NCBI GenBank assembly: GCA_001823535.1
Contig: MHUT01000006.1
Span: forward strand, 27,631 to 91,630
Length of the DNA stretch: 64,000 bases
Origin: Candidatus Yonathbacteria bacterium RIFCSPHIGHO2_02_FULL_44_14
Lineage (GTDB): Bacteria > Patescibacteriota > Minisyncoccia > Phycocordibacterales > UBA1550
Reading direction: 5' to 3'
Below, one piece after another: positions 1 to 64,000 of this stretch. Made by a program: the position numbers and the translations under genes. The notes below the pieces were generated by a model. It was not told the DNA's origin, did no database searches, and saw only the letters and a list, made by a program, of their open reading frames with translations. Within the stretch, counting starts at the first letter, position 1; the number at the start of each line of letters is the position of its first letter.

Positions 1-18
1 AAAGTTATTGTAACAGAA

Positions 19-942
19 TTGTTTATTTCTGTTATTGTGCTTGTCCTTATTGCAGAACTTTTCATTGCGAGTTCGTTTCTCGACTTATTTATTAAAACAG
101 GGATTACGGTGCTCATTATTTTTTCGAGCTCATTTTTAATCGGAAGCGTAAAACGCGAGATACAGTCCAAAGATAAAATCATGCGTCTATCGCGGGACAT
201 CGATTTAATATCAAAACGATTAAAAGTTCTCGACAAGAAAAAATCGGAATTTCTTTCTATCGCATCCCATCACCTGCGTGACCCGCTTACGGTCATCAAA
301 GGGTATGCCTCAATGCTTGGGGAGGGTTCCTTTGGTGAGCTTTCAGCACCAGTAAAAGAAGCAGTTGAAAAAATTTTTCATTCAAGCGAGCGTCTCATCA
401 CGATGATTTCGGACTTTATGGACATTTCCCGCATCGAGAGCGGTGATATGAGGTACAAGTTTGCTGATGTGGACATGAAAAGGCTCGTGCTTGATATCAC
501 GGGCGAAATGAAACAAAGTGCAGATCGCGCCCACCTGACTTTTAATACTACAATAAATGACGGAATATCCAATGATGAGCAATTTATAACGGTGGGCGAT
601 GCGGGCAAATTGAGACAAGTTATTTCGAACCTCATTGATAATTCCATAAAATATACCCCCCGCGGAGAAATATCTCTGCTTCTTTCCAAGAGTACCAACG
701 GCAAAAAAATTCTCTTTAGCATTTCAGATACGGGGATTGGAATGAGCGAAGTTACAAAGGAAAAGATCTTTCGAAAATTTAGTAGAGCTGAAGGAGTGAG
801 CAAGGTGTATACTGAAGGTACTGGTCTCGGCCTCTACGTGGCAAAAGAAGTCATCAAAAAACACGAGGGTCGCATTTGGGCTGAATCGAAGGGTGAGGGT
901 GCGGGCTCGACTTTTTATCTGGAGCTTGAGGTGAAAAGATAA
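19..942 (+). CDS. Sensor histidine kinase with two N-terminal TM helices, HisKA and HATPase_c domains. The 5' end may lie at or just before the window start.
   Basis: H-box SEFLSIASHHLRDPLTVIKGY; N-box NLIDNSIKYT; G-boxes DTGIGM and GTGLGLYVAKEVI. Hydrophobic N-terminus. Confidence 0.85.
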   Translation: MFISVIVLVLIAELFIASSFLDLFIKTGITVLIIFSSSFLIGSVKREIQSKDKIMRLSRDIDLISKRLKVLDKKKSEFLSIASHHLRDPLTVIKGYASMLGEGSFGELSAPVKEAVEKIFHSSERLITMISDFMDISRIESGDMRYKFADVDMKRLVLDITGEMKQSADRAHLTFNTTINDGISNDEQFITVGDAGKLRQVISNLIDNSIKYTPRGEISLLLSKSTNGKKILFSISDTGIGMSEVTKEKIFRKFSRAEGVSKVYTEGTGLGLYVAKEVIKKHEGRIWAESKGEGAGSTFYLELEVKR

Positions 943-992
943 TGGAGAGACAGGGGCTTTAAAACACTGGTTTTTTCTGGTAGTATGAGGAA

Positions 993-1964
993 ATGCAGAA
1001 AACCTTACTATCGGGAGTAAAACCAACCGGAACAGTCCATATTGGAAACTATTTTGGAGCGATGCGTCAGTTTGTTGACCACCAAGACGACTACCGTCAG
1101 TTTATTTTTCTTGCGAACTATCATGCGCTTACCAGTGTTTCAGATGGTGCGCTTCTTCGCAAGCTCTCGCTCGATCTTGCGATTGATTATCTCGCTATTG
1201 GCATCGATCCGAAAAAGACTACACTTTTTCTCCAGTCGGATGTTCCCGAGGTGACTGAACTTGCCTGGATTTTTAACACAATTACCACCGTGCCGTATCT
1301 TTCTCGCGCCCATGCATACAAAGATGCTGAAGCAAAAAACAAAGAAGTGAGTGTGGGGCTTTTTGATTACCCGATTTTGATGGCAGCGGACATTTTGATA
1401 TATGGTGCGGATGTGGTGCCAGTGGGGCTTGACCAGAAACAGCATATTGAAATTGCACGCGACACCGCACAAAAATTTAATCGTGTTTTCGGTGAGACGT
1501 TCAAAATTCCTGAGCCAATCATTTTGGAAGAAGTAAAAACTGTTCCAGGCACCGATGGACGCAAGATGAGCAAGAGTTACAACAATGTTATTGGGCTTTT
1601 TGCGAGTGATGAGGAAATAAAAAAAGCCGTGATGAGCATCCCAACGGACTCAAAAGGTATTGAGGAATCAAAGAACCCAAGCGATTGCAAAGTCTTTGCA
1701 ATACACGAGCTTTTTCCCGGGAAAGATACTGAAGCACTTCGCGCACGGTACATTGCGGGAGGAATTGGATATAAGGAGTCTAAGGATTTGCTCATAGAGA
1801 AAATAATAGCATTTGTGTCACCTATGCGCGCACTTCGTGAAGAGATTGCTGGCGACACTGAAGCTGTTTTGAAAATTTTGAAAGAGGGCGCGCAAGTGGC
1901 TCGCAGGGAAGCTCAAAAGACAATGAGTGCCGTGCGAGAAAAAGTGGGACTAACTTTAAAATAA
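993..1964 (+). CDS. trpS: Tryptophan--tRNA ligase
   Basis: Class I motifs: KPTGTVHIGNYFG (HIGH-like) and KMSKS. Typical TrpRS length (323 aa). Confidence 0.9.
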   Translation: MQKTLLSGVKPTGTVHIGNYFGAMRQFVDHQDDYRQFIFLANYHALTSVSDGALLRKLSLDLAIDYLAIGIDPKKTTLFLQSDVPEVTELAWIFNTITTVPYLSRAHAYKDAEAKNKEVSVGLFDYPILMAADILIYGADVVPVGLDQKQHIEIARDTAQKFNRVFGETFKIPEPIILEEVKTVPGTDGRKMSKSYNNVIGLFASDEEIKKAVMSIPTDSKGIEESKNPSDCKVFAIHELFPGKDTEALRARYIAGGIGYKESKDLLIEKIIAFVSPMRALREEIAGDTEAVLKILKEGAQVARREAQKTMSAVREKVGLTLK

Positions 1965-1970
1965 AATAAT

Positions 1971-2210
1971 ATGGGACAAATGGAACAATCAACTGGAGCC
2001 GGATTTACTGAGAGACAGCAGCTTGCCAGGAATATGGCTCAAATGCAGCTTGCCTATGAGTCGGATCAAGCCGTCATTCCTTGGATTGAGGAGCATGCAA
2101 AGGATTTTGATGATTTAGTAAAGCGTGACCCGTTGATTCTTGAGGAGCTTGCAGAAGAAAAAACACACGCTAGCGCGATAGAAAAAGTCAAAAAAGAAAT
2201 ATATCATTAA
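1971..2210 (+). CDS. Hypothetical small acidic protein (79 aa)
   Basis: Intact ORF filling the trpS-aspS gap. No recognisable motif and a weak RBS. Confidence 0.4.
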   Translation: MGQMEQSTGAGFTERQQLARNMAQMQLAYESDQAVIPWIEEHAKDFDDLVKRDPLILEELAEEKTHASAIEKVKKEIYH

Positions 2211-2214
2211 AATT

Positions 2215-3540
2215 ATGGAACGAACATATATCAAAGACCTAAAAAATCATATTGGGGAAGAAGTCACTGTTAAAGGATGGGTGGATATTCGTCGTGATCA
2301 TGGTAAGCTCATTTTTCTTGATCTTCGCGATATGACAGGCAAAGTGCAGATGGTTGCGCTCCCAAACAATGCCGAGGCCCACACTGCAGCTACAACTGCT
2401 CGTTCCGAGTGGGTTATTGGGGTGCGTGGCATGGTGAACACGCGCCCCCCAAAGATGGTAAAAGAAGGTCTCAATGGTGATCTGGAGATCGAGATGCTCG
2501 ACGTAAAAGTTTTAGGGAAAGCGCAGGAACTTCCGTTTGAGCTTGGAGCGGAGCTTAACCTTGATACCTATCTCGACAACCTCCCGCTTACTCTTCGTGA
2601 GGAAAAAGCGCGGGCGGTATTTAAAGTTCAGGCAGTAATTATACACGCATTTCGCAATTTTCTTGTTGGTGAAGGATTCACGGAATTTCAAGCGCCGAAA
2701 CTTATTGGAGAAGATGCAGAAGGCGGAGCAAACTCATTTAATGTTGAATATTTTGGCCATACTGCACACCTTGCACAGAGTCCGCAGCTCTACAAACAGA
2801 TCATGGTCGGCGTATTTGAGCGAGTATTCTCAACAGGTAATGTATATCGCGCAGAGAAACACAGCACAACGCGACATTTGAATGAATACACGAGCCTTGA
2901 TATCGAGATGGGTTTTATCAAGGACCATACTGATGTGATGAATATGGAAAATCGTATTCTCGCGTACATCACCAAAGAGCTCAAAGAAAAGTGCGCTGCT
3001 GAGTTTGCTCTTTTTGGAGCAACCATTCCTGAGGTTCCAGAAAAAATTCCTGCAATGAAACTCCGCGAAGCGCAGGAGATTATCAAAAAGGAAACGGGGG
3101 AGGATTGCACAAAAGAGCCTGACCTCGAACCCGCACACGAACGTTTCCTCTGCGAGTATGCAAAACGTGAATTCGATTCTGATTTTATTTTCATCACGCA
3201 TTTTCCAATTACCAAGCGACCATTCTACACACACGAAGACGAGACTGATCCTGGTTATGCAAAGGGCGGTGACTTACTTTTCCGTGGTATCGAGATTACA
3301 ACGCTTGCACAGCGTATTCATGACTACGACACCCTCGTACAGTCGATGAAAAACAAGGGACTTGATCCTGAAAAGTTTCGCTTCTATTTGCAGGCTTTCA
3401 AATATGGAATGCCTCCGCACGGCGGGCTAGGGCTTGGTCTAGAACGTTTGACTACAAAGTTTCTTGGACTCGAAAATGTGAAGCAAGCGACGCTTTTCCC
3501 GCGCGATCTCAACCGCATTGACATGTTGCTCTCAAATTAA
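2215..3540 (+). CDS. aspS: Aspartate--tRNA ligase, archaeal/eukaryal-type class IIb (possibly non-discriminating)
   Basis: LAQSPQLYKQ and GNVYRAEKHSTTRHLNEYTSLDIEM motifs typical of archaeal-type AspRS rather than AsnRS. C-terminal GLGLERL. Confidence 0.8.
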   Translation: MERTYIKDLKNHIGEEVTVKGWVDIRRDHGKLIFLDLRDMTGKVQMVALPNNAEAHTAATTARSEWVIGVRGMVNTRPPKMVKEGLNGDLEIEMLDVKVLGKAQELPFELGAELNLDTYLDNLPLTLREEKARAVFKVQAVIIHAFRNFLVGEGFTEFQAPKLIGEDAEGGANSFNVEYFGHTAHLAQSPQLYKQIMVGVFERVFSTGNVYRAEKHSTTRHLNEYTSLDIEMGFIKDHTDVMNMENRILAYITKELKEKCAAEFALFGATIPEVPEKIPAMKLREAQEIIKKETGEDCTKEPDLEPAHERFLCEYAKREFDSDFIFITHFPITKRPFYTHEDETDPGYAKGGDLLFRGIEITTLAQRIHDYDTLVQSMKNKGLDPEKFRFYLQAFKYGMPPHGGLGLGLERLTTKFLGLENVKQATLFPRDLNRIDMLLSN

Positions 3541-3542
3541 AT

Positions 3543-3884
3543 ATGCTCAATCAAGCTATCTTGATTCTATTCGCTGGCGGAACATTTCTAACTCTTGGAG
3601 ATATTACCGCTAAAAAATGGGTAGAGCTTTCAGATGGCAGGTTTTCTGTTGCTACACCATATTATGTTTTGAGCCTTGCATTTTATTGTGTAGGAGTTAC
3701 GTTATTCGCGTTTACACTAAAACAAAAAAATATTGCCATCGCGACAGTCATCCTTATCTTTTTTAACGTGCTTACCGTTTCAATTGCGGGCTACTTGTTG
3801 TTCAATGAAAAATTTTCAGCCCTTCAAATCTTGGGAATAGCCATTGGTTTTTCGGCTGTTGTTATTCTTGAAATAGCGGAGTAA
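3543..3884 (+). CDS. Small four-TM membrane protein, SMR/DMT-like
   Basis: 113 aa with four hydrophobic helices. Family assigned by shape only. Confidence 0.45.
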   Translation: MLNQAILILFAGGTFLTLGDITAKKWVELSDGRFSVATPYYVLSLAFYCVGVTLFAFTLKQKNIAIATVILIFFNVLTVSIAGYLLFNEKFSALQILGIAIGFSAVVILEIAE

Positions 3885-3910
3885 TATTGAAAAAATAGGA
3901 GATACATATA

Positions 3911-4651
3911 ATGACTCACGATTATCAAATTAAAACAGATGTATTTGAAGGACCACTTGAGCTCTTGCTTGACCTTGTAGAGAAGCGCAAACTTTTTATC
4001 AACGAGATTTCGCTTGCTCAGGTTGCGGATGATTACATCGCGCATCTAAAGGAGTTTGAAAAAATGCCCGTGGATTTTGTATCCAACTTCCTTATTGTTG
4101 CGGCAACACTTATCCTCATTAAGTCAAAATCACTCTTACCAACACTTTCTTTAACAGAAGAAGAAACCCATGACATTGATGAACTTGAGAGACGTCTTAA
4201 GGAGTACCAGAAAATCCGCGAGCTGTCCGTGCATGTAAAGCAAATGTTTGGCGCGAAAATCTCTTTTCCAAAAGGGCAATCTCGAGAGCGCGAAGCAGTG
4301 TTTACACCAAGCGAAGAAATTACTGTTAAAAGTATTTTTTCGGCAGTGAAGGATGTTATTCTTCATTTCCCGAAAAAAATCACGCTTCCAAAAGTTGTAG
4401 TGAAAAAAGTTATCTCGCTTGAGGATATGATGGACAGGCTAACTACACGTATTACAGGAAGCTTGAAAATGAGCTTTCGTGATTTCGCCGGCGTAGGGAA
4501 GGAGGAGAAAGTAAATATTATCGTGAGTTTCCTCGCCATGCTTGAATTGGTTAAGCAGGGGATGATCGCCGTAACGCAAGGATCTCATGGCGATGATATT
4601 GAAATCGAAACTAAAGTGCTCGAGACGCCAAATTACGGCGCTTCCACATAG
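3911..4651 (+). CDS. scpA: Segregation and condensation protein A
   Basis: N-terminal LLDLVEKRKLFINEISLAQVADDY kleisin signature. About 246 aa. Confidence 0.85.
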   Translation: MTHDYQIKTDVFEGPLELLLDLVEKRKLFINEISLAQVADDYIAHLKEFEKMPVDFVSNFLIVAATLILIKSKSLLPTLSLTEEETHDIDELERRLKEYQKIRELSVHVKQMFGAKISFPKGQSREREAVFTPSEEITVKSIFSAVKDVILHFPKKITLPKVVVKKVISLEDMMDRLTTRITGSLKMSFRDFAGVGKEEKVNIIVSFLAMLELVKQGMIAVTQGSHGDDIEIETKVLETPNYGAST

Positions 4652-4690
4652 TCCCCAATCCTGATATTCGGTTTTTCGACTAATCCTTTA

Positions 4691-4732
4691 CTATGTACCT
4701 ATTTTGCTCGATAGAGCAAAATAGGTACATAG
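4691..4732. repeat. Perfect 19-bp inverted repeat with a 4-nt loop, between scpA and scpB
   Basis: ctatgtacctattttgctc-gata-gagcaaaataggtacatag. No downstream T-run. Confidence 0.7.
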
Positions 4733-4767
4733 TTGGTGCATCATGAGCATGTGATACAATAGGCTAT

Positions 4768-5322
4768 ATGGAACTTTCCCAACAAATCGAAGCATTATTA
4801 TTTTTTAAGGGCGAGCCAGTAACGGTAGCTTTTTTGGCTAAAACCCTTGGTGTATCAGATGACGACGTGATGCAGGGGCTTCTTGGGCTTGAGCAGGCAC
4901 TTCTGGGACGCGGAATTATCCTGATGCAAAATGCCGGTGAATATATGTTGGGAACGACACCGCAAATGGGTCAGACCATAGAAGAGAAGCTTCTAAAAGA
5001 AGAACTTGCAAAGGATCTGGGGAAGGCCGGTCTTGAGACACTCGCGACCGTGCTTTACCGAGGGCCGATTTTGAGGAGCGAGATCAACTATCTGCGCGGA
5101 GTGAATTCAAATTATATTTTGCGCAACCTGCTCATCCGCGGACTTATTGAAAAAGTTGATCAAGGTGGACGAAGCACCGTGTATCAGCCAACATTCGAGC
5201 TATTGTCGTATATGGGAGTTAGTAAAGTGTCGGATTTGCCAGGGTACGATGATGCAAACAAGGATATTGAGGAGTTTAAAGAAGCAGAAAAAACAACAGA
5301 CCATGAACACGAAAAGGGATAG
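4768..5322 (+). CDS. scpB: Segregation and condensation protein B
   Basis: Tandem winged-helix pattern EALLFFKGEPV...LG; follows scpA. Confidence 0.85.
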   Translation: MELSQQIEALLFFKGEPVTVAFLAKTLGVSDDDVMQGLLGLEQALLGRGIILMQNAGEYMLGTTPQMGQTIEEKLLKEELAKDLGKAGLETLATVLYRGPILRSEINYLRGVNSNYILRNLLIRGLIEKVDQGGRSTVYQPTFELLSYMGVSKVSDLPGYDDANKDIEEFKEAEKTTDHEHEKG

Positions 5323-6286
5323 AGAAAAAATTATCACAAAGCGCGCTCACGCGCTTTTGGTCGTGCTCGGTGGCGGGGCAGGTATCGCAATCCTTATGCA
5401 AGGGCTGCTCTCTTTTGCCCTGCCAACCTCGGCAGAATCAGTTATGGATGTACCGAAGGAAATTCGTTCTGCAACTACTACAAACCCTTTTGAAAATATT
5501 TCCATTGAGGCACGTGCAGTATACGTCTTTCGTTTAAATACCAGCACTGTATTATATGCCAAAAATGAAAATGAAAAACTTCCTCTTGCGTCGATTACAA
5601 AACTCATGACCGCACTTGTTGCGCGAGAATATTTTAGCGAAAGTGCAGCAATGACTCTTTCGTCTGATGATATTTCAGCGGAAGGAGATTCGGGACTTCG
5701 CGTTGGAGAAAGATGGAGATTTGGAGATTTGCTTAACGTGATGCTGCTCGTTTCTTCAAACGATGCCGCGCATGCAGTTGCTAGTTTTGTGGGGTCGGAA
5801 GGTAGAGTCTCTCAAGGTATTAATACCACCCTCGCGCGAGCCAGCTTTGTGCAGATGATGAACGAAAAAGCACTTGCCTTCAAGTTTGAGCAAATGCAGT
5901 TTTTTAATGAGTCGGGGCTTGATGTGAGTATGACGCAAAACGGCGGATATGGTTCTGCGCGCAATGTCGCAGAACTTTTTGCTGAATTATGGAAAAAATA
6001 TCCCGAGACTGTTGAGATAACCGCACATAAAGACGCACGCATTTTTTCCCAGGACAGCATTGCACATATTTTGCCAAACACAAACGAAATAGTCGGGCAT
6101 ATCCCCGGACTCGTTGCCTCAAAGACTGGCTTTACGGACATTTCGGGGGGCAATTTGGCAGTTATTTTTGATCGGGGGATAGGTGACCCTGTCGCCGTGG
6201 TTGTTCTTGGGTCGAGCTATAAGGGACGTTTTGTTGACGTGCAAAAGCTTATCACTGCAACACTAAATTCTATTCAAAACAACTAA
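5303..6286 (+). CDS. D-alanyl-D-alanine carboxypeptidase (S11, PBP5/6-like)
   Basis: SxxK (ASITK), SxN (SSND) and KTG (KTGFT) motifs; N-terminal TM anchor. Start reassigned to ATG 5303, so the upstream ORF extension overlapping scpB is discarded. Confidence 0.8.
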   Translation: MNTKRDREKIITKRAHALLVVLGGGAGIAILMQGLLSFALPTSAESVMDVPKEIRSATTTNPFENISIEARAVYVFRLNTSTVLYAKNENEKLPLASITKLMTALVAREYFSESAAMTLSSDDISAEGDSGLRVGERWRFGDLLNVMLLVSSNDAAHAVASFVGSEGRVSQGINTTLARASFVQMMNEKALAFKFEQMQFFNESGLDVSMTQNGGYGSARNVAELFAELWKKYPETVEITAHKDARIFSQDSIAHILPNTNEIVGHIPGLVASKTGFTDISGGNLAVIFDRGIGDPVAVVVLGSSYKGRFVDVQKLITATLNSIQNN

Positions 6287-6294
6287 ACGTCTAT

Positions 6295-6323
6295 TTGCGA
6301 TACTCATCGTTTGGCGATATAAT
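6295..6323 (+). promoter_or_regulatory. Sigma70-like promoter upstream of mraY (TTGCGA-17 nt-TATAAT)
   Basis: ttgcga at 6295-6300 and tataat at 6318-6323, 12 nt before the mraY ATG region. Confidence 0.5.
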
Positions 6324-6334
6324 GAGGGCATATT

Positions 6335-7390
6335 ATGCTAATTGATGTTGTTAAAATCCTTCTTCCCACCGCTACTGCCTTCTTTGTTGGTATCGCAATA
6401 ACCCCATTTCTTACGGATTTTCTTTATCACCATAAGATGTGGAAGAAGTCGAGTGTTAAGCTCACGATGGACGGTAGGGAAGCGACCATCTCGGGCAAGC
6501 TTCACAATGATGAAGAGCGAAAAACCCCGCGCATGGGTGGGGTGGTAGTGTGGGGGTCGGTTTTTATCACTGCGTTTTTGTTTTTTATACTGGCAGCAAT
6601 TTTTCCAGACAGTTTTTTTGCTAAACTCTCATTTCTCTCACGTGAGCAGACCTGGCTCCCACTCTTTACACTTATTGCTGGCGCACTTTTTGGTCTTATT
6701 GATGATTATCTTGTTTGTCGTGAATCAGGCACCTATGCGGGTGGCGGTCTATCTCTCCGTGTAAGACTTGCTTTTGTATTTTTTCTTGCGACAGCAGGTG
6801 CGTGGTGGTTTTATGTAAAGCTGGGGATGGATATCGTACATGTGCCGTTTGTCGGGGATGTGTATTTGGGAGTGTGGTTTATTCCACTATTCATTATTTT
6901 TATGATTGGTATTTATTCCGGCGGGATTATAGACGGTGTTGACGGGCTCTCGGGCGGTGTTTTTGCGTCAATTTTTACCGCGTACGCGGTCATTGCTTTC
7001 GCGCAAGGGCAAATTGACCTTGCGGCATTTTCGAGTGTGCTCGTCGGAGGACTCCTCGCGTTCCTTTGGTTTAATATACCACCCGCACGTTTTTTTAATT
7101 CTGAAACAGGAACAATGGCTCTCACGACCGCCCTTACTGTTGTTGCTTTTTTAACGAAGGCAGTCCTCGTTCTTCCAATCATTGCATTTATTCTTATTGC
7201 AACAAGCGCCTCTAGTCTGATTCAGATTCTTTCAAAAAGATATCGCGGTGGCAAAAAGGTATTTTTGGTAGCACCGCTACACAATCATTTTCAAGCACTC
7301 GGCTGGCCGCCATACAAGGTGACAATGCGATATTGGGTCATATCAGTTGTACTCGCTCTTGTTGGTACAATAATCGCACTGGTAGGATAA
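6335..7390 (+). CDS. mraY: Phospho-N-acetylmuramoyl-pentapeptide transferase
   Basis: LIDDYLV, GIIDGVDGLSGG and APLHNHFQALGW motifs; multi-TM. Confidence 0.85.
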   Translation: MLIDVVKILLPTATAFFVGIAITPFLTDFLYHHKMWKKSSVKLTMDGREATISGKLHNDEERKTPRMGGVVVWGSVFITAFLFFILAAIFPDSFFAKLSFLSREQTWLPLFTLIAGALFGLIDDYLVCRESGTYAGGGLSLRVRLAFVFFLATAGAWWFYVKLGMDIVHVPFVGDVYLGVWFIPLFIIFMIGIYSGGIIDGVDGLSGGVFASIFTAYAVIAFAQGQIDLAAFSSVLVGGLLAFLWFNIPPARFFNSETGTMALTTALTVVAFLTKAVLVLPIIAFILIATSASSLIQILSKRYRGGKKVFLVAPLHNHFQALGWPPYKVTMRYWVISVVLALVGTIIALVG

Positions 7391-7420
7391 TTGCCTAGTG
7401 ATTTGATGACATAAGATGAT

Positions 7421-8524
7421 ATGAAAAAAAATCAATCAATTGATAAAATATTTCTCAGCATCACTGCTCTCCTTGCGTTGGTTGGGCTTTTTGTTTTCAC
7501 ATCTGCTTCATTTGGGCTTTTTGCGCGCAAGGGATTTTCTTTGCAGGATCTCCTGTTTGATCAGGTAGTTCTTGGACTTTTTTTGGGAATAATTGTTGCA
7601 GCAGTAGTTGCGTTCAAGTTTCCATTAAAATTCTTGCAGGCCAACGCACTCTATTTTTTTATAGGTTCGATTGTTATTTCTTTGTTCGTTTTTGTGCCTG
7701 GGGTGGGGCTTGAGCACGGTGGAGCACATAGATGGATCGATCTCGGAATAATTTCGTTTCAACCCTCAGAGCTTCTCAAGCTTGGCACGATTATCTATTT
7801 TGCCGCACTCCTGCCCCTCTTTAGAGAGCGTATCGGTACGTTGAAGTATGCTATTGGCGTCACGGCAGGAATACTCTTTTTCCCCGCGGTAATTTTGCTT
7901 CTGGAGCCCGACACAGGAACATTTGCGGTAGTTTTTACGGCAATAACAGCAATGCTCCTTGCGGCTGGCATGAAGATTCGTCATTTTGTACTTATTATTG
8001 TCGTCAGCATCCTTGCCATCGGCATTTTGGCAATCGCGCGTCCGTATGTGGGTGAGCGCTTACTTACGTATCTTGACCCATCGCGTGACCCGCAGGGAGC
8101 AAGCTACCAGATTCAGAAATCACTTCTTGCCATCGGCTCAGGCGGTATAACCGGGCGGGGGTTTGGTCAAAGTATTCAGAAATTCGGATCTCTTCCCGAG
8201 CCGACTGGCGACTCAATTTTTGCAGTAGTGGGGGAGGAGTTCGGATTTATTGGAGGGTCGACAATCGTAATTTTATTCCTATTGTTTGGCGTTCGGGGAA
8301 TCCAAATAGCGCGTCGCGCCCCAGATATGTTTGAATCGCTTTTAGCCGTCGGAATTGTTATACTGATAATATCGCAGTCATTTGCGAATATCGCAGCGAT
8401 GCTCGGACTTATACCGCTTACGGGAGTGCCGCTTGTTTTTGTGAGTCATGGCGGCACTGCGCTCCTTTTCGCTTTCCTCGAAGTCGGCATTCTCCTTAAT
8501 ATTTCTAAATTATCAAAAGCATGA
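7421..8524 (+). CDS. ftsW: SEDS-family peptidoglycan glycosyltransferase (FtsW/RodA)
   Basis: 10-TM profile with PSELLKL and VSHGGTALL motifs. Lies between mraY and murG. Confidence 0.8.
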   Translation: MKKNQSIDKIFLSITALLALVGLFVFTSASFGLFARKGFSLQDLLFDQVVLGLFLGIIVAAVVAFKFPLKFLQANALYFFIGSIVISLFVFVPGVGLEHGGAHRWIDLGIISFQPSELLKLGTIIYFAALLPLFRERIGTLKYAIGVTAGILFFPAVILLLEPDTGTFAVVFTAITAMLLAAGMKIRHFVLIIVVSILAIGILAIARPYVGERLLTYLDPSRDPQGASYQIQKSLLAIGSGGITGRGFGQSIQKFGSLPEPTGDSIFAVVGEEFGFIGGSTIVILFLLFGVRGIQIARRAPDMFESLLAVGIVILIISQSFANIAAMLGLIPLTGVPLVFVSHGGTALLFAFLEVGILLNISKLSKA

Positions 8525-9648
8525 AAATTCTTTTTACCGGAGGCGGTAGCGGCGGACATTTTTATCCGATTATTGCCGTTGCTGAAAAATTAAATAAGAT
8601 GCTTGATCGCGAAAAAATGGCGAGCGCAGAGCTTTACTACATGTCGACCGAACCTTATAACGAAAGGCTATTGTATGACAATAAAATAAAATTCAAACGG
8701 GTGACAGCAGGAAAAATGCGCGCATATTTCTCCATTCAAAACTTCTTTGATATATGGAAGACCAGCTGGGGCATTTTCAAGGCGCTTTTTCAACTTTTTG
8801 CATTGTATCCCGATGTTATTTTTGGAAAAGGAGGATTTCCGAGTTTCCCCGTTCTTTTTGCCGCCCGCCTTTTTCGCATCCCAGTGATTATTCACGAATC
8901 AGACAGTGTCCCCGGACGCGTAAACGCATGGGCGGGGAAATTTGCACAAAAAATAGCGATCTCTTATGCTGAGGCAGCGCAGTTTTTCCCCGAAGGCCGC
9001 ACGGCGCTTACGGGAAACCCGATTCGAGAAGAAGTTCTTCGACCATCAGGGAAGGAGGCGTTTAAAGAGCTTGGGCTGGATCCAAATATTCCAGTACTTC
9101 TTGTTCTTGGTGGTTCTCAAGGTGCGCGCGCTATCAACAATCAAATGGAGACGCTTGCGCCGCGGCTTGTAGAAAAATACCAAATTATTCATCAAGCGGG
9201 TGAAGTAAATATGGCCGAAGTCCAGACTACCGTGAACGGTCTTTTGGGAGGCAATCCAAATGCATCACGTTACCACATTTATGGATACATGGGTTCTGAA
9301 ACAATGAAGCTTTCCGCTGAGGCGACTACTGTTGTTGTGTCCCGCGCTGGGTCTGCGATTTTTGAAATTGCGGCGTGGGGCATACCCGCAATACTTATTC
9401 CGATTGCAAACCATGTTGGCGATCATCAACGGAAAAATGCGTTTGCTTATGCGCGGTCGGGTGGTGCGGTGGTTATAGAAGAGGCAAATCTCGGACCAAA
9501 TATTTTGCTGTCAGAAATAGAAAATTTAATGCAAGATGAGAATAAACGTGCTGTAATGAAAGAATCGGCTAAAGTATTTGCGCGTACCGATGCGGCCGAA
9601 AAAATTGCCGAGCAGATTATTGCGGTTCTTTTGCGGCATCAGATTTAA
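8521..9648 (+). CDS. murG: UDP-GlcNAc--undecaprenyl-PP-MurNAc-pentapeptide GlcNAc transferase
   Basis: N-terminal MKILFTGGGSGGHFYPIIAVAEKL; GT28 architecture. ATGA overlap with the ftsW stop. Confidence 0.85.
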   Translation: MKILFTGGGSGGHFYPIIAVAEKLNKMLDREKMASAELYYMSTEPYNERLLYDNKIKFKRVTAGKMRAYFSIQNFFDIWKTSWGIFKALFQLFALYPDVIFGKGGFPSFPVLFAARLFRIPVIIHESDSVPGRVNAWAGKFAQKIAISYAEAAQFFPEGRTALTGNPIREEVLRPSGKEAFKELGLDPNIPVLLVLGGSQGARAINNQMETLAPRLVEKYQIIHQAGEVNMAEVQTTVNGLLGGNPNASRYHIYGYMGSETMKLSAEATTVVVSRAGSAIFEIAAWGIPAILIPIANHVGDHQRKNAFAYARSGGAVVIEEANLGPNILLSEIENLMQDENKRAVMKESAKVFARTDAAEKIAEQIIAVLLRHQI

Positions 9649-9752
9649 GAATAGAAGCTGCGCGATATCTTCTTGTGTCGTGTTGCCGGCTTAGGTACCA
9701 TGTGTCTCATAGCAGAGCGCGCGATAATACTCGTTTGCTACAATAAAAAAAT

Positions 9753-11096
9753 ATGACGAAAGTAATCACAAGATTTGCACCATCACCGACAGGGGTACTC
9801 CATATTGGATCCGTGCGCACCGCACTTTATTCCTGGCTCTATGCAAGGCAAAATAACGGCAAGTTTATCCTGCGTATCGAGGATACCGATAAAGAGCGTT
9901 CAAAAAAGGAATATGAAGATAATATTATTGATGGGTTAGAGTGGCTCGGGCTCACTCACGATGAGTTTTATCGTCAATCGGACCGCTCTGATGTTTATAA
10001 AAGGCATCTTCTCGCGCTTATTGCAGACGGGACTGCGTATGTTTCAAAAGAAGAACCAAAGGAACTAGGTGAGCGTTCCGAAGTGATTCGCTTCAAAAAT
10101 CCCAACAGAGTGGTCACTTTTCACGACGTAGCACGCGGTGATATTTCATTCGACACGACAGAGCTCGGCGATTTTGTGATTGCAAAGGATTTTGAATCAC
10201 CACTTTATCATTTCGCGGTCGTGGTGGATGATTTTGAAATGCGAGTTACTCATGTAATTCGTGGCGACGATGCTATCTCGAATACACCGCGACAAATTCT
10301 TATTCAAGAGGCGCTTGGTGCTCCTCGTCCTGTATATACGCATTTGCCTATGATCCTTGCGCCTGATAAATCAAAACTATCCAAGCGTCATGGCGCACTT
10401 GCGGTGACGGAATATCGCGAAGAGGGATATTTGCCGGAGGCAATCCTTAACTTTGTGGCACTCATGGGCTGGAATCCGGGCAATGACAAAGAAATTATTT
10501 CTCTTGATGAGATGATCATGCTCTTTAAACTCGAAAAGATTCAAAAAGGGGCTGCTGTTTTTAATATTGATAAATTAAAGTGGCTTAATAAACACTACAT
10601 AAAACTTCTTCCTGCTGAAAAAGCGGGTAAGGAGATTCTCGCGCGATTTCCTGAAATGTTACGCATAAAGGCGGAAGATAACTCAGAAATTTTTTCAAAA
10701 ATTATTGTTGTCATACTTGATCATATTTCAACGTTTGGCGAAGTACGCTTTTTTGCGGAGGCAGGGGAGTATAGGTATTTTTTCGAGGATCCTATTTACC
10801 CGCGCGAGGCACTCTTGTGGAAGGACGAGCAGGAGCCCACACGAGCGGCAGAAAAATTAGAGAAAGTTCTTGTGCTTCTTGAGGAAATTGATGATGTGTT
10901 TTTTACGCCTGAAACTATAAAAACTGCTATTTGGGACTACGCAACCGAAGCGGGGCGGGGGAGTGTCCTTTGGCCGATGCGCTACGCTCTCTCTGGTCGC
11001 GATAAATCCCCAGACCCATTTATACTATCGAGTATTCTGGGGAAAGAAGCAACGATTCGTCGCATTGAAAATGCGATAAAATTGCTTTTAGGATAA
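9753..11096 (+). CDS. gltX: Glutamate--tRNA ligase
   Basis: RFAPSPTGVLHIGSVRTALYSW...RIEDTD and KLSKRHG motifs. Confidence 0.9.
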   Translation: MTKVITRFAPSPTGVLHIGSVRTALYSWLYARQNNGKFILRIEDTDKERSKKEYEDNIIDGLEWLGLTHDEFYRQSDRSDVYKRHLLALIADGTAYVSKEEPKELGERSEVIRFKNPNRVVTFHDVARGDISFDTTELGDFVIAKDFESPLYHFAVVVDDFEMRVTHVIRGDDAISNTPRQILIQEALGAPRPVYTHLPMILAPDKSKLSKRHGALAVTEYREEGYLPEAILNFVALMGWNPGNDKEIISLDEMIMLFKLEKIQKGAAVFNIDKLKWLNKHYIKLLPAEKAGKEILARFPEMLRIKAEDNSEIFSKIIVVILDHISTFGEVRFFAEAGEYRYFFEDPIYPREALLWKDEQEPTRAAEKLEKVLVLLEEIDDVFFTPETIKTAIWDYATEAGRGSVLWPMRYALSGRDKSPDPFILSSILGKEATIRRIENAIKLLLG

Positions 11097-11111
11097 TCAA
11101 TTTTATACGGT

Positions 11112-12395
11112 ATGCGCAAAATTATTTACCAATTCACCATTTTTATATTCATCGGTATAGTGGCATTGGTCACGGATTCTTTTGTTTTTGCTCAAACTGT
11201 AGATGAGTTGGAGAGAAAAATTGCATCACAAACAACTCTTATCCAAAAACTTGAGCAAGAGATTCGGCAATATCAAGGTGACTTAGCAACACTAGCTACG
11301 AAGAAAAAAACACTGAAAAATGCTATCGCAGCCCTTGAAGTTACGCGCAAAAAACTTGAGGCAGACATTAAACTAACACAAACAAAGGTCGACACGACAG
11401 ATTTAAAAATTCGCCAACTTGGTTCAGAAATATCCTACAAAGAAAATGAGATAAATGTGCGCAAGGCAGCCCTCAAGGAGGCGCTCCTTGAGATGTATGA
11501 GAGCGACGAGCAGTCATTGGCACAAATTGCGTTGTCTAACGAAAGTTTTTCCGGGTTATGGAATGACATTGAAACACTGGAACAATTTAGTTCTAGTGTG
11601 ACTGAAAATGTTGAGTTGATAAAGTCTCTCAAAGCAGATCTGGAACAAAAAAACAAAGTGAAGCAAAATGAAAAAGGAAAACTTTTAGGACTCAAAGAGG
11701 AACTTGGTGATCAGAAGAAAATAACTGAGGATAATAAAAAGCAGACGACGAAACTCTTGACTCAAACAAGCAATCAAGAATCAAAATATCAGCAGATTCT
11801 TAAGGACAAGCTCGCGCTTAAGGAGGCTCTTGAAAAAGAACTTCGTGAATATGAATCAACCTTGAAGTTCATTCTTGATCCTTCGTCGATTCCTCCACGT
11901 GGCACAAAAGTTCTTGCTTTACCCGTTGATAATTATCGTATTACTCAATATTTCGGAAATACTGAATTCGCAAAAAGTGGCGCATATAATGGTAGCGGAC
12001 ACAACGGCATAGATTTTGGAGTATCGACAGGGACGCGCATAAAAGCGATGCTTTCAGGTGTCGTGGTTGGCACAGGGAATACGGATCTATATCCCGGGTG
12101 CTATTCGTACGGAAAATGGGTGCTTGTAAAGCACGCGAACGGACTCTCTACCCTCTATGGGCACCTCTCGCAGATCAAGGTATCGAACGGACAGTCAGTT
12201 GGTACTGGAGATCTTTTGGGCTACAGCGGTAACACTGGATACAGCACCGGCCCGCATTTGCACTTAACGGTATTCGCAAGTGCCGCAGTTAATGTTGTTC
12301 GTCTTGGAGATATCAAAAAGTCTACCAATTGCGCGAATGCATCAATTCCTGTTGCCGCCCTCAACGCATATCTTAACCCAATGGATTACTTATAA
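11112..12395 (+). CDS. M23 family peptidase with N-terminal coiled coil (EnvC-like)
   Basis: Long heptad-rich N-terminus. C-terminal GHNGIDFGVSTGTRIKA...HLHLTV LytM motifs. Confidence 0.8.
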   Translation: MRKIIYQFTIFIFIGIVALVTDSFVFAQTVDELERKIASQTTLIQKLEQEIRQYQGDLATLATKKKTLKNAIAALEVTRKKLEADIKLTQTKVDTTDLKIRQLGSEISYKENEINVRKAALKEALLEMYESDEQSLAQIALSNESFSGLWNDIETLEQFSSSVTENVELIKSLKADLEQKNKVKQNEKGKLLGLKEELGDQKKITEDNKKQTTKLLTQTSNQESKYQQILKDKLALKEALEKELREYESTLKFILDPSSIPPRGTKVLALPVDNYRITQYFGNTEFAKSGAYNGSGHNGIDFGVSTGTRIKAMLSGVVVGTGNTDLYPGCYSYGKWVLVKHANGLSTLYGHLSQIKVSNGQSVGTGDLLGYSGNTGYSTGPHLHLTVFASAAVNVVRLGDIKKSTNCANASIPVAALNAYLNPMDYL

Positions 12396-12416
12396 AAAAC
12401 GAGGTACAATTGCCAT

Positions 12417-12632
12417 ATGAAAAAACCCTCACAAAAGCGCGGATTCATGCAAATTGTGCTTTTGGCAATTATTATCATTGCAGCACTTGGATATTTTAAT
12501 ATTGACCTGCGCACTGTTATCGAAAGCCCAATAATTCAAAAGATTTGGAATATATTTGTAGTTGGGTGGAAGACATACTTGCAGCCGTTTGTTATGTACC
12601 TTTGGACGAGCTTCAATGGGCTTTCAAAATAG
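12417..12632 (+). CDS. Hypothetical small membrane protein (71 aa)
   Basis: One clear TM helix and a modest RBS. No homology recognised. Confidence 0.3.
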   Translation: MKKPSQKRGFMQIVLLAIIIIAALGYFNIDLRTVIESPIIQKIWNIFVVGWKTYLQPFVMYLWTSFNGLSK

Positions 12633-12781
12633 GCCACTGTTTGCGTTCAAAAGTGAGTATTTTTACCCACAATAATATTATAGATAACTTCCTTAATCCA
12701 TTCTATAGTCGTAAAAGATATATTGTGCGACGTGCGTCTAAATCATTTTTTAAGGCATACCCCCACTAATTAACAGACTAT

Positions 12782-13531
12782 TTATTGTTGTGATATAAAT
12801 TTCAGAGTCGACGTAAATAATTCTTTTTTTGCAGCACTCGTGCCAAACATATGCCCAGTGTTCTTTATTATTTTTAATCGTTTTTTTTCAGTAGAGTTAT
12901 CAAAGTAATACCTTGTATTATCACGTGCTCCTTTTTCTGCACCAATATATAACTTGTCAACAGTAAGTGTCTTTAGGATTCTATCTATATCATCGTACTT
13001 CTCTAAATCATTCAAAAATTTTCTGGAAAAACTTATTAGAAATTTGTACTTTGTATCTTTTGTTTTGTAAACATTTTTTGCCTCATCAAAAATAAAATTA
13101 CTTTTTATTGAATCAACAATCTGAGATGGCACACTCGGGTCCCACAGGATTAGTTTCTTGAATTTTATCAGCTTGGAGTATTTTTTGTAAAATAAAATTG
13201 AAATGACAGCACTAAAACTATGTCCAATAATAACTACCTCCCTATATTTTTTATTTGAACTTTGAATGCATTGATATAAACTTTTCAAATAAAGGTCAAC
13301 ACTGAGGTCGCCCATTTTGAAACAATCTGATTTATTAAAAATATCATCATTGCAAAAATTTATACGCAGAATATCAAAATCATTTTTTTTAAAAAACTGC
13401 GTCCCCATTTTAACCAAAAAACTATCCTTACCACCAGAAATGCCACTCATGATAACAAGTAAAACATCGCTCCCTTTTTTTTCATAAAGGTCAAAATAAA
13501 CAAATTTATTTTTCAATATATTTAATTTCAT
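12782..13531 (-). CDS. Alpha/beta-fold hydrolase (esterase/lipase-like), strongly AT-rich
   Basis: GHSFS nucleophile elbow (GxSxG) and a C-terminal NTGHMF putative His. Codon usage dominated by K/N/I/F/Y, unlike the flanking genes. Confidence 0.6.
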   Translation of the reverse strand: MKLNILKNKFVYFDLYEKKGSDVLLVIMSGISGGKDSFLVKMGTQFFKKNDFDILRINFCNDDIFNKSDCFKMGDLSVDLYLKSLYQCIQSSNKKYREVVIIGHSFSAVISILFYKKYSKLIKFKKLILWDPSVPSQIVDSIKSNFIFDEAKNVYKTKDTKYKFLISFSRKFLNDLEKYDDIDRILKTLTVDKLYIGAEKGARDNTRYYFDNSTEKKRLKIIKNTGHMFGTSAAKKELFTSTLKFISQQ

Positions 13532-13540
13532 CTAGATAAT

Positions 13541-13573
13541 TAAAATAAAAAGCAAGGGCGTTTTTGCCCTTGC
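13541..13573 (-). terminator. Rho-independent terminator after the DUF397-like gene
   Basis: gcaagggc-gttttt-gcccttgc hairpin followed on the minus strand by a T-run. Confidence 0.6.
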
Positions 13574-13590
13574 TTACCCGGCAAGTACGC

Positions 13591-13854
13591 TCAGAGTTCG
13601 TCAAAATTGAGTTCACCCTCCCGGATACCTTTTGTGAATGCATCCCACTCGTCCTTGTCAAAAGAAAGAGTTGTTTTGTTCGGGTCCCTCGTTGACCTTA
13701 CGAGGAGTCGGCCACCCTCTTTTTTAACGCTTACGCAAGAGAATGAGATCGGCTTCCTTTTTGTAAATGAAGTGGTTTTGAATCCTTCTTCGTCGACCTT
13801 TTGGCCCTGATTGTTGGTTGTAAATGCACAACCGTTTCCAAAAACATCTTTCAT
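13591..13854 (-). CDS. DUF397-like small protein. Start reassigned to ATG 13854; the track start is a GTG at 13866.
   Basis: C-terminal half SCVSVKKEGGRLLVRSTRDPNKTTLSFDKDEWDAFTKGIREGE aligns with the actinobacterial DUF397 consensus. A degenerate N-terminal copy (GNGCAF) precedes it. Own terminator. Confidence 0.55.
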   Translation of the reverse strand: MKDVFGNGCAFTTNNQGQKVDEEGFKTTSFTKRKPISFSCVSVKKEGGRLLVRSTRDPNKTTLSFDKDEWDAFTKGIREGELNFDEL

Positions 13855-13965
13855 AATATACCCCACTTTCTATCAAATGAATTAAGGAAAACTACCACCT
13901 GAAACCTAAAAGGCTTCAATGAAACAGTACCATATAATTAATTGCAAAGCAAGAGCAGAAAACAA

Positions 13966-14057
13966 GTTATCCACACCCTGTGGTTTGCGTAGCATTGCCC
14001 TAAAGCTTGATTGTGCGACGTGGGTATAATAGATTCCACCTAGCTCCCCTTTGCTTG
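13966..14057. repeat. Direct repeat copy 1 (~92 bp), left boundary of the three-gene cassette
   Basis: Near-identical to 16370-16470 apart from two small indels. Overlaps the last 5 codons (QAKGS) and stop of the ATP-grasp gene. Confidence 0.9.
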
Positions 14058-15098
14058 GCTCTGTTTCTTGATGTACGTGTCTACTGCATCGACAAAAATT
14101 CTCTCTGGATTAGGATGTTCACTAATTTTTTCCCAGCCAAGCGTTCCTTTGCGAAAGAAAAATGAAGAATGTTCTACTGCGTACTGCCCAAAACTTAAAA
14201 ATTGAAACTCAATAAGGAAATATTCGTTATCTCTGATTGCGACATCTATAGAAATAAACGGCACATTAAAAAATGTAAAAACCTTATCTGCAAAGTTTAA
14301 AAGATCGTCAGGTACTTCTTCTGGAAACGAGAGGATCCCGCTTCCACTTGCTCGGAAATCTCCCGGCCTGTTTCCCCTCCTGAGCACATAAAATCTATTA
14401 TCGTATATTAAAATTTTATAGTCGTGAGATAAGTCTGAAATAAAATTTTGAACTATAAATTTTCTGCGATAATTTGAGATTGATTTGAACCCTTTTCCAC
14501 TTAGGATGCCATTAAAGAATCTTTTTAAGTTTATAAATGAATAACTTCTTGCTATGTAGCGAGAGGCGTGCAAAGCTTCCTTTTTTGATCGCACAAGCCT
14601 CACTCCGCTACCCTTTGATCCAGATCCTGGCTTTATAACAATCGGAAGCCGGTTCCCGCTAAAAGATCCTTCGAATTCATCGAATGTTCCATATTTTTCT
14701 GAAATAATGTTTTGGATTAATGGGAATCTACTACTATCCCTTAAAATTTCCATGAACACTTTATTATGGTGAGCTCTGAACTTATAAAAATCTGGTATTA
14801 GGATAGCCTTGTTAATTTTAAGCCCTAATAAAATATCTTCAATATAATCCTTATAGCGAAGATCTGGGTCCTCTGCGGATTGATACAACACAAATGATCC
14901 TGCGTATTTATCTGAATGAAAATCAACATTTGAGAATCTCTCAATTTCAACACTGTATCCTCTGTTTTTAAATAAACGCTTCAATTCTGAGGTGTTCATA
15001 CTCCCAGCAACTTCCTTTGTTGATGAATAAAAAGTATTTCGATAATCGAGCAAAATAAAAAGTTTTTTAGTCATTTCTATCCTTAAAAATTTCTTCAA
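14040..15098 (-). CDS. ATP-grasp fold ligase; substrate unknown
   Basis: PIVIKPGSGSKGSGVRL glycine-rich loop. C-terminal ISIDVAIRDNEYFLIEFQF Mg/ATP-binding beta-strands. Its 3' end lies inside repeat copy 1. Confidence 0.7.
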   Translation of the reverse strand: MKKFLRIEMTKKLFILLDYRNTFYSSTKEVAGSMNTSELKRLFKNRGYSVEIERFSNVDFHSDKYAGSFVLYQSAEDPDLRYKDYIEDILLGLKINKAILIPDFYKFRAHHNKVFMEILRDSSRFPLIQNIISEKYGTFDEFEGSFSGNRLPIVIKPGSGSKGSGVRLVRSKKEALHASRYIARSYSFINLKRFFNGILSGKGFKSISNYRRKFIVQNFISDLSHDYKILIYDNRFYVLRRGNRPGDFRASGSGILSFPEEVPDDLLNFADKVFTFFNVPFISIDVAIRDNEYFLIEFQFLSFGQYAVEHSSFFFRKGTLGWEKISEHPNPERIFVDAVDTYIKKQSQAKGS

Positions 15099-15612
15099 AA
15101 AAGATTTGATCCCTCACAATATTGAACGCAGTATTATAGAATTTTATTTCCCCTTTTCTTACTTTATCTACCTGTTCTCTAAGAATTTTTCTTGCAGTTT
15201 CACCCTCAAGCCAAATAACTGAAAGATCGTTCTTTTTTTCGTCCTCGGTCCGCAGGTCCCCATAAGTTTCTTTTTTTGCCTCTACCAAAAAACAAATAGT
15301 TTCGTATTCTTTTGCATCTCTGTCGCGAAACTCATGAATCCGACCAACCTCACGCTCCACATCAACCTCATAACGTATCTCTTCGATACATTCTCTCTTG
15401 ATTTCTTGAATAATATCTGCGCTTTCAGCTCCTCCGCCTGCCAAAAGATAACATTTATGAATAGGGTTTGTAATAAAACCAAACTCCCCTCCCTCATTTT
15501 TCACAAGAGCCTTTACTGTCACCCTTTTTTCGTAATGATCAGGGGTAATGTGTGTCGGTTGAGGGAAAATGTCTTTATCGTGCAATGTAGCTAAATAATA
15601 CATATTACTCAT
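15067..15612 (-). CDS. Nudix-like hydrolase with divergent Nudix box. Start taken at the internal ATG 15612; the 5' ORF extension overlies a terminator hairpin.
   Basis: GGGAESADIIQEIKRECIEEIRY approximates the Nudix box GX5EX7REUXEEXGU with a one-residue shorter spacer. Overlaps the ATP-grasp start by 32 nt. Confidence 0.5.
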   Translation of the reverse strand: MSNMYYLATLHDKDIFPQPTHITPDHYEKRVTVKALVKNEGGEFGFITNPIHKCYLLAGGGAESADIIQEIKRECIEEIRYEVDVEREVGRIHEFRDRDAKEYETICFLVEAKKETYGDLRTEDEKKNDLSVIWLEGETARKILREQVDKVRKGEIKFYNTAFNIVRDQIFFEEIFKDRND

Positions 15613-15620
15613 TCTATCAT

Positions 15621-15656
15621 AAAAATTGGGCTTTCCGGCGGGTGGACGGAAAGCCC
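15621..15656 (-). terminator. Terminator-like hairpin immediately after the histidine phosphatase stop
   Basis: gggctttcc-...-ggaaagccc 9-bp stem, followed on the minus strand by aattttta. Confidence 0.5.
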
Positions 15657-15662
15657 AAAAAA

Positions 15663-16310
15663 TCAAACATTAAAATCAATTTTCGGAAGCGGCTTCTCGA
15701 GGATGAATTGACCGCATCCTGTATTGAAGAGAGCAGCGACGTAGCAATTGGGCGGATTTGCAAAAAAACAAAATTCATCATCAGTGATTGCCAGAAAAGC
15801 TTTCACAATGACTCTTAGGGCAAATCCATGTGTAAAAATTACTACACACTCAGGATGGTCATTGGATGCGCCGTCACTTTTTAATTCCTCTATAAATTGC
15901 TCAATGTCATGCACAAAGTCAGGGGTGTAATCTCCCTGAGGGAATTGGAAGTGTAGTACCCCGATACGATATCTCTCTTTCTCGACCTCCTTAATGGTTT
16001 TTTCGTCTACGTTGCCCCAGTTCAAGTTTCTAATACGTGGTTCAACGGTGACATCAAAATTGACCAAAGGAAAACTCGAACAGAATAATGACATTGTTTG
16101 GTCCGCGCGGTTTGAAGGCGAAGTAATTACCTTTACTCTTTGGTACAAATTTATCTCTTGAGATAAATTCCCTACTATTTCCAAAGCCTGCTTCTTTCCG
16201 GTTGTCGTAATTGAAATTCTACGATCTGGAACAACGCTATGCAAACAAGGGTCAATATCTTCTTCTGATTGCGCGTGCCGAACAAGAAATATACGTTTCA
16301 ACATTCCCAA
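15663..16310 (-). CDS. Histidine phosphatase superfamily protein (phosphoglycerate-mutase-like, branch 1)
   Basis: N-terminal LVRHAQSE (RHG motif) and a later THG motif (IFTHGF). Confidence 0.75.
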   Translation of the reverse strand: MGMLKRIFLVRHAQSEEDIDPCLHSVVPDRRISITTTGKKQALEIVGNLSQEINLYQRVKVITSPSNRADQTMSLFCSSFPLVNFDVTVEPRIRNLNWGNVDEKTIKEVEKERYRIGVLHFQFPQGDYTPDFVHDIEQFIEELKSDGASNDHPECVVIFTHGFALRVIVKAFLAITDDEFCFFANPPNCYVAALFNTGCGQFILEKPLPKIDFNV

Positions 16311-16369
16311 CTCCTTTTTAAAAAGAACTCAGTATATGTTGCGCTACAAATACAAATTTGTCAATAGCC

Positions 16370-16470
16370 GTTATTCACACCCTATGGCTTGCGTAGCATT
16401 GCCCTAACGCCTAAAGCTTAATTGTGCGACGTGGGTGTATAATAGATTCCACCTAGCTCCCCTTTGCTTG
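16370..16470. repeat. Direct repeat copy 2 (~101 bp), right boundary of the cassette
   Basis: Same sequence as 13966-14057 with acgcc and tg insertions. Supplies QAKGS-stop to the 81-aa ORF ending at 16453. Confidence 0.9.
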
Positions 16471-16698
16471 ATTTAAAAACTGTGCACCAAACGCCACCAG
16501 GAAAAGATACACAAATGCTCCCGCAGCGTAATACGCCATCACGAGTGAAACATTCCTATCAAAAATATTGTAAAGAAAAATAGGAAGAAAGACACCAAGG
16601 AGTCCGCTCGATATCGCCATCACCATGCGTCCAAAATAGAGCCCAAAGAACCCTCTCCTTCGTTCTTTGTTAGTTAGTAAGTAGTCCAGGTTTTCCAT
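16453..16698 (-). pseudogene. N-terminal fragment of a polytopic membrane (transporter-like) protein, fused to the repeat-encoded tail
   Basis: 81 aa with two TM helices, ending in the repeat-derived QAKGS-stop. Too short for a transporter, so likely truncated by the recombination that created the repeat. Confidence 0.4.
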
Positions 16699-16707
16699 TA
16701 TATATAT

Positions 16708-17166
16708 TTAATTGCGATCGTAGCGCCCAATGAGCGTCACCTTTTCGATTACATGAGGAGCGAGCGTCTGCAGCAGTTGCTCTTTGCTTGAACCTTTGGG
16801 TAATGAGAGAACAGCACTGAGCGTGTAGAGTGTAAAGATATATCGATGTTCTCGGTCAGGCGGACATGGACCTTCGTATGCTGATTCCCCGCTGGTGTTT
16901 GTCCCGATGACACCAGGAGGAGTCTCCCCTTCTGCAATCTGTGTTGTCGTGGGTGGTAGATTCCAAATTACCCAATGATTCCACATTCCATCGACGCGAA
17001 TATTTTTAGGAACGTCAGGATCTTCTAGTGTGAGGGCAAAACTCTTTGTCCCTATAGGTGCACCATCAATAATTAACTCTGGTGAAATGTTTTCACCGTC
17101 GCAGGTAAAACGAACTGGAATTTCCCCATTCATTTTGAAAGCGGTGCTCGTTAGGGTGAGTGACAT
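16708..17166 (-). CDS. YbhB/YbcL family Raf-kinase-inhibitor-like (PEBP) protein
   Basis: HRYIFTLYTL and DPDVP PEBP signatures. Confidence 0.8.
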   Translation of the reverse strand: MSLTLTSTAFKMNGEIPVRFTCDGENISPELIIDGAPIGTKSFALTLEDPDVPKNIRVDGMWNHWVIWNLPPTTTQIAEGETPPGVIGTNTSGESAYEGPCPPDREHRYIFTLYTLSAVLSLPKGSSKEQLLQTLAPHVIEKVTLIGRYDRN

Positions 17167-17192
17167 AGACTGAAATTATAACATAAAGCACC

Positions 17193-17819
17193 TCATTGGC
17201 TTGGATAAAATTTCGCGAGTGGACAGCTTGTGTGTTTACATCGCGCAGAGCAATATTCCCTGCCGTAAAGGATAAGAAGATGCGAAAATCGCACCCAATC
17301 TTTTTTTGGGATAATTTCCATCAAGTCTTGCTCTATCTTGGTCGCATCTTTGTGTTTCGTAAGTCCAAGAAGGCGCGAGAGACGAATGACGTGCGTATCA
17401 ACAGCAATACCTTCAGCGGTGCCATAAAGTTCGCCGAGTACAACATTGGCAGTCTTGCGACCTACACCGGGAATGGTAAGCATACCCTTCATTGTTTTTG
17501 GAACTTTTCCTTTAAAATCTTTCTTGATTACCTTTATTGCAGCAAGAATATTTTTTGTTTTTGCACGATAAAAGCCTGTTGAGTAGATATCTCGCTCGAA
17601 TTCACTCGGCTCCGCATTTACATAATCATCAAGCGCTCGGTGTTTTTTAAAAAGATTCTTTGTGACGTCGTTCACTTTTTTATCAGTGCACTGAGCCGAC
17701 AGTATTACTGCAACGAGAAGTTCCCATGGTTTAGTGTAATGCAGTGCGCATTTTGGATCAGGGAAAAGTCGCGTCAAAGTACGTATAATTTCAGGCAAGT
17801 TTGTATTTTCTTTTTTCAT
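17193..17819 (-). CDS. nth: Endonuclease III (HhH-GPD with 4Fe-4S). Start reassigned to ATG 17819.
   Basis: LSAQCTDKKVN; GVGRKTANVVL HhH-GPD; C-terminal CX6CX2CX5C-like cluster CSARCKHTSCPLAKF. Confidence 0.85.
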   Translation of the reverse strand: MKKENTNLPEIIRTLTRLFPDPKCALHYTKPWELLVAVILSAQCTDKKVNDVTKNLFKKHRALDDYVNAEPSEFERDIYSTGFYRAKTKNILAAIKVIKKDFKGKVPKTMKGMLTIPGVGRKTANVVLGELYGTAEGIAVDTHVIRLSRLLGLTKHKDATKIEQDLMEIIPKKDWVRFSHLLILYGREYCSARCKHTSCPLAKFYPSQ

Positions 17820-18636
17820 AGGTAATGAGCATGTCTTTAATGAGAGCGTCGAGGGCTTCTTTTGTACGAGAATTATTATTGATTTCGCGCTTAACTGCAA
17901 TTAAAGTTTTTGGTTCTTCGCTGAGTATACGAATTATTTTCCCCCGCAATTCTCTGAATGATCCTTTGAATGTGCTTTGGCTCACGTAGTGCTTGCTTTG
18001 CGTGTTCGGATTTTTTCGTATAACTCTTGGCAAGTGTGTGCCATAATCCATGAGTGCATAATACCATTCGCACGGATTTTCGTGGTCAAGCGTTTGTTCA
18101 ACGAGCAATTTGATTTCCTCGTCACTTATTTTTCCAGTTGCCACCCTCTTGTTTCCGAAAAAATGATGAATGAAAACTCGGCGGATATTTGTTTCAATAA
18201 ACACCCGCGATTCGTCGTGCGCAAACGTAAGGATTGCATTTGCAGTGTAATAGCCAACGCCTGGGAGTGCGCAAAGCTCCTCTTCTGTTTTTGGTATGCG
18301 TCCTTTGAAATCAACTACAATTTTTTGTGCCGTATCGCGAAGATATCTTGCGCGACGATTGTACCCCATCCCCTGCCAGACGCGGAGAACCTCAGAAAGC
18401 GGAGCATTTGCCAGTGTTTCAATCGTAGAGAATGCCTCTAGAAATTCAGGGTATTTTCTTAGTACTCGCGCGACCTGCGTTTGCTGGAGCATTACCTCGG
18501 AAATGAGGATTTTGTAGGGGTTTTTGGTCTTTCGCCAAGGCAAATTATGCCTTCCTGAGTGCCTGTAGAAGGCGCAAATTTGAGACTGGAAGGCCTTTAT
18601 CCGTGCGGGGGTTAGTTTGGGTGATTTGCTCAACAT
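17791..18636 (-). CDS. MutY-like adenine DNA glycosylase (HhH-GPD). No obvious Fe-S cysteines or C-terminal Nudix-like domain.
   Basis: LPWRKTKNPYKILISEVMLQQTQV and LPGVGYYTANAIL motifs. Only 281 aa. Confidence 0.7.
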   Translation of the reverse strand: MLSKSPKLTPARIKAFQSQICAFYRHSGRHNLPWRKTKNPYKILISEVMLQQTQVARVLRKYPEFLEAFSTIETLANAPLSEVLRVWQGMGYNRRARYLRDTAQKIVVDFKGRIPKTEEELCALPGVGYYTANAILTFAHDESRVFIETNIRRVFIHHFFGNKRVATGKISDEEIKLLVEQTLDHENPCEWYYALMDYGTHLPRVIRKNPNTQSKHYVSQSTFKGSFRELRGKIIRILSEEPKTLIAVKREINNNSRTKEALDALIKDMLITYEKRKYKLA

Positions 18637-18668
18637 TTCCCTATTTTAGCACATCAGTGTAGACGGCT

Positions 18669-19256
18669 TTACGTGTGGACAATGGGATACTCTGCGAATT
18701 CGGGAAGTAAGTTTTTATCGTAGAGAAGTCGAGAAAATGCTTCAGCCTCATACTTAGCGCCATTAAGTCCGTGGTGGGGTTTTGGTTCCTCCGGAAGTCC
18801 GAGATATTTTAGGATAGTGTCGAGAGAAAGATCTGCGCGATCATTCTTGTGTTGTACTGGTACTTCCCGTTTGATCATATCCATATACGCCATCGAGTTG
18901 AGATCGAGAGTGCGATATGCAAAATGCCAACCGATGTGCGCGCGAGCGAACGAATCATTGAGGAAGTCTCGGTCAAACGATGGATTTTGCCCCGCAAGCG
19001 TTTTATCTCCACATTGCTCTATCCAGTGTAAAAAATTCTGCATTAGTTCGTCAAGTGAATGTTTTTTGGGGTCCATGCACTCTTGTTTTGTGAATCCGTT
19101 CACTACGAGTGCATCGCTCATAATATTTGCGCCATCCCACATGCGACATTCACCATAGAACTGTCGTTCCGGATGTTCGAAATCCACGGCACCGATGCTT
19201 AAAATCGAATGCTTGTGTGGATCGAGCCCCGTTGCTTCAATGTCTGCGACTATCAT
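18669..19256 (-). CDS. DEDDh 3'-5' exonuclease (DnaQ/RNase T-like)
   Basis: Exo I ADIEATGLD, Exo II QNPSFDRDFL, Exo III HHGLNGAKYEAEA with His. Confidence 0.7.
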   Translation of the reverse strand: MIVADIEATGLDPHKHSILSIGAVDFEHPERQFYGECRMWDGANIMSDALVVNGFTKQECMDPKKHSLDELMQNFLHWIEQCGDKTLAGQNPSFDRDFLNDSFARAHIGWHFAYRTLDLNSMAYMDMIKREVPVQHKNDRADLSLDTILKYLGLPEEPKPHHGLNGAKYEAEAFSRLLYDKNLLPEFAEYPIVHT

Positions 19257-19271
19257 AATCCACTTATTGTA

Positions 19272-20300
19272 TCACAAAGAAGAAAATTGCTTGTTTACCT
19301 GTCTTGTCAGAAAAATACTCTCGGTAAATCCCGCAGTCTCCCCCGAGAACCAGTCGTTTGCAATATAAAATTCAAGATCCTCTTTTGTGTGTGCGTCGGA
19401 TCCGCCAAGAGCAAGCCCCCCGTGTCTTTGTAGAATCTCTCGGAGGTCGGCACGCTCCTTTGCGAGTGCTTTTTCGCGGTCAGTGCCATACTCTCGGATC
19501 CCGTACACAACTTCTGCGCCATCAATTCTTTTTTCAGCCAGAAGTTTTTCAAATATTTCGAGTGGCATTTTTGAGCGAACCGTGAAGTAATGTGCGATGA
19601 CCGCAACACCTCCCGCACCGCGAATCAAGGCAACAGCTTGATCAAGGTCCGGCATGTATTCGTGCTCTGCGTAGCCTTCGCGAAAAGCATCAGGTGAAAG
19701 GAAAAGCACGTATGGGTAATTTCGCTCTCCTTTTTGCATCATATGTGCGTACCGTTCTTGAATAGCAGGGTTGCGAGAAGCCTCGTCTGCCATTTCGAGG
19801 CGAATTTTTTCCACAATAAGATTATTCTCTGGATATTTTTGGAGTGCTTGAACAATATGCGGGCGACCGACAGATTCCCCTCCCGACATCTGAAGGCAGT
19901 CCTCGGCAGTGATTTTGAATCCAAGTTTTTGAAGTTTAGACACCATTTCATTCATTCGCTTTATGCGCGCTTGCTGTGCAAGGTGACAGTGTTTAATGAG
20001 CGCTTCATTTGTTGGATCAAGAAAAAGGCCAATGATATGCATTACGCATGTTTCTGGCACGAGTTCTTTTGGAAGTCCAGCGGTAACCTCGGTCCCAATG
20101 ACCCATTTTGTTTTGCGACCGCGAAATGTTTCGAGCTCTGCTACTGTAGTTGGTGATGGTACCGCATCATGGTCGGTGTACGCGAGTACAGAAATGCCGA
20201 GGGACTCTGCGAGTTCGAAAAGTTCGCGATGTGAGAGTTTGCCATCAGAAAGCGTGGTATGAGTGTGGAGGGATTCGATGGCAGTCATAAGTAGCCCCAT
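19272..20300 (-). CDS. PHP-domain phosphoesterase
   Basis: N-terminal LHTHTTLSDG and a later DHD; C-terminal GGSDAH. Typical PHP metal ligands. Confidence 0.7.
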   Translation of the reverse strand: MGLLMTAIESLHTHTTLSDGKLSHRELFELAESLGISVLAYTDHDAVPSPTTVAELETFRGRKTKWVIGTEVTAGLPKELVPETCVMHIIGLFLDPTNEALIKHCHLAQQARIKRMNEMVSKLQKLGFKITAEDCLQMSGGESVGRPHIVQALQKYPENNLIVEKIRLEMADEASRNPAIQERYAHMMQKGERNYPYVLFLSPDAFREGYAEHEYMPDLDQAVALIRGAGGVAVIAHYFTVRSKMPLEIFEKLLAEKRIDGAEVVYGIREYGTDREKALAKERADLREILQRHGGLALGGSDAHTKEDLEFYIANDWFSGETAGFTESIFLTRQVNKQFSSL

Positions 20301-20497
20301 TGTAGCATAGTGTATTTAATGATAAAAATTAGCACAGTTGACATAAAGTCAGACTTTGTGCACTATAATTCTTGCCGACACTGATTGGTATCGGTCTGTC
20401 TGGATGCTTTTTTAAGAACCTCTATTTGCTTATAATCCGAATGTTTCGGCCTAAGTGACTAGAAAATGGTAACAAGAATTTTTGAAAGGGGATAAAA

Positions 20498-20869
20498 ATG
20501 AAAGGGTTCATGCGCAGTCTTGTTAATCGCTTGATCACAAAAAATCGTTACGACAAGTTGCTTGAAATTCAGTTTCCAAATAATCGTGATGAGTTTTTGC
20601 GGTATGTCAAAGAAGATCTTGCGAGCGATGATGTCAATACTATGACACCAGAAACTCTCGGGAAAATTATGTGCCAGATTGATAATGGAGATGTTTCCGT
20701 GACAAAAGAAGAATTGTCTAATTTTGTTCAATTCTTGGGTAACTGTGATGAATTACTTCGTGAGATGGTATCACTTTGTCTTGCGTGTGTGATTTATAAG
20801 CACCTGAACGGCAGTTTAACGAGTACCCAGAACACCCAAGAAAGTTCTTTGCGGATCGTAAAAAAATAA
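20498..20869 (+). CDS. Hypothetical protein (123 aa)
   Basis: Intact ORF with an AAAGGGGATAAAA RBS and a downstream intrinsic terminator. Confidence 0.5.
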   Translation: MKGFMRSLVNRLITKNRYDKLLEIQFPNNRDEFLRYVKEDLASDDVNTMTPETLGKIMCQIDNGDVSVTKEELSNFVQFLGNCDELLREMVSLCLACVIYKHLNGSLTSTQNTQESSLRIVKK

Positions 20870-20884
20870 AAGCATGACAATTCA

Positions 20885-20922
20885 CCCCTTGGCCCAACTG
20901 CGAGCCAAGGGTTTTTTGTTTT
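20885..20922 (+). terminator. Rho-independent terminator
   Basis: cccttggc-ccaactgcga-gccaaggg followed by ttttttgtttt. Confidence 0.8.
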
Positions 20923-20924
20923 AA

Positions 20925-21085
20925 GAGCCTATCCACTATCTCGTGGTACCCAGACTAGAAACCCATATTTTTAGGTGAAAAACAAGTCGGAGGCACGAAA
21001 CATAATGAATTATGTTTCGTGCGAGACGAAGTTTTGTAGCCCAAAATAATGGTTTCTAGGCAGGGGGAAGATAGTAGATAGGCTC
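20925..21085. mobile_element. MITE-like structured element with terminal inverted repeats
   Basis: 17-bp TIR gagcctatc(c/t)actatct at both ends; sub-terminal tagaaacc/ggtttcta pair; 13-bp central hairpin at 20994-21021. Lies between two convergent genes and abuts the stop codon of the 21086-21520 gene. Confidence 0.45.
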
Positions 21086-21520
21086 CTAGAGTCCCTTGCA
21101 AGACGCAGACGGAGTGTAGCCTCGGGTTTCAGCTTCAATTTTTGATGCGAAATGAATGAGGTTTGTTTCTGCGATTTTTTGCACACCAGTGCACCACGGG
21201 TAGTAGTATTTTGTGCCATTTTTTGAGCCTACGAGCTGAGTTGATTGAGTGTTTATTATGCTTGCTGCCTGAGGGTTTTCAAATCCTCTTGCGGTGGCGG
21301 GGCTAAAAGTGTCGACAACAACCTCTGGGGTATTTTCGATGCGAATCGGGGTTTTCGAACCTTCAATTTTGGAAAGCCTACCGAGACCAAAAGACCCAAA
21401 AGCAACGAGAATGATAATGAGTACTAAATAAAGATCGTCCGGGATAGTGCTGAGGTTTGGTCGTCTAAAACCCCCAAACCCCTTGATTTTTTCTACTAAA
21501 TCTTTTATACTATGCATCAC
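21086..21520 (-). CDS. Membrane-anchored protein with a C-terminal Ada-Zn-binding-like fold lacking two of the four Cys
   Basis: N-terminal TM helix; C-terminal KYYYPWC...HFASKIEAETRGYTPSASC pattern. Domain assignment is tentative. Confidence 0.5.
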   Translation of the reverse strand: MMHSIKDLVEKIKGFGGFRRPNLSTIPDDLYLVLIIILVAFGSFGLGRLSKIEGSKTPIRIENTPEVVVDTFSPATARGFENPQAASIINTQSTQLVGSKNGTKYYYPWCTGVQKIAETNLIHFASKIEAETRGYTPSASCKGL

Positions 21521-21555
21521 ATTAATTATTAAGCATTATATAGCATTTTAACACC

Positions 21556-21828
21556 ATGGCAACACGAAAAGCCGGCGGATCCGCCAAAAACCTAACTGAT
21601 TCAGGACCAAAGTACCTTGGTACCAAGCTTTATTCTGGCGAGGTTGCCAAGGCTGGATCTATTATCGTGCGTCAGCGCGGTACAAAGATCCTCGCAGGTG
21701 CGAATGTTGCCATCGGCAAGGACCACACACTCTACGCCCTCAAGGAAGGCATTGTAGAATTCTCTGAAAAGCGCAAAGGAAACTTCGACGGCACAACAAC
21801 TCGCCGCAAGGTAGCAAGCGTTAAGTAA
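21556..21828 (+). CDS. rpmA: 50S ribosomal protein L27
   Basis: GGSAKN...[18 protein letters not shown]...DHTLYAL motifs. Confidence 0.9.
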
Positions 21829-21842
21829 AACTCTCAAATAAG

Positions 21843-21872
21843 AAAACCGCACAGTGATGTGCGGTTTTCTTA
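21843..21872. terminator. Bidirectional intrinsic terminator between rpmA and the NADAR gene
   Basis: aaccgcaca-gtga-tgtgcggtt with T/A runs on both sides. Confidence 0.65.
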
Positions 21873-21878
21873 TCTAAA

Positions 21879-22355
21879 TCACTGGACTAATCTTGATCTC
21901 AGTTTCATATAAAGTTTACCGAGTTCATTATTTCCTGTTCCGTCAGGTCCGATTCCCCAAAAACTATCTATCGGTGAATTTTCTACAATCGTTCGCCCTC
22001 CTGTTTCAAGAAGAACCCTTCTTATTTTTTCATGCTGTTCAATTTTTGCTATAAGAATTTCTTCCATTATCGCCACCTTATTATCGTGCCATTCTTTAGT
22101 AACTTTGTCTTTATTTTCATTCGCTATTTTTATTGCCATGTTCGGGCTTGTTGCTTCGAAAATTTGTCCAGCAATATTTGGATAAGAATCAATATACTTT
22201 TTCCACTGATAAGCGTGCTCTGCGGTTTGAAATTCTCTTCCCCAAAGTTGCACAACAAAAGCTGAAAAATTATCTAAGGGGTAAAACGGAGGCGTGTAGA
22301 AATATACAGCATCATCTGTCTCCTTGTTAAAGTCATTAGAGGGATACTTGTTCAT
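21879..22355 (-). CDS. NADAR (YbiA-like, DUF1768) domain protein
   Basis: FYPLDNFS, AEHAYQWKK, SPIDSFWGIGPDGTGNNELGKLYMKLR motifs. Confidence 0.75.
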   Translation of the reverse strand: MNKYPSNDFNKETDDAVYFYTPPFYPLDNFSAFVVQLWGREFQTAEHAYQWKKYIDSYPNIAGQIFEATSPNMAIKIANENKDKVTKEWHDNKVAIMEEILIAKIEQHEKIRRVLLETGGRTIVENSPIDSFWGIGPDGTGNNELGKLYMKLRSRLVQ

Positions 22356-22367
22356 TTTGAGTTCGAA

Positions 22368-22811
22368 CTAGATTAACGCCTCTACCACCACTGTAAATGC
22401 CACGCGGTTTTTTTCAATCACCACGGGGATTTCGTAGGTACCGAGTTCTTTGAGCGGGCGGTCTAGGATGACGTAATCGGGATGCATATCGAGATGCGCG
22501 GAGCGCTTGAGCTCAGCCAAAACTTCGTCTTTGTGAATGCTTGCAAAAAGGTGTCCTTTTTCGTTTGCTTTACCACGGAGAGTAATCGTTGCGCCTGAAA
22601 TAGCTTCAAGATTTTTCATTAAAAGTTCAGTGTGAACTTTTTTCATTGTTGCATCAGTTGCCATCTTTCCTTGAATGCGCGCGAGAACCTCTTTTGTTGC
22701 AGGCTCGGCGAGCTTTTGCGCAACAAGGTGTCTGCCATACCCGTCGGCAACTTCTTTCACTTCATATTTTTTGCCAGTTCGCGGTACGTCTCTTAAGAAT
22801 ATGATCTTCAT
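22368..22811 (-). CDS. rplI: 50S ribosomal protein L9
   Basis: MKIIFLRDVPRTGKKYEVKEVADGYGRHLVAQKLAEPATKE N-domain; 147 aa. Confidence 0.85.
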   Translation of the reverse strand: MKIIFLRDVPRTGKKYEVKEVADGYGRHLVAQKLAEPATKEVLARIQGKMATDATMKKVHTELLMKNLEAISGATITLRGKANEKGHLFASIHKDEVLAELKRSAHLDMHPDYVILDRPLKELGTYEIPVVIEKNRVAFTVVVEALI

Positions 22812-22812
22812 G

Positions 22813-24039
22813 TTATCTTTTGTAGTTCGGGTCTAATAAAATCGCTACAGCTTTTTCCATCTGCGGGTCAAGTTTCTTTTCAATATCTTTTTTGGTGACA
22901 GTGACTTTGTAGTCTGGTTCTAGGCCATTCTCAGAAATTGACTTTCCTTTTGGTGTAAGCCAGCGGGCGATGGTGACCTTGAGCGAAGTTTCTGGTGTGA
23001 TTTCAATGAGCTCCTGCACCGACCCTTTGCCGAAACTTTTTTCTCCGACGAGCTTCGCGATATTGTGCTCGCGGAGTGCGCCCGCAAGAATCTCCGAAGC
23101 TGAAGCTGAGCCTTCGTTGATGAGAATTACCATTTTTAGATTTTCGTTAAACACATCATACCCTCTGCTCCGCTCTGATTTTTGTTTTACTTTTACACCG
23201 CTATCTTCGATAACAATCGTCTTACCTAAGGGCAAAAAGAAGCTAGCCATATCAACCGAGGCTTCAAGGTATCCGCCTGGGTTATTGCGCAGATCCAGAA
23301 CAAGTTTGTCAGAACCCGACTCAATAAATTCTCGAAGCGCACCACGGAACAAGGATGCCGAGTTTGAAGAAAAATTGTAAAGTGAAATCACAAAAACGCC
23401 ATCATCGCGAAGTTTTGTGTCGATGGTTGGAATATTAATGACATCACGTTCGACTTTAATATCCTCCACTCCCCCGTTTCGTTTTATGACCAGGGTAACA
23501 GTCGTCCCGCGCGGTCCGCGGATGTTCTTGATTGCTTCTTCGACGGTCATGCCGTTCGTGAAGACTTTATCTATCTTCAAGATTTGATCGCCGGGTTTTA
23601 TTCCCGCTCGTTCCGCCGGTGTGTCTTTGAGCGGCGCGACAACGGTAAGAATTTTGTCTTTGATGGCAATCTCCATTCCAACTCCTTCAAAATTCCCGCG
23701 AACCTCTTCTTCAAATGCTGTTGCCTCTTTTGGTGGGAAAAAGGTTGTATACGGGTCTCCGTACGAAGCGGTCAAGCCTTCTATCGCACCCCATACCTTG
23801 TCTTTGTCGCTTGGGACAGATGACGAGGCAGTTGTCGCGATGAATTTACTGTTGAGTATCTCAAGCGTTTTCCAAAATGGCTGGAGGTCCAACGCTTCAA
23901 TAGATGCAAGATTGGAATCCTGTGGTGTATTTACATAGCCGACCCTTTTTTGTCCAACTTGTATTCCCGCACCAAATGCTCCAATAACGCCAATAATTGA
24001 AAGTATGACAAGGGTTGATTTGCGAATAGATGACTTCAT
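22813..24039 (-). CDS. ctpA: Carboxy-terminal processing protease (S41) with PDZ domain
   Basis: PDZ GIKPGDQILKID and S41 LINEGSASASEILAGAL; N-terminal TM. Confidence 0.85.
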   Translation of the reverse strand: MKSSIRKSTLVILSIIGVIGAFGAGIQVGQKRVGYVNTPQDSNLASIEALDLQPFWKTLEILNSKFIATTASSSVPSDKDKVWGAIEGLTASYGDPYTTFFPPKEATAFEEEVRGNFEGVGMEIAIKDKILTVVAPLKDTPAERAGIKPGDQILKIDKVFTNGMTVEEAIKNIRGPRGTTVTLVIKRNGGVEDIKVERDVINIPTIDTKLRDDGVFVISLYNFSSNSASLFRGALREFIESGSDKLVLDLRNNPGGYLEASVDMASFFLPLGKTIVIEDSGVKVKQKSERSRGYDVFNENLKMVILINEGSASASEILAGALREHNIAKLVGEKSFGKGSVQELIEITPETSLKVTIARWLTPKGKSISENGLEPDYKVTVTKKDIEKKLDPQMEKAVAILLDPNYKR

Positions 24040-24159
24040 GAAGTGTAGTATCGCAAAAGTTTACTGTCTGGTCAAACTTCTTTGCCGTTTTTCACAAATC
24101 TACGCTACCGTGTGGGTTTGCGAAAAACATGGAAGTTAAAGGGTAAGTCATATTGAATA

Positions 24160-25107
24160 TTGAATATTGAAATGCTACACTATCCATATATGATTTCTCG
24201 ATATACCTACAAGGACATTGTTTGGGTCGATGTGCAGTCACCAACGCAAGATGAAGTTCGCGGACTCATGGACGAGTTCGGTATCCACCCTCTCGTTGCT
24301 CAGGAGCTTTTAGGGCCAACGCTTCGCCCCAAAGTGGATCTTTATCACGATTTTATTTACCTTATACTCCATTTTCCAACCATTACCCACAAGCATGATG
24401 GTGGAGAGGACCAAGAAATCGATTTTATTATTGGAAAGAAGTTTATCATTACGGCACATTACGATCACATTGATCAATTGCACGAATTTTCTAAAGTATT
24501 TGAAGTGAGCTCAATCCTCGATAAATCAAATATGGGTGACCATGCGGGATTCATCCTTTTCTATATCTTGAAAGATCTGTACAAAATGCTTGACGGCGAG
24601 CTTGAGCATATCAATCACGACTTCAACGAGATCCAGTCAAATATTTTTAACGGTAAGGAGCGCGACATGGTGAATTCCATTTCGCATATTAATCGTGACC
24701 TTTTGAATTTTAAACAAATATTGCGTCCCCACAAGGAAGTCCTTGAGTCATTCGAGATTGCGGGCACCAAATTCTTTGGCGAGGAATTTTCATACTACTT
24801 GCGAACTATTGTTGGAGAGTTCTACAAGATCTCCTCGATTCTCGACGGGCACCGCGAGACGGTGCTTGACCTTCGTGATACAAATGATTCTCTGCTAACG
24901 ACAAAAACAAACGATATCATGAAAACGCTCACCATCACCGCGTTTATTCTCCTTCCCCTCACCTTTATTGGCCAACTCTTTGGTATGAGTGTTGCGCACA
25001 TACCATTTGCAAGTAATCCCAATGCGTTTTGGATCATTTTGGTTACCATGGTCGTCGTGGGTTTCTGTCTCTTTGGTTACTTCAAGTTTTTCAAGAAATG
25101 GATGTAA
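24160..25107 (+). CDS. corA: CorA-family divalent cation transporter (GMS variant of the GMN motif)
   Basis: Cytoplasmic N-domain plus two C-terminal TM helices with FGMSVAHIPF. Confidence 0.75.
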   Translation: MNIEMLHYPYMISRYTYKDIVWVDVQSPTQDEVRGLMDEFGIHPLVAQELLGPTLRPKVDLYHDFIYLILHFPTITHKHDGGEDQEIDFIIGKKFIITAHYDHIDQLHEFSKVFEVSSILDKSNMGDHAGFILFYILKDLYKMLDGELEHINHDFNEIQSNIFNGKERDMVNSISHINRDLLNFKQILRPHKEVLESFEIAGTKFFGEEFSYYLRTIVGEFYKISSILDGHRETVLDLRDTNDSLLTTKTNDIMKTLTITAFILLPLTFIGQLFGMSVAHIPFASNPNAFWIILVTMVVVGFCLFGYFKFFKKWM

Positions 25108-26468
25108 CCCTCTTCAATACCCTGACGCGCTCGCTCGAGAAATTTGTGCCACTTCATGAACGCGAAGTGCGAATGTATCACTGCGGGCCCACTGTATACG
25201 ATTTTGCGCATATTGGAAACCTCCGCACTTTTATTGTGAACGATATTTTGCGGCGTACGCTTGAGTATGCTGGCTATGAAGTAAATCAGGTGATGAACAT
25301 CACTGATGTCGACGATAAAATGATTGCCCGCGCAAGGGAGGAAGGCGTGTCGATTCAGACACTTGCACGCGAGTACACCAATTTTTTACTTGCGGACTTT
25401 AAGGCGCTAAATATTATTACTCCACACCATCTACCGCGAGCGACGGAGCATGTTGGCGGTATGACAGTAATGATTGAAAAACTATTGCGTGATGGGTTCG
25501 CGTATGTTGCTTCTGACGGTGTATATTTTGAAGTCGCTAAAGCAAAAAATTACGAAACGCTTGCTCATCTTAATCTTGATGCCGAGACCGAGGCACGCGT
25601 AGAGAGCGCGCGCGACAAAAAATCACCGCGCGATTTCGCGCTTTGGAAATTTGAAACGTCTGATGATCATAACACTGCATATGACGCATCGTTTGGGCGC
25701 GGTCGCCCTGGCTGGCATATTGAATGTTCCGAAATGGCACGCGATGCACTTGGAGAAACAATAGATATTCACACGGGCGGCGTGGATCTTATTTTTCCAC
25801 ACCATACAAACGAGATTGCACAGTCGGAAGCTGCAAACGGGAAACCGTTCGTTAAGGTATGGGTTCATACGGAGTTTGTGATGATTGACGGGCAGAAAAT
25901 GTCAAAGTCGCTCGGGAACCACACAACTTTAAAAACTGTAGTAGAGAAAGGGTTTTCTCCGTTCGCCTTCCGATATTTTGTTCTCGGCGCAAACTATCGC
26001 TCTAAGCTTAATTTCACATGGGAAGGGGTCGAAGGTGCACAAACAGCACTTACTCGACTTGAGAGTCATATCGGAGCCGATGTGGGTACTATTAACGCAG
26101 ACTACCAAAAGCGTTTTATGGAAACAATCACCGCAGACCTCGACACCCCTCGCGCTCTTGCGCTTGCATGGGAAGTTGCAAAAGACAATTCCCTCTCTAT
26201 TGCCGACAAAACCGCAACACTTCTCGACTTTGACCGCGTGTTTGGGCTAGGACTCGCATCCGAATCAGCAGATTCGCGTCTTGGACGGAGAATAAAAAGC
26301 GTCATCCCGGCAAATATTGAGGCGCTCGCCCGCATGCGAGAGGCTGTACGTCTCGCCAAAAATTGGGCAGAGTCCGATAAAATCCGCGTCGAAATCAATT
26401 CTCTCGGTTGGAACATCGAGGACACCGATAAAGGCCCTAAAATCTCAAAATTAGACCGCAAGCAATAG
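25098..26468 (+). CDS. cysS: Cysteine--tRNA ligase. Start reassigned to ATG 25098; the track start is a TTG inside corA.
   Basis: HCGPTVYDFAHIGNLRTF (HIGH) and KMSKSLGN. Confidence 0.9.
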   Translation: MDVTLFNTLTRSLEKFVPLHEREVRMYHCGPTVYDFAHIGNLRTFIVNDILRRTLEYAGYEVNQVMNITDVDDKMIARAREEGVSIQTLAREYTNFLLADFKALNIITPHHLPRATEHVGGMTVMIEKLLRDGFAYVASDGVYFEVAKAKNYETLAHLNLDAETEARVESARDKKSPRDFALWKFETSDDHNTAYDASFGRGRPGWHIECSEMARDALGETIDIHTGGVDLIFPHHTNEIAQSEAANGKPFVKVWVHTEFVMIDGQKMSKSLGNHTTLKTVVEKGFSPFAFRYFVLGANYRSKLNFTWEGVEGAQTALTRLESHIGADVGTINADYQKRFMETITADLDTPRALALAWEVAKDNSLSIADKTATLLDFDRVFGLGLASESADSRLGRRIKSVIPANIEALARMREAVRLAKNWAESDKIRVEINSLGWNIEDTDKGPKISKLDRKQ

Positions 26469-26552
26469 CTTTTGTGTCATAATTTTCTATCCACCGCTTA
26501 TCCCCGTCCTTTTCCACCGCTTTATTTTTTGGGATGATGAACCTGTGCTAGA

Positions 26553-27974
26553 ATGACCCGTATGACAAGCAAACAGCAGACACCTGACCGACAATTTAAA
26601 TCGCGCGAGCTTCGCATCCCTCCCCAGAATATTGAAACCGAAAAGGCTCTTTTGGGTGCGCTGATGCTTCGCCCTGAGGGTATGTACGACGTGGGCGATA
26701 TGCTGACTCGCGATTCCTTCTATGTAGACAAGCACCGCATGCTTTTTGATGCGATGATCGAGCTCCACACGCGCCATGAGCCTATCGACCTCCTCTCTGT
26801 GTCCACGCGCCTCAAGGAGCGAGGCAAGTTTGACAGCATTGGCGGTGGCAGTTATTTGGCAGAGCTTGTCGACGCTGTCCCGTCTTCTACAAATGCAAAG
26901 CACTATGCTGAAATAATACAGCGAAAATATATTTTGCGTGCGCTCATAGAAGCCGCGGCTCACATCTCGGAGCTTGGCTACAACGAAGCCGAGGCAATAG
27001 AGAGTGTGCTCGACGAAGCAGAAAAGAAAATATATTCGATTACAAACTCAAGTGTCACCAAAAAGTTTGTCAGCCTAAAAGACACTCTTGACGAGGCATG
27101 GGAGCGCCTCGACAAAATGCACAAAGATGGCGGTGAGCTCCGCGGTGTTCCATCTGGTTTCCCCGCGCTCGACACACTCCTTTCTGGTTTTCAAAAATCC
27201 GACCTCATTATTCTCGCGGCACGTCCTTCGATGGGTAAGACGACGCTCGCACTCGACATCGCACGCCAAGCTGCAATTCACCACAATGTACCCGTAGGTA
27301 TCTTCTCCCTCGAAATGAACACGCAACAGCTTGTAGACCGTATGCTTTCCGCAGAGGCGCGTGTGAACGCATGGAAGCTCCGCACAGGGAAGCTCTCACT
27401 TGATGAAGACTTCGATAAGCTTCGCGGTTCGCTTGAAAAACTCTCCAAAGCACCAATCTTTATCGACGACCAGTCGGGCAATACTATTATGAAAATGCGT
27501 TCTGCTGCGCGAAAGCTCAAAAGCGAGCACGGACTCGGACTCATTATCGTTGACTATCTTCAACTCATGAACACATCGAAGCACTACGATTCTATGGTAA
27601 ACCAGGTGACCGAAATTTCACACTCACTCAAGGCTCTCGCAAAGGATCTTGACGTGCCAGTCATCGCCCTATCACAGCTTTCTCGTGCTCTAGAGTCTCG
27701 CGGTGGCAAACCAAAGCTCTCCGACCTCCGTGACTCGGGTTCCATCGAGCAAGACGCTGATATCGTTATGTTTATTCACAGAGAAGACAAGATGGACAAA
27801 AACGCAGAGAAGACAAACATTGCAGAAATCATTGTCGAGAAGCACCGAAACGGTCCTGTTGGCTCCATTCAGCTTTACTTTGATGAGGAGAAGTCCACGT
27901 TTATGTCAATCGACAAACAGCATGATTATGGAGCTAGTTCGCGCAACGCTGGAGGAAACTTTGAGGATTTTTAA
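26553..27974 (+). CDS. dnaB: Replicative DNA helicase, no intein
   Basis: GFPALDTLLSGFQKSDLIILAARPSMGKTTLAL Walker A; RecA-fold motifs H2-H4. 473 aa. Confidence 0.9.
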   Translation: MTRMTSKQQTPDRQFKSRELRIPPQNIETEKALLGALMLRPEGMYDVGDMLTRDSFYVDKHRMLFDAMIELHTRHEPIDLLSVSTRLKERGKFDSIGGGSYLAELVDAVPSSTNAKHYAEIIQRKYILRALIEAAAHISELGYNEAEAIESVLDEAEKKIYSITNSSVTKKFVSLKDTLDEAWERLDKMHKDGGELRGVPSGFPALDTLLSGFQKSDLIILAARPSMGKTTLALDIARQAAIHHNVPVGIFSLEMNTQQLVDRMLSAEARVNAWKLRTGKLSLDEDFDKLRGSLEKLSKAPIFIDDQSGNTIMKMRSAARKLKSEHGLGLIIVDYLQLMNTSKHYDSMVNQVTEISHSLKALAKDLDVPVIALSQLSRALESRGGKPKLSDLRDSGSIEQDADIVMFIHREDKMDKNAEKTNIAEIIVEKHRNGPVGSIQLYFDEEKSTFMSIDKQHDYGASSRNAGGNFEDF

Positions 27975-27987
27975 TTAAAGAAAGGAC

Positions 27988-28599
27988 ATGAGCAATATTG
28001 ATTCACTCGCGCAAGCATTTATGAAGTTCCCCGGCATTGGAACGCGCCAAGCAAAGCGTTTTGTGTATTTTTTGCTTGCTCAGGATCCACATTACGTAGA
28101 AACACTTGCGCGTGAAATTTCTGCGCTGAAAACAACAATCACTCAATGTGCTAGCTGTTTCCGTTTTTACCCGCGTATGGGTACAGGTACGATTTGTAAC
28201 GTGTGCATCGACGATGCAGACAGCAGCACGCTTATGGTAGTGGAAAAGGATACCGACTTTGAAAGCGTGCGTCGTAGCGGAAGCTATGCGGGGAGGTACT
28301 TTATTCTCGGTGGCACTATCCCCGTCCTCGAAAAAGACCCTGCGTCAAAAATTCGCACCCGAGAGCTCCTTGAGCGTATTGAGGGAGCCTCTGCAGACGG
28401 TCTTACGGAAATAATCCTCGCGCTTTCTGCAAACCCCGAGGGAGACTTCACCCGCGACTATGTACTCAAGGTGCTCTCCCCACTTACCTCTCAACTTGGC
28501 GTCAATATCACCACTCTTGGTCGCGGTCTCTCCACCGGCACTGAGCTTGAATACTCCGACGGCGATACCCTGCGCCACGCACTTAAGAATCGAGGTTGA
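27988..28599 (+). CDS. recR: Recombination protein RecR
   Basis: HhH N-terminus, C4 zinc finger CASC...CNVC, Toprim domain. Confidence 0.9.
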   Translation: MSNIDSLAQAFMKFPGIGTRQAKRFVYFLLAQDPHYVETLAREISALKTTITQCASCFRFYPRMGTGTICNVCIDDADSSTLMVVEKDTDFESVRRSGSYAGRYFILGGTIPVLEKDPASKIRTRELLERIEGASADGLTEIILALSANPEGDFTRDYVLKVLSPLTSQLGVNITTLGRGLSTGTELEYSDGDTLRHALKNRG

Positions 28600-28666
28600 T
28601 TTCCTCTCCCGTTATGATAGTCTGTCTATAGAAAGTTTTTGTATTTAAACTAAAGAAAAGGAGACA

Positions 28667-28924
28667 GTGATGGCACAAACATTAGCTGAATACAGAGCAA
28701 ACCCACCCACTCACATTGTTGAACTTTGCGGATGCGGATGTGGAAAACCCCTGGAGAAAAATGATCCTGGTGGATATAGCTACATGGTTGTTGATAGCAA
28801 AAAAGTCCTCGTTAATAACGATTGCTATTGGGATTCATTTAGCGATGATTTCGATGAAGTATGTGGTGGTTGTGTTGGTGGACTCGGAATTCACGGCCCG
28901 AAAAATAAATGTCCGCTTGATTAA
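28667..28924 (+). CDS. Small cysteine-rich protein (85 aa, about 9 Cys including CGCGCG)
   Basis: Strong AAGGAGA RBS and its own terminator. No family recognised. Confidence 0.5.
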   Translation: MMAQTLAEYRANPPTHIVELCGCGCGKPLEKNDPGGYSYMVVDSKKVLVNNDCYWDSFSDDFDEVCGGCVGGLGIHGPKNKCPLD

Positions 28925-28940
28925 AAATCAAGCAATAAAA

Positions 28941-28970
28941 AAACCGGCATCACTGCCGGCTTTCTTTTGA
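28941..28970. terminator. Bidirectional intrinsic terminator between the Cys-rich ORF and rplU
   Basis: ccggca-tcac-tgccgg followed by ctttcttttg, with an A-run on the other side. Confidence 0.6.
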
Positions 28971-28979
28971 GCTTCTAAC

Positions 28980-29297
28980 TTATTTAATCGCGTCGATAGT
29001 TACTTTCATAAAAGGCTGGCGGTGGCCGTTCTTCTTGAAGTAGCGAGATTTGTTGCGGTAGCGAATAACGATAACCTTCTTCCCGCGACCTTCCTCTGCG
29101 AGTGTTGCATGAACTGATGCCCCTACAACTACTGGGGTCCCTACGAGGGTCTTTGAACCGTCGTTTACAAGGAGAACCTGATCAAAGACAATCTTGTCTC
29201 CAACCTTGGGCTCGCCGGGAAGCTTCTCAATAACGAGAGTTTCGCCGGGAGCGACCTTGTATTGCTTGCCACCTGTCTGTATTACTGCAAAATTCAT
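28980..29297 (-). CDS. rplU: 50S ribosomal protein L21
   Basis: MNFAVIQTGGKQYKV...GHRQPF; 105 aa. Confidence 0.9.
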   Translation of the reverse strand: MNFAVIQTGGKQYKVAPGETLVIEKLPGEPKVGDKIVFDQVLLVNDGSKTLVGTPVVVGASVHATLAEEGRGKKVIVIRYRNKSRYFKKNGHRQPFMKVTIDAIK

Positions 29298-29778
29298 AGT
29301 CTTCGTATTCTACACGAAATAAAAGAAAATGCAAGGGTATGCGTGTTTTTTCGTCGCTTGTATATGACCGCCCTATGCAAGCGCCGAACGCTTGACAAAA
29401 TCAGGGTTCCTTGTTACTTTTGATTTGGGGCTCTTTGCAACCTTCGTTTTGCCAGCAATTGGCAATTGGTCTACGGCCAAGCCGGCGAATCAGCTGATTC
29501 GCCTGTGGATGAAGGTACGCATGGAGGTCCTATCTCGTGACACCTCGTTTGCGAGGCACGGTGTATCCCCCCTCTTGCAACCGAGGGTGTTATGAGATGT
29601 TGTACCTTTGGTCCCACTTTTACCACTATAAAAGACATGACCGCCCCGGAGCGTTATTCCCCTTTCGCCCCGGGTTTTTTTATTAGCGACGTAGACGAAT
29701 CAGCAGATTCGCGTCTTGGACGAAGACTTTAATGAAAAGTACCCTTTTCATTTGTGAGCCGAAGAGTTAATACCGCTT

Positions 29779-30894
29779 TTATTCCTCAATCAAAGGTTTT
29801 TCGATAAGAAGCGGATCGATGCTTGCAGTTTCGCCAGTAATCTTCACCATATCCTTGTCTACTTTTTTGAGCTCTTTGTATGCGGTATTGTAGTGGTTCA
29901 CGGTGGTGCCGAGCGCATTACCGATTTTTTTCATATATTCCTCGTAGGCAACCAAATGCTTCCTGAGCTCCTCAACTCGTCCAATAATGAGCTGTGCAGA
30001 CTCCTCGATTTTGAATGCGCGGAAACCGTACAGTACTGACTGCAGATATGCCGCAAAGGTCGTTGGCGAGACGATGATTACCTTCTTTTCGTTTGTTGCA
30101 TAGTCAATAAGGCTTCGTGTGTTAACCTTGACTGAGCCAACTTCGTTGATAAGAAGGTCGTAATAAATCCCCTCGGCAGGAATGAACATGAACGCAAATG
30201 GGAGTGTTCCCTCTGCAGGGCGCACATATTTTGCTGTTTCGTCTATTCGTTTCTTGAGGTCATTGCGAAAATCTTTTTCAAGCTCCTCTTTTCGGGCAGG
30301 ATCTGCTTCATTTACCACACGATTATAGTTGTCGAGCGAAAATTTTGCGTCAACCGGAATCATGCCATCTTTGGTAATGATGACGGCATCAACCGTTTCT
30401 CCGCTTTTGAATTGATGCTGAAGTTTGTACGCCGTGGGTGGCAAAATATTTGAAAGAATGAGTTCGAGCGCTGCTTCTCCCAGGTTCCCTCTTTGTTTCT
30501 GATGAGTGAGAACTTTTTCAAGGTTTTTGAGCTGGTCTGTGATGCCGAGAACCTGCTTGCTTGTCTCGTTTGCAGAGGTCATTTCCCTTGCCACATTTGT
30601 GAGGTTTCTCGATACTTGTTCGTTGATTTCGCGAATGAGCTTCTGCGACTCATTAAACTGCATATGCACCGACTCCTGCATCTCTTTGTTTGATGAGCCA
30701 ACCTTGGCATCGACAGTTTTCATAAAATCACCGAGTTGAGCCTGAAAATTCCCCAACTGGTTTTGGATGAGGAGAAGTGCATCACCTTGAGGTTCAGATT
30801 GGGATCCCGCTTGTCTGCGCAAAAAAAACACGATTACCATTACGACAATTGCGCCGAGTACAAGACCAATGAGTATAAGTGCGAGTGATGACAT
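29779..30894 (-). CDS. rmuC: DNA recombination protein RmuC
   Basis: N-terminal TM, coiled coil, RGNLGEAALELIL, and the FAFMFIPAEGIYYDLL nuclease-like core. Confidence 0.85.
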   Translation of the reverse strand: MSSLALILIGLVLGAIVVMVIVFFLRRQAGSQSEPQGDALLLIQNQLGNFQAQLGDFMKTVDAKVGSSNKEMQESVHMQFNESQKLIREINEQVSRNLTNVAREMTSANETSKQVLGITDQLKNLEKVLTHQKQRGNLGEAALELILSNILPPTAYKLQHQFKSGETVDAVIITKDGMIPVDAKFSLDNYNRVVNEADPARKEELEKDFRNDLKKRIDETAKYVRPAEGTLPFAFMFIPAEGIYYDLLINEVGSVKVNTRSLIDYATNEKKVIIVSPTTFAAYLQSVLYGFRAFKIEESAQLIIGRVEELRKHLVAYEEYMKKIGNALGTTVNHYNTAYKELKKVDKDMVKITGETASIDPLLIEKPLIEE

Positions 30895-30895
30895 A

Positions 30896-31093
30896 TTAAA
30901 TTCCGTATGCGCTACCCAAAGTAGTCATCAGCGCGGGAATGGCAAACATTAGCCCAACGAGTGGAAGTACAAAAAGCGCAATGGTTGCATAAAAAGTCCA
31001 CAGAAAATATTTACGGGTTTTTTCTGATGAAATATACACTTTCTGCAAAAGCTCTTCCTGCACCTGAAGGCGGTTCAAAATTTCTTGTTCCAT
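30896..31093 (-). CDS. Hypothetical small membrane protein (65 aa)
   Basis: One TM helix; abuts rmuC. Confidence 0.35.
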   Translation of the reverse strand: MEQEILNRLQVQEELLQKVYISSEKTRKYFLWTFYATIALFVLPLVGLMFAIPALMTTLGSAYGI

Positions 31094-31154
31094 GCGGCAA
31101 GTATAACATAAAAAAACGGACTGCCAATTTCTGGCAGTCCGTGTTCAGGGCTTC

Positions 31155-31697
31155 TCAATCCTGTTTTTTCATTGCTTTTTTGTGGACATACATTGCTTTA
31201 TCAGCAGCAGCATACATCTGTTCAAAGCTTTGGTTCTCTTTTCCGAATGTTGCAACACCAATCGCGGCTCCCTTGAAAAAGGGTAGCAATGACTCCCCCT
31301 TTTTAAGTGTTTGAAGTAAGTGCTCCTTCACTGTGGTGGCACTTTTTTCATTTTGATCTGGAAGGAACACCATAAATTCATCACCCCCAGTTCGCGCAAG
31401 AATGTCGCAGTCTCGGAAAGTGCTTCTTAAAAACATAGCGAACGATCTAATCATTTGATCTCCAGCTTGATGACCATATGTGTCGTTGACTGTCTTCAGA
31501 TAGTTTAGGTCAATGATTAGGATTGAAAAAGGCCTCTTGGTACGTTTGGATCGAAGGATTTCTTCTTCGACCGCCACTTGAAAAACCTTTCTTCGTGGCA
31601 GGCCTGTTAGATCGTCCAAAGTGAGTTCTCTTAGTTCCTTTACCTCCCTTTTCAATACTTCAATTTCTTGCTCCGCTTCCTTCAAAGTGCGTGCCAT
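31155..31697 (-). CDS. GGDEF-domain diguanylate cyclase with short N-terminal coiled coil
   Basis: LTGLPRRKVF..., RTGGDEFMVFL (GGDEF) and the inhibitory-site-like RxxD region. Confidence 0.8.
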   Translation of the reverse strand: MARTLKEAEQEIEVLKREVKELRELTLDDLTGLPRRKVFQVAVEEEILRSKRTKRPFSILIIDLNYLKTVNDTYGHQAGDQMIRSFAMFLRSTFRDCDILARTGGDEFMVFLPDQNEKSATTVKEHLLQTLKKGESLLPFFKGAAIGVATFGKENQSFEQMYAAADKAMYVHKKAMKKQD

Positions 31698-31827
31698 TGT
31701 GGCCTCCTAGAATTGTTGTGATGTGCTGTTTATAACTCAATCAATTATAGCAAGTTTACATACAAATGTCAATAGTAGCATAGTGTGTAAAAAGCCGTAT
31801 ACTGTAAGGATTAATTGGTAATAATTT

Positions 31828-32289
31828 TTGACTATGTCCTTACACGAACAAATAAAAGCAGAGGTAAAACCCGCCATGATGGCAAAAGATGCGGTGCGCC
31901 TCTCGGTGGTGCGCAATATGATTTCGGCTTTTACGAATGAGCTTGTGGCAACAGGTAAAACTCCGCAGGACATGCTCGACGATGCAGGTGTCCTGAAGGT
32001 TATCAAACGCCTCTCTAATCAACGCAAAGACTCTATAGAACAGTTTATAAACGGCGGTCGCCCTGAGCTTGCAGAGAGCGAACAAGCAGAACTTGTTATC
32101 CTCGAAAAGTACCTCCCTACCCTTATGTCTCGTGAGGAAATAAAAAAAATTGCGCTCGCAAAAAAAGAAGCTCTTGGTGTGACAGATAAATCAAAAGCAG
32201 GACAGCTTACCGGGGCTATTATGAAAGAGCTCACAGGCAAAGCGGATGGTGGGGATGTGAAGGCAGTGGTGGATGAATTGTTTACCTAA
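31828..32289 (+). CDS. GatB/YqeY domain protein
   Basis: Full-length similarity to the YqeY family (153 aa). Confidence 0.75.
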   Translation: MTMSLHEQIKAEVKPAMMAKDAVRLSVVRNMISAFTNELVATGKTPQDMLDDAGVLKVIKRLSNQRKDSIEQFINGGRPELAESEQAELVILEKYLPTLMSREEIKKIALAKKEALGVTDKSKAGQLTGAIMKELTGKADGGDVKAVVDELFT

Positions 32290-33508
32290 TCTTTCCCCGA
32301 AGTTGTCTGTGGAAACCTATCGCAAAACGGTGGGCTTCGCTGTTGGCGAGGAGAATTGAGCGTTCATGTGATTGTGCAAGTATTTTGTCCCCGAGGATAC
32401 TTTTTGGTTTATGACGTTCGTCTTTTACGACACCAACAACGGGAATCGCGAGACCCCACTCCTTGAGCGCTTTTTTCGCAGTGTTTACCTGCGCAGTGCC
32501 TCCATCAACAACAATAAGTTTCGGCATCGGCCATTCAGCGTGATTAAACCGTCGTTCAAGTATTTCACGGAGCGATGCATTGTCATCGTTTGTGCTCGTT
32601 TTAATCTTAAATTTTCTGTAATCACTTTTTTTCGGCTCGCTGTCTTCAAGGACGGTCATCACGCCAACGGTGTTTGTGCCGGAAATATGTGCAACATCAT
32701 AGGCTTCAATTCGAAACCCTGCTTCCCCTAGGACCATCCTAGGGGAAGCTTTTAGGAGAGCGACGTCCTGGATATGATTGAGAGCAAAAATTGTCCGCTT
32801 TATTTGTCCTGCCTCTTCAAATTTAAGATTGTTTGCAGATACTTTCATTTCACGGAGAAGTCCGCTCACGAGAGTTTTCTTCTTTCCTTCAAAAAATAGC
32901 TTAGTACGACGAATTGTTTTTGCATACTCTGTTTTTGATACTAATCCCGCGCACACCCCTGGGCAGAGACCAATCTGCGCATTGAAACAAGGTTTGCCTT
33001 GACCAACCTTACACTTGTCTCTAAATGGAAAAATCTTGCGGACAATATTGAGCGCCTCGCGCAAAACACCACCTTGAGGAAAAGGTCCAAACAAATATTT
33101 AACTTCGCTTTTTAGTCCAAGTCCAAGACGAGAATTTGCTAATTCATCCATTTCGCGCCCGCGCATTGTTGTCACTCTTGGAAAATCTTCTTTTGTTATA
33201 ACAACGTAGTTAAAACTTTTATTGTCTTTTTCTTTCGTATTGTAGGGCGGTTGGTGTTTCTTGATTAGTTGGGCTTCAAGAATGAGCGCCTCAAGAACAG
33301 AATCAGTTTCGATAAAGTCTACGTTCTTTGCCGCTTCAATCATTCCAGCAATAATAGGTCCGCGGGTAGAAATGAGGTCCCGGCGAAAATAGCTCGCTAC
33401 TCGTGTGTGGAGCGAAGTTGCCTTGCCGATGTACAATATCACGCGCTTTGGTCCACGAAATATATAGACGCCGGGGTTGTCTGGAAGTTTTGTTGTTAAT
33501 TTTTGCAT
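32282..33508 (-). CDS. uvrC: Excinuclease ABC subunit C, short form lacking the C-terminal (HhH)2 domain
   Basis: GIY-YIG (GVYIFRG...YIGKA), Cys motif KPCFNAQIGLCPGVCAG, UVR-like helix, RNase-H-like endonuclease IEAYDVAHISG. Only 408 aa. Confidence 0.8.
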   Translation of the reverse strand: MQKLTTKLPDNPGVYIFRGPKRVILYIGKATSLHTRVASYFRRDLISTRGPIIAGMIEAAKNVDFIETDSVLEALILEAQLIKKHQPPYNTKEKDNKSFNYVVITKEDFPRVTTMRGREMDELANSRLGLGLKSEVKYLFGPFPQGGVLREALNIVRKIFPFRDKCKVGQGKPCFNAQIGLCPGVCAGLVSKTEYAKTIRRTKLFFEGKKKTLVSGLLREMKVSANNLKFEEAGQIKRTIFALNHIQDVALLKASPRMVLGEAGFRIEAYDVAHISGTNTVGVMTVLEDSEPKKSDYRKFKIKTSTNDDNASLREILERRFNHAEWPMPKLIVVDGGTAQVNTAKKALKEWGLAIPVVGVVKDERHKPKSILGDKILAQSHERSILLANSEAHRFAIGFHRQLRGKIR

Positions 33509-33577
33509 ACTTTACATTATGTTTATTAAAGCGTAGCATAAATGGAGATTAACCGTTCCATGTACGAAGGAGTGATC

Positions 33578-33958
33578 ATGAAGAAAAAAAATCATGAAGT
33601 GCCAGTTCTAGCCAAAGTACTATTCCCCGAAACCTATGAAGATGCTGAGAATGCTTTGCTGAGATACATGCCATTCCTAAAAATGCCTGAAATGCGCCAT
33701 CTCCTTGCGATAAAAGCCTCGTTTCTTACAACGCTTGCCATTGGGATGTCAAATGAGCGTGATTGGGACCTAAAAGAAGAGCGCGGTGAAGACGTAAAAA
33801 TGTGCATTTTCCTGTCAAAAGAGACACTACCCGCATCTGAAATGGAAGCGGACGAAGAAGTGAGGAGATGCGCCAATTATGCTTATGTTTCAAAAATGGT
33901 CTCTGGTTATGTAAACGCATTTAGGCTACCTACAAAAAAACTTCCACACAATAAGTAA
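33578..33958 (+). CDS. Hypothetical protein. Start at ATG 33578, preceded by an AAGGAG RBS.
   Basis: Strong SD 7 nt upstream. No homology recognised. Confidence 0.45.
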   Translation: MKKKNHEVPVLAKVLFPETYEDAENALLRYMPFLKMPEMRHLLAIKASFLTTLAIGMSNERDWDLKEERGEDVKMCIFLSKETLPASEMEADEEVRRCANYAYVSKMVSGYVNAFRLPTKKLPHNK

Positions 33959-34000
33959 CAGTAAGTTAAATTAAATTGAATAGCTACGGGTTTCCCGCGG

Positions 34001-36598
34001 CTATTTTCTTTTAAGCACCTTTTTCAGGTACTTACCCGTGTGAGAAAGTGGGCTTGCGGCAATCTGCTCGGGAGTGCCTCGAGCGACGATTTGCCCTCCG
34101 CCCTCCCCCCCCTCGGGACCGATGTCTATAACATAATCCGCACTCTTGATAACATCCATGTTGTGCTCTATGAGAACCACGCTGTTTCCTTTGTCTACGA
34201 GTTTTTGCAAAATCTCGATAAGCTTGCGCACATCTTCGTAGTGAAGACCTACTGTCGGTTCATCAAGAAGATAGATTGTTTTTTCAGTATTTGGACGATA
34301 GAGTTCAGATGATATTTTGACACGCTGAGCCTCACCACCCGAGAGTGTTGTTGCTGATTGCCCGAGCTTCAAATATCCCAGCCCAACGTCATTCAATGTT
34401 TTTAATCGATCATAGATCGCAGGAATATCTACAAAAAAATCAATCGCCTCTTCCACTGTCATTTCAAGCACTTCATAGATATTTTTCTTTTTGTACCTTA
34501 CTTCAAGGGTATCCTTTTCAAAACGTTTACCGCGACATACATCGCAAGTAACGTACACTGTCGGCAGGAAATGCATCTCAACCGCGATAGTACCGTTGCC
34601 TTGGCAGGTTTCGCAACGGCCACCCTTTACATTAAATGAAAACCGCCCCGGGCCCCATCCGCGCAAACGCGCCTCAACTGTTTCGGAAAACAAGTCGCGT
34701 ATAAACGTGAACGAACCGGTGTATGTTGCAGGGTTTGAGCGTGGTGTGCGACCGATAGCAGACTGGTCGATGAGTACCGTGCGCGCAAGATATTCTGTAC
34801 CCGTAAAACTCTCACAATTAAAAATATCATTCGTGCGATATTTATATTCCAGGCGTGCTTGAAGATTTTTGTGAATAAGTTCGTACATGAATGTCGATTT
34901 TCCAGAGCCTGAGACTCCCGTAATCGCCACGAGCTTGCCGAGCGGAATATCAGCATTCAGTCGTTTGATGTTAAAAATTGTGCCTTCGCGGATACGAAGA
35001 TGCCCTCTGTCGGTTTCGCGTCTTTTTGGAATAGGCACAGAAACATCGCCGCGCAAATAGTCGAGCGTGAGTGATTTATATTTTTTTGGATTGGTGATAA
35101 GTTCGTCGAGATCTCCGGAAACCACGATGTTCCCCCCATGAACACCTGCACCGGGACCTATGTCAACCATATAGTCTGCTGCAAAGATGGTGTCCTCGTC
35201 GTGTTCAACCACAATGATTGTATTCCCGATATCACGAAGCTCTTTTAATGTTTTAATGAGACGGTCGTTGTCCCTCTGGTGAAGACCAATAGTCGGCTCA
35301 TCGAGCACATAAAGGGCACCAACGAGACGCGAGCCAAGCTGAGATGCGAGCCGAATACGCTGGCCTTCTCCGCCAGAAAGTGTGCCCGCGCGACGGCTGA
35401 GAGTTAGGTAATTCAAACCCACTTCAAGCATAAAAGAAAGACGATTTTGGATCTCTTTTACAACGGGAACCGAGATATCTTTGTCACGAGGAGAAATTTT
35501 TAAGGTCGAAAAAAAGTCAGCTGCTTCTTGGATTGACATATTTACCAATTCAACAATGTTTTTTCCACTCACAAATACATTAAGAGCTTCTTTCCGAAGG
35601 CGCGCGCCATTACAGTCGGGACAATTTTCTTTACCAAAAAAATGCTTTGTGCCAAGTCCGTTACAAAGTTCGCATGCACCATATGGTGAATTGAAAGAAA
35701 ATAATCGCGGCTCGATTTCAGGATATGAAAAGCCATCGTTTGGGCAGGCGAAACGATTGGACATTATAAAATCCTTACCGTCATTTTTTGAATCAGCTGA
35801 TTCGGGGCTTGGTCCGGAACTTTTTTTAGTGAATACGATACGAACAAGACTCTGTGATTCGTCGAGCGCTTTTTCAACTGCTTCACCAAGGCGTTCTCGG
35901 CCCTTTTCTTTACCTTTGAAGTCAGAGAGCAGAATTTCGTCAACAAGTACATCAATTTCGTGTTTTTTTGTTTTTGAAAGCTCAATCTTCTCACGGAGAT
36001 TTTTTAGAGCACCATCAATCCGCACCATGAGGTATCCACGACCGAGGAGATCGTAGAGCAACTGGTAGTATTCGCCTTTGCGTCCTCGTACAAGCGGTGC
36101 AAAAATACGAATAGATGTTGCTTTTTTCCCTGCATCACCTTTTACTTCGTCCATGATGAAATTTAGTATTTCTTCATTACCGAGACGCTTGATTTCAGTA
36201 CCGCAAACGAGACAGTGTGGCTTACCGATGCGCGCATAGAGCACCCGCAAGTAGTCGTATACTTCAGTGATAGTAGCCACTGTCGAGCGAGGGTTTGACG
36301 AGTGTGATTTTTGATCAATGGAAATAGACGGGGAAAGACCAGTGATCTCATCAACGTCAGGCTTCTGCATTTGGTTCAAAAACTGTCGCGCATACGCCGA
36401 GAGTGATTCAACGTAGCGTCTTTGACCTTCTGCGAAGATAGTGTCAAAAGCAAGCGAGGACTTCCCAGACCCAGAGAGTCCGGTAAATACAATCATTTTA
36501 TCGCGGGGCATTTCTACGCTGATGTTTTTGAGATTGTGGGTACGTGCGCCGCGTACAGTGATTTTATCGAGATGTTTCTGTTTTTTAATTTCTGCCAT
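34001..36598 (-). CDS. uvrA: Excinuclease ABC subunit A. Start reassigned to the MAEIKK ATG at 36598.
   Basis: Two ABC cassettes ([24 protein letters not shown]), LSGGE signature twice, zinc-finger Cys pairs. Confidence 0.9.
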
Positions 36599-36654
36599 TG
36601 GATGCATAGAGTAACACACATTTACTCATTTGACCACCGCTGTTAGTTATAATT

Positions 36655-40057
<3,403 letters not shown>

Positions 40058-40059
40058 TC

Positions 40060-40605
40060 ATGCGGACATTCGAGATTATTGCAGCAGTAGCAAACGGAAA
40101 CGTGATTGGATATCAAGGGGAAATGCCATGGGGTCGTCTACCAAACGACCTCAAACATTTTGAGAGTCTCACCATGGGACATTCAGTCGTAATTGGTTTC
40201 AATACTTTGCTGGCCATTGGCAAAATGGCTAACCGCAGAACAAAATTGCTTCCAGGTCGTAAGATTTACGTTTTAACGCGTAATCCAAACAAATTAACTC
40301 AGTTTCCGGATTGCTTCTGGCTTCCAGGAGTTAGGGAGGCTTCGTTGATAAATGACAGGGGACGCGTTTTTGTTGCTGGCGGACAGGATATCTATCATCA
40401 ATTCATAGATCATCCGCAAACGCGGATCATCCACATAACGCGTATCTTTGCAAATTACCACGGCGATACTTTCTTCCCAATTTTGCAGAACGATGCGTGG
40501 CAAATAGAAAAGTATGATGTTTGCCGTGCGGATGACAGAAACAAGCATGAGATTGGGTTTATTACCAAGTCTCGAACGAGACCTCATCAATATGAAATGA
40601 CATAA
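40060..40605 (+). CDS. folA: Dihydrofolate reductase
   Basis: GYQGEMPWGRLPNDLKHF, VVIGFNT, LPGRKIYVLTR, VAGGQDIYHQF, GDTFFP follow the DHFR pattern. Confidence 0.75.
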   Translation: MRTFEIIAAVANGNVIGYQGEMPWGRLPNDLKHFESLTMGHSVVIGFNTLLAIGKMANRRTKLLPGRKIYVLTRNPNKLTQFPDCFWLPGVREASLINDRGRVFVAGGQDIYHQFIDHPQTRIIHITRIFANYHGDTFFPILQNDAWQIEKYDVCRADDRNKHEIGFITKSRTRPHQYEMT

Positions 40606-40672
40606 TTCGTTCCGTTTGATTAATAAAAAGCCCTATTCACGTAGGGCTTTTCTTCTGCAAGTAGAACATGTG

Positions 40673-41812
40673 TTACTCGCGAATTGTGTTTTTAACAACA
40701 CCGACTACGCCTTTATCAAACTGAGCTGGAAGAAGTTGGTCTGGCTTAGGGTCGACCACATATTGTGCAAGAGCCTCTGCAGCGCGAATGAACATTTCTT
40801 CGTTAAATTGTTTAATTCGATGGTCGAGTGCTCCACGGAAAATACCGGGGAACGCGAGCGAGTTGTTAATTTGGTTCGGAAAATCCGAGCGACCCGTTGC
40901 GACAACAAACGCTCCTGCTTCTTTTGCCACATCAGGCATAATTTCGGGGATTGGATTTGCGAGCGCAAAAATAATCGGACGCTCTGCCATAGTACATACC
41001 ATTTCGGAGGTAAGGAGTCCACCTTTTGAAACGCCGATAAAAATATCTGCATCATGGAGGACCTCGGCGAGTGTTCCCATTTTTTTGTCAGTATTGGTCA
41101 TGCGCGCAAGCGTTTCCTTTTCGGTATTTAAATCAGCTCGTCCTGCAAAGATTGCGCCCTTTGTGTCGCAAATCACAAAATGTTTGAATCCGTATGCAAG
41201 AAGAAGCTTAGTGATTGCAGTGCCTGCCGCTCCCGCTCCACTCATTACCACTTGCACCTCTTCTTTTTTACTTCCACGAAGTTTAAGCGCGTTAATAAGA
41301 CCCGCAAGTACCACCGTAGCGGTGCCATGCTGGTCATCGTGCATTATTGGAATAGGAAGTTCTGCGCGCAGACGTTCCTCTATTTCGAAACATCGTGGAG
41401 CAGAAATATCCTCCAAGTTGATGCCGCCGAATACCGGCGCAATATTTTTTACCAACGCGATAATCTCTTCCACATCCTGCGTATTCACACAAATTGGAAA
41501 CGCATCAATCCCTGCAAATTCTTTAAAAATCGCCGCTTTACCCTCCATGACAGGGATAGCTGCATGTGCACCAAGGTTGCCGAGTCCGAGTATTGCTGAG
41601 CCGTCAGAAACAATAGCAACGGTGTTCCCTTTAATGGTGTATTCGTAAGCAAGGTCGGCATCCCGCCCAATTTCGCGCGAGACCTCAGCAACCCCGGGAG
41701 TATATGCTAGCGAAAGTTCCGCACGACTTGTGAGCGGAACTTTAGTAACTATTTCGATTTTTCCGTGATGCTTTTTATGAAGCTCTAGGGATTGTTTATA
41801 TACATCATCCAT
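40673..41812 (-). CDS. NAD(P)-dependent malic enzyme (short ~380-aa form)
   Basis: LAYTPGVAEVS and GAGAAGTAITKLL Rossmann motif. Confidence 0.8.
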   Translation of the reverse strand: MDDVYKQSLELHKKHHGKIEIVTKVPLTSRAELSLAYTPGVAEVSREIGRDADLAYEYTIKGNTVAIVSDGSAILGLGNLGAHAAIPVMEGKAAIFKEFAGIDAFPICVNTQDVEEIIALVKNIAPVFGGINLEDISAPRCFEIEERLRAELPIPIMHDDQHGTATVVLAGLINALKLRGSKKEEVQVVMSGAGAAGTAITKLLLAYGFKHFVICDTKGAIFAGRADLNTEKETLARMTNTDKKMGTLAEVLHDADIFIGVSKGGLLTSEMVCTMAERPIIFALANPIPEIMPDVAKEAGAFVVATGRSDFPNQINNSLAFPGIFRGALDHRIKQFNEEMFIRAAEALAQYVVDPKPDQLLPAQFDKGVVGVVKNTIRE

Positions 41813-41817
41813 GGATT

Positions 41818-42675
41818 CTAGTAATGAGTGCGCGCGTACGCGAGTGAACCATAAAGTCCGCCAAAATCGCCGAGTTCTGCTTTTTCAATGAGAGGCAATT
41901 TTGGAAATATTTTTAGAATTTCGGCGAGGTATTTACGAACAGCATCAATTGGGATACCGACTTCTTTCATCATGGACCCGCCGATTACAACGACATCAGG
42001 TGACCAGTGCACAATGGTGTTATTTAATCCGTATGCGAGAAATTTTGCGAGCTCGTCCCATATTACGTCATCATGAATCTCATACGGTTTTAAACCGAAA
42101 CGTTTTTCAATAGAGGTTCCTGACACGTAAGCCTCAAGGTCGTTCCCCTCGCAAGTTGGGCAAAGCGTATTATCAGGATCAATAATTTGATGCCCCGGTT
42201 CAAAACCGATGGATGTTTCGTCTATTTTGCCATCAACAATACGCACCCCTCCCACACCCGTGCTCACTGTTATGTATGCGACAATAGATTTGCCTCGTCC
42301 TGCACCAAAATGTGCCTCTCCAAGACCAACAAGTGCTGAGTCATTCTCAAGCACTACTGGAACATTGTATGTCGTGTGTAGCGCATTTTTAATATCGCGC
42401 CCAACCCATCCGCTCAAGTTGGGGCTTTTTACGAGCATAGTTTTTCGTTCATCAAGTGGTCCGGCGATACCGCCAACAATTGCAGTTACGGCACGACCCT
42501 GATCCGTGAGCCCACCAGCAATATTGTCGATAATACGCTTTAAAGTATCGATCCCACTGTCAAAGTCTTTAGGTGTTGAAACCACAACAGGTTCGCCGAG
42601 GAGTTTTTCATAATCCGCGGCAACTACACGCATTTTTGTCCCGCCAATATCAAATAATATAAACATACTGCCCAT
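41818..42675 (-). CDS. ROK-family sugar kinase (glucokinase-like)
   Basis: N-terminal DIGGTKMRV; GVGGVRIVDG; partial Zn motif CPTCEGND. Confidence 0.6.
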   Translation of the reverse strand: MGSMFILFDIGGTKMRVVAADYEKLLGEPVVVSTPKDFDSGIDTLKRIIDNIAGGLTDQGRAVTAIVGGIAGPLDERKTMLVKSPNLSGWVGRDIKNALHTTYNVPVVLENDSALVGLGEAHFGAGRGKSIVAYITVSTGVGGVRIVDGKIDETSIGFEPGHQIIDPDNTLCPTCEGNDLEAYVSGTSIEKRFGLKPYEIHDDVIWDELAKFLAYGLNNTIVHWSPDVVVIGGSMMKEVGIPIDAVRKYLAEILKIFPKLPLIEKAELGDFGGLYGSLAYARTHY

Positions 42676-42714
42676 TGTAGCAGACAGAACACAAAAAGTA
42701 AAAACCTAGGAACT

Positions 42715-44724
42715 CTATTTTTCTTGATACAACGGGTTGCACCTAAGGCAAATCCCCAGTTCAACCAGTTTATTGAGGTATTTTATAACAGTCATAATGT
42801 ATTCTGAATGGCTCCACGTAAGCGGTGTTGCCGAAAGTGGTTCTCCGCTGTATGGATGCAGTTGTTCAGAAAATACTCCAGATTGAGTAGTGTGTCTTAC
42901 CGCCCATTCGAGCCATTGGTGAACCGGCGCAAAATCAGATTCTTTTTTTGCGCGCGCAATGTAGTACTGTGCGAGCCAAAGAGTGGTTATGATCCATGGG
43001 TTTCCAGGCACGCCCGTTGCGTCGCGGAAATAGAGATCCCCTTCGTACCTCGCAACACCGCCAACAGCTGTCTTTAATAAAATGCGGTCCTCAACTTGTT
43101 TTATTGCGCGGGCGAGACGCGGGTCATCGATATCAAGAATACCAAAAGCAAAAACGCCATACACGCTGGACATATCAAGGGTGCGGTCAGAAGTAATCGT
43201 TCCGTCTTCTGACACGTTAATCATTTTTATAAATGTTCCAGTCTCTTCGTCGTATAAAAAATTGAGTATTGATTGGCGAATTTCAAATGCGGCAGTTGTA
43301 TAGATATGCTCGCTTTTCTCTTTTCCTAAAAGCTTTGCAAATTTCGCGGCAACCATAAGTGCCTGGTACACCGATGCTGATGTAAATGTGTGAATACCGA
43401 ACTTCTCTTCCCAGAGATCATAGGAGGCTTTTGGAAGCCGAGTTTTTGGATCGCGGTATCCGACCATAAAATCCGCTGCGCGCTTTACGAGCGTATTATA
43501 AATTTTTTCAATGAACTCAATATCCTTCGATTGCGTATAATGATGCCAAAGCGCAATAAGCACCAAGGCCGTTTCATCTTCTTGTATTGGAAGCTCTATT
43601 TTGCCATTCCTCATCCACGGATGCCATGAACTACCAAGGGACTCGTCAGAGCGGTATTTATGCATAAAGTACCCATCGTCTGTTATAACGTGCTCGCAGA
43701 AATCAAAAAAACGTTCCGCGACATTAAAATCTCCAACCATGTCAAATGCCATCGCTGAAAATGCGCCATCACGCGGCCACATGTAGCTGTACGTGTCACG
43801 ACCGTTTTGGAGCATGTCAGAATCCGCTGATGCGATAATCGCGCCTCGATTGTCGGCGTGCGTACGAATAGTGAAGACAGATCTTTTAAATAGCGAGATT
43901 TCATCCTGCGTAAGTCCATAAAATGAAAAATTGTATTTATTTACCCATGCATGCCAATAATCGCGAGTTGTCCTAAGTAGATGCCCTGGGTTTTTTTCAA
44001 GGGTGTACGCATTAAGATCCAGTGCCTCCTTTATAGATTCCGCAGCAGCGACCCAATAGTAAAAAGTTTTTGATTCGTGGGGCGCGATGTCGAGATAAAA
44101 CCCAACAACGGAATCCGACGGACCATGCTCTATCAAGTTTTTTGAAAGAACTCCATCCTCAGCATCTTTGAAGCTTCCCTCTTTGCCCTCTATTTTAAAT
44201 ATCCCCGCGGTGTAGTCGTCAAAACTCCCTTTTTCCGAAAGGCCATTGATGAGGAATACGCGCTTTCCGTTGTAGTGAATGACCACGTGATTTATAGGGT
44301 CAAAATACGCCGTATCTCCACGGTGAGATTCATACATCTCAAACTCATGTCCAAAGAAAAGTTTGATTGTGCGCTCTCGGTCAGAGTCGTTGGTAACTTT
44401 TACCTCCCGAAGAAAAATGTTTTTTTCATTGTATACGATGTCAGAAAAATTGAGCGTAACTCCGAGCACATTGTTTTTTGCTGTTGTTTCACCGAGGAGT
44501 GATTGATCAGAAGATCGGATATGTATGTCCCAGTTTGAGTGGTCAAACCAATTGAGCTGATAGTCCGCAAATACGCCGACACGATGCGTGTAGTGTCCAC
44601 CGACGTGATTTTCAAGCCCAACATACGGAAAATAAAAATCACGCACCTGCGCGCGCTTATCCGTGCAGACGAGAATATTTCCATTACCGAGTGAAAGGGA
44701 CTTAGGCATACGTAAAGTATACAA
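42715..44724 (-). CDS. Glycoside hydrolase family 15 (glucoamylase/glucodextranase-like), archaeal-type
   Basis: N-terminal beta-sandwich plus (alpha/alpha)6 barrel with MWPRDGAFSAMAF. Confidence 0.7.
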   Translation of the reverse strand: MYTLRMPKSLSLGNGNILVCTDKRAQVRDFYFPYVGLENHVGGHYTHRVGVFADYQLNWFDHSNWDIHIRSSDQSLLGETTAKNNVLGVTLNFSDIVYNEKNIFLREVKVTNDSDRERTIKLFFGHEFEMYESHRGDTAYFDPINHVVIHYNGKRVFLINGLSEKGSFDDYTAGIFKIEGKEGSFKDAEDGVLSKNLIEHGPSDSVVGFYLDIAPHESKTFYYWVAAAESIKEALDLNAYTLEKNPGHLLRTTRDYWHAWVNKYNFSFYGLTQDEISLFKRSVFTIRTHADNRGAIIASADSDMLQNGRDTYSYMWPRDGAFSAMAFDMVGDFNVAERFFDFCEHVITDDGYFMHKYRSDESLGSSWHPWMRNGKIELPIQEDETALVLIALWHHYTQSKDIEFIEKIYNTLVKRAADFMVGYRDPKTRLPKASYDLWEEKFGIHTFTSASVYQALMVAAKFAKLLGKEKSEHIYTTAAFEIRQSILNFLYDEETGTFIKMINVSEDGTITSDRTLDMSSVYGVFAFGILDIDDPRLARAIKQVEDRILLKTAVGGVARYEGDLYFRDATGVPGNPWIITTLWLAQYYIARAKKESDFAPVHQWLEWAVRHTTQSGVFSEQLHPYSGEPLSATPLTWSHSEYIMTVIKYLNKLVELGICLRCNPLYQEK

Positions 44725-44777
44725 GTAAGTCGTATTAAAAACAATTTGATACAGAGGCTTTGTTGTTGAAAACTAAA

Positions 44778-46013
44778 TTATAACAGCTCTCTCACCTTAA
44801 TCTTTTTGGCATGCAGAGGATGTGCAACGACACGGAGACGGAGATCCTGCAGCGCGTTCATATATGCAATGAATGCTTCATACGGAGTACTGTAAGGGTT
44901 GAAATATTTATGCACGTCACCATCATTGAACCATTTGGTGCACATATAGTAGAAGTGATCCGAGGTCTGGAGTCTGCGCCAGTCGCTAATGAGCCTCTCG
45001 TCATTTGTGGCGAGAACTTCCTCTTCGAGTTTATACACGCTCTGTATTGCATCGTGTTGCATCGGGTTTGAGAGCCATGCGGAAAGATCGCGCTCAACAT
45101 CCGCCCATGACATATAGTTATGCACATCGAGTTCGGATACTGGCTCGTAACGCTCGATAGCCTCGCTCGGTGTTACAAAGTCATTATCAGGGTGTTTGTA
45201 GATCTCCTCAGGCAAGTGACGCAGAAAGTTGAATATTCCTGTGTCTTCCCATTGGTGCTCTCCAAACGTCTCGTAATCCATGAAAAGGTTGATGACATGC
45301 CCATTGCCGTTTACTTGTGATGCCCAGTTTGCAAACTTTGGCGCAGTCAAAGGAAAGTCAGCCCAGTCTTTCGATGAAAAACGAAAAGCTATGTCGTCTG
45401 AAAGGCGATAGTTTTTGAGAAGAAGTTTGATATTCTCGGTTCCTTGAGGACGATATAAAAAGTTGGGACTTTTCCATCCAAGGACATGATCCGCGCCTTC
45501 CGCGATGATGCCTTTGTATCCCATTTTCTCCACTTCGTGCGCGAGCGCATTGTTGTAAATGAGCTCTGTGTTACGAAAAACCGTCGGCGTTACACCAAAA
45601 AGCTCCTGTATTTTTTCCTGGTGCATTTTTACCTGCCGGCGGAACTCTTCGGGTGAATACAAAAAAGAAAGCGAGTGATAGTATGTTTCTTCAAGCACTT
45701 CCGCGCGACCTGTTGCCACAAGCCTCTGAAAAGACTCGAGTGTCTCGGGGCTGAACTCTTGAAGCTGGTCGAGAAATACTCCAGAAAATGAAAAACTGAT
45801 TTTAAATTCAGGATGCTTGTTCAATAACTCAAGCATAACCGCATTCGCAGGCAAGTAGCACTTCCCCGCCACCTTATTGAGAATTTTTTTGTTATTGATT
45901 GAGCGGTCCGAGTCATCATTGAAATACTCGCTATCATTTCCAATGTCAAACACGCGATAATCTTTCACGCGGAACGGTTGATGCACTTGAAAATAAAAAC
46001 AAATTGATGCCAT
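44778..46013 (-). CDS. Glycoside hydrolase family 57 protein
   Basis: N-terminal FYFQVHQPFR and overall GH57 layout. Family-level call only. Confidence 0.6.
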   Translation of the reverse strand: MASICFYFQVHQPFRVKDYRVFDIGNDSEYFNDDSDRSINNKKILNKVAGKCYLPANAVMLELLNKHPEFKISFSFSGVFLDQLQEFSPETLESFQRLVATGRAEVLEETYYHSLSFLYSPEEFRRQVKMHQEKIQELFGVTPTVFRNTELIYNNALAHEVEKMGYKGIIAEGADHVLGWKSPNFLYRPQGTENIKLLLKNYRLSDDIAFRFSSKDWADFPLTAPKFANWASQVNGNGHVINLFMDYETFGEHQWEDTGIFNFLRHLPEEIYKHPDNDFVTPSEAIERYEPVSELDVHNYMSWADVERDLSAWLSNPMQHDAIQSVYKLEEEVLATNDERLISDWRRLQTSDHFYYMCTKWFNDGDVHKYFNPYSTPYEAFIAYMNALQDLRLRVVAHPLHAKKIKVRELL

Positions 46014-46038
46014 AGGTTGTTAGTATACCAGAGTTTGA

Positions 46039-47271
46039 TTAAATATAGCGAGTTTCCTGTGTTGCTCCGCATTGGCAAATGATTTTTTCATAGTAATCAA
46101 TGCACTTTTTGCTTGCGGCGTCCCATGTGACTTTTTTTACCTCCTCACGGCTGTTGCCCCAGAGGGTCTGCCAGAGCGAGCGATGTGAGATAACGCCAAG
46201 AATTTTGTTTGCCATATCTTCTGTATCCCAAAAATCTGTTTTGAGTGCATGAACCAGTACCTCAGCTACGCCTGACTGTTTTGAAATGAGTACCGGTGCT
46301 CCTGCTATAATCGATTCGAGTGGGGTGATGCCAAATGGCTCCGACACGGACGGCATCACAAAGAGGTCTGCTATATTATACACTGCAGTCAGGTCATCTC
46401 CGCGAAGGAATCCTGCAAAGATTACGTGGTCCGAGATACCCAATGACGCCGCCTCAAGCATCATCTGTCTTTCCATGTCGCCGGAGCCAGCCACAATAAA
46501 GAGAACATTCGGGTTCACTTCGAGTACGCGTTTTGCCGCTCGAATAAAATACTCAGGACCTTTTTGAATAGTAATGCGTCCAACGAAAAGTACAATCTTC
46601 TGCCCGGCTTTTTTTAGTTCAGAAAGTTTAGCGGGAACATTCACGTAGTCGCATTCGTCGATGCCGTTATGTACAACCTGGATTTTAGATGCTGGAATAC
46701 CATAATGCTCTACAATTTTGCCCTTTGTAAAATCTGAGACCGCGATGATACCGTCGGCATACTGCATACTTTCTCTCTCAATATTGTAAACGTCCTGATT
46801 TACCCCCTGCCCGCCTGTGCGGTCAAACTCGGTTGCATGCATATGAAGAATGAGGGGCTTCCCAGAGATTTTTTTTGCCTCAATTCCCGCAAGAAAAGAA
46901 AGCCAATCGTGCGCATGGATGACATCGAAATGTTCTTTCTTTGCAATATCTCGAGCGCGGAGCGCATAGCGACGAACTTCTTGCATGAGAGTGTCACCGT
47001 AGATATCCGAAATCATCTTGTCTCGCTCGCGAACATAGCTGTCCGAGGTGACATATGGTCTCAACGTTGTCTCAATCTCATGGAACTTTACGCGGCGCTC
47101 GTCAGCAAAAAGAATATTCATAAATGAAGCGGAGACGCCAACCTTTTTGGGAAGCACAAAGAGTACCTCGATTTTTCTCCCTGCGAGTGCGCGTGTAAGA
47201 CCGAAACATGCAGTACCAAGACCCCCACTGTTGTGGGGAGGAAATTCCCATCCGAACATAAGTACGCGCAT
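46039..47271 (-). CDS. Glycogen-synthase-like GT-B glycosyltransferase. Start reassigned to ATG 47271.
   Basis: MRVLMFGWEFPPHNSGGLGTA and C-terminal EPFGITPLESIIAGAPVL. Confidence 0.7.
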   Translation of the reverse strand: MRVLMFGWEFPPHNSGGLGTACFGLTRALAGRKIEVLFVLPKKVGVSASFMNILFADERRVKFHEIETTLRPYVTSDSYVRERDKMISDIYGDTLMQEVRRYALRARDIAKKEHFDVIHAHDWLSFLAGIEAKKISGKPLILHMHATEFDRTGGQGVNQDVYNIERESMQYADGIIAVSDFTKGKIVEHYGIPASKIQVVHNGIDECDYVNVPAKLSELKKAGQKIVLFVGRITIQKGPEYFIRAAKRVLEVNPNVLFIVAGSGDMERQMMLEAASLGISDHVIFAGFLRGDDLTAVYNIADLFVMPSVSEPFGITPLESIIAGAPVLISKQSGVAEVLVHALKTDFWDTEDMANKILGVISHRSLWQTLWGNSREEVKKVTWDAASKKCIDYYEKIICQCGATQETRYI

Positions 47272-47459
47272 ATATTTTTTTAAAAAGCTTGCGCTTATTG
47301 TAACACGATTAAAAAAATAAAAATGCACAAATATACTGTGGATAAGTAGCTCAAGAGATTTATTGTACTAATGTGCCAGACAATTACTAAAAATACCCAC
47401 ATGCTGAACAATCACGTCTATAATTTACTCCTTCAAGCTACACAGAAACACAAGAGCTC

Positions 47460-47591
47460 ATGGCGTATAAAGAATGCATACAAGAAGACGCTTATGGCTA
47501 CGAAGGATGCAGAACATTTTGGGAAAATATGAAAAAAGATAAAGAAGGTCATATCGCAGAGCTCAAGATAATGATTAAGAAACCATTGTAG
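47460..47591 (+). CDS. Candidate small ORF (43 codons) ending just before a strong terminator
   Basis: atg...tag frame MAYKECIQEDAYGYEGCRTFWENMKKDKEGHIAELKIMIKKPL. Weak RBS. Confidence 0.3.
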   Translation: MAYKECIQEDAYGYEGCRTFWENMKKDKEGHIAELKIMIKKPL

Positions 47592-47606
47592 TTTAGATAG
47601 ATTACT

Positions 47607-47656
47607 CAAGGCAGAGAAAACCCTGTAGCTGCCGGGTTTTCTCTGCCTTGATTTTT
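47607..47656 (+). terminator. Strong intrinsic terminator (16-bp stem)
   Basis: aaggcagagaaaaccc-tgtagctgcc-gggttttctctgcctt followed by gatttttg. Confidence 0.8.
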
Positions 47657-47676
47657 GTATTAAACTGTGATATAAT
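47648..47676 (+). promoter_or_regulatory. Sigma70-like promoter TTGATT-17 nt-TATAAT for the pseudouridine synthase gene
   Basis: ttgatt at 47648-53 overlapping the terminator stem; tataat at 47671-76. Confidence 0.5.
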
Positions 47677-47687
47677 TGCACTTACCT

Positions 47688-48404
47688 ATGGAGCCTCTTA
47701 CTTTCCCTATTCGCCTAAACCGCTACCTTGCCCACAAAGGTTATTCTACACGCCGTGGCGCCGATGAACTCATTACCAAAGGTTTGGTAAAAATAAATGG
47801 GAAAGTTGCTGTGCTCGGAGACAAAGTAGAGTCACCCGATGATATTGTTGAGGTCTCTGCAAAGGTCATCGCAAAGATTCTAGGCTCCTATCGCTACCTC
47901 GCCTACTATAAGCCACGCGGTATTTCTACCGACACGCAAACAGAGGGAGAAAGCATCAAGTCGTCTCTGCCAGCACTACGCGGACTCTTTCCTCTTGGTC
48001 GTCTCGACAAAGACTCGGAGGGCCTTGTAATCCTTACCAACGACGGGCGTTTGACTGACCGCGTGCTTTCTCCCGACCGCGTGCATGAAAAGGAATATTT
48101 AGTAAAAGTTGATAAAAAGATTACAGATACTTTTATTCGCCACCTTGAACGCGGTATTTTAATAGAAATATACAAAACGAGGCCCGCAAAGGCCCGTCGC
48201 GCAGGAGAAACACTTTTTCGTATTGTGCTTACCGAAGGCAAGAAGCACCAAATCCGCCGTATGTGCGCTGCCGAGGGTTATCAAGTCCTTGAACTCAAAC
48301 GGTTGCGTATTATGAATATAAAACTCGGCGATCTAAAAGAAGGCGCGTATCGAGATATCGCGAGCGAAGAACTCGAAACCCTCAAAAAAAGTATCGGATT
48401 GTGA
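47688..48404 (+). CDS. Pseudouridine synthase, RsuA/RluB family (S4 domain + catalytic domain)
   Basis: S4: RLNRYLAHKGYSTRRGADELI. Catalytic: LGRLDKDSEGLVILTNDG. Confidence 0.8.
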   Translation: MEPLTFPIRLNRYLAHKGYSTRRGADELITKGLVKINGKVAVLGDKVESPDDIVEVSAKVIAKILGSYRYLAYYKPRGISTDTQTEGESIKSSLPALRGLFPLGRLDKDSEGLVILTNDGRLTDRVLSPDRVHEKEYLVKVDKKITDTFIRHLERGILIEIYKTRPAKARRAGETLFRIVLTEGKKHQIRRMCAAEGYQVLELKRLRIMNIKLGDLKEGAYRDIASEELETLKKSIGL

Positions 48405-48758
48405 TTAAAAAAACAAGGCATGAACCACGAAGAACGCAGTCATCATAATCGCTGACAGTATACTTGACCATACTGCGATTAGTACTGCGCGTTCGAGCGA
48501 TTGAGTGCTTGCGGATGTCTTACGGCGAATAAGGAAGATAACCGTAAATAAAAAGATTGCAAGCGCACTTTTCCCAAGCCAATGATGCGCAAAAACAGTT
48601 TTCAGCGTATCCTTAAGTGGGCTCCACAATTCAGCGCCGATTGTGAGAATCGTAATTAGTACGGCAACCGCTGCAGTTCCTTCTGCTGCAGCACGCGCTC
48701 GAATTAGTAAATTGGTGTCTCGGACGTGAGTTGTCATCTTATGAGTAGATATTTTCAT
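48405..48758 (-). CDS. Hypothetical membrane protein (117 aa)
   Basis: Three TM helices. Confidence 0.4.
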   Translation of the reverse strand: MKISTHKMTTHVRDTNLLIRARAAAEGTAAVAVLITILTIGAELWSPLKDTLKTVFAHHWLGKSALAIFLFTVIFLIRRKTSASTQSLERAVLIAVWSSILSAIMMTAFFVVHALFF

Positions 48759-48770
48759 ATTGTATATATT

Positions 48771-49250
48771 TTATGAGCGCGCCGCGCCAGAAATGATGAT
48801 TCCCGCACCCGCAATAAATGCGCCAAAGAGGAGTATGGTGAGGGCGAGATTCCTCACCGCTTTTTTTATCTTATCGTCTTGCTGTTTTTCTAGCACTAGT
48901 ATTAAAAACCAAAGCGCAAGCGACATAAAAGGAAGCATAATAAAAATGTGCTCCTTTGCTTCCATGATTACTTGATGCGCCCACGGATATGCTCCCTTTA
49001 AAATTACCGGCTTCACTGCTTTACCATAATAAACAACGTAGTAATAGGCGCCACTCGCCCACGAGCCTAAAAAGCCTATTGTCGCCCATCCGGCAAGTGA
49101 GCGTAAATACTTCCATGATGGTGTTTTGCGCAGAAAATGCATGAACACAAGGTGTGTTAGTCCGATAGCCAGCACTCCAACGAGTACGTGAGCTATAAGT
49201 GCGTATGTAAGCGGTGCGGTCATAATGTTAATGTTCTTTGTGCGGTACAA
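48771..49250 (-). CDS. Hypothetical four-TM membrane protein (tandem paralog A)
   Basis: Hydrophobic profile. N-terminus YALIAHVLVGVLAIG resembles the next gene. Confidence 0.5.
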   Translation of the reverse strand: MYRTKNINIMTAPLTYALIAHVLVGVLAIGLTHLVFMHFLRKTPSWKYLRSLAGWATIGFLGSWASGAYYYVVYYGKAVKPVILKGAYPWAHQVIMEAKEHIFIMLPFMSLALWFLILVLEKQQDDKIKKAVRNLALTILLFGAFIAGAGIIISGAARS

Positions 49251-49737
49251 ACTTTTTGTGTATTAACTGCAAAATATAATACATTGTCACAACCGCAAGA
49301 GCGTATATACTGAATATCGTTACATATGATGAATTTACATCGCCGCGCGCGAAGACACCAAGAACGAGCGCAGCATACCACGAGGTGATAGAAACAGCAC
49401 TCCCCCACAAAAGAGGGATGAGGCGTAATTGCATAAGTACTGCGCTTGCGGACAAAATACCAATGACCGCAAACTTCGCCCACAGGGCAGAAGAGTACAA
49501 CAACTCTTCCGCACCTGACAATCTGTAGTAAAGTAGAAAACCAAAGCCAGAAAGAACGAGCAAAAAGAATCCGAGCCGCAAAACAGCATAGGTACTCTGC
49601 ATAAGCGCGTTTTCATCCGGAGAAATCTCGCCATCACGCTTCGCGTACACAAGATTTACTTCGGCAAATGTTGCGCCACCGACACCAAGGGCTACCCCTA
49701 CGATATGCGCGATAATGAGGATTGTGTACCAGTCCAT
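49228..49737 (-). CDS. Hypothetical four-TM membrane protein (tandem paralog B)
   Basis: ILIIAHIVGVALGVG N-terminus. Overlaps paralog A by 23 nt. Confidence 0.5.
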   Translation of the reverse strand: MDWYTILIIAHIVGVALGVGGATFAEVNLVYAKRDGEISPDENALMQSTYAVLRLGFFLLVLSGFGFLLYYRLSGAEELLYSSALWAKFAVIGILSASAVLMQLRLIPLLWGSAVSITSWYAALVLGVFARGDVNSSYVTIFSIYALAVVTMYYILQLIHKKFVPHKEH

Positions 49738-49757
49738 AATATACGCTTCATATTACA

Positions 49758-50186
49758 CTAAAATCCCTCGCTTGCCCAAATAGGGCTTTCTTTTGTCGAC
49801 ATTGCGAGCACTGCGTCGCGAAGTGATGTCGGAAAAACCACTGCATCACGAAGCTCGTCACGTGTGAGCCACGCAAATTCCAAATGGTCTTCTTGGCTTA
49901 CGCGACCACCGTCGCTTAATAGTACTACTTTAAAGACAAGATTTATTTCGTGAACCTCACCATTCTTCGTATGAAATTTATTTTCTGACGCGCCAAGAAA
50001 TCGCATTACTTCGCTTTCCTCACCCAATTCTTCCGCAATTTCCCGTACAAGCGCCTCGGGAGCGCTTTCACCTTCCTCAATATGCCCACCGGGAAAAAAC
50101 CAATTTGCGAGCCCTTTTCCACGACAAAGTAAAAATTTGCCATCTTCCTCTACCACCGCGCGCGCAATACATTCAATGTTTCGCAT
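49758..50186 (-). CDS. Nudix hydrolase
   Basis: Canonical Nudix box GGHIEEGESAPEALVREIAEELGEE. Confidence 0.85.
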   Translation of the reverse strand: MRNIECIARAVVEEDGKFLLCRGKGLANWFFPGGHIEEGESAPEALVREIAEELGEESEVMRFLGASENKFHTKNGEVHEINLVFKVVLLSDGGRVSQEDHLEFAWLTRDELRDAVVFPTSLRDAVLAMSTKESPIWASEGF

Positions 50187-50188
50187 AT

Positions 50189-50533
50189 TTAAAAGTAATT
50201 AAAAAATACCATTAGACCAATCACAATAGAAGTAGTGGCAACAACGAACACAAACCCGGCCATAATATCCTTTATTTTCCCAATTACCGGGTCGGTCTTC
50301 GGCTCAATTTTATTGCATAAGTCTTCGACCGCAGTGTTGACCATCTCGGCAGCGAGGACAGCGCCGATGCATCCAATGACGATTATCCATTCAAGCAGTG
50401 AGAAATCAAAATAACATGCGGAAACCAAAACAATAAGCGCAGTTGCGCACTCGATACGAAAGTTTACCTCTTCTTTCCATACAGTGCGGATGCCGTTCAT
50501 TGCCCACCCAAAGCTCTTGATCAACTTGTTCAT
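50189..50533 (-). CDS. dgkA: Diacylglycerol/undecaprenol kinase family protein
   Basis: Three TM helices with AAEMVNTAVEDL. Confidence 0.75.
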   Translation of the reverse strand: MNKLIKSFGWAMNGIRTVWKEEVNFRIECATALIVLVSACYFDFSLLEWIIVIGCIGAVLAAEMVNTAVEDLCNKIEPKTDPVIGKIKDIMAGFVFVVATTSIVIGLMVFFNYF

Positions 50534-50558
50534 CCTTTCATTATACCACGAAGCCTGC

Positions 50559-50945
50559 TTATTTTTGTTTTCCCTCCCACTGTGCCACTTCTTGCTCGTT
50601 CATGCCAAGATAGTGTGCAACTTCGTGAAAAACTGTTTCGTGGACGATTGCTCGCACTCGCACAAGGTCACCGTTTGCGCTCCTTTCTGTTGGACCTTGA
50701 AACACAACGATAACATCGGGGAGCGTCATCCCTATGCCGTAATTATCTCCACGCTCAATAAGAGGCACACCTCTATATAACCCAAGGAGGTCCTGTCCGA
50801 ATGCTAAGTGATTTTCCGTACGTGTCTCAGCGGAAGTTTCCTCCTCAACCGTAAAAACAACATTTTTTATCTTATGCTGAAACTGTTCTGGTACTTTTGC
50901 AAGTTCATCAATAACAATTTGTTCGAATTCTTCGCGGGGTATCAT
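50559..50945 (-). CDS. Small zincin-like metallopeptidase family protein
   Basis: HETVFHEVAHYLGMNE (HExxH plus downstream E) in a ~128-aa protein. Confidence 0.5.
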   Translation of the reverse strand: MIPREEFEQIVIDELAKVPEQFQHKIKNVVFTVEEETSAETRTENHLAFGQDLLGLYRGVPLIERGDNYGIGMTLPDVIVVFQGPTERSANGDLVRVRAIVHETVFHEVAHYLGMNEQEVAQWEGKQK

Positions 50946-50988
50946 TGTGTGAAAAGTATATCATTACCATTGTGCATTAAAAACCCGT

Positions 50989-51825
50989 TTACAAATTATT
51001 AAGAAAAAATTCCATAATCTTTTTCTGGTATGCATCATCAAACTGGCCATGAGAAAGATTTTCTTGAAACCAAAAGTTTGCGCGAGGATTATTTTTAAAT
51101 GCATCCTGAAGCAGGAGCGCATGTTTAAATGGAATCATCTCATCGTTTTTGGAGTGAATGATGAGAATTGGGATTTGAATATTTTTTGCCGCTTCCACGG
51201 GAGAAGCCTTGCTTATATCGATACCAAGAAACAATTTCGTCCAAAGCTCGGTGAGCCACGCGAGCGGATAATCGAGCAGCGATAGACGATAAAGCTCGCG
51301 TGCCATCAAATCTAATCTCGCATAGCTCGCCTCAGAAACAACAGCCTTAATCTCCGGTCTTTGTGAAGCAGCCATGAGTCCAACAGCCCCGCCCATAGAA
51401 AATCCCCATACGCCGACCTCATTAATACCGCGTGATTTCAGATATTCCATCGCGGAAGCAAAGTCTGCTGATTCTTTCGCGCCCGCTGTGGAATATGATC
51501 CCCCACTCTGTCCAAAGTGGCGGAAATCAAACAAGAAGAGATTATATTTCTCGTTCAAAAACACAAGCGCGGGCAAAATGTCCCCTTTGTCGGCAGGGTA
51601 TCCATGGAGAAGCACTATGGTTTTTGCATCCGTGCTTTTGTTTGGGATAAACCAGCCTGACAGAGCAAGTCCGTCTGCTGTTTTTAAAGCTACTTCTTCG
51701 TAATCAAGACCAAGCTCCTTTGGTGTGACCGTTGAAATTATTTTTGGCGGGCGAATCGACATATAAAAGCCCCACAATGAAGTAATCAGAAGAAATAGAA
51801 CTAGAGTGAAGAAGATAACTTTCAT
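50989..51825 (-). CDS. Secreted or membrane-anchored alpha/beta hydrolase
   Basis: Signal/TM N-terminus; GFSMGG nucleophile elbow; later D and H. Confidence 0.7.
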   Translation of the reverse strand: MKVIFFTLVLFLLITSLWGFYMSIRPPKIISTVTPKELGLDYEEVALKTADGLALSGWFIPNKSTDAKTIVLLHGYPADKGDILPALVFLNEKYNLFLFDFRHFGQSGGSYSTAGAKESADFASAMEYLKSRGINEVGVWGFSMGGAVGLMAASQRPEIKAVVSEASYARLDLMARELYRLSLLDYPLAWLTELWTKLFLGIDISKASPVEAAKNIQIPILIIHSKNDEMIPFKHALLLQDAFKNNPRANFWFQENLSHGQFDDAYQKKIMEFFLNNL

Positions 51826-54548
51826 TGCAGTGATTTTTGGCGGAACGTCGGTGTGCTCCGTGTACGATATGCAAATTTCCGTATTTCCTCAACAATAATG
51901 ATTGAAGAAGCGACTGCAAGAATCATCCCCCATTCCGCAAGTGATAGGGGAACAGTATGTAAAAGTTTTTGCCCAACGCTCGTATACAGTGCGCTTATCT
52001 GGAGCATGACTACTATCGCTGTCGCGCCAAGGAGAAATAAATTAGAAAAAGGATTCATTTGACATATAGACAAACGCTCAGACCGACAATTCCACACATT
52101 GAACCACTGAAATACCGCGAGGAGTGTAAGGGATATTGTCCATGCCTTTGCAGAATCTCCTGCCTCATATCCACTAAAGAGGTATAATGTGCCGACTGCC
52201 ATCACGCTCGCCATTATCACGATGCGTGTTATCATCAGCCGGTCAACAAGGCGACGCGATTCCTTCGTGCGCGGTTCAACCAAAAGACCTTTTTCTTTTG
52301 GTTCCATTGCAAGTGCTGTGTCCAAAAAACCATCAGTAACAAAGTTGAGCCAAATGATTTGTGCCGGCAAGATAGGGACCATGTAGCCCAGAATTATCGC
52401 ACCAGCGATTGTCAAAACCTCTCCCGCACTCGTGGAAAACAAATAGAGAATGACTTTCTTGATTGTTTTATAAATACTACGTCCTTCCTCGACTGCAGAA
52501 ATTATGCTTCCAATGTTGTCATCCAAAAGAATGATATCTGACGCTTCTTTTGCTACTTCTGTGCCGATGCGGCCCATCGCAACGCCAAGATCTGCCGCAG
52601 ACAAGGACGGCGCGTCATTTACACCGTCCCCAGTCATTGCTATGATATTTCCATTTTCTTTATATGCGCGAATAATGCGGAGTTTGTGTTCAGGTGTCAC
52701 ACGCGCGAAAACAGAAACATTTGAAATTGCGCGAGCGAGGTCTTTGTCGGACAGAAGCTCAATTTCTCCCCCGCTCATAATCTTGTCTCCTGCATTATAA
52801 ATACCCGCCTCCAGAGCAATCGCGTGCGCAGTAATGCGATGGTCCCCAGTAATCATCACAGTACGGATTCCCGCATCACGTGCGTATAAAACGGTACTCG
52901 CAACTTCAGTGCGCAGTGCATCACGCATCGCAAGGAACCCGACAAATGTCGCACGTGGCGGGTTCCCCGCACTCGGTAAGTTCTCGCTTCCGGCAGACAT
53001 AGCAAGCGCGATGACACGAAGTCCTTCCTTTGAAAGCGACGTGAGCACAGATTCTATAAATTCTCGACTTTTCGTATCAAGTGGCACGCTCGCGCCATTT
53101 CTCCATATCGTATCGCAAAAATCAAGAATAATTTCAGGAGCGCCAGACAGCGACAAGACATTCGTGTCCCCGACCTTATGCAACACCGCGTGATATTTAA
53201 GCGTATAATCAAACGGCATTTCTGAAACAAGCGGCGACTCTTGCTCGAGAATATTTTTGTGAAATCCAAGCTTCTGCGATAAAACAAGCATCGCCGCTTC
53301 AGTGGGATCACCCGAGAGGTTCCACTGATTGTGTTCCTCGTTCCATACCACGTGTGCATTTGCAGAAAGAGCGGAAATTTTTCCGATGAGCAAAAGTTCC
53401 TGGTGGTTCGCTATGTCCACCATATCGCCCGCAATATGCACATCGCCGCGCGGATCGTATCCGATACCGCCTATTTCAAAAAACCTGCCATCCGTGTAAA
53501 CTTTTTGAACTACCATCTCGTTTTTTGTAAGTGTGCCCGTCTTGTCGACCGCAAGAATATCCACCTGCCCAAGTGCCTCCACCGCATGCATTTTTTTCAC
53601 GAGCGCATTTTGTTTGCCCATTCGCCACACACCTGTTGCCAAAACAAGCGTCAGCACAATCGGAAGCCCTTCTGGAACAATTGAGACCAAGAGAGATACA
53701 ACGGTAAGGAACATTTCTCCGGATTCCTTCCCCATAATGATACCGAGGGCAAAAAGCAAAAGGGAAATACCCGCTGCAACAAAAATAATCAAGTGCGCGA
53801 GTTTCTCAATGTTTGCTTTGAGTGGTACATCGCTGCCAATTGCGACAATCTCTCTCGCGATGAGACCTATCTCTGTATCGAGACCAGTTCCAATGACAAT
53901 AGCTCTTCCTGTGCCAGTCGCAATATGAGTACCCTTAAAAAGTATATTGCGTCTATCAGCGACGGGAAGTGTTTCCTCAGATATCGTATCTGTTATCTTG
54001 CGCACCGTGGTCGACTCCCCAGTAAGCGCCGCTTCGTCTACGCGCAAGTGTAGAACTGAAATAAGTCTCGCATCTGCCGGTACCCGCTCACCTTCTTGCA
54101 CGATTATTATGTCTCCGGGAACGATTTCCTCATCAGAAACGATTACTTCTTTTCCATCGCGTAAAACGGTGGCGTTGGTTTCGACAAATTTTCGAAGACT
54201 CGCCAGTGTGTTTTGTGCGCGTCCTTCTTGTATTGTTCCAACAATTGCATTGAATACAAGAACAGCAAGAATAATAAAAGTGTCTGAAGTTTCTCCAACC
54301 AAAAGTACCGCTCCTGCCGCCGCGAAAAGAATATAAATGAGAGGGCTTTGAAACTGTCGCAAAAAAACAAATATTAAATTGTCTGATTTTGCCTCAGGAA
54401 GTTTGTTCCCACCATATTTTTGAAGGCGGAGTAATGCCTCAGAGGTGCTTAATCCACTTACGTCCGTTCCAAGCAGATTAAAAACATCCTCAACCGACTG
54501 CGTGTGCCACACTGGTCGCTCATCATTGTTCCCGTTCATTACTTTCAT
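51822..54548 (-). CDS. P-type cation-transporting ATPase (P2-type, Ca2+/cation)
   Basis: DKTGTLT, TGES, TGDGVNDAPSL, ten TM segments. 908 aa. Confidence 0.9.
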   Translation of the reverse strand: MKVMNGNNDERPVWHTQSVEDVFNLLGTDVSGLSTSEALLRLQKYGGNKLPEAKSDNLIFVFLRQFQSPLIYILFAAAGAVLLVGETSDTFIILAVLVFNAIVGTIQEGRAQNTLASLRKFVETNATVLRDGKEVIVSDEEIVPGDIIIVQEGERVPADARLISVLHLRVDEAALTGESTTVRKITDTISEETLPVADRRNILFKGTHIATGTGRAIVIGTGLDTEIGLIAREIVAIGSDVPLKANIEKLAHLIIFVAAGISLLLFALGIIMGKESGEMFLTVVSLLVSIVPEGLPIVLTLVLATGVWRMGKQNALVKKMHAVEALGQVDILAVDKTGTLTKNEMVVQKVYTDGRFFEIGGIGYDPRGDVHIAGDMVDIANHQELLLIGKISALSANAHVVWNEEHNQWNLSGDPTEAAMLVLSQKLGFHKNILEQESPLVSEMPFDYTLKYHAVLHKVGDTNVLSLSGAPEIILDFCDTIWRNGASVPLDTKSREFIESVLTSLSKEGLRVIALAMSAGSENLPSAGNPPRATFVGFLAMRDALRTEVASTVLYARDAGIRTVMITGDHRITAHAIALEAGIYNAGDKIMSGGEIELLSDKDLARAISNVSVFARVTPEHKLRIIRAYKENGNIIAMTGDGVNDAPSLSAADLGVAMGRIGTEVAKEASDIILLDDNIGSIISAVEEGRSIYKTIKKVILYLFSTSAGEVLTIAGAIILGYMVPILPAQIIWLNFVTDGFLDTALAMEPKEKGLLVEPRTKESRRLVDRLMITRIVIMASVMAVGTLYLFSGYEAGDSAKAWTISLTLLAVFQWFNVWNCRSERLSICQMNPFSNLFLLGATAIVVMLQISALYTSVGQKLLHTVPLSLAEWGMILAVASSIIIVEEIRKFAYRTRSTPTFRQKSLQ

Positions 54549-54563
54549 TGTATCAAATTATAC

Positions 54564-55016
54564 TTAAGAAGTTTTCAAAATATTTGTAACGTAATCAATA
54601 ACCGCTTCACCGTGTCTTTCAGGTTCTACGTTTTCCCAAACATGCACTACCGTGCCCTCTTCATCTACTAAAAATGTTGTTCGTGCGACGCCGGTGATTG
54701 ACCAAACTCCAAGAGCATTTAAAAGTTCGTGCTTTGTATCTGCCCAAAGTGGGAACTGAAGCTCATGATGTTGAGCAAATTTTTTGTGCGACTCTTCATC
54801 ATCAGGGCTAATACCCACTACTGCGACCCCAAGCGCTTTAAACTCTCCGTACACATCCCGAATACTGCATGCTTCTTTTACGCACCCTGGAGTCTCGTCC
54901 ATTGGATATGCGTATAAGACTGCATAAGAACCGAGAAAGTCGCGTAACGAAACAGATAAACCATTCTGGTCCAAAACTTTAATATCGAGTGGCGCCTTTC
55001 CTCCTGTTTTTATCAT
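54564..55016 (-). CDS. bcp: Thiol peroxidase Bcp (peroxiredoxin)
   Basis: YPMDETPGCVKEAC peroxidatic Cys motif. Confidence 0.85.
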   Translation of the reverse strand: MIKTGGKAPLDIKVLDQNGLSVSLRDFLGSYAVLYAYPMDETPGCVKEACSIRDVYGEFKALGVAVVGISPDDEESHKKFAQHHELQFPLWADTKHELLNALGVWSITGVARTTFLVDEEGTVVHVWENVEPERHGEAVIDYVTNILKTS

Positions 55017-55052
55017 TATCTAAGTATACCACTACAATAAGTATCGCAATGC

Positions 55053-55313
55053 CTATTTTGAATTTTCCTGTGTATTAATGAAATTCAGCTTTTCTTCGCG
55101 TGACCACCTCTTGAATTCTGCTTCACGGGCACGAGCAGTCGCAAAGTCAGGCACCTCTTCTGAGTATTTCAAAACAACCGGGCGTCGGATTTTGGTGTAA
55201 TGTGCGCCACTTTTTAGATTATTGTGCTCGTACAACCTTTTCCCAAGATTGTTTGTACTACCGACATAAAGCGTCCCATCTGCGCATTCTAAAATATACA
55301 CAAAATAAGACAT
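55053..55313 (-). CDS. GIY-YIG nuclease family protein (UPF0213-like)
   Basis: YFVYILECADGTLYVGSTNNLGKRLYEH. Confidence 0.8.
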   Translation of the reverse strand: MSYFVYILECADGTLYVGSTNNLGKRLYEHNNLKSGAHYTKIRRPVVLKYSEEVPDFATARAREAEFKRWSREEKLNFINTQENSK

Positions 55314-55325
55314 GAAAACATAATT

Positions 55326-55736
55326 TTACCTCAACCCGTGCTCACGGAAGCATTCGACGTACTTTCGATCTAGTCCTAAAATATGCCCTGTCCACCATTC
55401 TCCCAAAAAATCCATCAATTCAAAAGGCAAAGCAACTTCGTTGTTGAGATAGTCATTTTTAAATTTAACAATCATCTTCCGAGCTTCATCATGGGACTTT
55501 ATGTGTTCTGCTCTATCTTTATAGTCAAACTGTTCAAAATATTTCTCTTCTGTCGCAAAATGATAGTCCGCCCACTCGCTAAGTTCCTCAAGGATTGTTT
55601 TCAAGTCTTCATTTTCGGTCGATGCTTGCATTGCATGATAAAGTTTATTGATGATCCCAGCCATCTTTTGATGTTGTGCATCAATTTCTGCAATATCGAG
55701 GCGATATACATCGCTCCACATGAGTAAATCTTTCAT
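55326..55736 (-). CDS. Hemerythrin-like metal-binding protein
   Basis: H..H...E / H...D di-iron ligand spacing (IDAQHQKM, HFATEEKYF, HIKSHDEA). Confidence 0.7.
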   Translation of the reverse strand: MKDLLMWSDVYRLDIAEIDAQHQKMAGIINKLYHAMQASTENEDLKTILEELSEWADYHFATEEKYFEQFDYKDRAEHIKSHDEARKMIVKFKNDYLNNEVALPFELMDFLGEWWTGHILGLDRKYVECFREHGLR

Positions 55737-55831
55737 GATAAATATCCATTAATCAATTAGTACGTTTATTATATCATTTTTTAAAAAAATTCACGGTCAA
55801 CTCTGGCTCACCAAGGACTACCCTTGGTAAT

Positions 55832-57331
55832 TTATAGCATTCTGTACAGCTTGTCCCATATTGCGTACATCGCGTAGGTGTCTTGCCCGCAATAAATTTT
55901 TAGATGTTTTGAGATATGCTCGCTAGTTTCTAGTGGAGTTTTTTTGTCGGTCATCTCCCACCAGGAATTTGATGCTTGCCCACCCTCTTTGATAACGAGG
56001 CTGTCGTACGACAAATCAACAAGCGCAGGTAGAACTTTTTTAATTGAGGTGCTTCCTTTAAATTTTGGATGCACAAAATGCTGTTTCTTGAAAACATCCA
56101 TTAGGTCGTAGAGCATATTATTTATACGCTCCATCGTGGCTTTGTGCTCTGGCAAGCGCTCACCGAGCTCGCGGTTTACTCCAGCCTCAAAGGATTTATT
56201 CCACGCAATCACTGTCCCCTTCGGTCCAATATTTTTTTCGAGAAGCTTTGCCACAGCATCCGAAGGGTCACTCCGCTTTTCATGAAGATACTCAATGTGA
56301 GACATTTTGTCACCTGGTTTTTCAAGAATGTGAAGTGAAAACTGAAATGGGATCCTTTGGTATGGGCGAAAACCATCAAACGCTGGTATCGCAGGAGCGT
56401 ATGTTTCGTAGTCAAAAAAGTAAAGCGGGAACACAAGGTCTTTTATTTCTTCACTAATTCCCACCATATCAATCATTGGTTTCTGTCTGCGATGCACGGT
56501 AATTTGGTTTACCTGAACATCAGAAAGCTCCATACCCTCGGGGATGTCCAGCATGTTGAAAATTTTTCCATCCACAAGTGTTGCAAGTTTCTTTTTGCTC
56601 GTTCCAATGCGTGAAATATCATGAACCGAGTAGCTCGGAACTTCAGGGTTTGAATATGCAAATGTCGTGCAGTGACGGCTTCGCCCATTATAAATACATT
56701 CACATCCACCAGATGGCTCTTTTTTGTTATTTAAATATTCCTTAGCAGTTTTCATCTGTTCCTCCACAAGCGCGAGACCTGCGGTAACTGCTTCTGTCTG
56801 GTCCTCAATCAAAAATAGCTCTTCTGTATTAAGCGCGCCAAAACGAACATAATCTTTGTTTAGATGCACAAGGAAATATTTTCCCATAGGCACATCCGCG
56901 CGAGAAAGCACCGACTCCTGAAACGTGAGGTCATCAATATGGTTGTGGTCAGTCCCGCCCTCCTTGAGCGAGTTTGTGCCCTTTATTTCATACAAGTCCC
57001 AACAGCTTTCTTTTTCATTCCAAACAAGCGCGTCATTTCGCGCAATGAAACCATCCTCAATAAATGTTGCTTGAAAAATACACGGGGTACGTTCCTCCAT
57101 TAGCTCACGTGTTTTTTCTACGGCCTCCTCACCCCTTTCCAAAACCTCCACCCCTCCAGCAAATATGGAGAGCTTGTGAGCCTCGGCTTCCACCTCGTTT
57201 CCTTGCTCCATCAAGTTCTGCTCAAAAGCTGAAAGCTCAAACTTCTCCAAGAGTTCAGGCTTGTGGAGCTTAAGCCAAGTATTCTTCGGACAGAAAACAT
57301 AATCAAGAAAAATTGTTTTGGAGATGATCAT
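55832..57331 (-). CDS. Predicted nuclease: N-terminal PD-(D/E)xK/Cas4-like domain with Cys cluster, C-terminal DnaQ-like (DUF2779-type) domain
   Basis: DLYEIKG (ExK), CPKNTW...CECIYNGRSRHC cysteines, YFFDYETYAPAIP (DxE) and CGQDTYAMYAIW. Family assignment from memory of DUF2779 architecture. Confidence 0.5.
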   Translation of the reverse strand: MIISKTIFLDYVFCPKNTWLKLHKPELLEKFELSAFEQNLMEQGNEVEAEAHKLSIFAGGVEVLERGEEAVEKTRELMEERTPCIFQATFIEDGFIARNDALVWNEKESCWDLYEIKGTNSLKEGGTDHNHIDDLTFQESVLSRADVPMGKYFLVHLNKDYVRFGALNTEELFLIEDQTEAVTAGLALVEEQMKTAKEYLNNKKEPSGGCECIYNGRSRHCTTFAYSNPEVPSYSVHDISRIGTSKKKLATLVDGKIFNMLDIPEGMELSDVQVNQITVHRRQKPMIDMVGISEEIKDLVFPLYFFDYETYAPAIPAFDGFRPYQRIPFQFSLHILEKPGDKMSHIEYLHEKRSDPSDAVAKLLEKNIGPKGTVIAWNKSFEAGVNRELGERLPEHKATMERINNMLYDLMDVFKKQHFVHPKFKGSTSIKKVLPALVDLSYDSLVIKEGGQASNSWWEMTDKKTPLETSEHISKHLKIYCGQDTYAMYAIWDKLYRML

Positions 57332-57382
57332 TACTGACTATTCTACCATAAACTTAAAAACACCAGCATGGTGTTTTTAAGT

Positions 57383-57589
57383 TTAGTCGGAGTTTCTTGG
57401 CAACCAATCCATGAGTTTTTTGCGATGTTGGTCGAGGGACCAGAGTTCACCGTGCGTAAAAAGCGCCGTATGCGCATCCCTAAACTTTTGAAGAAGGGTC
57501 GCAGTAGCACGAGGCCAACCAGTAGGCATGTTTTTGTTGTAGGATTCCAAAAACTCAGAAACAGGAATCAAAACAGGCGTTTCCTTCAT
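57383..57589 (-). CDS. Hypothetical small protein. Start taken at the internal ATG (MKETPV...).
   Basis: ORF only; the N-terminal extension looks non-coding. Confidence 0.3.
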   Translation of the reverse strand: MKETPVLIPVSEFLESYNKNMPTGWPRATATLLQKFRDAHTALFTHGELWSLDQHRKKLMDWLPRNSD

Positions 57590-57663
57590 ATTTTTCTTTT
57601 GACCAAGCATAATATGCATGATAACACAAAAAACACAGAAAAACAAGGTTCTAGAATACACTA

Positions 57664-58467
57664 TTAAACTAAATTTCGTAAAAGACTAACGATAGTAAGG
57701 GGACCGACGCCACCGGGAACAGGGGTCATAAATGAAGCCACATCCCCACATGCGGGGTCCACATCGCCAACGAGCTTGCCTGACTGCTCACTCGTACCCG
57801 CATCGATGATCACGACACCTTTCTTTATCATGTCTGGCTTAATGCTATGCGGAACACCCATTCCTGAGATAATAATATCTGCATCTTTAAGGAGTGCGAG
57901 TTTTTCTTTTTTGCTTGTCTTTATGTCGATCACACGGTGAGGCACTTTCATTCGATTGAACATTAGGTGCACAGGCTCTCCAACGAGGCGCCCCTGCCCT
58001 GCTACAACGATTTTTTTACCATTAAGCGAAACGTTGCACGACTCGAGTATTTCATGCACCGCTTGCGCAACGGGCGGAGTTCTGTCTATTTTCCCTTTAG
58101 CATAGCTTTCTTTTGCTACAGTACCCAGCACATCAATATCTTTGAGTGGTGGCACCACGTCGAGAATTTTCTCATTGTCGAGCCCCCCGCTGAGCGGAAG
58201 CTGAACAACAATGCCATCGTAATCGTTTTCACTAAGCATCTGCACTGCTTTAATTGCCTCAGCAGTTGTTTCAATATTTGAAAATTTCTTCACCTCAACA
58301 GAAATACCCACACGCTCCGCCACTCGTGTCTTTATCTTCACAAATTGTTCCATTGCTGCATCCACGCCAAATATCACGAAACAAACTCTTTTCGGCGTCG
58401 AAAAGAGAAGCTCAGTCACAAGCTTCTCTTCAAGCGTTTTTGCGATTTTGTTTCCGTCGACAAGCAT
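57664..58467 (-). CDS. folD: Bifunctional methylenetetrahydrofolate dehydrogenase/cyclohydrolase
   Basis: VVIIDAG, TPVPGGVGPLTIVSLLRN. Confidence 0.9.
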   Translation of the reverse strand: MLVDGNKIAKTLEEKLVTELLFSTPKRVCFVIFGVDAAMEQFVKIKTRVAERVGISVEVKKFSNIETTAEAIKAVQMLSENDYDGIVVQLPLSGGLDNEKILDVVPPLKDIDVLGTVAKESYAKGKIDRTPPVAQAVHEILESCNVSLNGKKIVVAGQGRLVGEPVHLMFNRMKVPHRVIDIKTSKKEKLALLKDADIIISGMGVPHSIKPDMIKKGVVIIDAGTSEQSGKLVGDVDPACGDVASFMTPVPGGVGPLTIVSLLRNLV

Positions 58468-58476
58468 ATGTACAAA

Positions 58477-58863
58477 TTATTCTGTTGTTACACCGTCAAA
58501 ATGTTCTTCTTTTTCATCCGCCTTGGTTTTATGTACCGTGCCGTCCTTATGCTCTGCTGGTGAATAAATGCTGTAAAGTTTTAAATGTGTACTTCCTGTG
58601 TTTAGTACATTGTGGCGAGTCCCCTGTGGAATAACGACGGCGCTACCATCAGATACCGCATGCTCCACACCATCAAGAATAACTTTTCCTTCGCCCGCCT
58701 CAAAACGGAGGAATTGATCCAGGTGATGCGTTTCCTCGCCGATCTCCTCACCCACGGCAAGATTCATAAGCACAAGCTGACTGTTTTTCCCCGTATAGAG
58801 CACTCGCCGATAATCCTCATTCTCCAAAGTCGCTTCTTCAATGTTTGTAATGTATCCTTTCAT
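58477..58863 (-). CDS. Cupin-domain protein. Start at the MKGYITN ATG.
   Basis: Two-His cupin motifs (GEETHHLDQF...; PQGTRHNVLN). Confidence 0.6.
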   Translation of the reverse strand: MKGYITNIEEATLENEDYRRVLYTGKNSQLVLMNLAVGEEIGEETHHLDQFLRFEAGEGKVILDGVEHAVSDGSAVVIPQGTRHNVLNTGSTHLKLYSIYSPAEHKDGTVHKTKADEKEEHFDGVTTE

Positions 58864-58894
58864 AGGGGAATAATAGCACACATTTTTTAGGAGC

Positions 58895-59518
58895 GTGAGT
58901 TCGCAGAAAGGCACAAATACAAAATTAAATGGTAAGATAATACCGATGATATATCATTTTATTTCTAATAATATTTACAGCGCGCTATTCATAGGGCTCC
59001 TTTTTGGAGGAGAGACGGCTCTCCTTCCCGCAATATATTTTGGTATATCCGGGGTAATCAATCTTGAAGCAGTTATTGGAATATCGATTATAGCAACTGC
59101 GATTTCGGACACGTTTTGGTACTATCTGGGACGAACCATGTCCGCGGAAAAAATATCATCCTTTAAAATCCTTAAAAAATATGTTGCCAAAATAGCAATT
59201 CTTTCAAATTCTTTCAAAAGTAACGGCCTTACGCTCCTTTTTTTCTCAAAATTTGTTTATGGCACACGAACTGCCGCACAAATACTTTGCGGAGTACATT
59301 CCATCAATTTTGTTAAATATTTTTTTATAAATATTTCTGGTATTTTGGCACTCAACATTTTTTTTCTCACGCTAGGCATGATGGTCGAAAAAAGTTTTGC
59401 GCAATTTGTAGAATCTCCGACACGCCTCTGGCTCGCGCTACTCCCCGTCCCCGTCTGTGCGGTGGTGCTTCAGACTTTATTTAAGAAATTAATATGGAAA
59501 AAATTATTTCAGTTATAA
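58895..59518 (+). CDS. DedA/SNARE-associated (VTT-domain) membrane protein. True start may be the ATG at 58946.
   Basis: Multi-TM with a GxxxY[LF]GR-type motif (WYYLGRTM). Confidence 0.55.
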   Translation: MSSQKGTNTKLNGKIIPMIYHFISNNIYSALFIGLLFGGETALLPAIYFGISGVINLEAVIGISIIATAISDTFWYYLGRTMSAEKISSFKILKKYVAKIAILSNSFKSNGLTLLFFSKFVYGTRTAAQILCGVHSINFVKYFFINISGILALNIFFLTLGMMVEKSFAQFVESPTRLWLALLPVPVCAVVLQTLFKKLIWKKLFQL

Positions 59519-60201
59519 TACCGGCATATAACGAATCTGCTGGGATCAGGCGGGTGATCAAAATAATAAGATCGTCTCCCATTGTTCGTGAAATAATCGT
59601 GGTAGATGACGGCTCATCAGATAATACATCAGCTATCGCGATTCGCTCGGGTGCGCAAGTAATCACGCTTCCACGAAATAGAGGTAAAGGACAGGCAATG
59701 CAAGCCGGTGTCAATGAAGCAAAAAATGATGTGATTCTTTTTTGTGATGGAGATATGTACGGATTTTCTGAGACAAGCATCAAAAACATGGTGTCCCCAA
59801 TAATTGAAGGAAAAGAAGACATGGTAATAGGTATTCGTCCGGTAATTTCCTCCATTCAACGTATTTTCCCTTTTCTTGTACCGATAAGCGGTTTTCGAGC
59901 TATTAAAAAAAGTCTGTGGTCAGAGATTCCCTCAAAATTTATTTCTGGCTATCAAGTAGAGCTAGCTATTAATTTTGTAGCAAGAAGAAATGGCTGGCGC
60001 GTTCTACATTTTGACGTACCAGGGCTCAAGCATTCTATCAAAGAGGCGAAGTTGGGGATATTCTCTGGACTTGTGGCACGCGCCACAATGAGTTTTGATG
60101 CCCTGTTGTTCTTTCTTGATTTGTATTTACTGAAGCGCGCGGAATCAAACGCAGCACTAAAAAAAGCCAAGGCGTACGAGCGAGTGCGCTTACAGAAATA
60201 A
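59494..60201 (+). CDS. Family 2 glycosyltransferase (polyprenyl-phosphate sugar transferase-like)
   Basis: VIIPAYNESAGI, VVDDGSSDNT, DGD (FCDGDM) motifs. Confidence 0.8.
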   Translation: MEKIISVIIPAYNESAGIRRVIKIIRSSPIVREIIVVDDGSSDNTSAIAIRSGAQVITLPRNRGKGQAMQAGVNEAKNDVILFCDGDMYGFSETSIKNMVSPIIEGKEDMVIGIRPVISSIQRIFPFLVPISGFRAIKKSLWSEIPSKFISGYQVELAINFVARRNGWRVLHFDVPGLKHSIKEAKLGIFSGLVARATMSFDALLFFLDLYLLKRAESNAALKKAKAYERVRLQK

Positions 60202-61446
60202 TAAATCGCGGTCCAAATCATCAGAATCGGTTCCCCGTGCTTTTTGTGTGATCGCTTTATGAGTTGAACCAAGATAGATTACCCGTTTGCCAAACTTATC
60301 CTCAAGGCAATCAATTTGTTTATGTATTAAACCAAATTTATCGCTTTTAATAGTGCCTCCAAACAAATCTTTTTGTGATATAAAATTTAGCGTAAGATCC
60401 TGCAAGATTGTACCCGTGGTGCGATAGAGAGTGCCTCTCGCGTAAATTTTTTCAAAGTGCAGATGAACGAGAGAAAGTAAAATTTCTGGCGAATTTGAAG
60501 GAACGGGGAGCGTTACTGTAATTGTTATTATTTTGAAATTCTGAGTTTTAAGAAAAATGGAAATCTTCTTTGGCACCAGTCCATAGTACCGTGCCTTTCT
60601 GCAAGCATCCTCTATATGTTTTGAAAACTGTGACCACAAAAAAGTTTTATCATTTGTCGAAGGAGTAAATGTTTTTGTTTTTTGAATCGATGAATAAGCT
60701 GTTTTTGCCTCTGTATCTACTTCCATAACTAAGATCCCGTTGAGCTCCTGCCAAATTGTTTCATATGGCTTCGAAAGGTTCTGTCTGATCCATGAAATAT
60801 CTTTACTGCTAAAATCCAAGGCAGTGTGCACCCCCTTCTTTGTTAATAATTCCGAAGTTTTTGGACCGATACCCCAAATTTTCTCGACAGATTTTTTTGC
60901 AAGAAAGTCCGGCGCTGTATCGCAATCAATTATAGTGAGACCGTTTGGCTTAACCCAGTTTGATGCAACTTTTGCGAGAACTTTCGTCGGCGCGAGGCCT
61001 ATCGATACCGACAGCCCGAGTTCTTCATTTATTTCTGATTTAATTTTTTGAGCAATCTCCCAATAAGTCAGCTTGAGTGTGCGGTCGAGACCAGTGAAAT
61101 CGGCAAAGCATTCATCTATGCTGTATTCTTCTACGCCATAGGCGTACCTGCGTACGATATCGAACATCTGGCTTGAGTATTCGGCATAGGCACGATAGTC
61201 TCCTGGGAGAATTACTACGCATGGAAAATCTCTCTTGATCTTGAATATAGGCATCCCGCGAACAACCCCAAGTGCTTTTGCTTCGTATGACAATGCAGAC
61301 ACAATCCCCCGTTCCTCGCCAGTTACCACAGGAAGACCTTTTAACGATGGATTTTTTGCAATCTCTACACCCACAAAAAAAGCATCTCCGTCGATATGAA
61401 AAATTATCTTAGATTTTGGGATAGGAAGGTCGCTCATCCACCACAT
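60190..61446 (-). CDS. dinB: Y-family DNA polymerase (DinB-like)
   Basis: HIDGDAFF, SIDECFAD, SVSIGLAPTKVLAKVAS. Start codon overlaps the stop of the upstream TVP38 gene (TAATG). Confidence 0.8.
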   Translation of the reverse strand: MWWMSDLPIPKSKIIFHIDGDAFFVGVEIAKNPSLKGLPVVTGEERGIVSALSYEAKALGVVRGMPIFKIKRDFPCVVILPGDYRAYAEYSSQMFDIVRRYAYGVEEYSIDECFADFTGLDRTLKLTYWEIAQKIKSEINEELGLSVSIGLAPTKVLAKVASNWVKPNGLTIIDCDTAPDFLAKKSVEKIWGIGPKTSELLTKKGVHTALDFSSKDISWIRQNLSKPYETIWQELNGILVMEVDTEAKTAYSSIQKTKTFTPSTNDKTFLWSQFSKHIEDACRKARYYGLVPKKISIFLKTQNFKIITITVTLPVPSNSPEILLSLVHLHFEKIYARGTLYRTTGTILQDLTLNFISQKDLFGGTIKSDKFGLIHKQIDCLEDKFGKRVIYLGSTHKAITQKARGTDSDDLDRDLLFL

Positions 61447-62084
61447 TATACCAAATCTGAATGTGTCATACGGAAAGCAACAAATATCAAGGAAAACAAA
61501 ATTCCAACAAGCCCAAAGAATTTCAGCGTATCACCGTATATAACCGCTTCGCTGGCATATGTAGAAATAATTGCAAAAGGGAGTTCTGAAAGAAAAGTGA
61601 TGGCTATGTAAGTTCCCGCAGGGTAACGAATAATGCCAAACGCGTACCCAAGCTCTGCTGGAAGCGCAATACGTAAAAGTAACGCAGTAGTAAAAGTCGT
61701 GCGCTTTTTGACCACGTTGCTCCAATCATCAAGTTTCTCTGTTGATACGAAATAAGAAACAGCCTTATACCCAAAATAGCGTCCAATAAGGTATGCAGTT
61801 ATGTCGCCAATGAACCATCCACAAAGTAAAAATATTATTGTAGGAACAGGCCCCCAAATTACGGTAGCTATCGGTACGAGTGGAATGTTTGTCAGCGGAC
61901 TAATAAGGGCAGCGAGTGCTGATGTCAGCACAAACACAAGAATCGCGAGGAGTTGATTTTGTACTGCGAGCTCATTTAAGTAATCCGCTATTGTGTAAAA
62001 TGTACCTTGTAGAACGCTTGAATACCAAAACAAAAAAGCAATTACTATTGCAATGCATAAGAAAAGAATGAGACGTTTGTTCAT
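61446..62084 (-). CDS. TVP38/TMEM64 (DedA-related) family membrane protein
   Basis: Multi-TM with WGPVPTIIF...GWFIGDITAYLIGRYFG. Confidence 0.6.
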   Translation of the reverse strand: MNKRLILFLCIAIVIAFLFWYSSVLQGTFYTIADYLNELAVQNQLLAILVFVLTSALAALISPLTNIPLVPIATVIWGPVPTIIFLLCGWFIGDITAYLIGRYFGYKAVSYFVSTEKLDDWSNVVKKRTTFTTALLLRIALPAELGYAFGIIRYPAGTYIAITFLSELPFAIISTYASEAVIYGDTLKFFGLVGILFSLIFVAFRMTHSDLV

Positions 62085-62256
62085 AGAATAAGTATAGCAA
62101 GTATTACGCTCATTGGTGTCAAAACCTGTCTAAACTTTGTGGAAATCGTCTTTCGCTTCTTTTGGATTTCAAAAACTCATGGCGGATTTTCTCGAAAACC
62201 CCGTCGCGCCCTATTGCGACGCTCCGCATTTTGGCGAAAAAACGAATTCTACTTTG

Positions 62257-62330
62257 TGGCTGGGAGGCTTGGAATCGAACCAAGATTCTCGACTTCAAAG
62301 GTCGGTGTCCTACCATTAGACGATCTCCCA
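62257..62330 (-). tRNA. tRNA-Gln (anticodon UUG), 74 nt including encoded CCA
   Basis: On the minus strand the acceptor 5' strand TGGGAGA pairs with the 3' strand CCTCCCA (six Watson-Crick pairs, A7:C66 mismatch), with U1:A72 as in bacterial tRNA-Gln. D-arm GTCT/AATGGTA/GGAC, anticodon loop CTTTGAA, T-arm CTTGG-TTCGATT-CCAAG. Confidence 0.8.
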
Positions 62331-62400
62331 AGGTATTATTCAATTTTGCGTACATTTCTTGACTGTGCCAAAAGTATGGCCGAGGCCGCGATTCCGTCTT

Positions 62401-62481
62401 ATGTCTCTATGTGAGACATCGCGACGCGAACTTAAGCTTTTTTATAGTCGAACGCTTCGCTTGTAAAAAACTTAAGTTCGC
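62401..62481. repeat. Two adjacent inverted repeats upstream of tRNA-Gln
   Basis: atgtctc-tatgt-gagacat (62401-62419) and the 17-bp arms gcgaacttaagctttttt / aaaaaacttaagttcgc (62426-62481). Confidence 0.7.
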
Positions 62482-62501
62482 CTACCATTAGACGATCTCC
62501 C
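62481..62501. repeat. Exact 21-nt duplicate of the 5' portion (nt 2-22) of tRNA-Gln, ~150 bp upstream of the intact gene
   Basis: cctaccattagacgatctccc occurs at 62309-62329 (inside the tRNA) and at 62481-62501. Confidence 0.8.
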
Positions 62502-62556
62502 GATGTATTTATTTTTTACAATAATACTTGTGCACAATACACCAAAAAGCTCTCTT

Positions 62557-62608
62557 AGCCAAGTGTCATATATTCGTAGCCATGACTACGAATATATGAC
62601 ACTTGGCT
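62557..62608. repeat. Perfect 23-bp inverted repeat with a 6-nt loop, downstream of dnaX
   Basis: agccaagtgtcatatattcgtag-ccatga-ctacgaatatatgacacttggct. Confidence 0.75.
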
Positions 62609-62649
62609 GTTTGATAAGCAAATCAAATGTAAGACTGGTAACAGTTGCA

Positions 62650-63684
62650 CTACTTTCCTGCTATCCGGAGCAAGGCCAGCTCAAGCGCGAGTCCAGGTAC
62701 AACTGCTACGCGCACACTCTCGTATGCACGGAGTAGTTCGGCAAGCTCCTTTGAAGTGAGGGTTTGAATCGCACTTTTTGCGAGATCCTCAATCAGTGCC
62801 ATATCTTCAGTTGGAAAATCCCCTATCATCTCCTTACGAGATGAAGCGACAAAGCGAAACATCATCACTGCGCGCATTTTACGAAGTAATAAATCAAGAA
62901 AAACTTTTTCTTCCACGCCACGTTCTATTGCGTTCGCAAGTGCTGAAAGCCCCCTTTCAACATCACGTGCAACAATTGCGCGAAGAAAATTATTTACCAG
63001 CCGGCTCTCGGGCGCGCCGGTAACCGCTTCAACTTCCTGCTGCGAAATCTTTTTATCAGATGACGATGCGATAACTTTTTGCAAAATTCCAAGCGTGTCA
63101 CGGAATGAGCCCTCGCCGAGTAGTGCAATGAGGTCGGACGATGCAGGTTCAAGCGCATAGCCTTCTTTTTTTGCAACAGCCTCAACGAGTGTCTTCAATG
63201 TTGTCTGCGAAGGTTTTTCAAAACGAAAACTCTGACAACGCGAAACAATTGTTTCAGGAATTTTATTTTCATCTGTCGTGGCAAGAATGAAGACCACATG
63301 ACGTGGCGGTTCTTCGAGAGTTTTCAAAAGTGCAGGAAATGCTTCGCGTGAAAGCATGTGTGCTTCGTCGATAATGTACACTTTGTATGGCGAGTGCATT
63401 GGCACCGTATGTACAGCATCGCGGAGCGCGCGAATGTCGTCAATGCCACGATTAGACGCAGCATCTATTTCATAAATATCGTCATCATGTGCACCGATAG
63501 CACGGGCAAAAATGCGCGCAATTGACGTCTTCCCCGTACCGCGCGAACCACAAAAAAGATACGCATGACCAATATTTCCTGCCTTAATGGCTCCTAAAAG
63601 CGTTTTTACCACTTGTTCCTGCCCTATTACCTCCTCAAAGGACTTTGGGCGGTATTTGGTATAAAGCGCGAGATTCGAGGACAT
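62650..63684 (-). CDS. dnaX: DNA polymerase III gamma/tau subunit, short form (ATPase domains I-III only)
   Basis: YRPKSFEEVIGQE, GHAYLFCGSRGTGKTSIARIFA Walker A, DEAH-like IIDEAHML, SRC sensor. 344 aa. Confidence 0.85.
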   Translation of the reverse strand: MSSNLALYTKYRPKSFEEVIGQEQVVKTLLGAIKAGNIGHAYLFCGSRGTGKTSIARIFARAIGAHDDDIYEIDAASNRGIDDIRALRDAVHTVPMHSPYKVYIIDEAHMLSREAFPALLKTLEEPPRHVVFILATTDENKIPETIVSRCQSFRFEKPSQTTLKTLVEAVAKKEGYALEPASSDLIALLGEGSFRDTLGILQKVIASSSDKKISQQEVEAVTGAPESRLVNNFLRAIVARDVERGLSALANAIERGVEEKVFLDLLLRKMRAVMMFRFVASSRKEMIGDFPTEDMALIEDLAKSAIQTLTSKELAELLRAYESVRVAVVPGLALELALLRIAGK

Positions 63685-63705
63685 AGTGAAGATATTGTAT
63701 CATAA

Positions 63706-63735
63706 AGAAAAAACCCCGCGAAGTGCGGGGGTTTA
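63706..63735 (-). terminator. Intrinsic terminator for the small minus-strand ORF at 63760-63948
   Basis: ccccgc-gaagt-gcgggg; on the minus strand followed by ttttttcttt. Confidence 0.6.
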
Positions 63736-63759
63736 GGCGTTACGTTGATACTTGTTATT

Positions 63760-63948
63760 TTATTTATCGGATTTTGCGGACACATCTGTAATATCAGAAT
63801 GAAACGCAAAGGCACTCTGAAATGCCAACTCTGATATCCTTGGGCTGTTGAAGCTATTTGGCGGAACCTCTTCTCTCCATGAACCAGGAATAGCAGGTGT
63901 ATCCTCCCTCATTTCGGTTGCGGGTAATCCAACTTCTTCTTTCATCAT
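63760..63948 (-). CDS. Hypothetical small protein (62 aa)
   Basis: ORF with a downstream terminator. No homology recognised. Confidence 0.3.
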   Translation of the reverse strand: MMKEEVGLPATEMREDTPAIPGSWREEVPPNSFNSPRISELAFQSAFAFHSDITDVSAKSDK

Positions 63949-64000
63949 TTACTCCTCTATCGTGTTGTCTAAAGAAAGATTACCACGAAAATGATTAGAA

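Follow-up and report, generated by a model that had tools for sequence, protein, structure and literature searches.

The tRNA-Gln gene that lies beside dnaX in this genome is preceded by what is left of an earlier tRNA-Gln gene, its 5' stump, and between the two lies a short block of DNA carrying hairpins, a putative second promoter and a leader. Our main finding is that this composite locus is a decayed relic in a hot spot of recombination at a tRNA gene, still deletable through the 21-bp repeats that flank the block. Taken as a whole, it is best explained by a stump, a block acquired by recombination and a deletion mediated by the repeats, an account in which we place slightly more belief than doubt. 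The window - that is, the whole stretch of 64,000 nucleotides that was analysed - is 100% identical to contig MHUR01000008.1 of assembly GCA_001823495.1 (Candidatus Yonathbacteria, CPR/Paceibacterota, Rifle groundwater). Yonathbacteria are a lineage of the CPR, and their genomes are very small.

The duplicated 5' end of tRNA-Gln and its surroundings

ARAGORN finds one tRNA in the 64-kb window, an intact tRNA-Gln(UUG) at 62257..62330 on the minus strand, with a U1-A72 pair, an encoded CCA and an Rfam tRNA score of 54.4 bits. It is the middle one of three minus-strand genes, its upstream neighbour being dnaX (62650..63684; DNA polymerase III gamma/tau, 344 aa) and its downstream neighbour a gene for a VTT/DedA-family membrane protein (61446..62084). 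A preliminary description of this DNA had reported an exact copy of tRNA-Gln nucleotides 2-22 upstream of the gene; we confirmed it, and the repeat proved longer than had been claimed. The 21-mer CCTACCATTAGACGATCTCCC occurs at exactly two sites in the window, 62309-62329, where it forms nucleotides 2-22 of the tRNA, and 62481-62501; shuffled windows held zero matches to it, even when up to three mismatches were allowed. The extended repeat is 29 nt long with two mismatches (27/29; 62309-62337 against 62481-62509) and reaches about 7-8 nt into the 5' leader, where six of the eight positions beyond the 21-nt core match. The two copies start 172 nt apart, with 151 bp between them.

The proximal copy (62309..62337, minus strand) comprises tRNA nucleotides 1-22 and 7 nt of leader. 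The distal copy (62481..62509, minus strand) has the orientation of tRNA-Gln and lies 5' of the minus-strand gene. Identity stops at tRNA nucleotide 22, within the D arm. Neither ARAGORN nor Rfam calls the upstream copy as a tRNA, its cloverleaf being incomplete (nucleotides 2-22 only): it is the 5' stump of an earlier, displaced tRNA-Gln gene. Position 1 of the stump is a C, where the tRNA-Gln genes of all the relatives found have a T.

The block between the repeats (62331..62480, minus strand) is 82.7-84.7% identical to its counterpart in the related locus L033. Read towards the gene, it consists of two hairpins (HP1 and HP2), a short conserved stretch, a putative promoter P' and a leader that enters the 5' end of the tRNA. 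HP1 (62426..62481, minus strand) is the inverted repeat that had been described as abutting the copy; it is indeed there, with arms at 62426-62442 and 62465-62481 that are 16/17 complementary with one extra base, and with an apex GCGAAGC. These arms form the outer part of a 56-nt quasi-palindrome. HP2 (62401..62419, minus strand) has a 7-bp stem, ATGTCTC/GAGACAT, and a 5-nt loop. The stretch that follows, AAGACGGAATCGCGGCCTCGGCC (62378..62400, minus strand), is identical in the window and L033; it was tried as a remnant of a tRNA 3' half and rejected, the likeness being weak against the window's tRNA (p = 0.02) and not significant against the others. P' (62343..62371, minus strand) reads TTGGCA-17 nt-CAAAAT, its -10 box ending 12 nt before the tRNA, and L033 has TTGGGA-17 nt-TAAAAT at the same site. 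The proximal leader (62331..62370, minus strand) shares homology with two others: the native leader of L034, a locus with a single copy (z = 5.4), and, at z = 8.5-9.2, L033's proximal leader.

The block has no second copy in the 64-kb window, and neither the block nor the hairpin module has a match in the viral contig, phage and plasmid collections. The preliminary description had seen no integrase between the copies, and we agree: the open reading frames of the interval are short and spurious, none belongs to a recombinase family, and no small conserved open reading frame is common to the window's block and that of L033. Several familiar structures were also considered and rejected. A MITE would be expected to show target-site duplications and dispersed copies, and neither was present in the window and the loci examined; terminal inverted repeats amount to the 17-nt arms of HP1 alone, with none for the HP1+HP2 module as a whole. 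HP1 lacks both the consensus and the dyad relation to the tRNA core of an integron attC site or of the att half-sites of a large serine recombinase. As for an intron, splicing would excise the copy of the 5' exon, and that copy is decayed in L033 and begins with C1 in the window.

Upstream of the stump lies the predicted native promoter of tRNA-Gln, which we call P (62534..62562, minus strand), with a -35 box TTGGCT at 62557-62562, a 17-nt spacer and a -10 box TATTGT at 62534-62539. The motif TTG(C/G)C(G/T)-N17-TATT(G/C)T, whose spacer ends in CTTTTTGGTG, stands before the tRNA-Gln gene, or before the stump of one, at 15 related loci, and in three loci that hold nothing besides promoter, leader and tRNA the gene begins 10-11 nt past the -10 box. 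In the window, P precedes the stump rather than the working gene, and the stump begins 32 nt behind it, after a distal leader (62502..62533, 32 nt, minus strand). Both P and P' look like sigma70-type promoters, and their activity is deduced from these motifs; the two show no significant sign of paralogy (p = 0.15-0.8). Between the window and L033 the distal leaders have no relation (z = 0.05; 37.5% identity); that of the window is only weakly like the native leaders of L038, L043 and L048 (z of about 2.5), and the leader of L034 resembles both leaders of L033 (z = 6.8 and 7.5). The distal leader is probably native to the window's lineage.

Between P and dnaX there is a 52-nt palindrome with perfect 23-nt arms (62557..62608), beginning 42 nt past the dnaX stop; the perfect 23-bp stem reported earlier is confirmed, and the palindrome occurs nowhere else in the window. 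The -35 box of P is made up of its outermost six nucleotides. The remaining long perfect hairpins of the window are found 6-64 nt past gene ends, and in relatives this position behind dnaX is taken by long hairpins of unrelated sequence, so that the palindrome fits a terminator-type hairpin at the end of dnaX. Of the functions proposed for it beforehand - a site for a recombinase or regulator, or a dnaX terminator - the last fits best, and nothing links the palindrome to recombination. It resembles gene-end hairpin terminators in its long perfect stem shortly after a stop codon; it differs from them in that no U-tract directly follows the stem on the transcribed strand (the minus strand continues AAGAGAGCTTTTT, and a terminator scan flags the plus strand only), in the unusual length of its 23-bp AT-rich stem, and in its overlap with the -35 box of the next promoter.

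Alleles in the population and in related species

The window's own population is represented here by assemblies made independently whose DnaX or DedA protein is identical to that of the window. The long allele, carried by all contigs except the two described next, is unchanged in at least 13 contigs of independent assembly (sources NCBI, JGI, ENA and Logan), including one strain that is 99.44% identical, with 0.56% of positions differing elsewhere. One contig (L005; ENA ERZ27254762), 99.94% identical elsewhere, is without exactly one repeat and the 151-bp block (172 bp). Another (L009; ERZ27254867), from a second sample, stops at position 62482, the end of the distal core, where the alleles diverge; such a break is the expected behaviour of an assembly graph when both alleles are in the sample. 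We take the short allele as real because assembly at k = 141 cannot collapse a repeat of 21 nt. In part for the same reason, the probability that the repeat itself is a chance match or an assembly artefact is negligible: the source being a metagenome-assembled genome speaks for an artefact and nothing further does, whereas zero chance matches are expected, the independent contigs of the long allele are identical, and the arrangement recurs in other species.

The tRNA gene of the short allele starts with C, and a C1-A72 mismatch results. Since every related tRNA-Gln gene has T at position 1, the short allele is best read, from its first nucleotide, as having arisen from the long allele by a deletion that followed the mutation of the stump, and not as an ancestral empty site. 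The deletion fuses the native promoter and the distal leader to the tRNA gene. Bacterial GatCAB recognises tRNA-Gln through U1-A72 (PMC2811023), and the tRNA-Gln of the short allele may therefore be impaired.

The loci of relatives were retrieved through DnaX, at 67-91% amino-acid identity, and they show an arrangement that the window shares with some relatives but not with others; the universal conservation that would have suggested a promoter or processing structure is not seen. The layout and hairpins of the window recur in loci that we call A-type (L033 with its conspecifics L113-L116), where the stump is decayed to 17/21. In B-type loci (L036, with L129-L131, and L047) a 69-bp block unrelated to that of the window is joined to the stump at the nucleotide 22/23 boundary; at its start is a hairpin, ATGAAACAGT.../...ACTGTTTCAT, in which one pair is compensatory, and at its end a leader that base-pairs with the trailer of the tRNA. 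Of the B-type loci, L047 has an exact stump and L036 a decayed one. Plain loci, with promoter, leader and tRNA only, are found in at least eight relatives (L034, L035, L037, L038, L042-L044, L046, L048, L120 and L123). Similarity between the window and L033 sets in at the stump and stops at the 3' end of the tRNA; it amounts to 86% over 244 nt, compared to 77.9% in the coding DNA of dnaX, where the differences are mostly ones that are necessarily synonymous. B-type loci are similarly alike, at 88% over 196 nt versus 69-72% in coding DNA.

A profile of HP1+HP2 finds the module in the window, in the species of L033, in L036 (5286-5371) and in L128 (2732-2797); in the 131 loci examined it occurs at tRNA-Gln only. 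Its place in L036 and L128 is some 40 nt past the intact tRNA-Gln gene, after a decayed tRNA-like piece. HP1 is kept in L033, L036 and L128, HP2 in L033 and L036. Over the four lineages 94.5% of cells pair (98% in HP1), and four of the 23 pairs have changed on both sides, two in each hairpin; 13 of 500 shuffles reach a count of four, and slid controls give 0-1. With this conservation across four lineages and its compensatory changes, the 17-nt-arm repeat does not present itself as the recombinase site that had been suggested. The hairpins, as judged from these alignments, are maintained. The pairing data do not imply an RNA function, because they come from only four sequences and because long palindromes are subject to templated repair. 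Rfam holds no family for the module: tRNA is the sole known RNA family recovered at the locus, and the miRNA matches are generic hairpins far below gathering scores.

Origin of the composite allele

According to the account we favour, the composite allele - stump, hairpins, P' with its leader, and tRNA - would have arisen in one lineage. The block would have entered others, most likely by recombination with a relative's DNA anchored in the conserved tRNA sequence, and its entry would have left tRNA nucleotides 1-22 repeated on either side, recipients keeping their own promoter and distal leader. Such a step could do without a site-specific recombinase, and the search of the window turned up none. 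Recombination between the 21-bp repeats would then remove one repeat together with the block (172 bp). The working gene would be transcribed from P', and the hairpins would probably stop or process transcripts that come from P. A relative's DNA is the most likely source because the inner leader is of the type of another Yonathbacteria lineage, with a leader of the window's own type upstream of the stump. Moreover, another species carries the composite allele with a decayed stump, which suggests that the allele is old or has spread; the stump of the window would be perfect because it is largely the recipient's own former 5' end.

A number of observations go against this exchange. The proposed mechanism leaves the first junction at nucleotide 22/23 unexplained, and the B-type block joins its stump at the very same place, hinting at a site-specific process. 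The repeat runs into the leader (6/8), which a purely tRNA-anchored exchange does not predict. Conservation above that of coding DNA, together with the compensatory changes, could reflect selection on an RNA. The paralogy of the promoters is not significant (p = 0.15-0.8), the 3' remnant is weak (p = 0.02), and the trailer is unlike the module.

A different reading makes the block the remnant of a site-specific element without its integrase - a 5'-replacing island or phage, reduced in the manner of a CIME - with the stump as attL, the 5' end of the tRNA gene as attR, a crossover in the D arm and the short allele as the product of excision. It is unlikely in our judgement, even though direct repeats of a tRNA end flank the insert with the 5' piece upstream, which is the correct configuration by the criteria of PMC4383910, and L005 loses precisely one repeat plus the block. 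Two unrelated blocks share one junction, the block supplies its own promoter, as is required of a 5'-replacing element, and the locus hosts islands in relatives, one of them with a large serine recombinase. No integrase, however, is encoded between the repeats or elsewhere in the 64-kb window: none of the 20 integrase-sized open reading frames of the window matches a recombinase family, and no homolog of the relative's serine recombinase was found there. An attP-type junction, scanned as ACCTT + core + CGAAC (the circular junction being AATAATACCTT-GGGAGATCGTCTAATGGTAGG-CGAACTTAAG), was not found in the metagenome and genome contig collections, nor was the block in viral, phage and plasmid ones; the attL junction also went unmatched in the metagenome contigs, and negatives from that collection are weak, as it is without the window's own JGI contig. 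An insert of 151 bp is too small for an element barring near-total deletion, which would have to have occurred independently again for the 69-bp B-type block. The known sublocations of integrases are the anticodon loop, the T loop and the T/acceptor junction (PMC4383910), to the exclusion of the D arm, and a late deletion accounts for the C1 of the short allele better than does the restoration of an attB. Both possibilities raised at the outset, a mobility scar or a decayed second tRNA, lead in the right direction: what stands is the stump of a displaced copy and a polymorphic block that looks acquired, though neither an integrase nor an attP-type junction was found. Rather unlikely, too, is a tandem duplication of the tRNA-Gln unit within the lineage, in which the upstream copy would have lost everything from nucleotide 23 to the terminal hairpins and no foreign DNA would be involved. 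It would accommodate the module of L036 and L128, which stands beside a decayed piece after the intact gene and is a possible 3' module, and also the full tandem tRNA-Gln genes of L115, the L034 type of both L033 leaders and the extension of the repeat into the leader. The two leaders of the window differ in type, though, P and P' are not significantly similar, the hairpin module bears no likeness to the working gene's trailer, and a perfect 21/21 stump beside a diverged leader would need gene conversion.

It is also conceivable that the stump and hairpins form a functional structured RNA, a small RNA or regulatory leader transcribed from the strong native promoter, such as one that mimics a tRNA 5' half or that signals tRNA-Gln processing or termination. 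They lie behind the most conserved promoter of the locus, their fold energy is low (z = -4.3), and the block is better conserved than the coding DNA of dnaX; the two hairpins hold four compensatory pairs, and in the HP1 stem of L128 the two departures from the commonest pairs are both G-U on the sense strand, every pair being kept. We nevertheless find this reading highly doubtful: the stump decays in L033 (4/21 changed) and in L036, the module is missing in at least eight relatives and in one strain of the same species, it stands downstream of the tRNA, in another context, in L036 and L128, it belongs to no Rfam family, and long DNA palindromes can gain compensatory changes by templated correction, free of function. 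A broader proposal would have the A-type (151 bp) and B-type (69 bp) blocks as miniatures of new elements or nucleases that would cut or recombine tRNA-Gln genes at nucleotide 22/23 of the D arm, exchanging the promoter and 5' end instead of the 3' end, or else the stump and hairpins as a conserved small RNA from the native promoter. If true, such a new element class or small RNA would explain the shared boundary, the compensated hairpins with which the blocks start and the conservation above that of coding DNA; we consider it quite unlikely.

None of the known systems matches the locus throughout. Cassettes with homing endonucleases occur in phage tRNA clusters, SegB of T4 being an example. 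The 21-mer has 15 matches in viral contigs, 13 of them in ordinary phage tRNA-Gln genes and two (L020 and L021) in cassettes made of a stump, a GIY-YIG endonuclease gene and a new tRNA. Like the window, these two have a tRNA-Gln 5' stump, an insert and a complete tRNA-Gln; their stump extends to about nucleotide 31, the downstream tRNA is a different one, and the window has no endonuclease gene, which makes the resemblance one of analogy and not of relationship. CIMEs, known from the ICESt1 literature, are att-flanked remnants of integrative elements that lack an integrase; mobilisation in trans is possible for them, their length is in the kilobase range, and their cognate integrase and element are known. 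The locus shares with them direct repeats around DNA devoid of a recombinase and a presence/absence polymorphism in the population. It differs in that no cognate integrase or element was found for the window, and homologous recombination or slippage at 21 bp explains the deletion equally well.

Displaced 5' tDNA fragments are known but rare, with 159 of 3919 islands having one (PMC4383910). As in such Islander-type islands, a regenerated tRNA and a cognate fragment in the same orientation flank an insert that supplies the replaced end, here in the rarer configuration with the 5' fragment upstream. Islander-type islands, however, measure 2-200 kb, against a window insert of 151 bp that has no integrase, and their crossover lies elsewhere in the tRNA, whereas the window's fragment ends in the D arm (nucleotide 22) and its repeat enters the leader. 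In the tycheposon model, foreign flanking DNA and partial tRNAs accrete by the tRNA genes of islands (bioRxiv 10.1101/2020.12.28.424599). The tRNA hot spot, the partial tRNA copies, the leftover DNA of other hosts and the peak of variability beside the tRNA are all as described there; tycheposon accretion takes place on the island side in the presence of integrases, and the relic of the window is on the promoter side, with no element.

The tRNA-Gln locus as a hot spot of rearrangement

Rearrangement at this locus is not confined to the stump and its block. L123 has a 6.5-kb island with a large serine recombinase directly after the tRNA. L113, L114 and L115, which share the same DnaX protein, have three different sequences right after the tRNA, and L115 carries a second complete tRNA-Gln. 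Decayed tRNA-Gln copies lie downstream in L036 and L047, and even within the window's population one contig (L016) shows an alternative junction 8-11 nt past the tRNA. On the promoter side, L128 has about 190 nt inserted between promoter and tRNA, and at the same place L045 has a gene for a 234-aa HTH protein; this last was tried as a LAGLIDADG endonuclease and rejected, an N-terminal HTH alone being detectable.

For annotation, it follows that a tDNA fragment with no integrase is not necessarily an active att site. What goes beyond the ordinary here is only the recurrent boundary in the D arm and a hairpin module that is unusually well conserved. The single tRNA-Gln locus beside dnaX is a rearrangement hot spot in Yonathbacteria, and it is one on the promoter side besides the usual 3' side. 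A composite allele of this kind can swap the promoter and the 5' end of an essential tRNA gene, and it can persist across species yet be lost through its 21-bp repeats.

Palindromes downstream of dnaX and a low-G+C stretch

At the position where the window carries its 52-nt perfect palindrome (62557-62608, after the dnaX stop), several relatives have a palindrome of unrelated sequence: it is long (about 129 nt) and imperfect, lies 3' of dnaX at L033:5040-5170, and is found likewise at the same place in the related loci L039, L041 and L128.

When the metagenome_contigs collection was searched with a 23-nt pattern from the window, no match was returned, though JGI contig 3300002502 has an identical sequence; because this known sequence was missed, negatives from that collection are weak for the window's organism. 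Elsewhere in the window, G+C is 0.37 between 12000 and 16000, compared to about 0.44, and no Pfam family was found for two sizeable ORFs in this stretch (12782-13531 and 14040-15098).

Decayed tRNA copies and paired flanks

Two loci, L036 and L047, have an unrelated 69-bp block joined to the tRNA-Gln stump, and both contain decayed tRNA-Gln copies downstream of the intact gene (L036:5248-5406 and L047:5346-5483). The decayed copy of L036 is split between anticodon arm and T arm by the same HP1/HP2 two-hairpin module as that of the window, while in L047 the sequence downstream of tRNA-Gln holds other inserts, rich in hairpins, and repeated pieces resembling the tRNA 3' end. In both loci (L036:5165-5258 and L047:5263-5356), the 10-nt stretches that border the tRNA on its 5' and 3' sides pair with each other (TATTCATTGC with GCAATGAATA in L036, TAATTATTGC with GCAATGATTA in L047), and the pairing includes a compensatory change and a G-U pair, one of each; such paired flanks would extend the acceptor stem in the tRNA precursor.

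Genes at or near tRNA-Gln

One relative has an ORF of 234 aa between the conserved promoter and tRNA-Gln (L045:4816-5520), whose only detectable domain is an N-terminal HTH (HTH_23, score under cut-off). In another relative (L127:2597-3435), CBASS-type defence genes, a Cap15 effector and a CD-NTase, immediately follow dnaX and occupy the place where other relatives carry tRNA-Gln. Two viral contigs (L020:2377-3141 and L021:1-250) show the order tRNA-Gln 5' stump, reaching about nt 31, then a gene for a GIY-YIG/NUMOD3-like endonuclease of 208 aa, then a different complete tRNA-Gln; L026 corresponds to L021 but lacks the interruption.

Immediately 3' of tRNA-Gln, one relative carries a 6.5-kb island (L123:3194-9800). 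Its first gene encodes a large serine recombinase of 492 aa and overlaps, by its 3' end, the tRNA's final 31 nt. At its opposite end the island has no detectable tRNA fragment. The trailer of this tRNA-Gln is also present in L035, L037 and L119.

Variable sequence 3' of tRNA-Gln

Loci L113, L114 and L115 encode an identical DnaX protein and have three different sequences right after tRNA-Gln (from about 2962); in L115 a second complete tRNA-Gln, preceded by a leader of the L048 type, lies 59 nt downstream of the first. Within the window's own population, contig L016 (1-30) is unrelated to the window (62249-62258) up to 8-11 nt past the tRNA 3' end, and contig L010 ends exactly at the tRNA 3' end. 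Together these contigs suggest a second polymorphism in this population, possibly an island, on the 3' side of tRNA-Gln.
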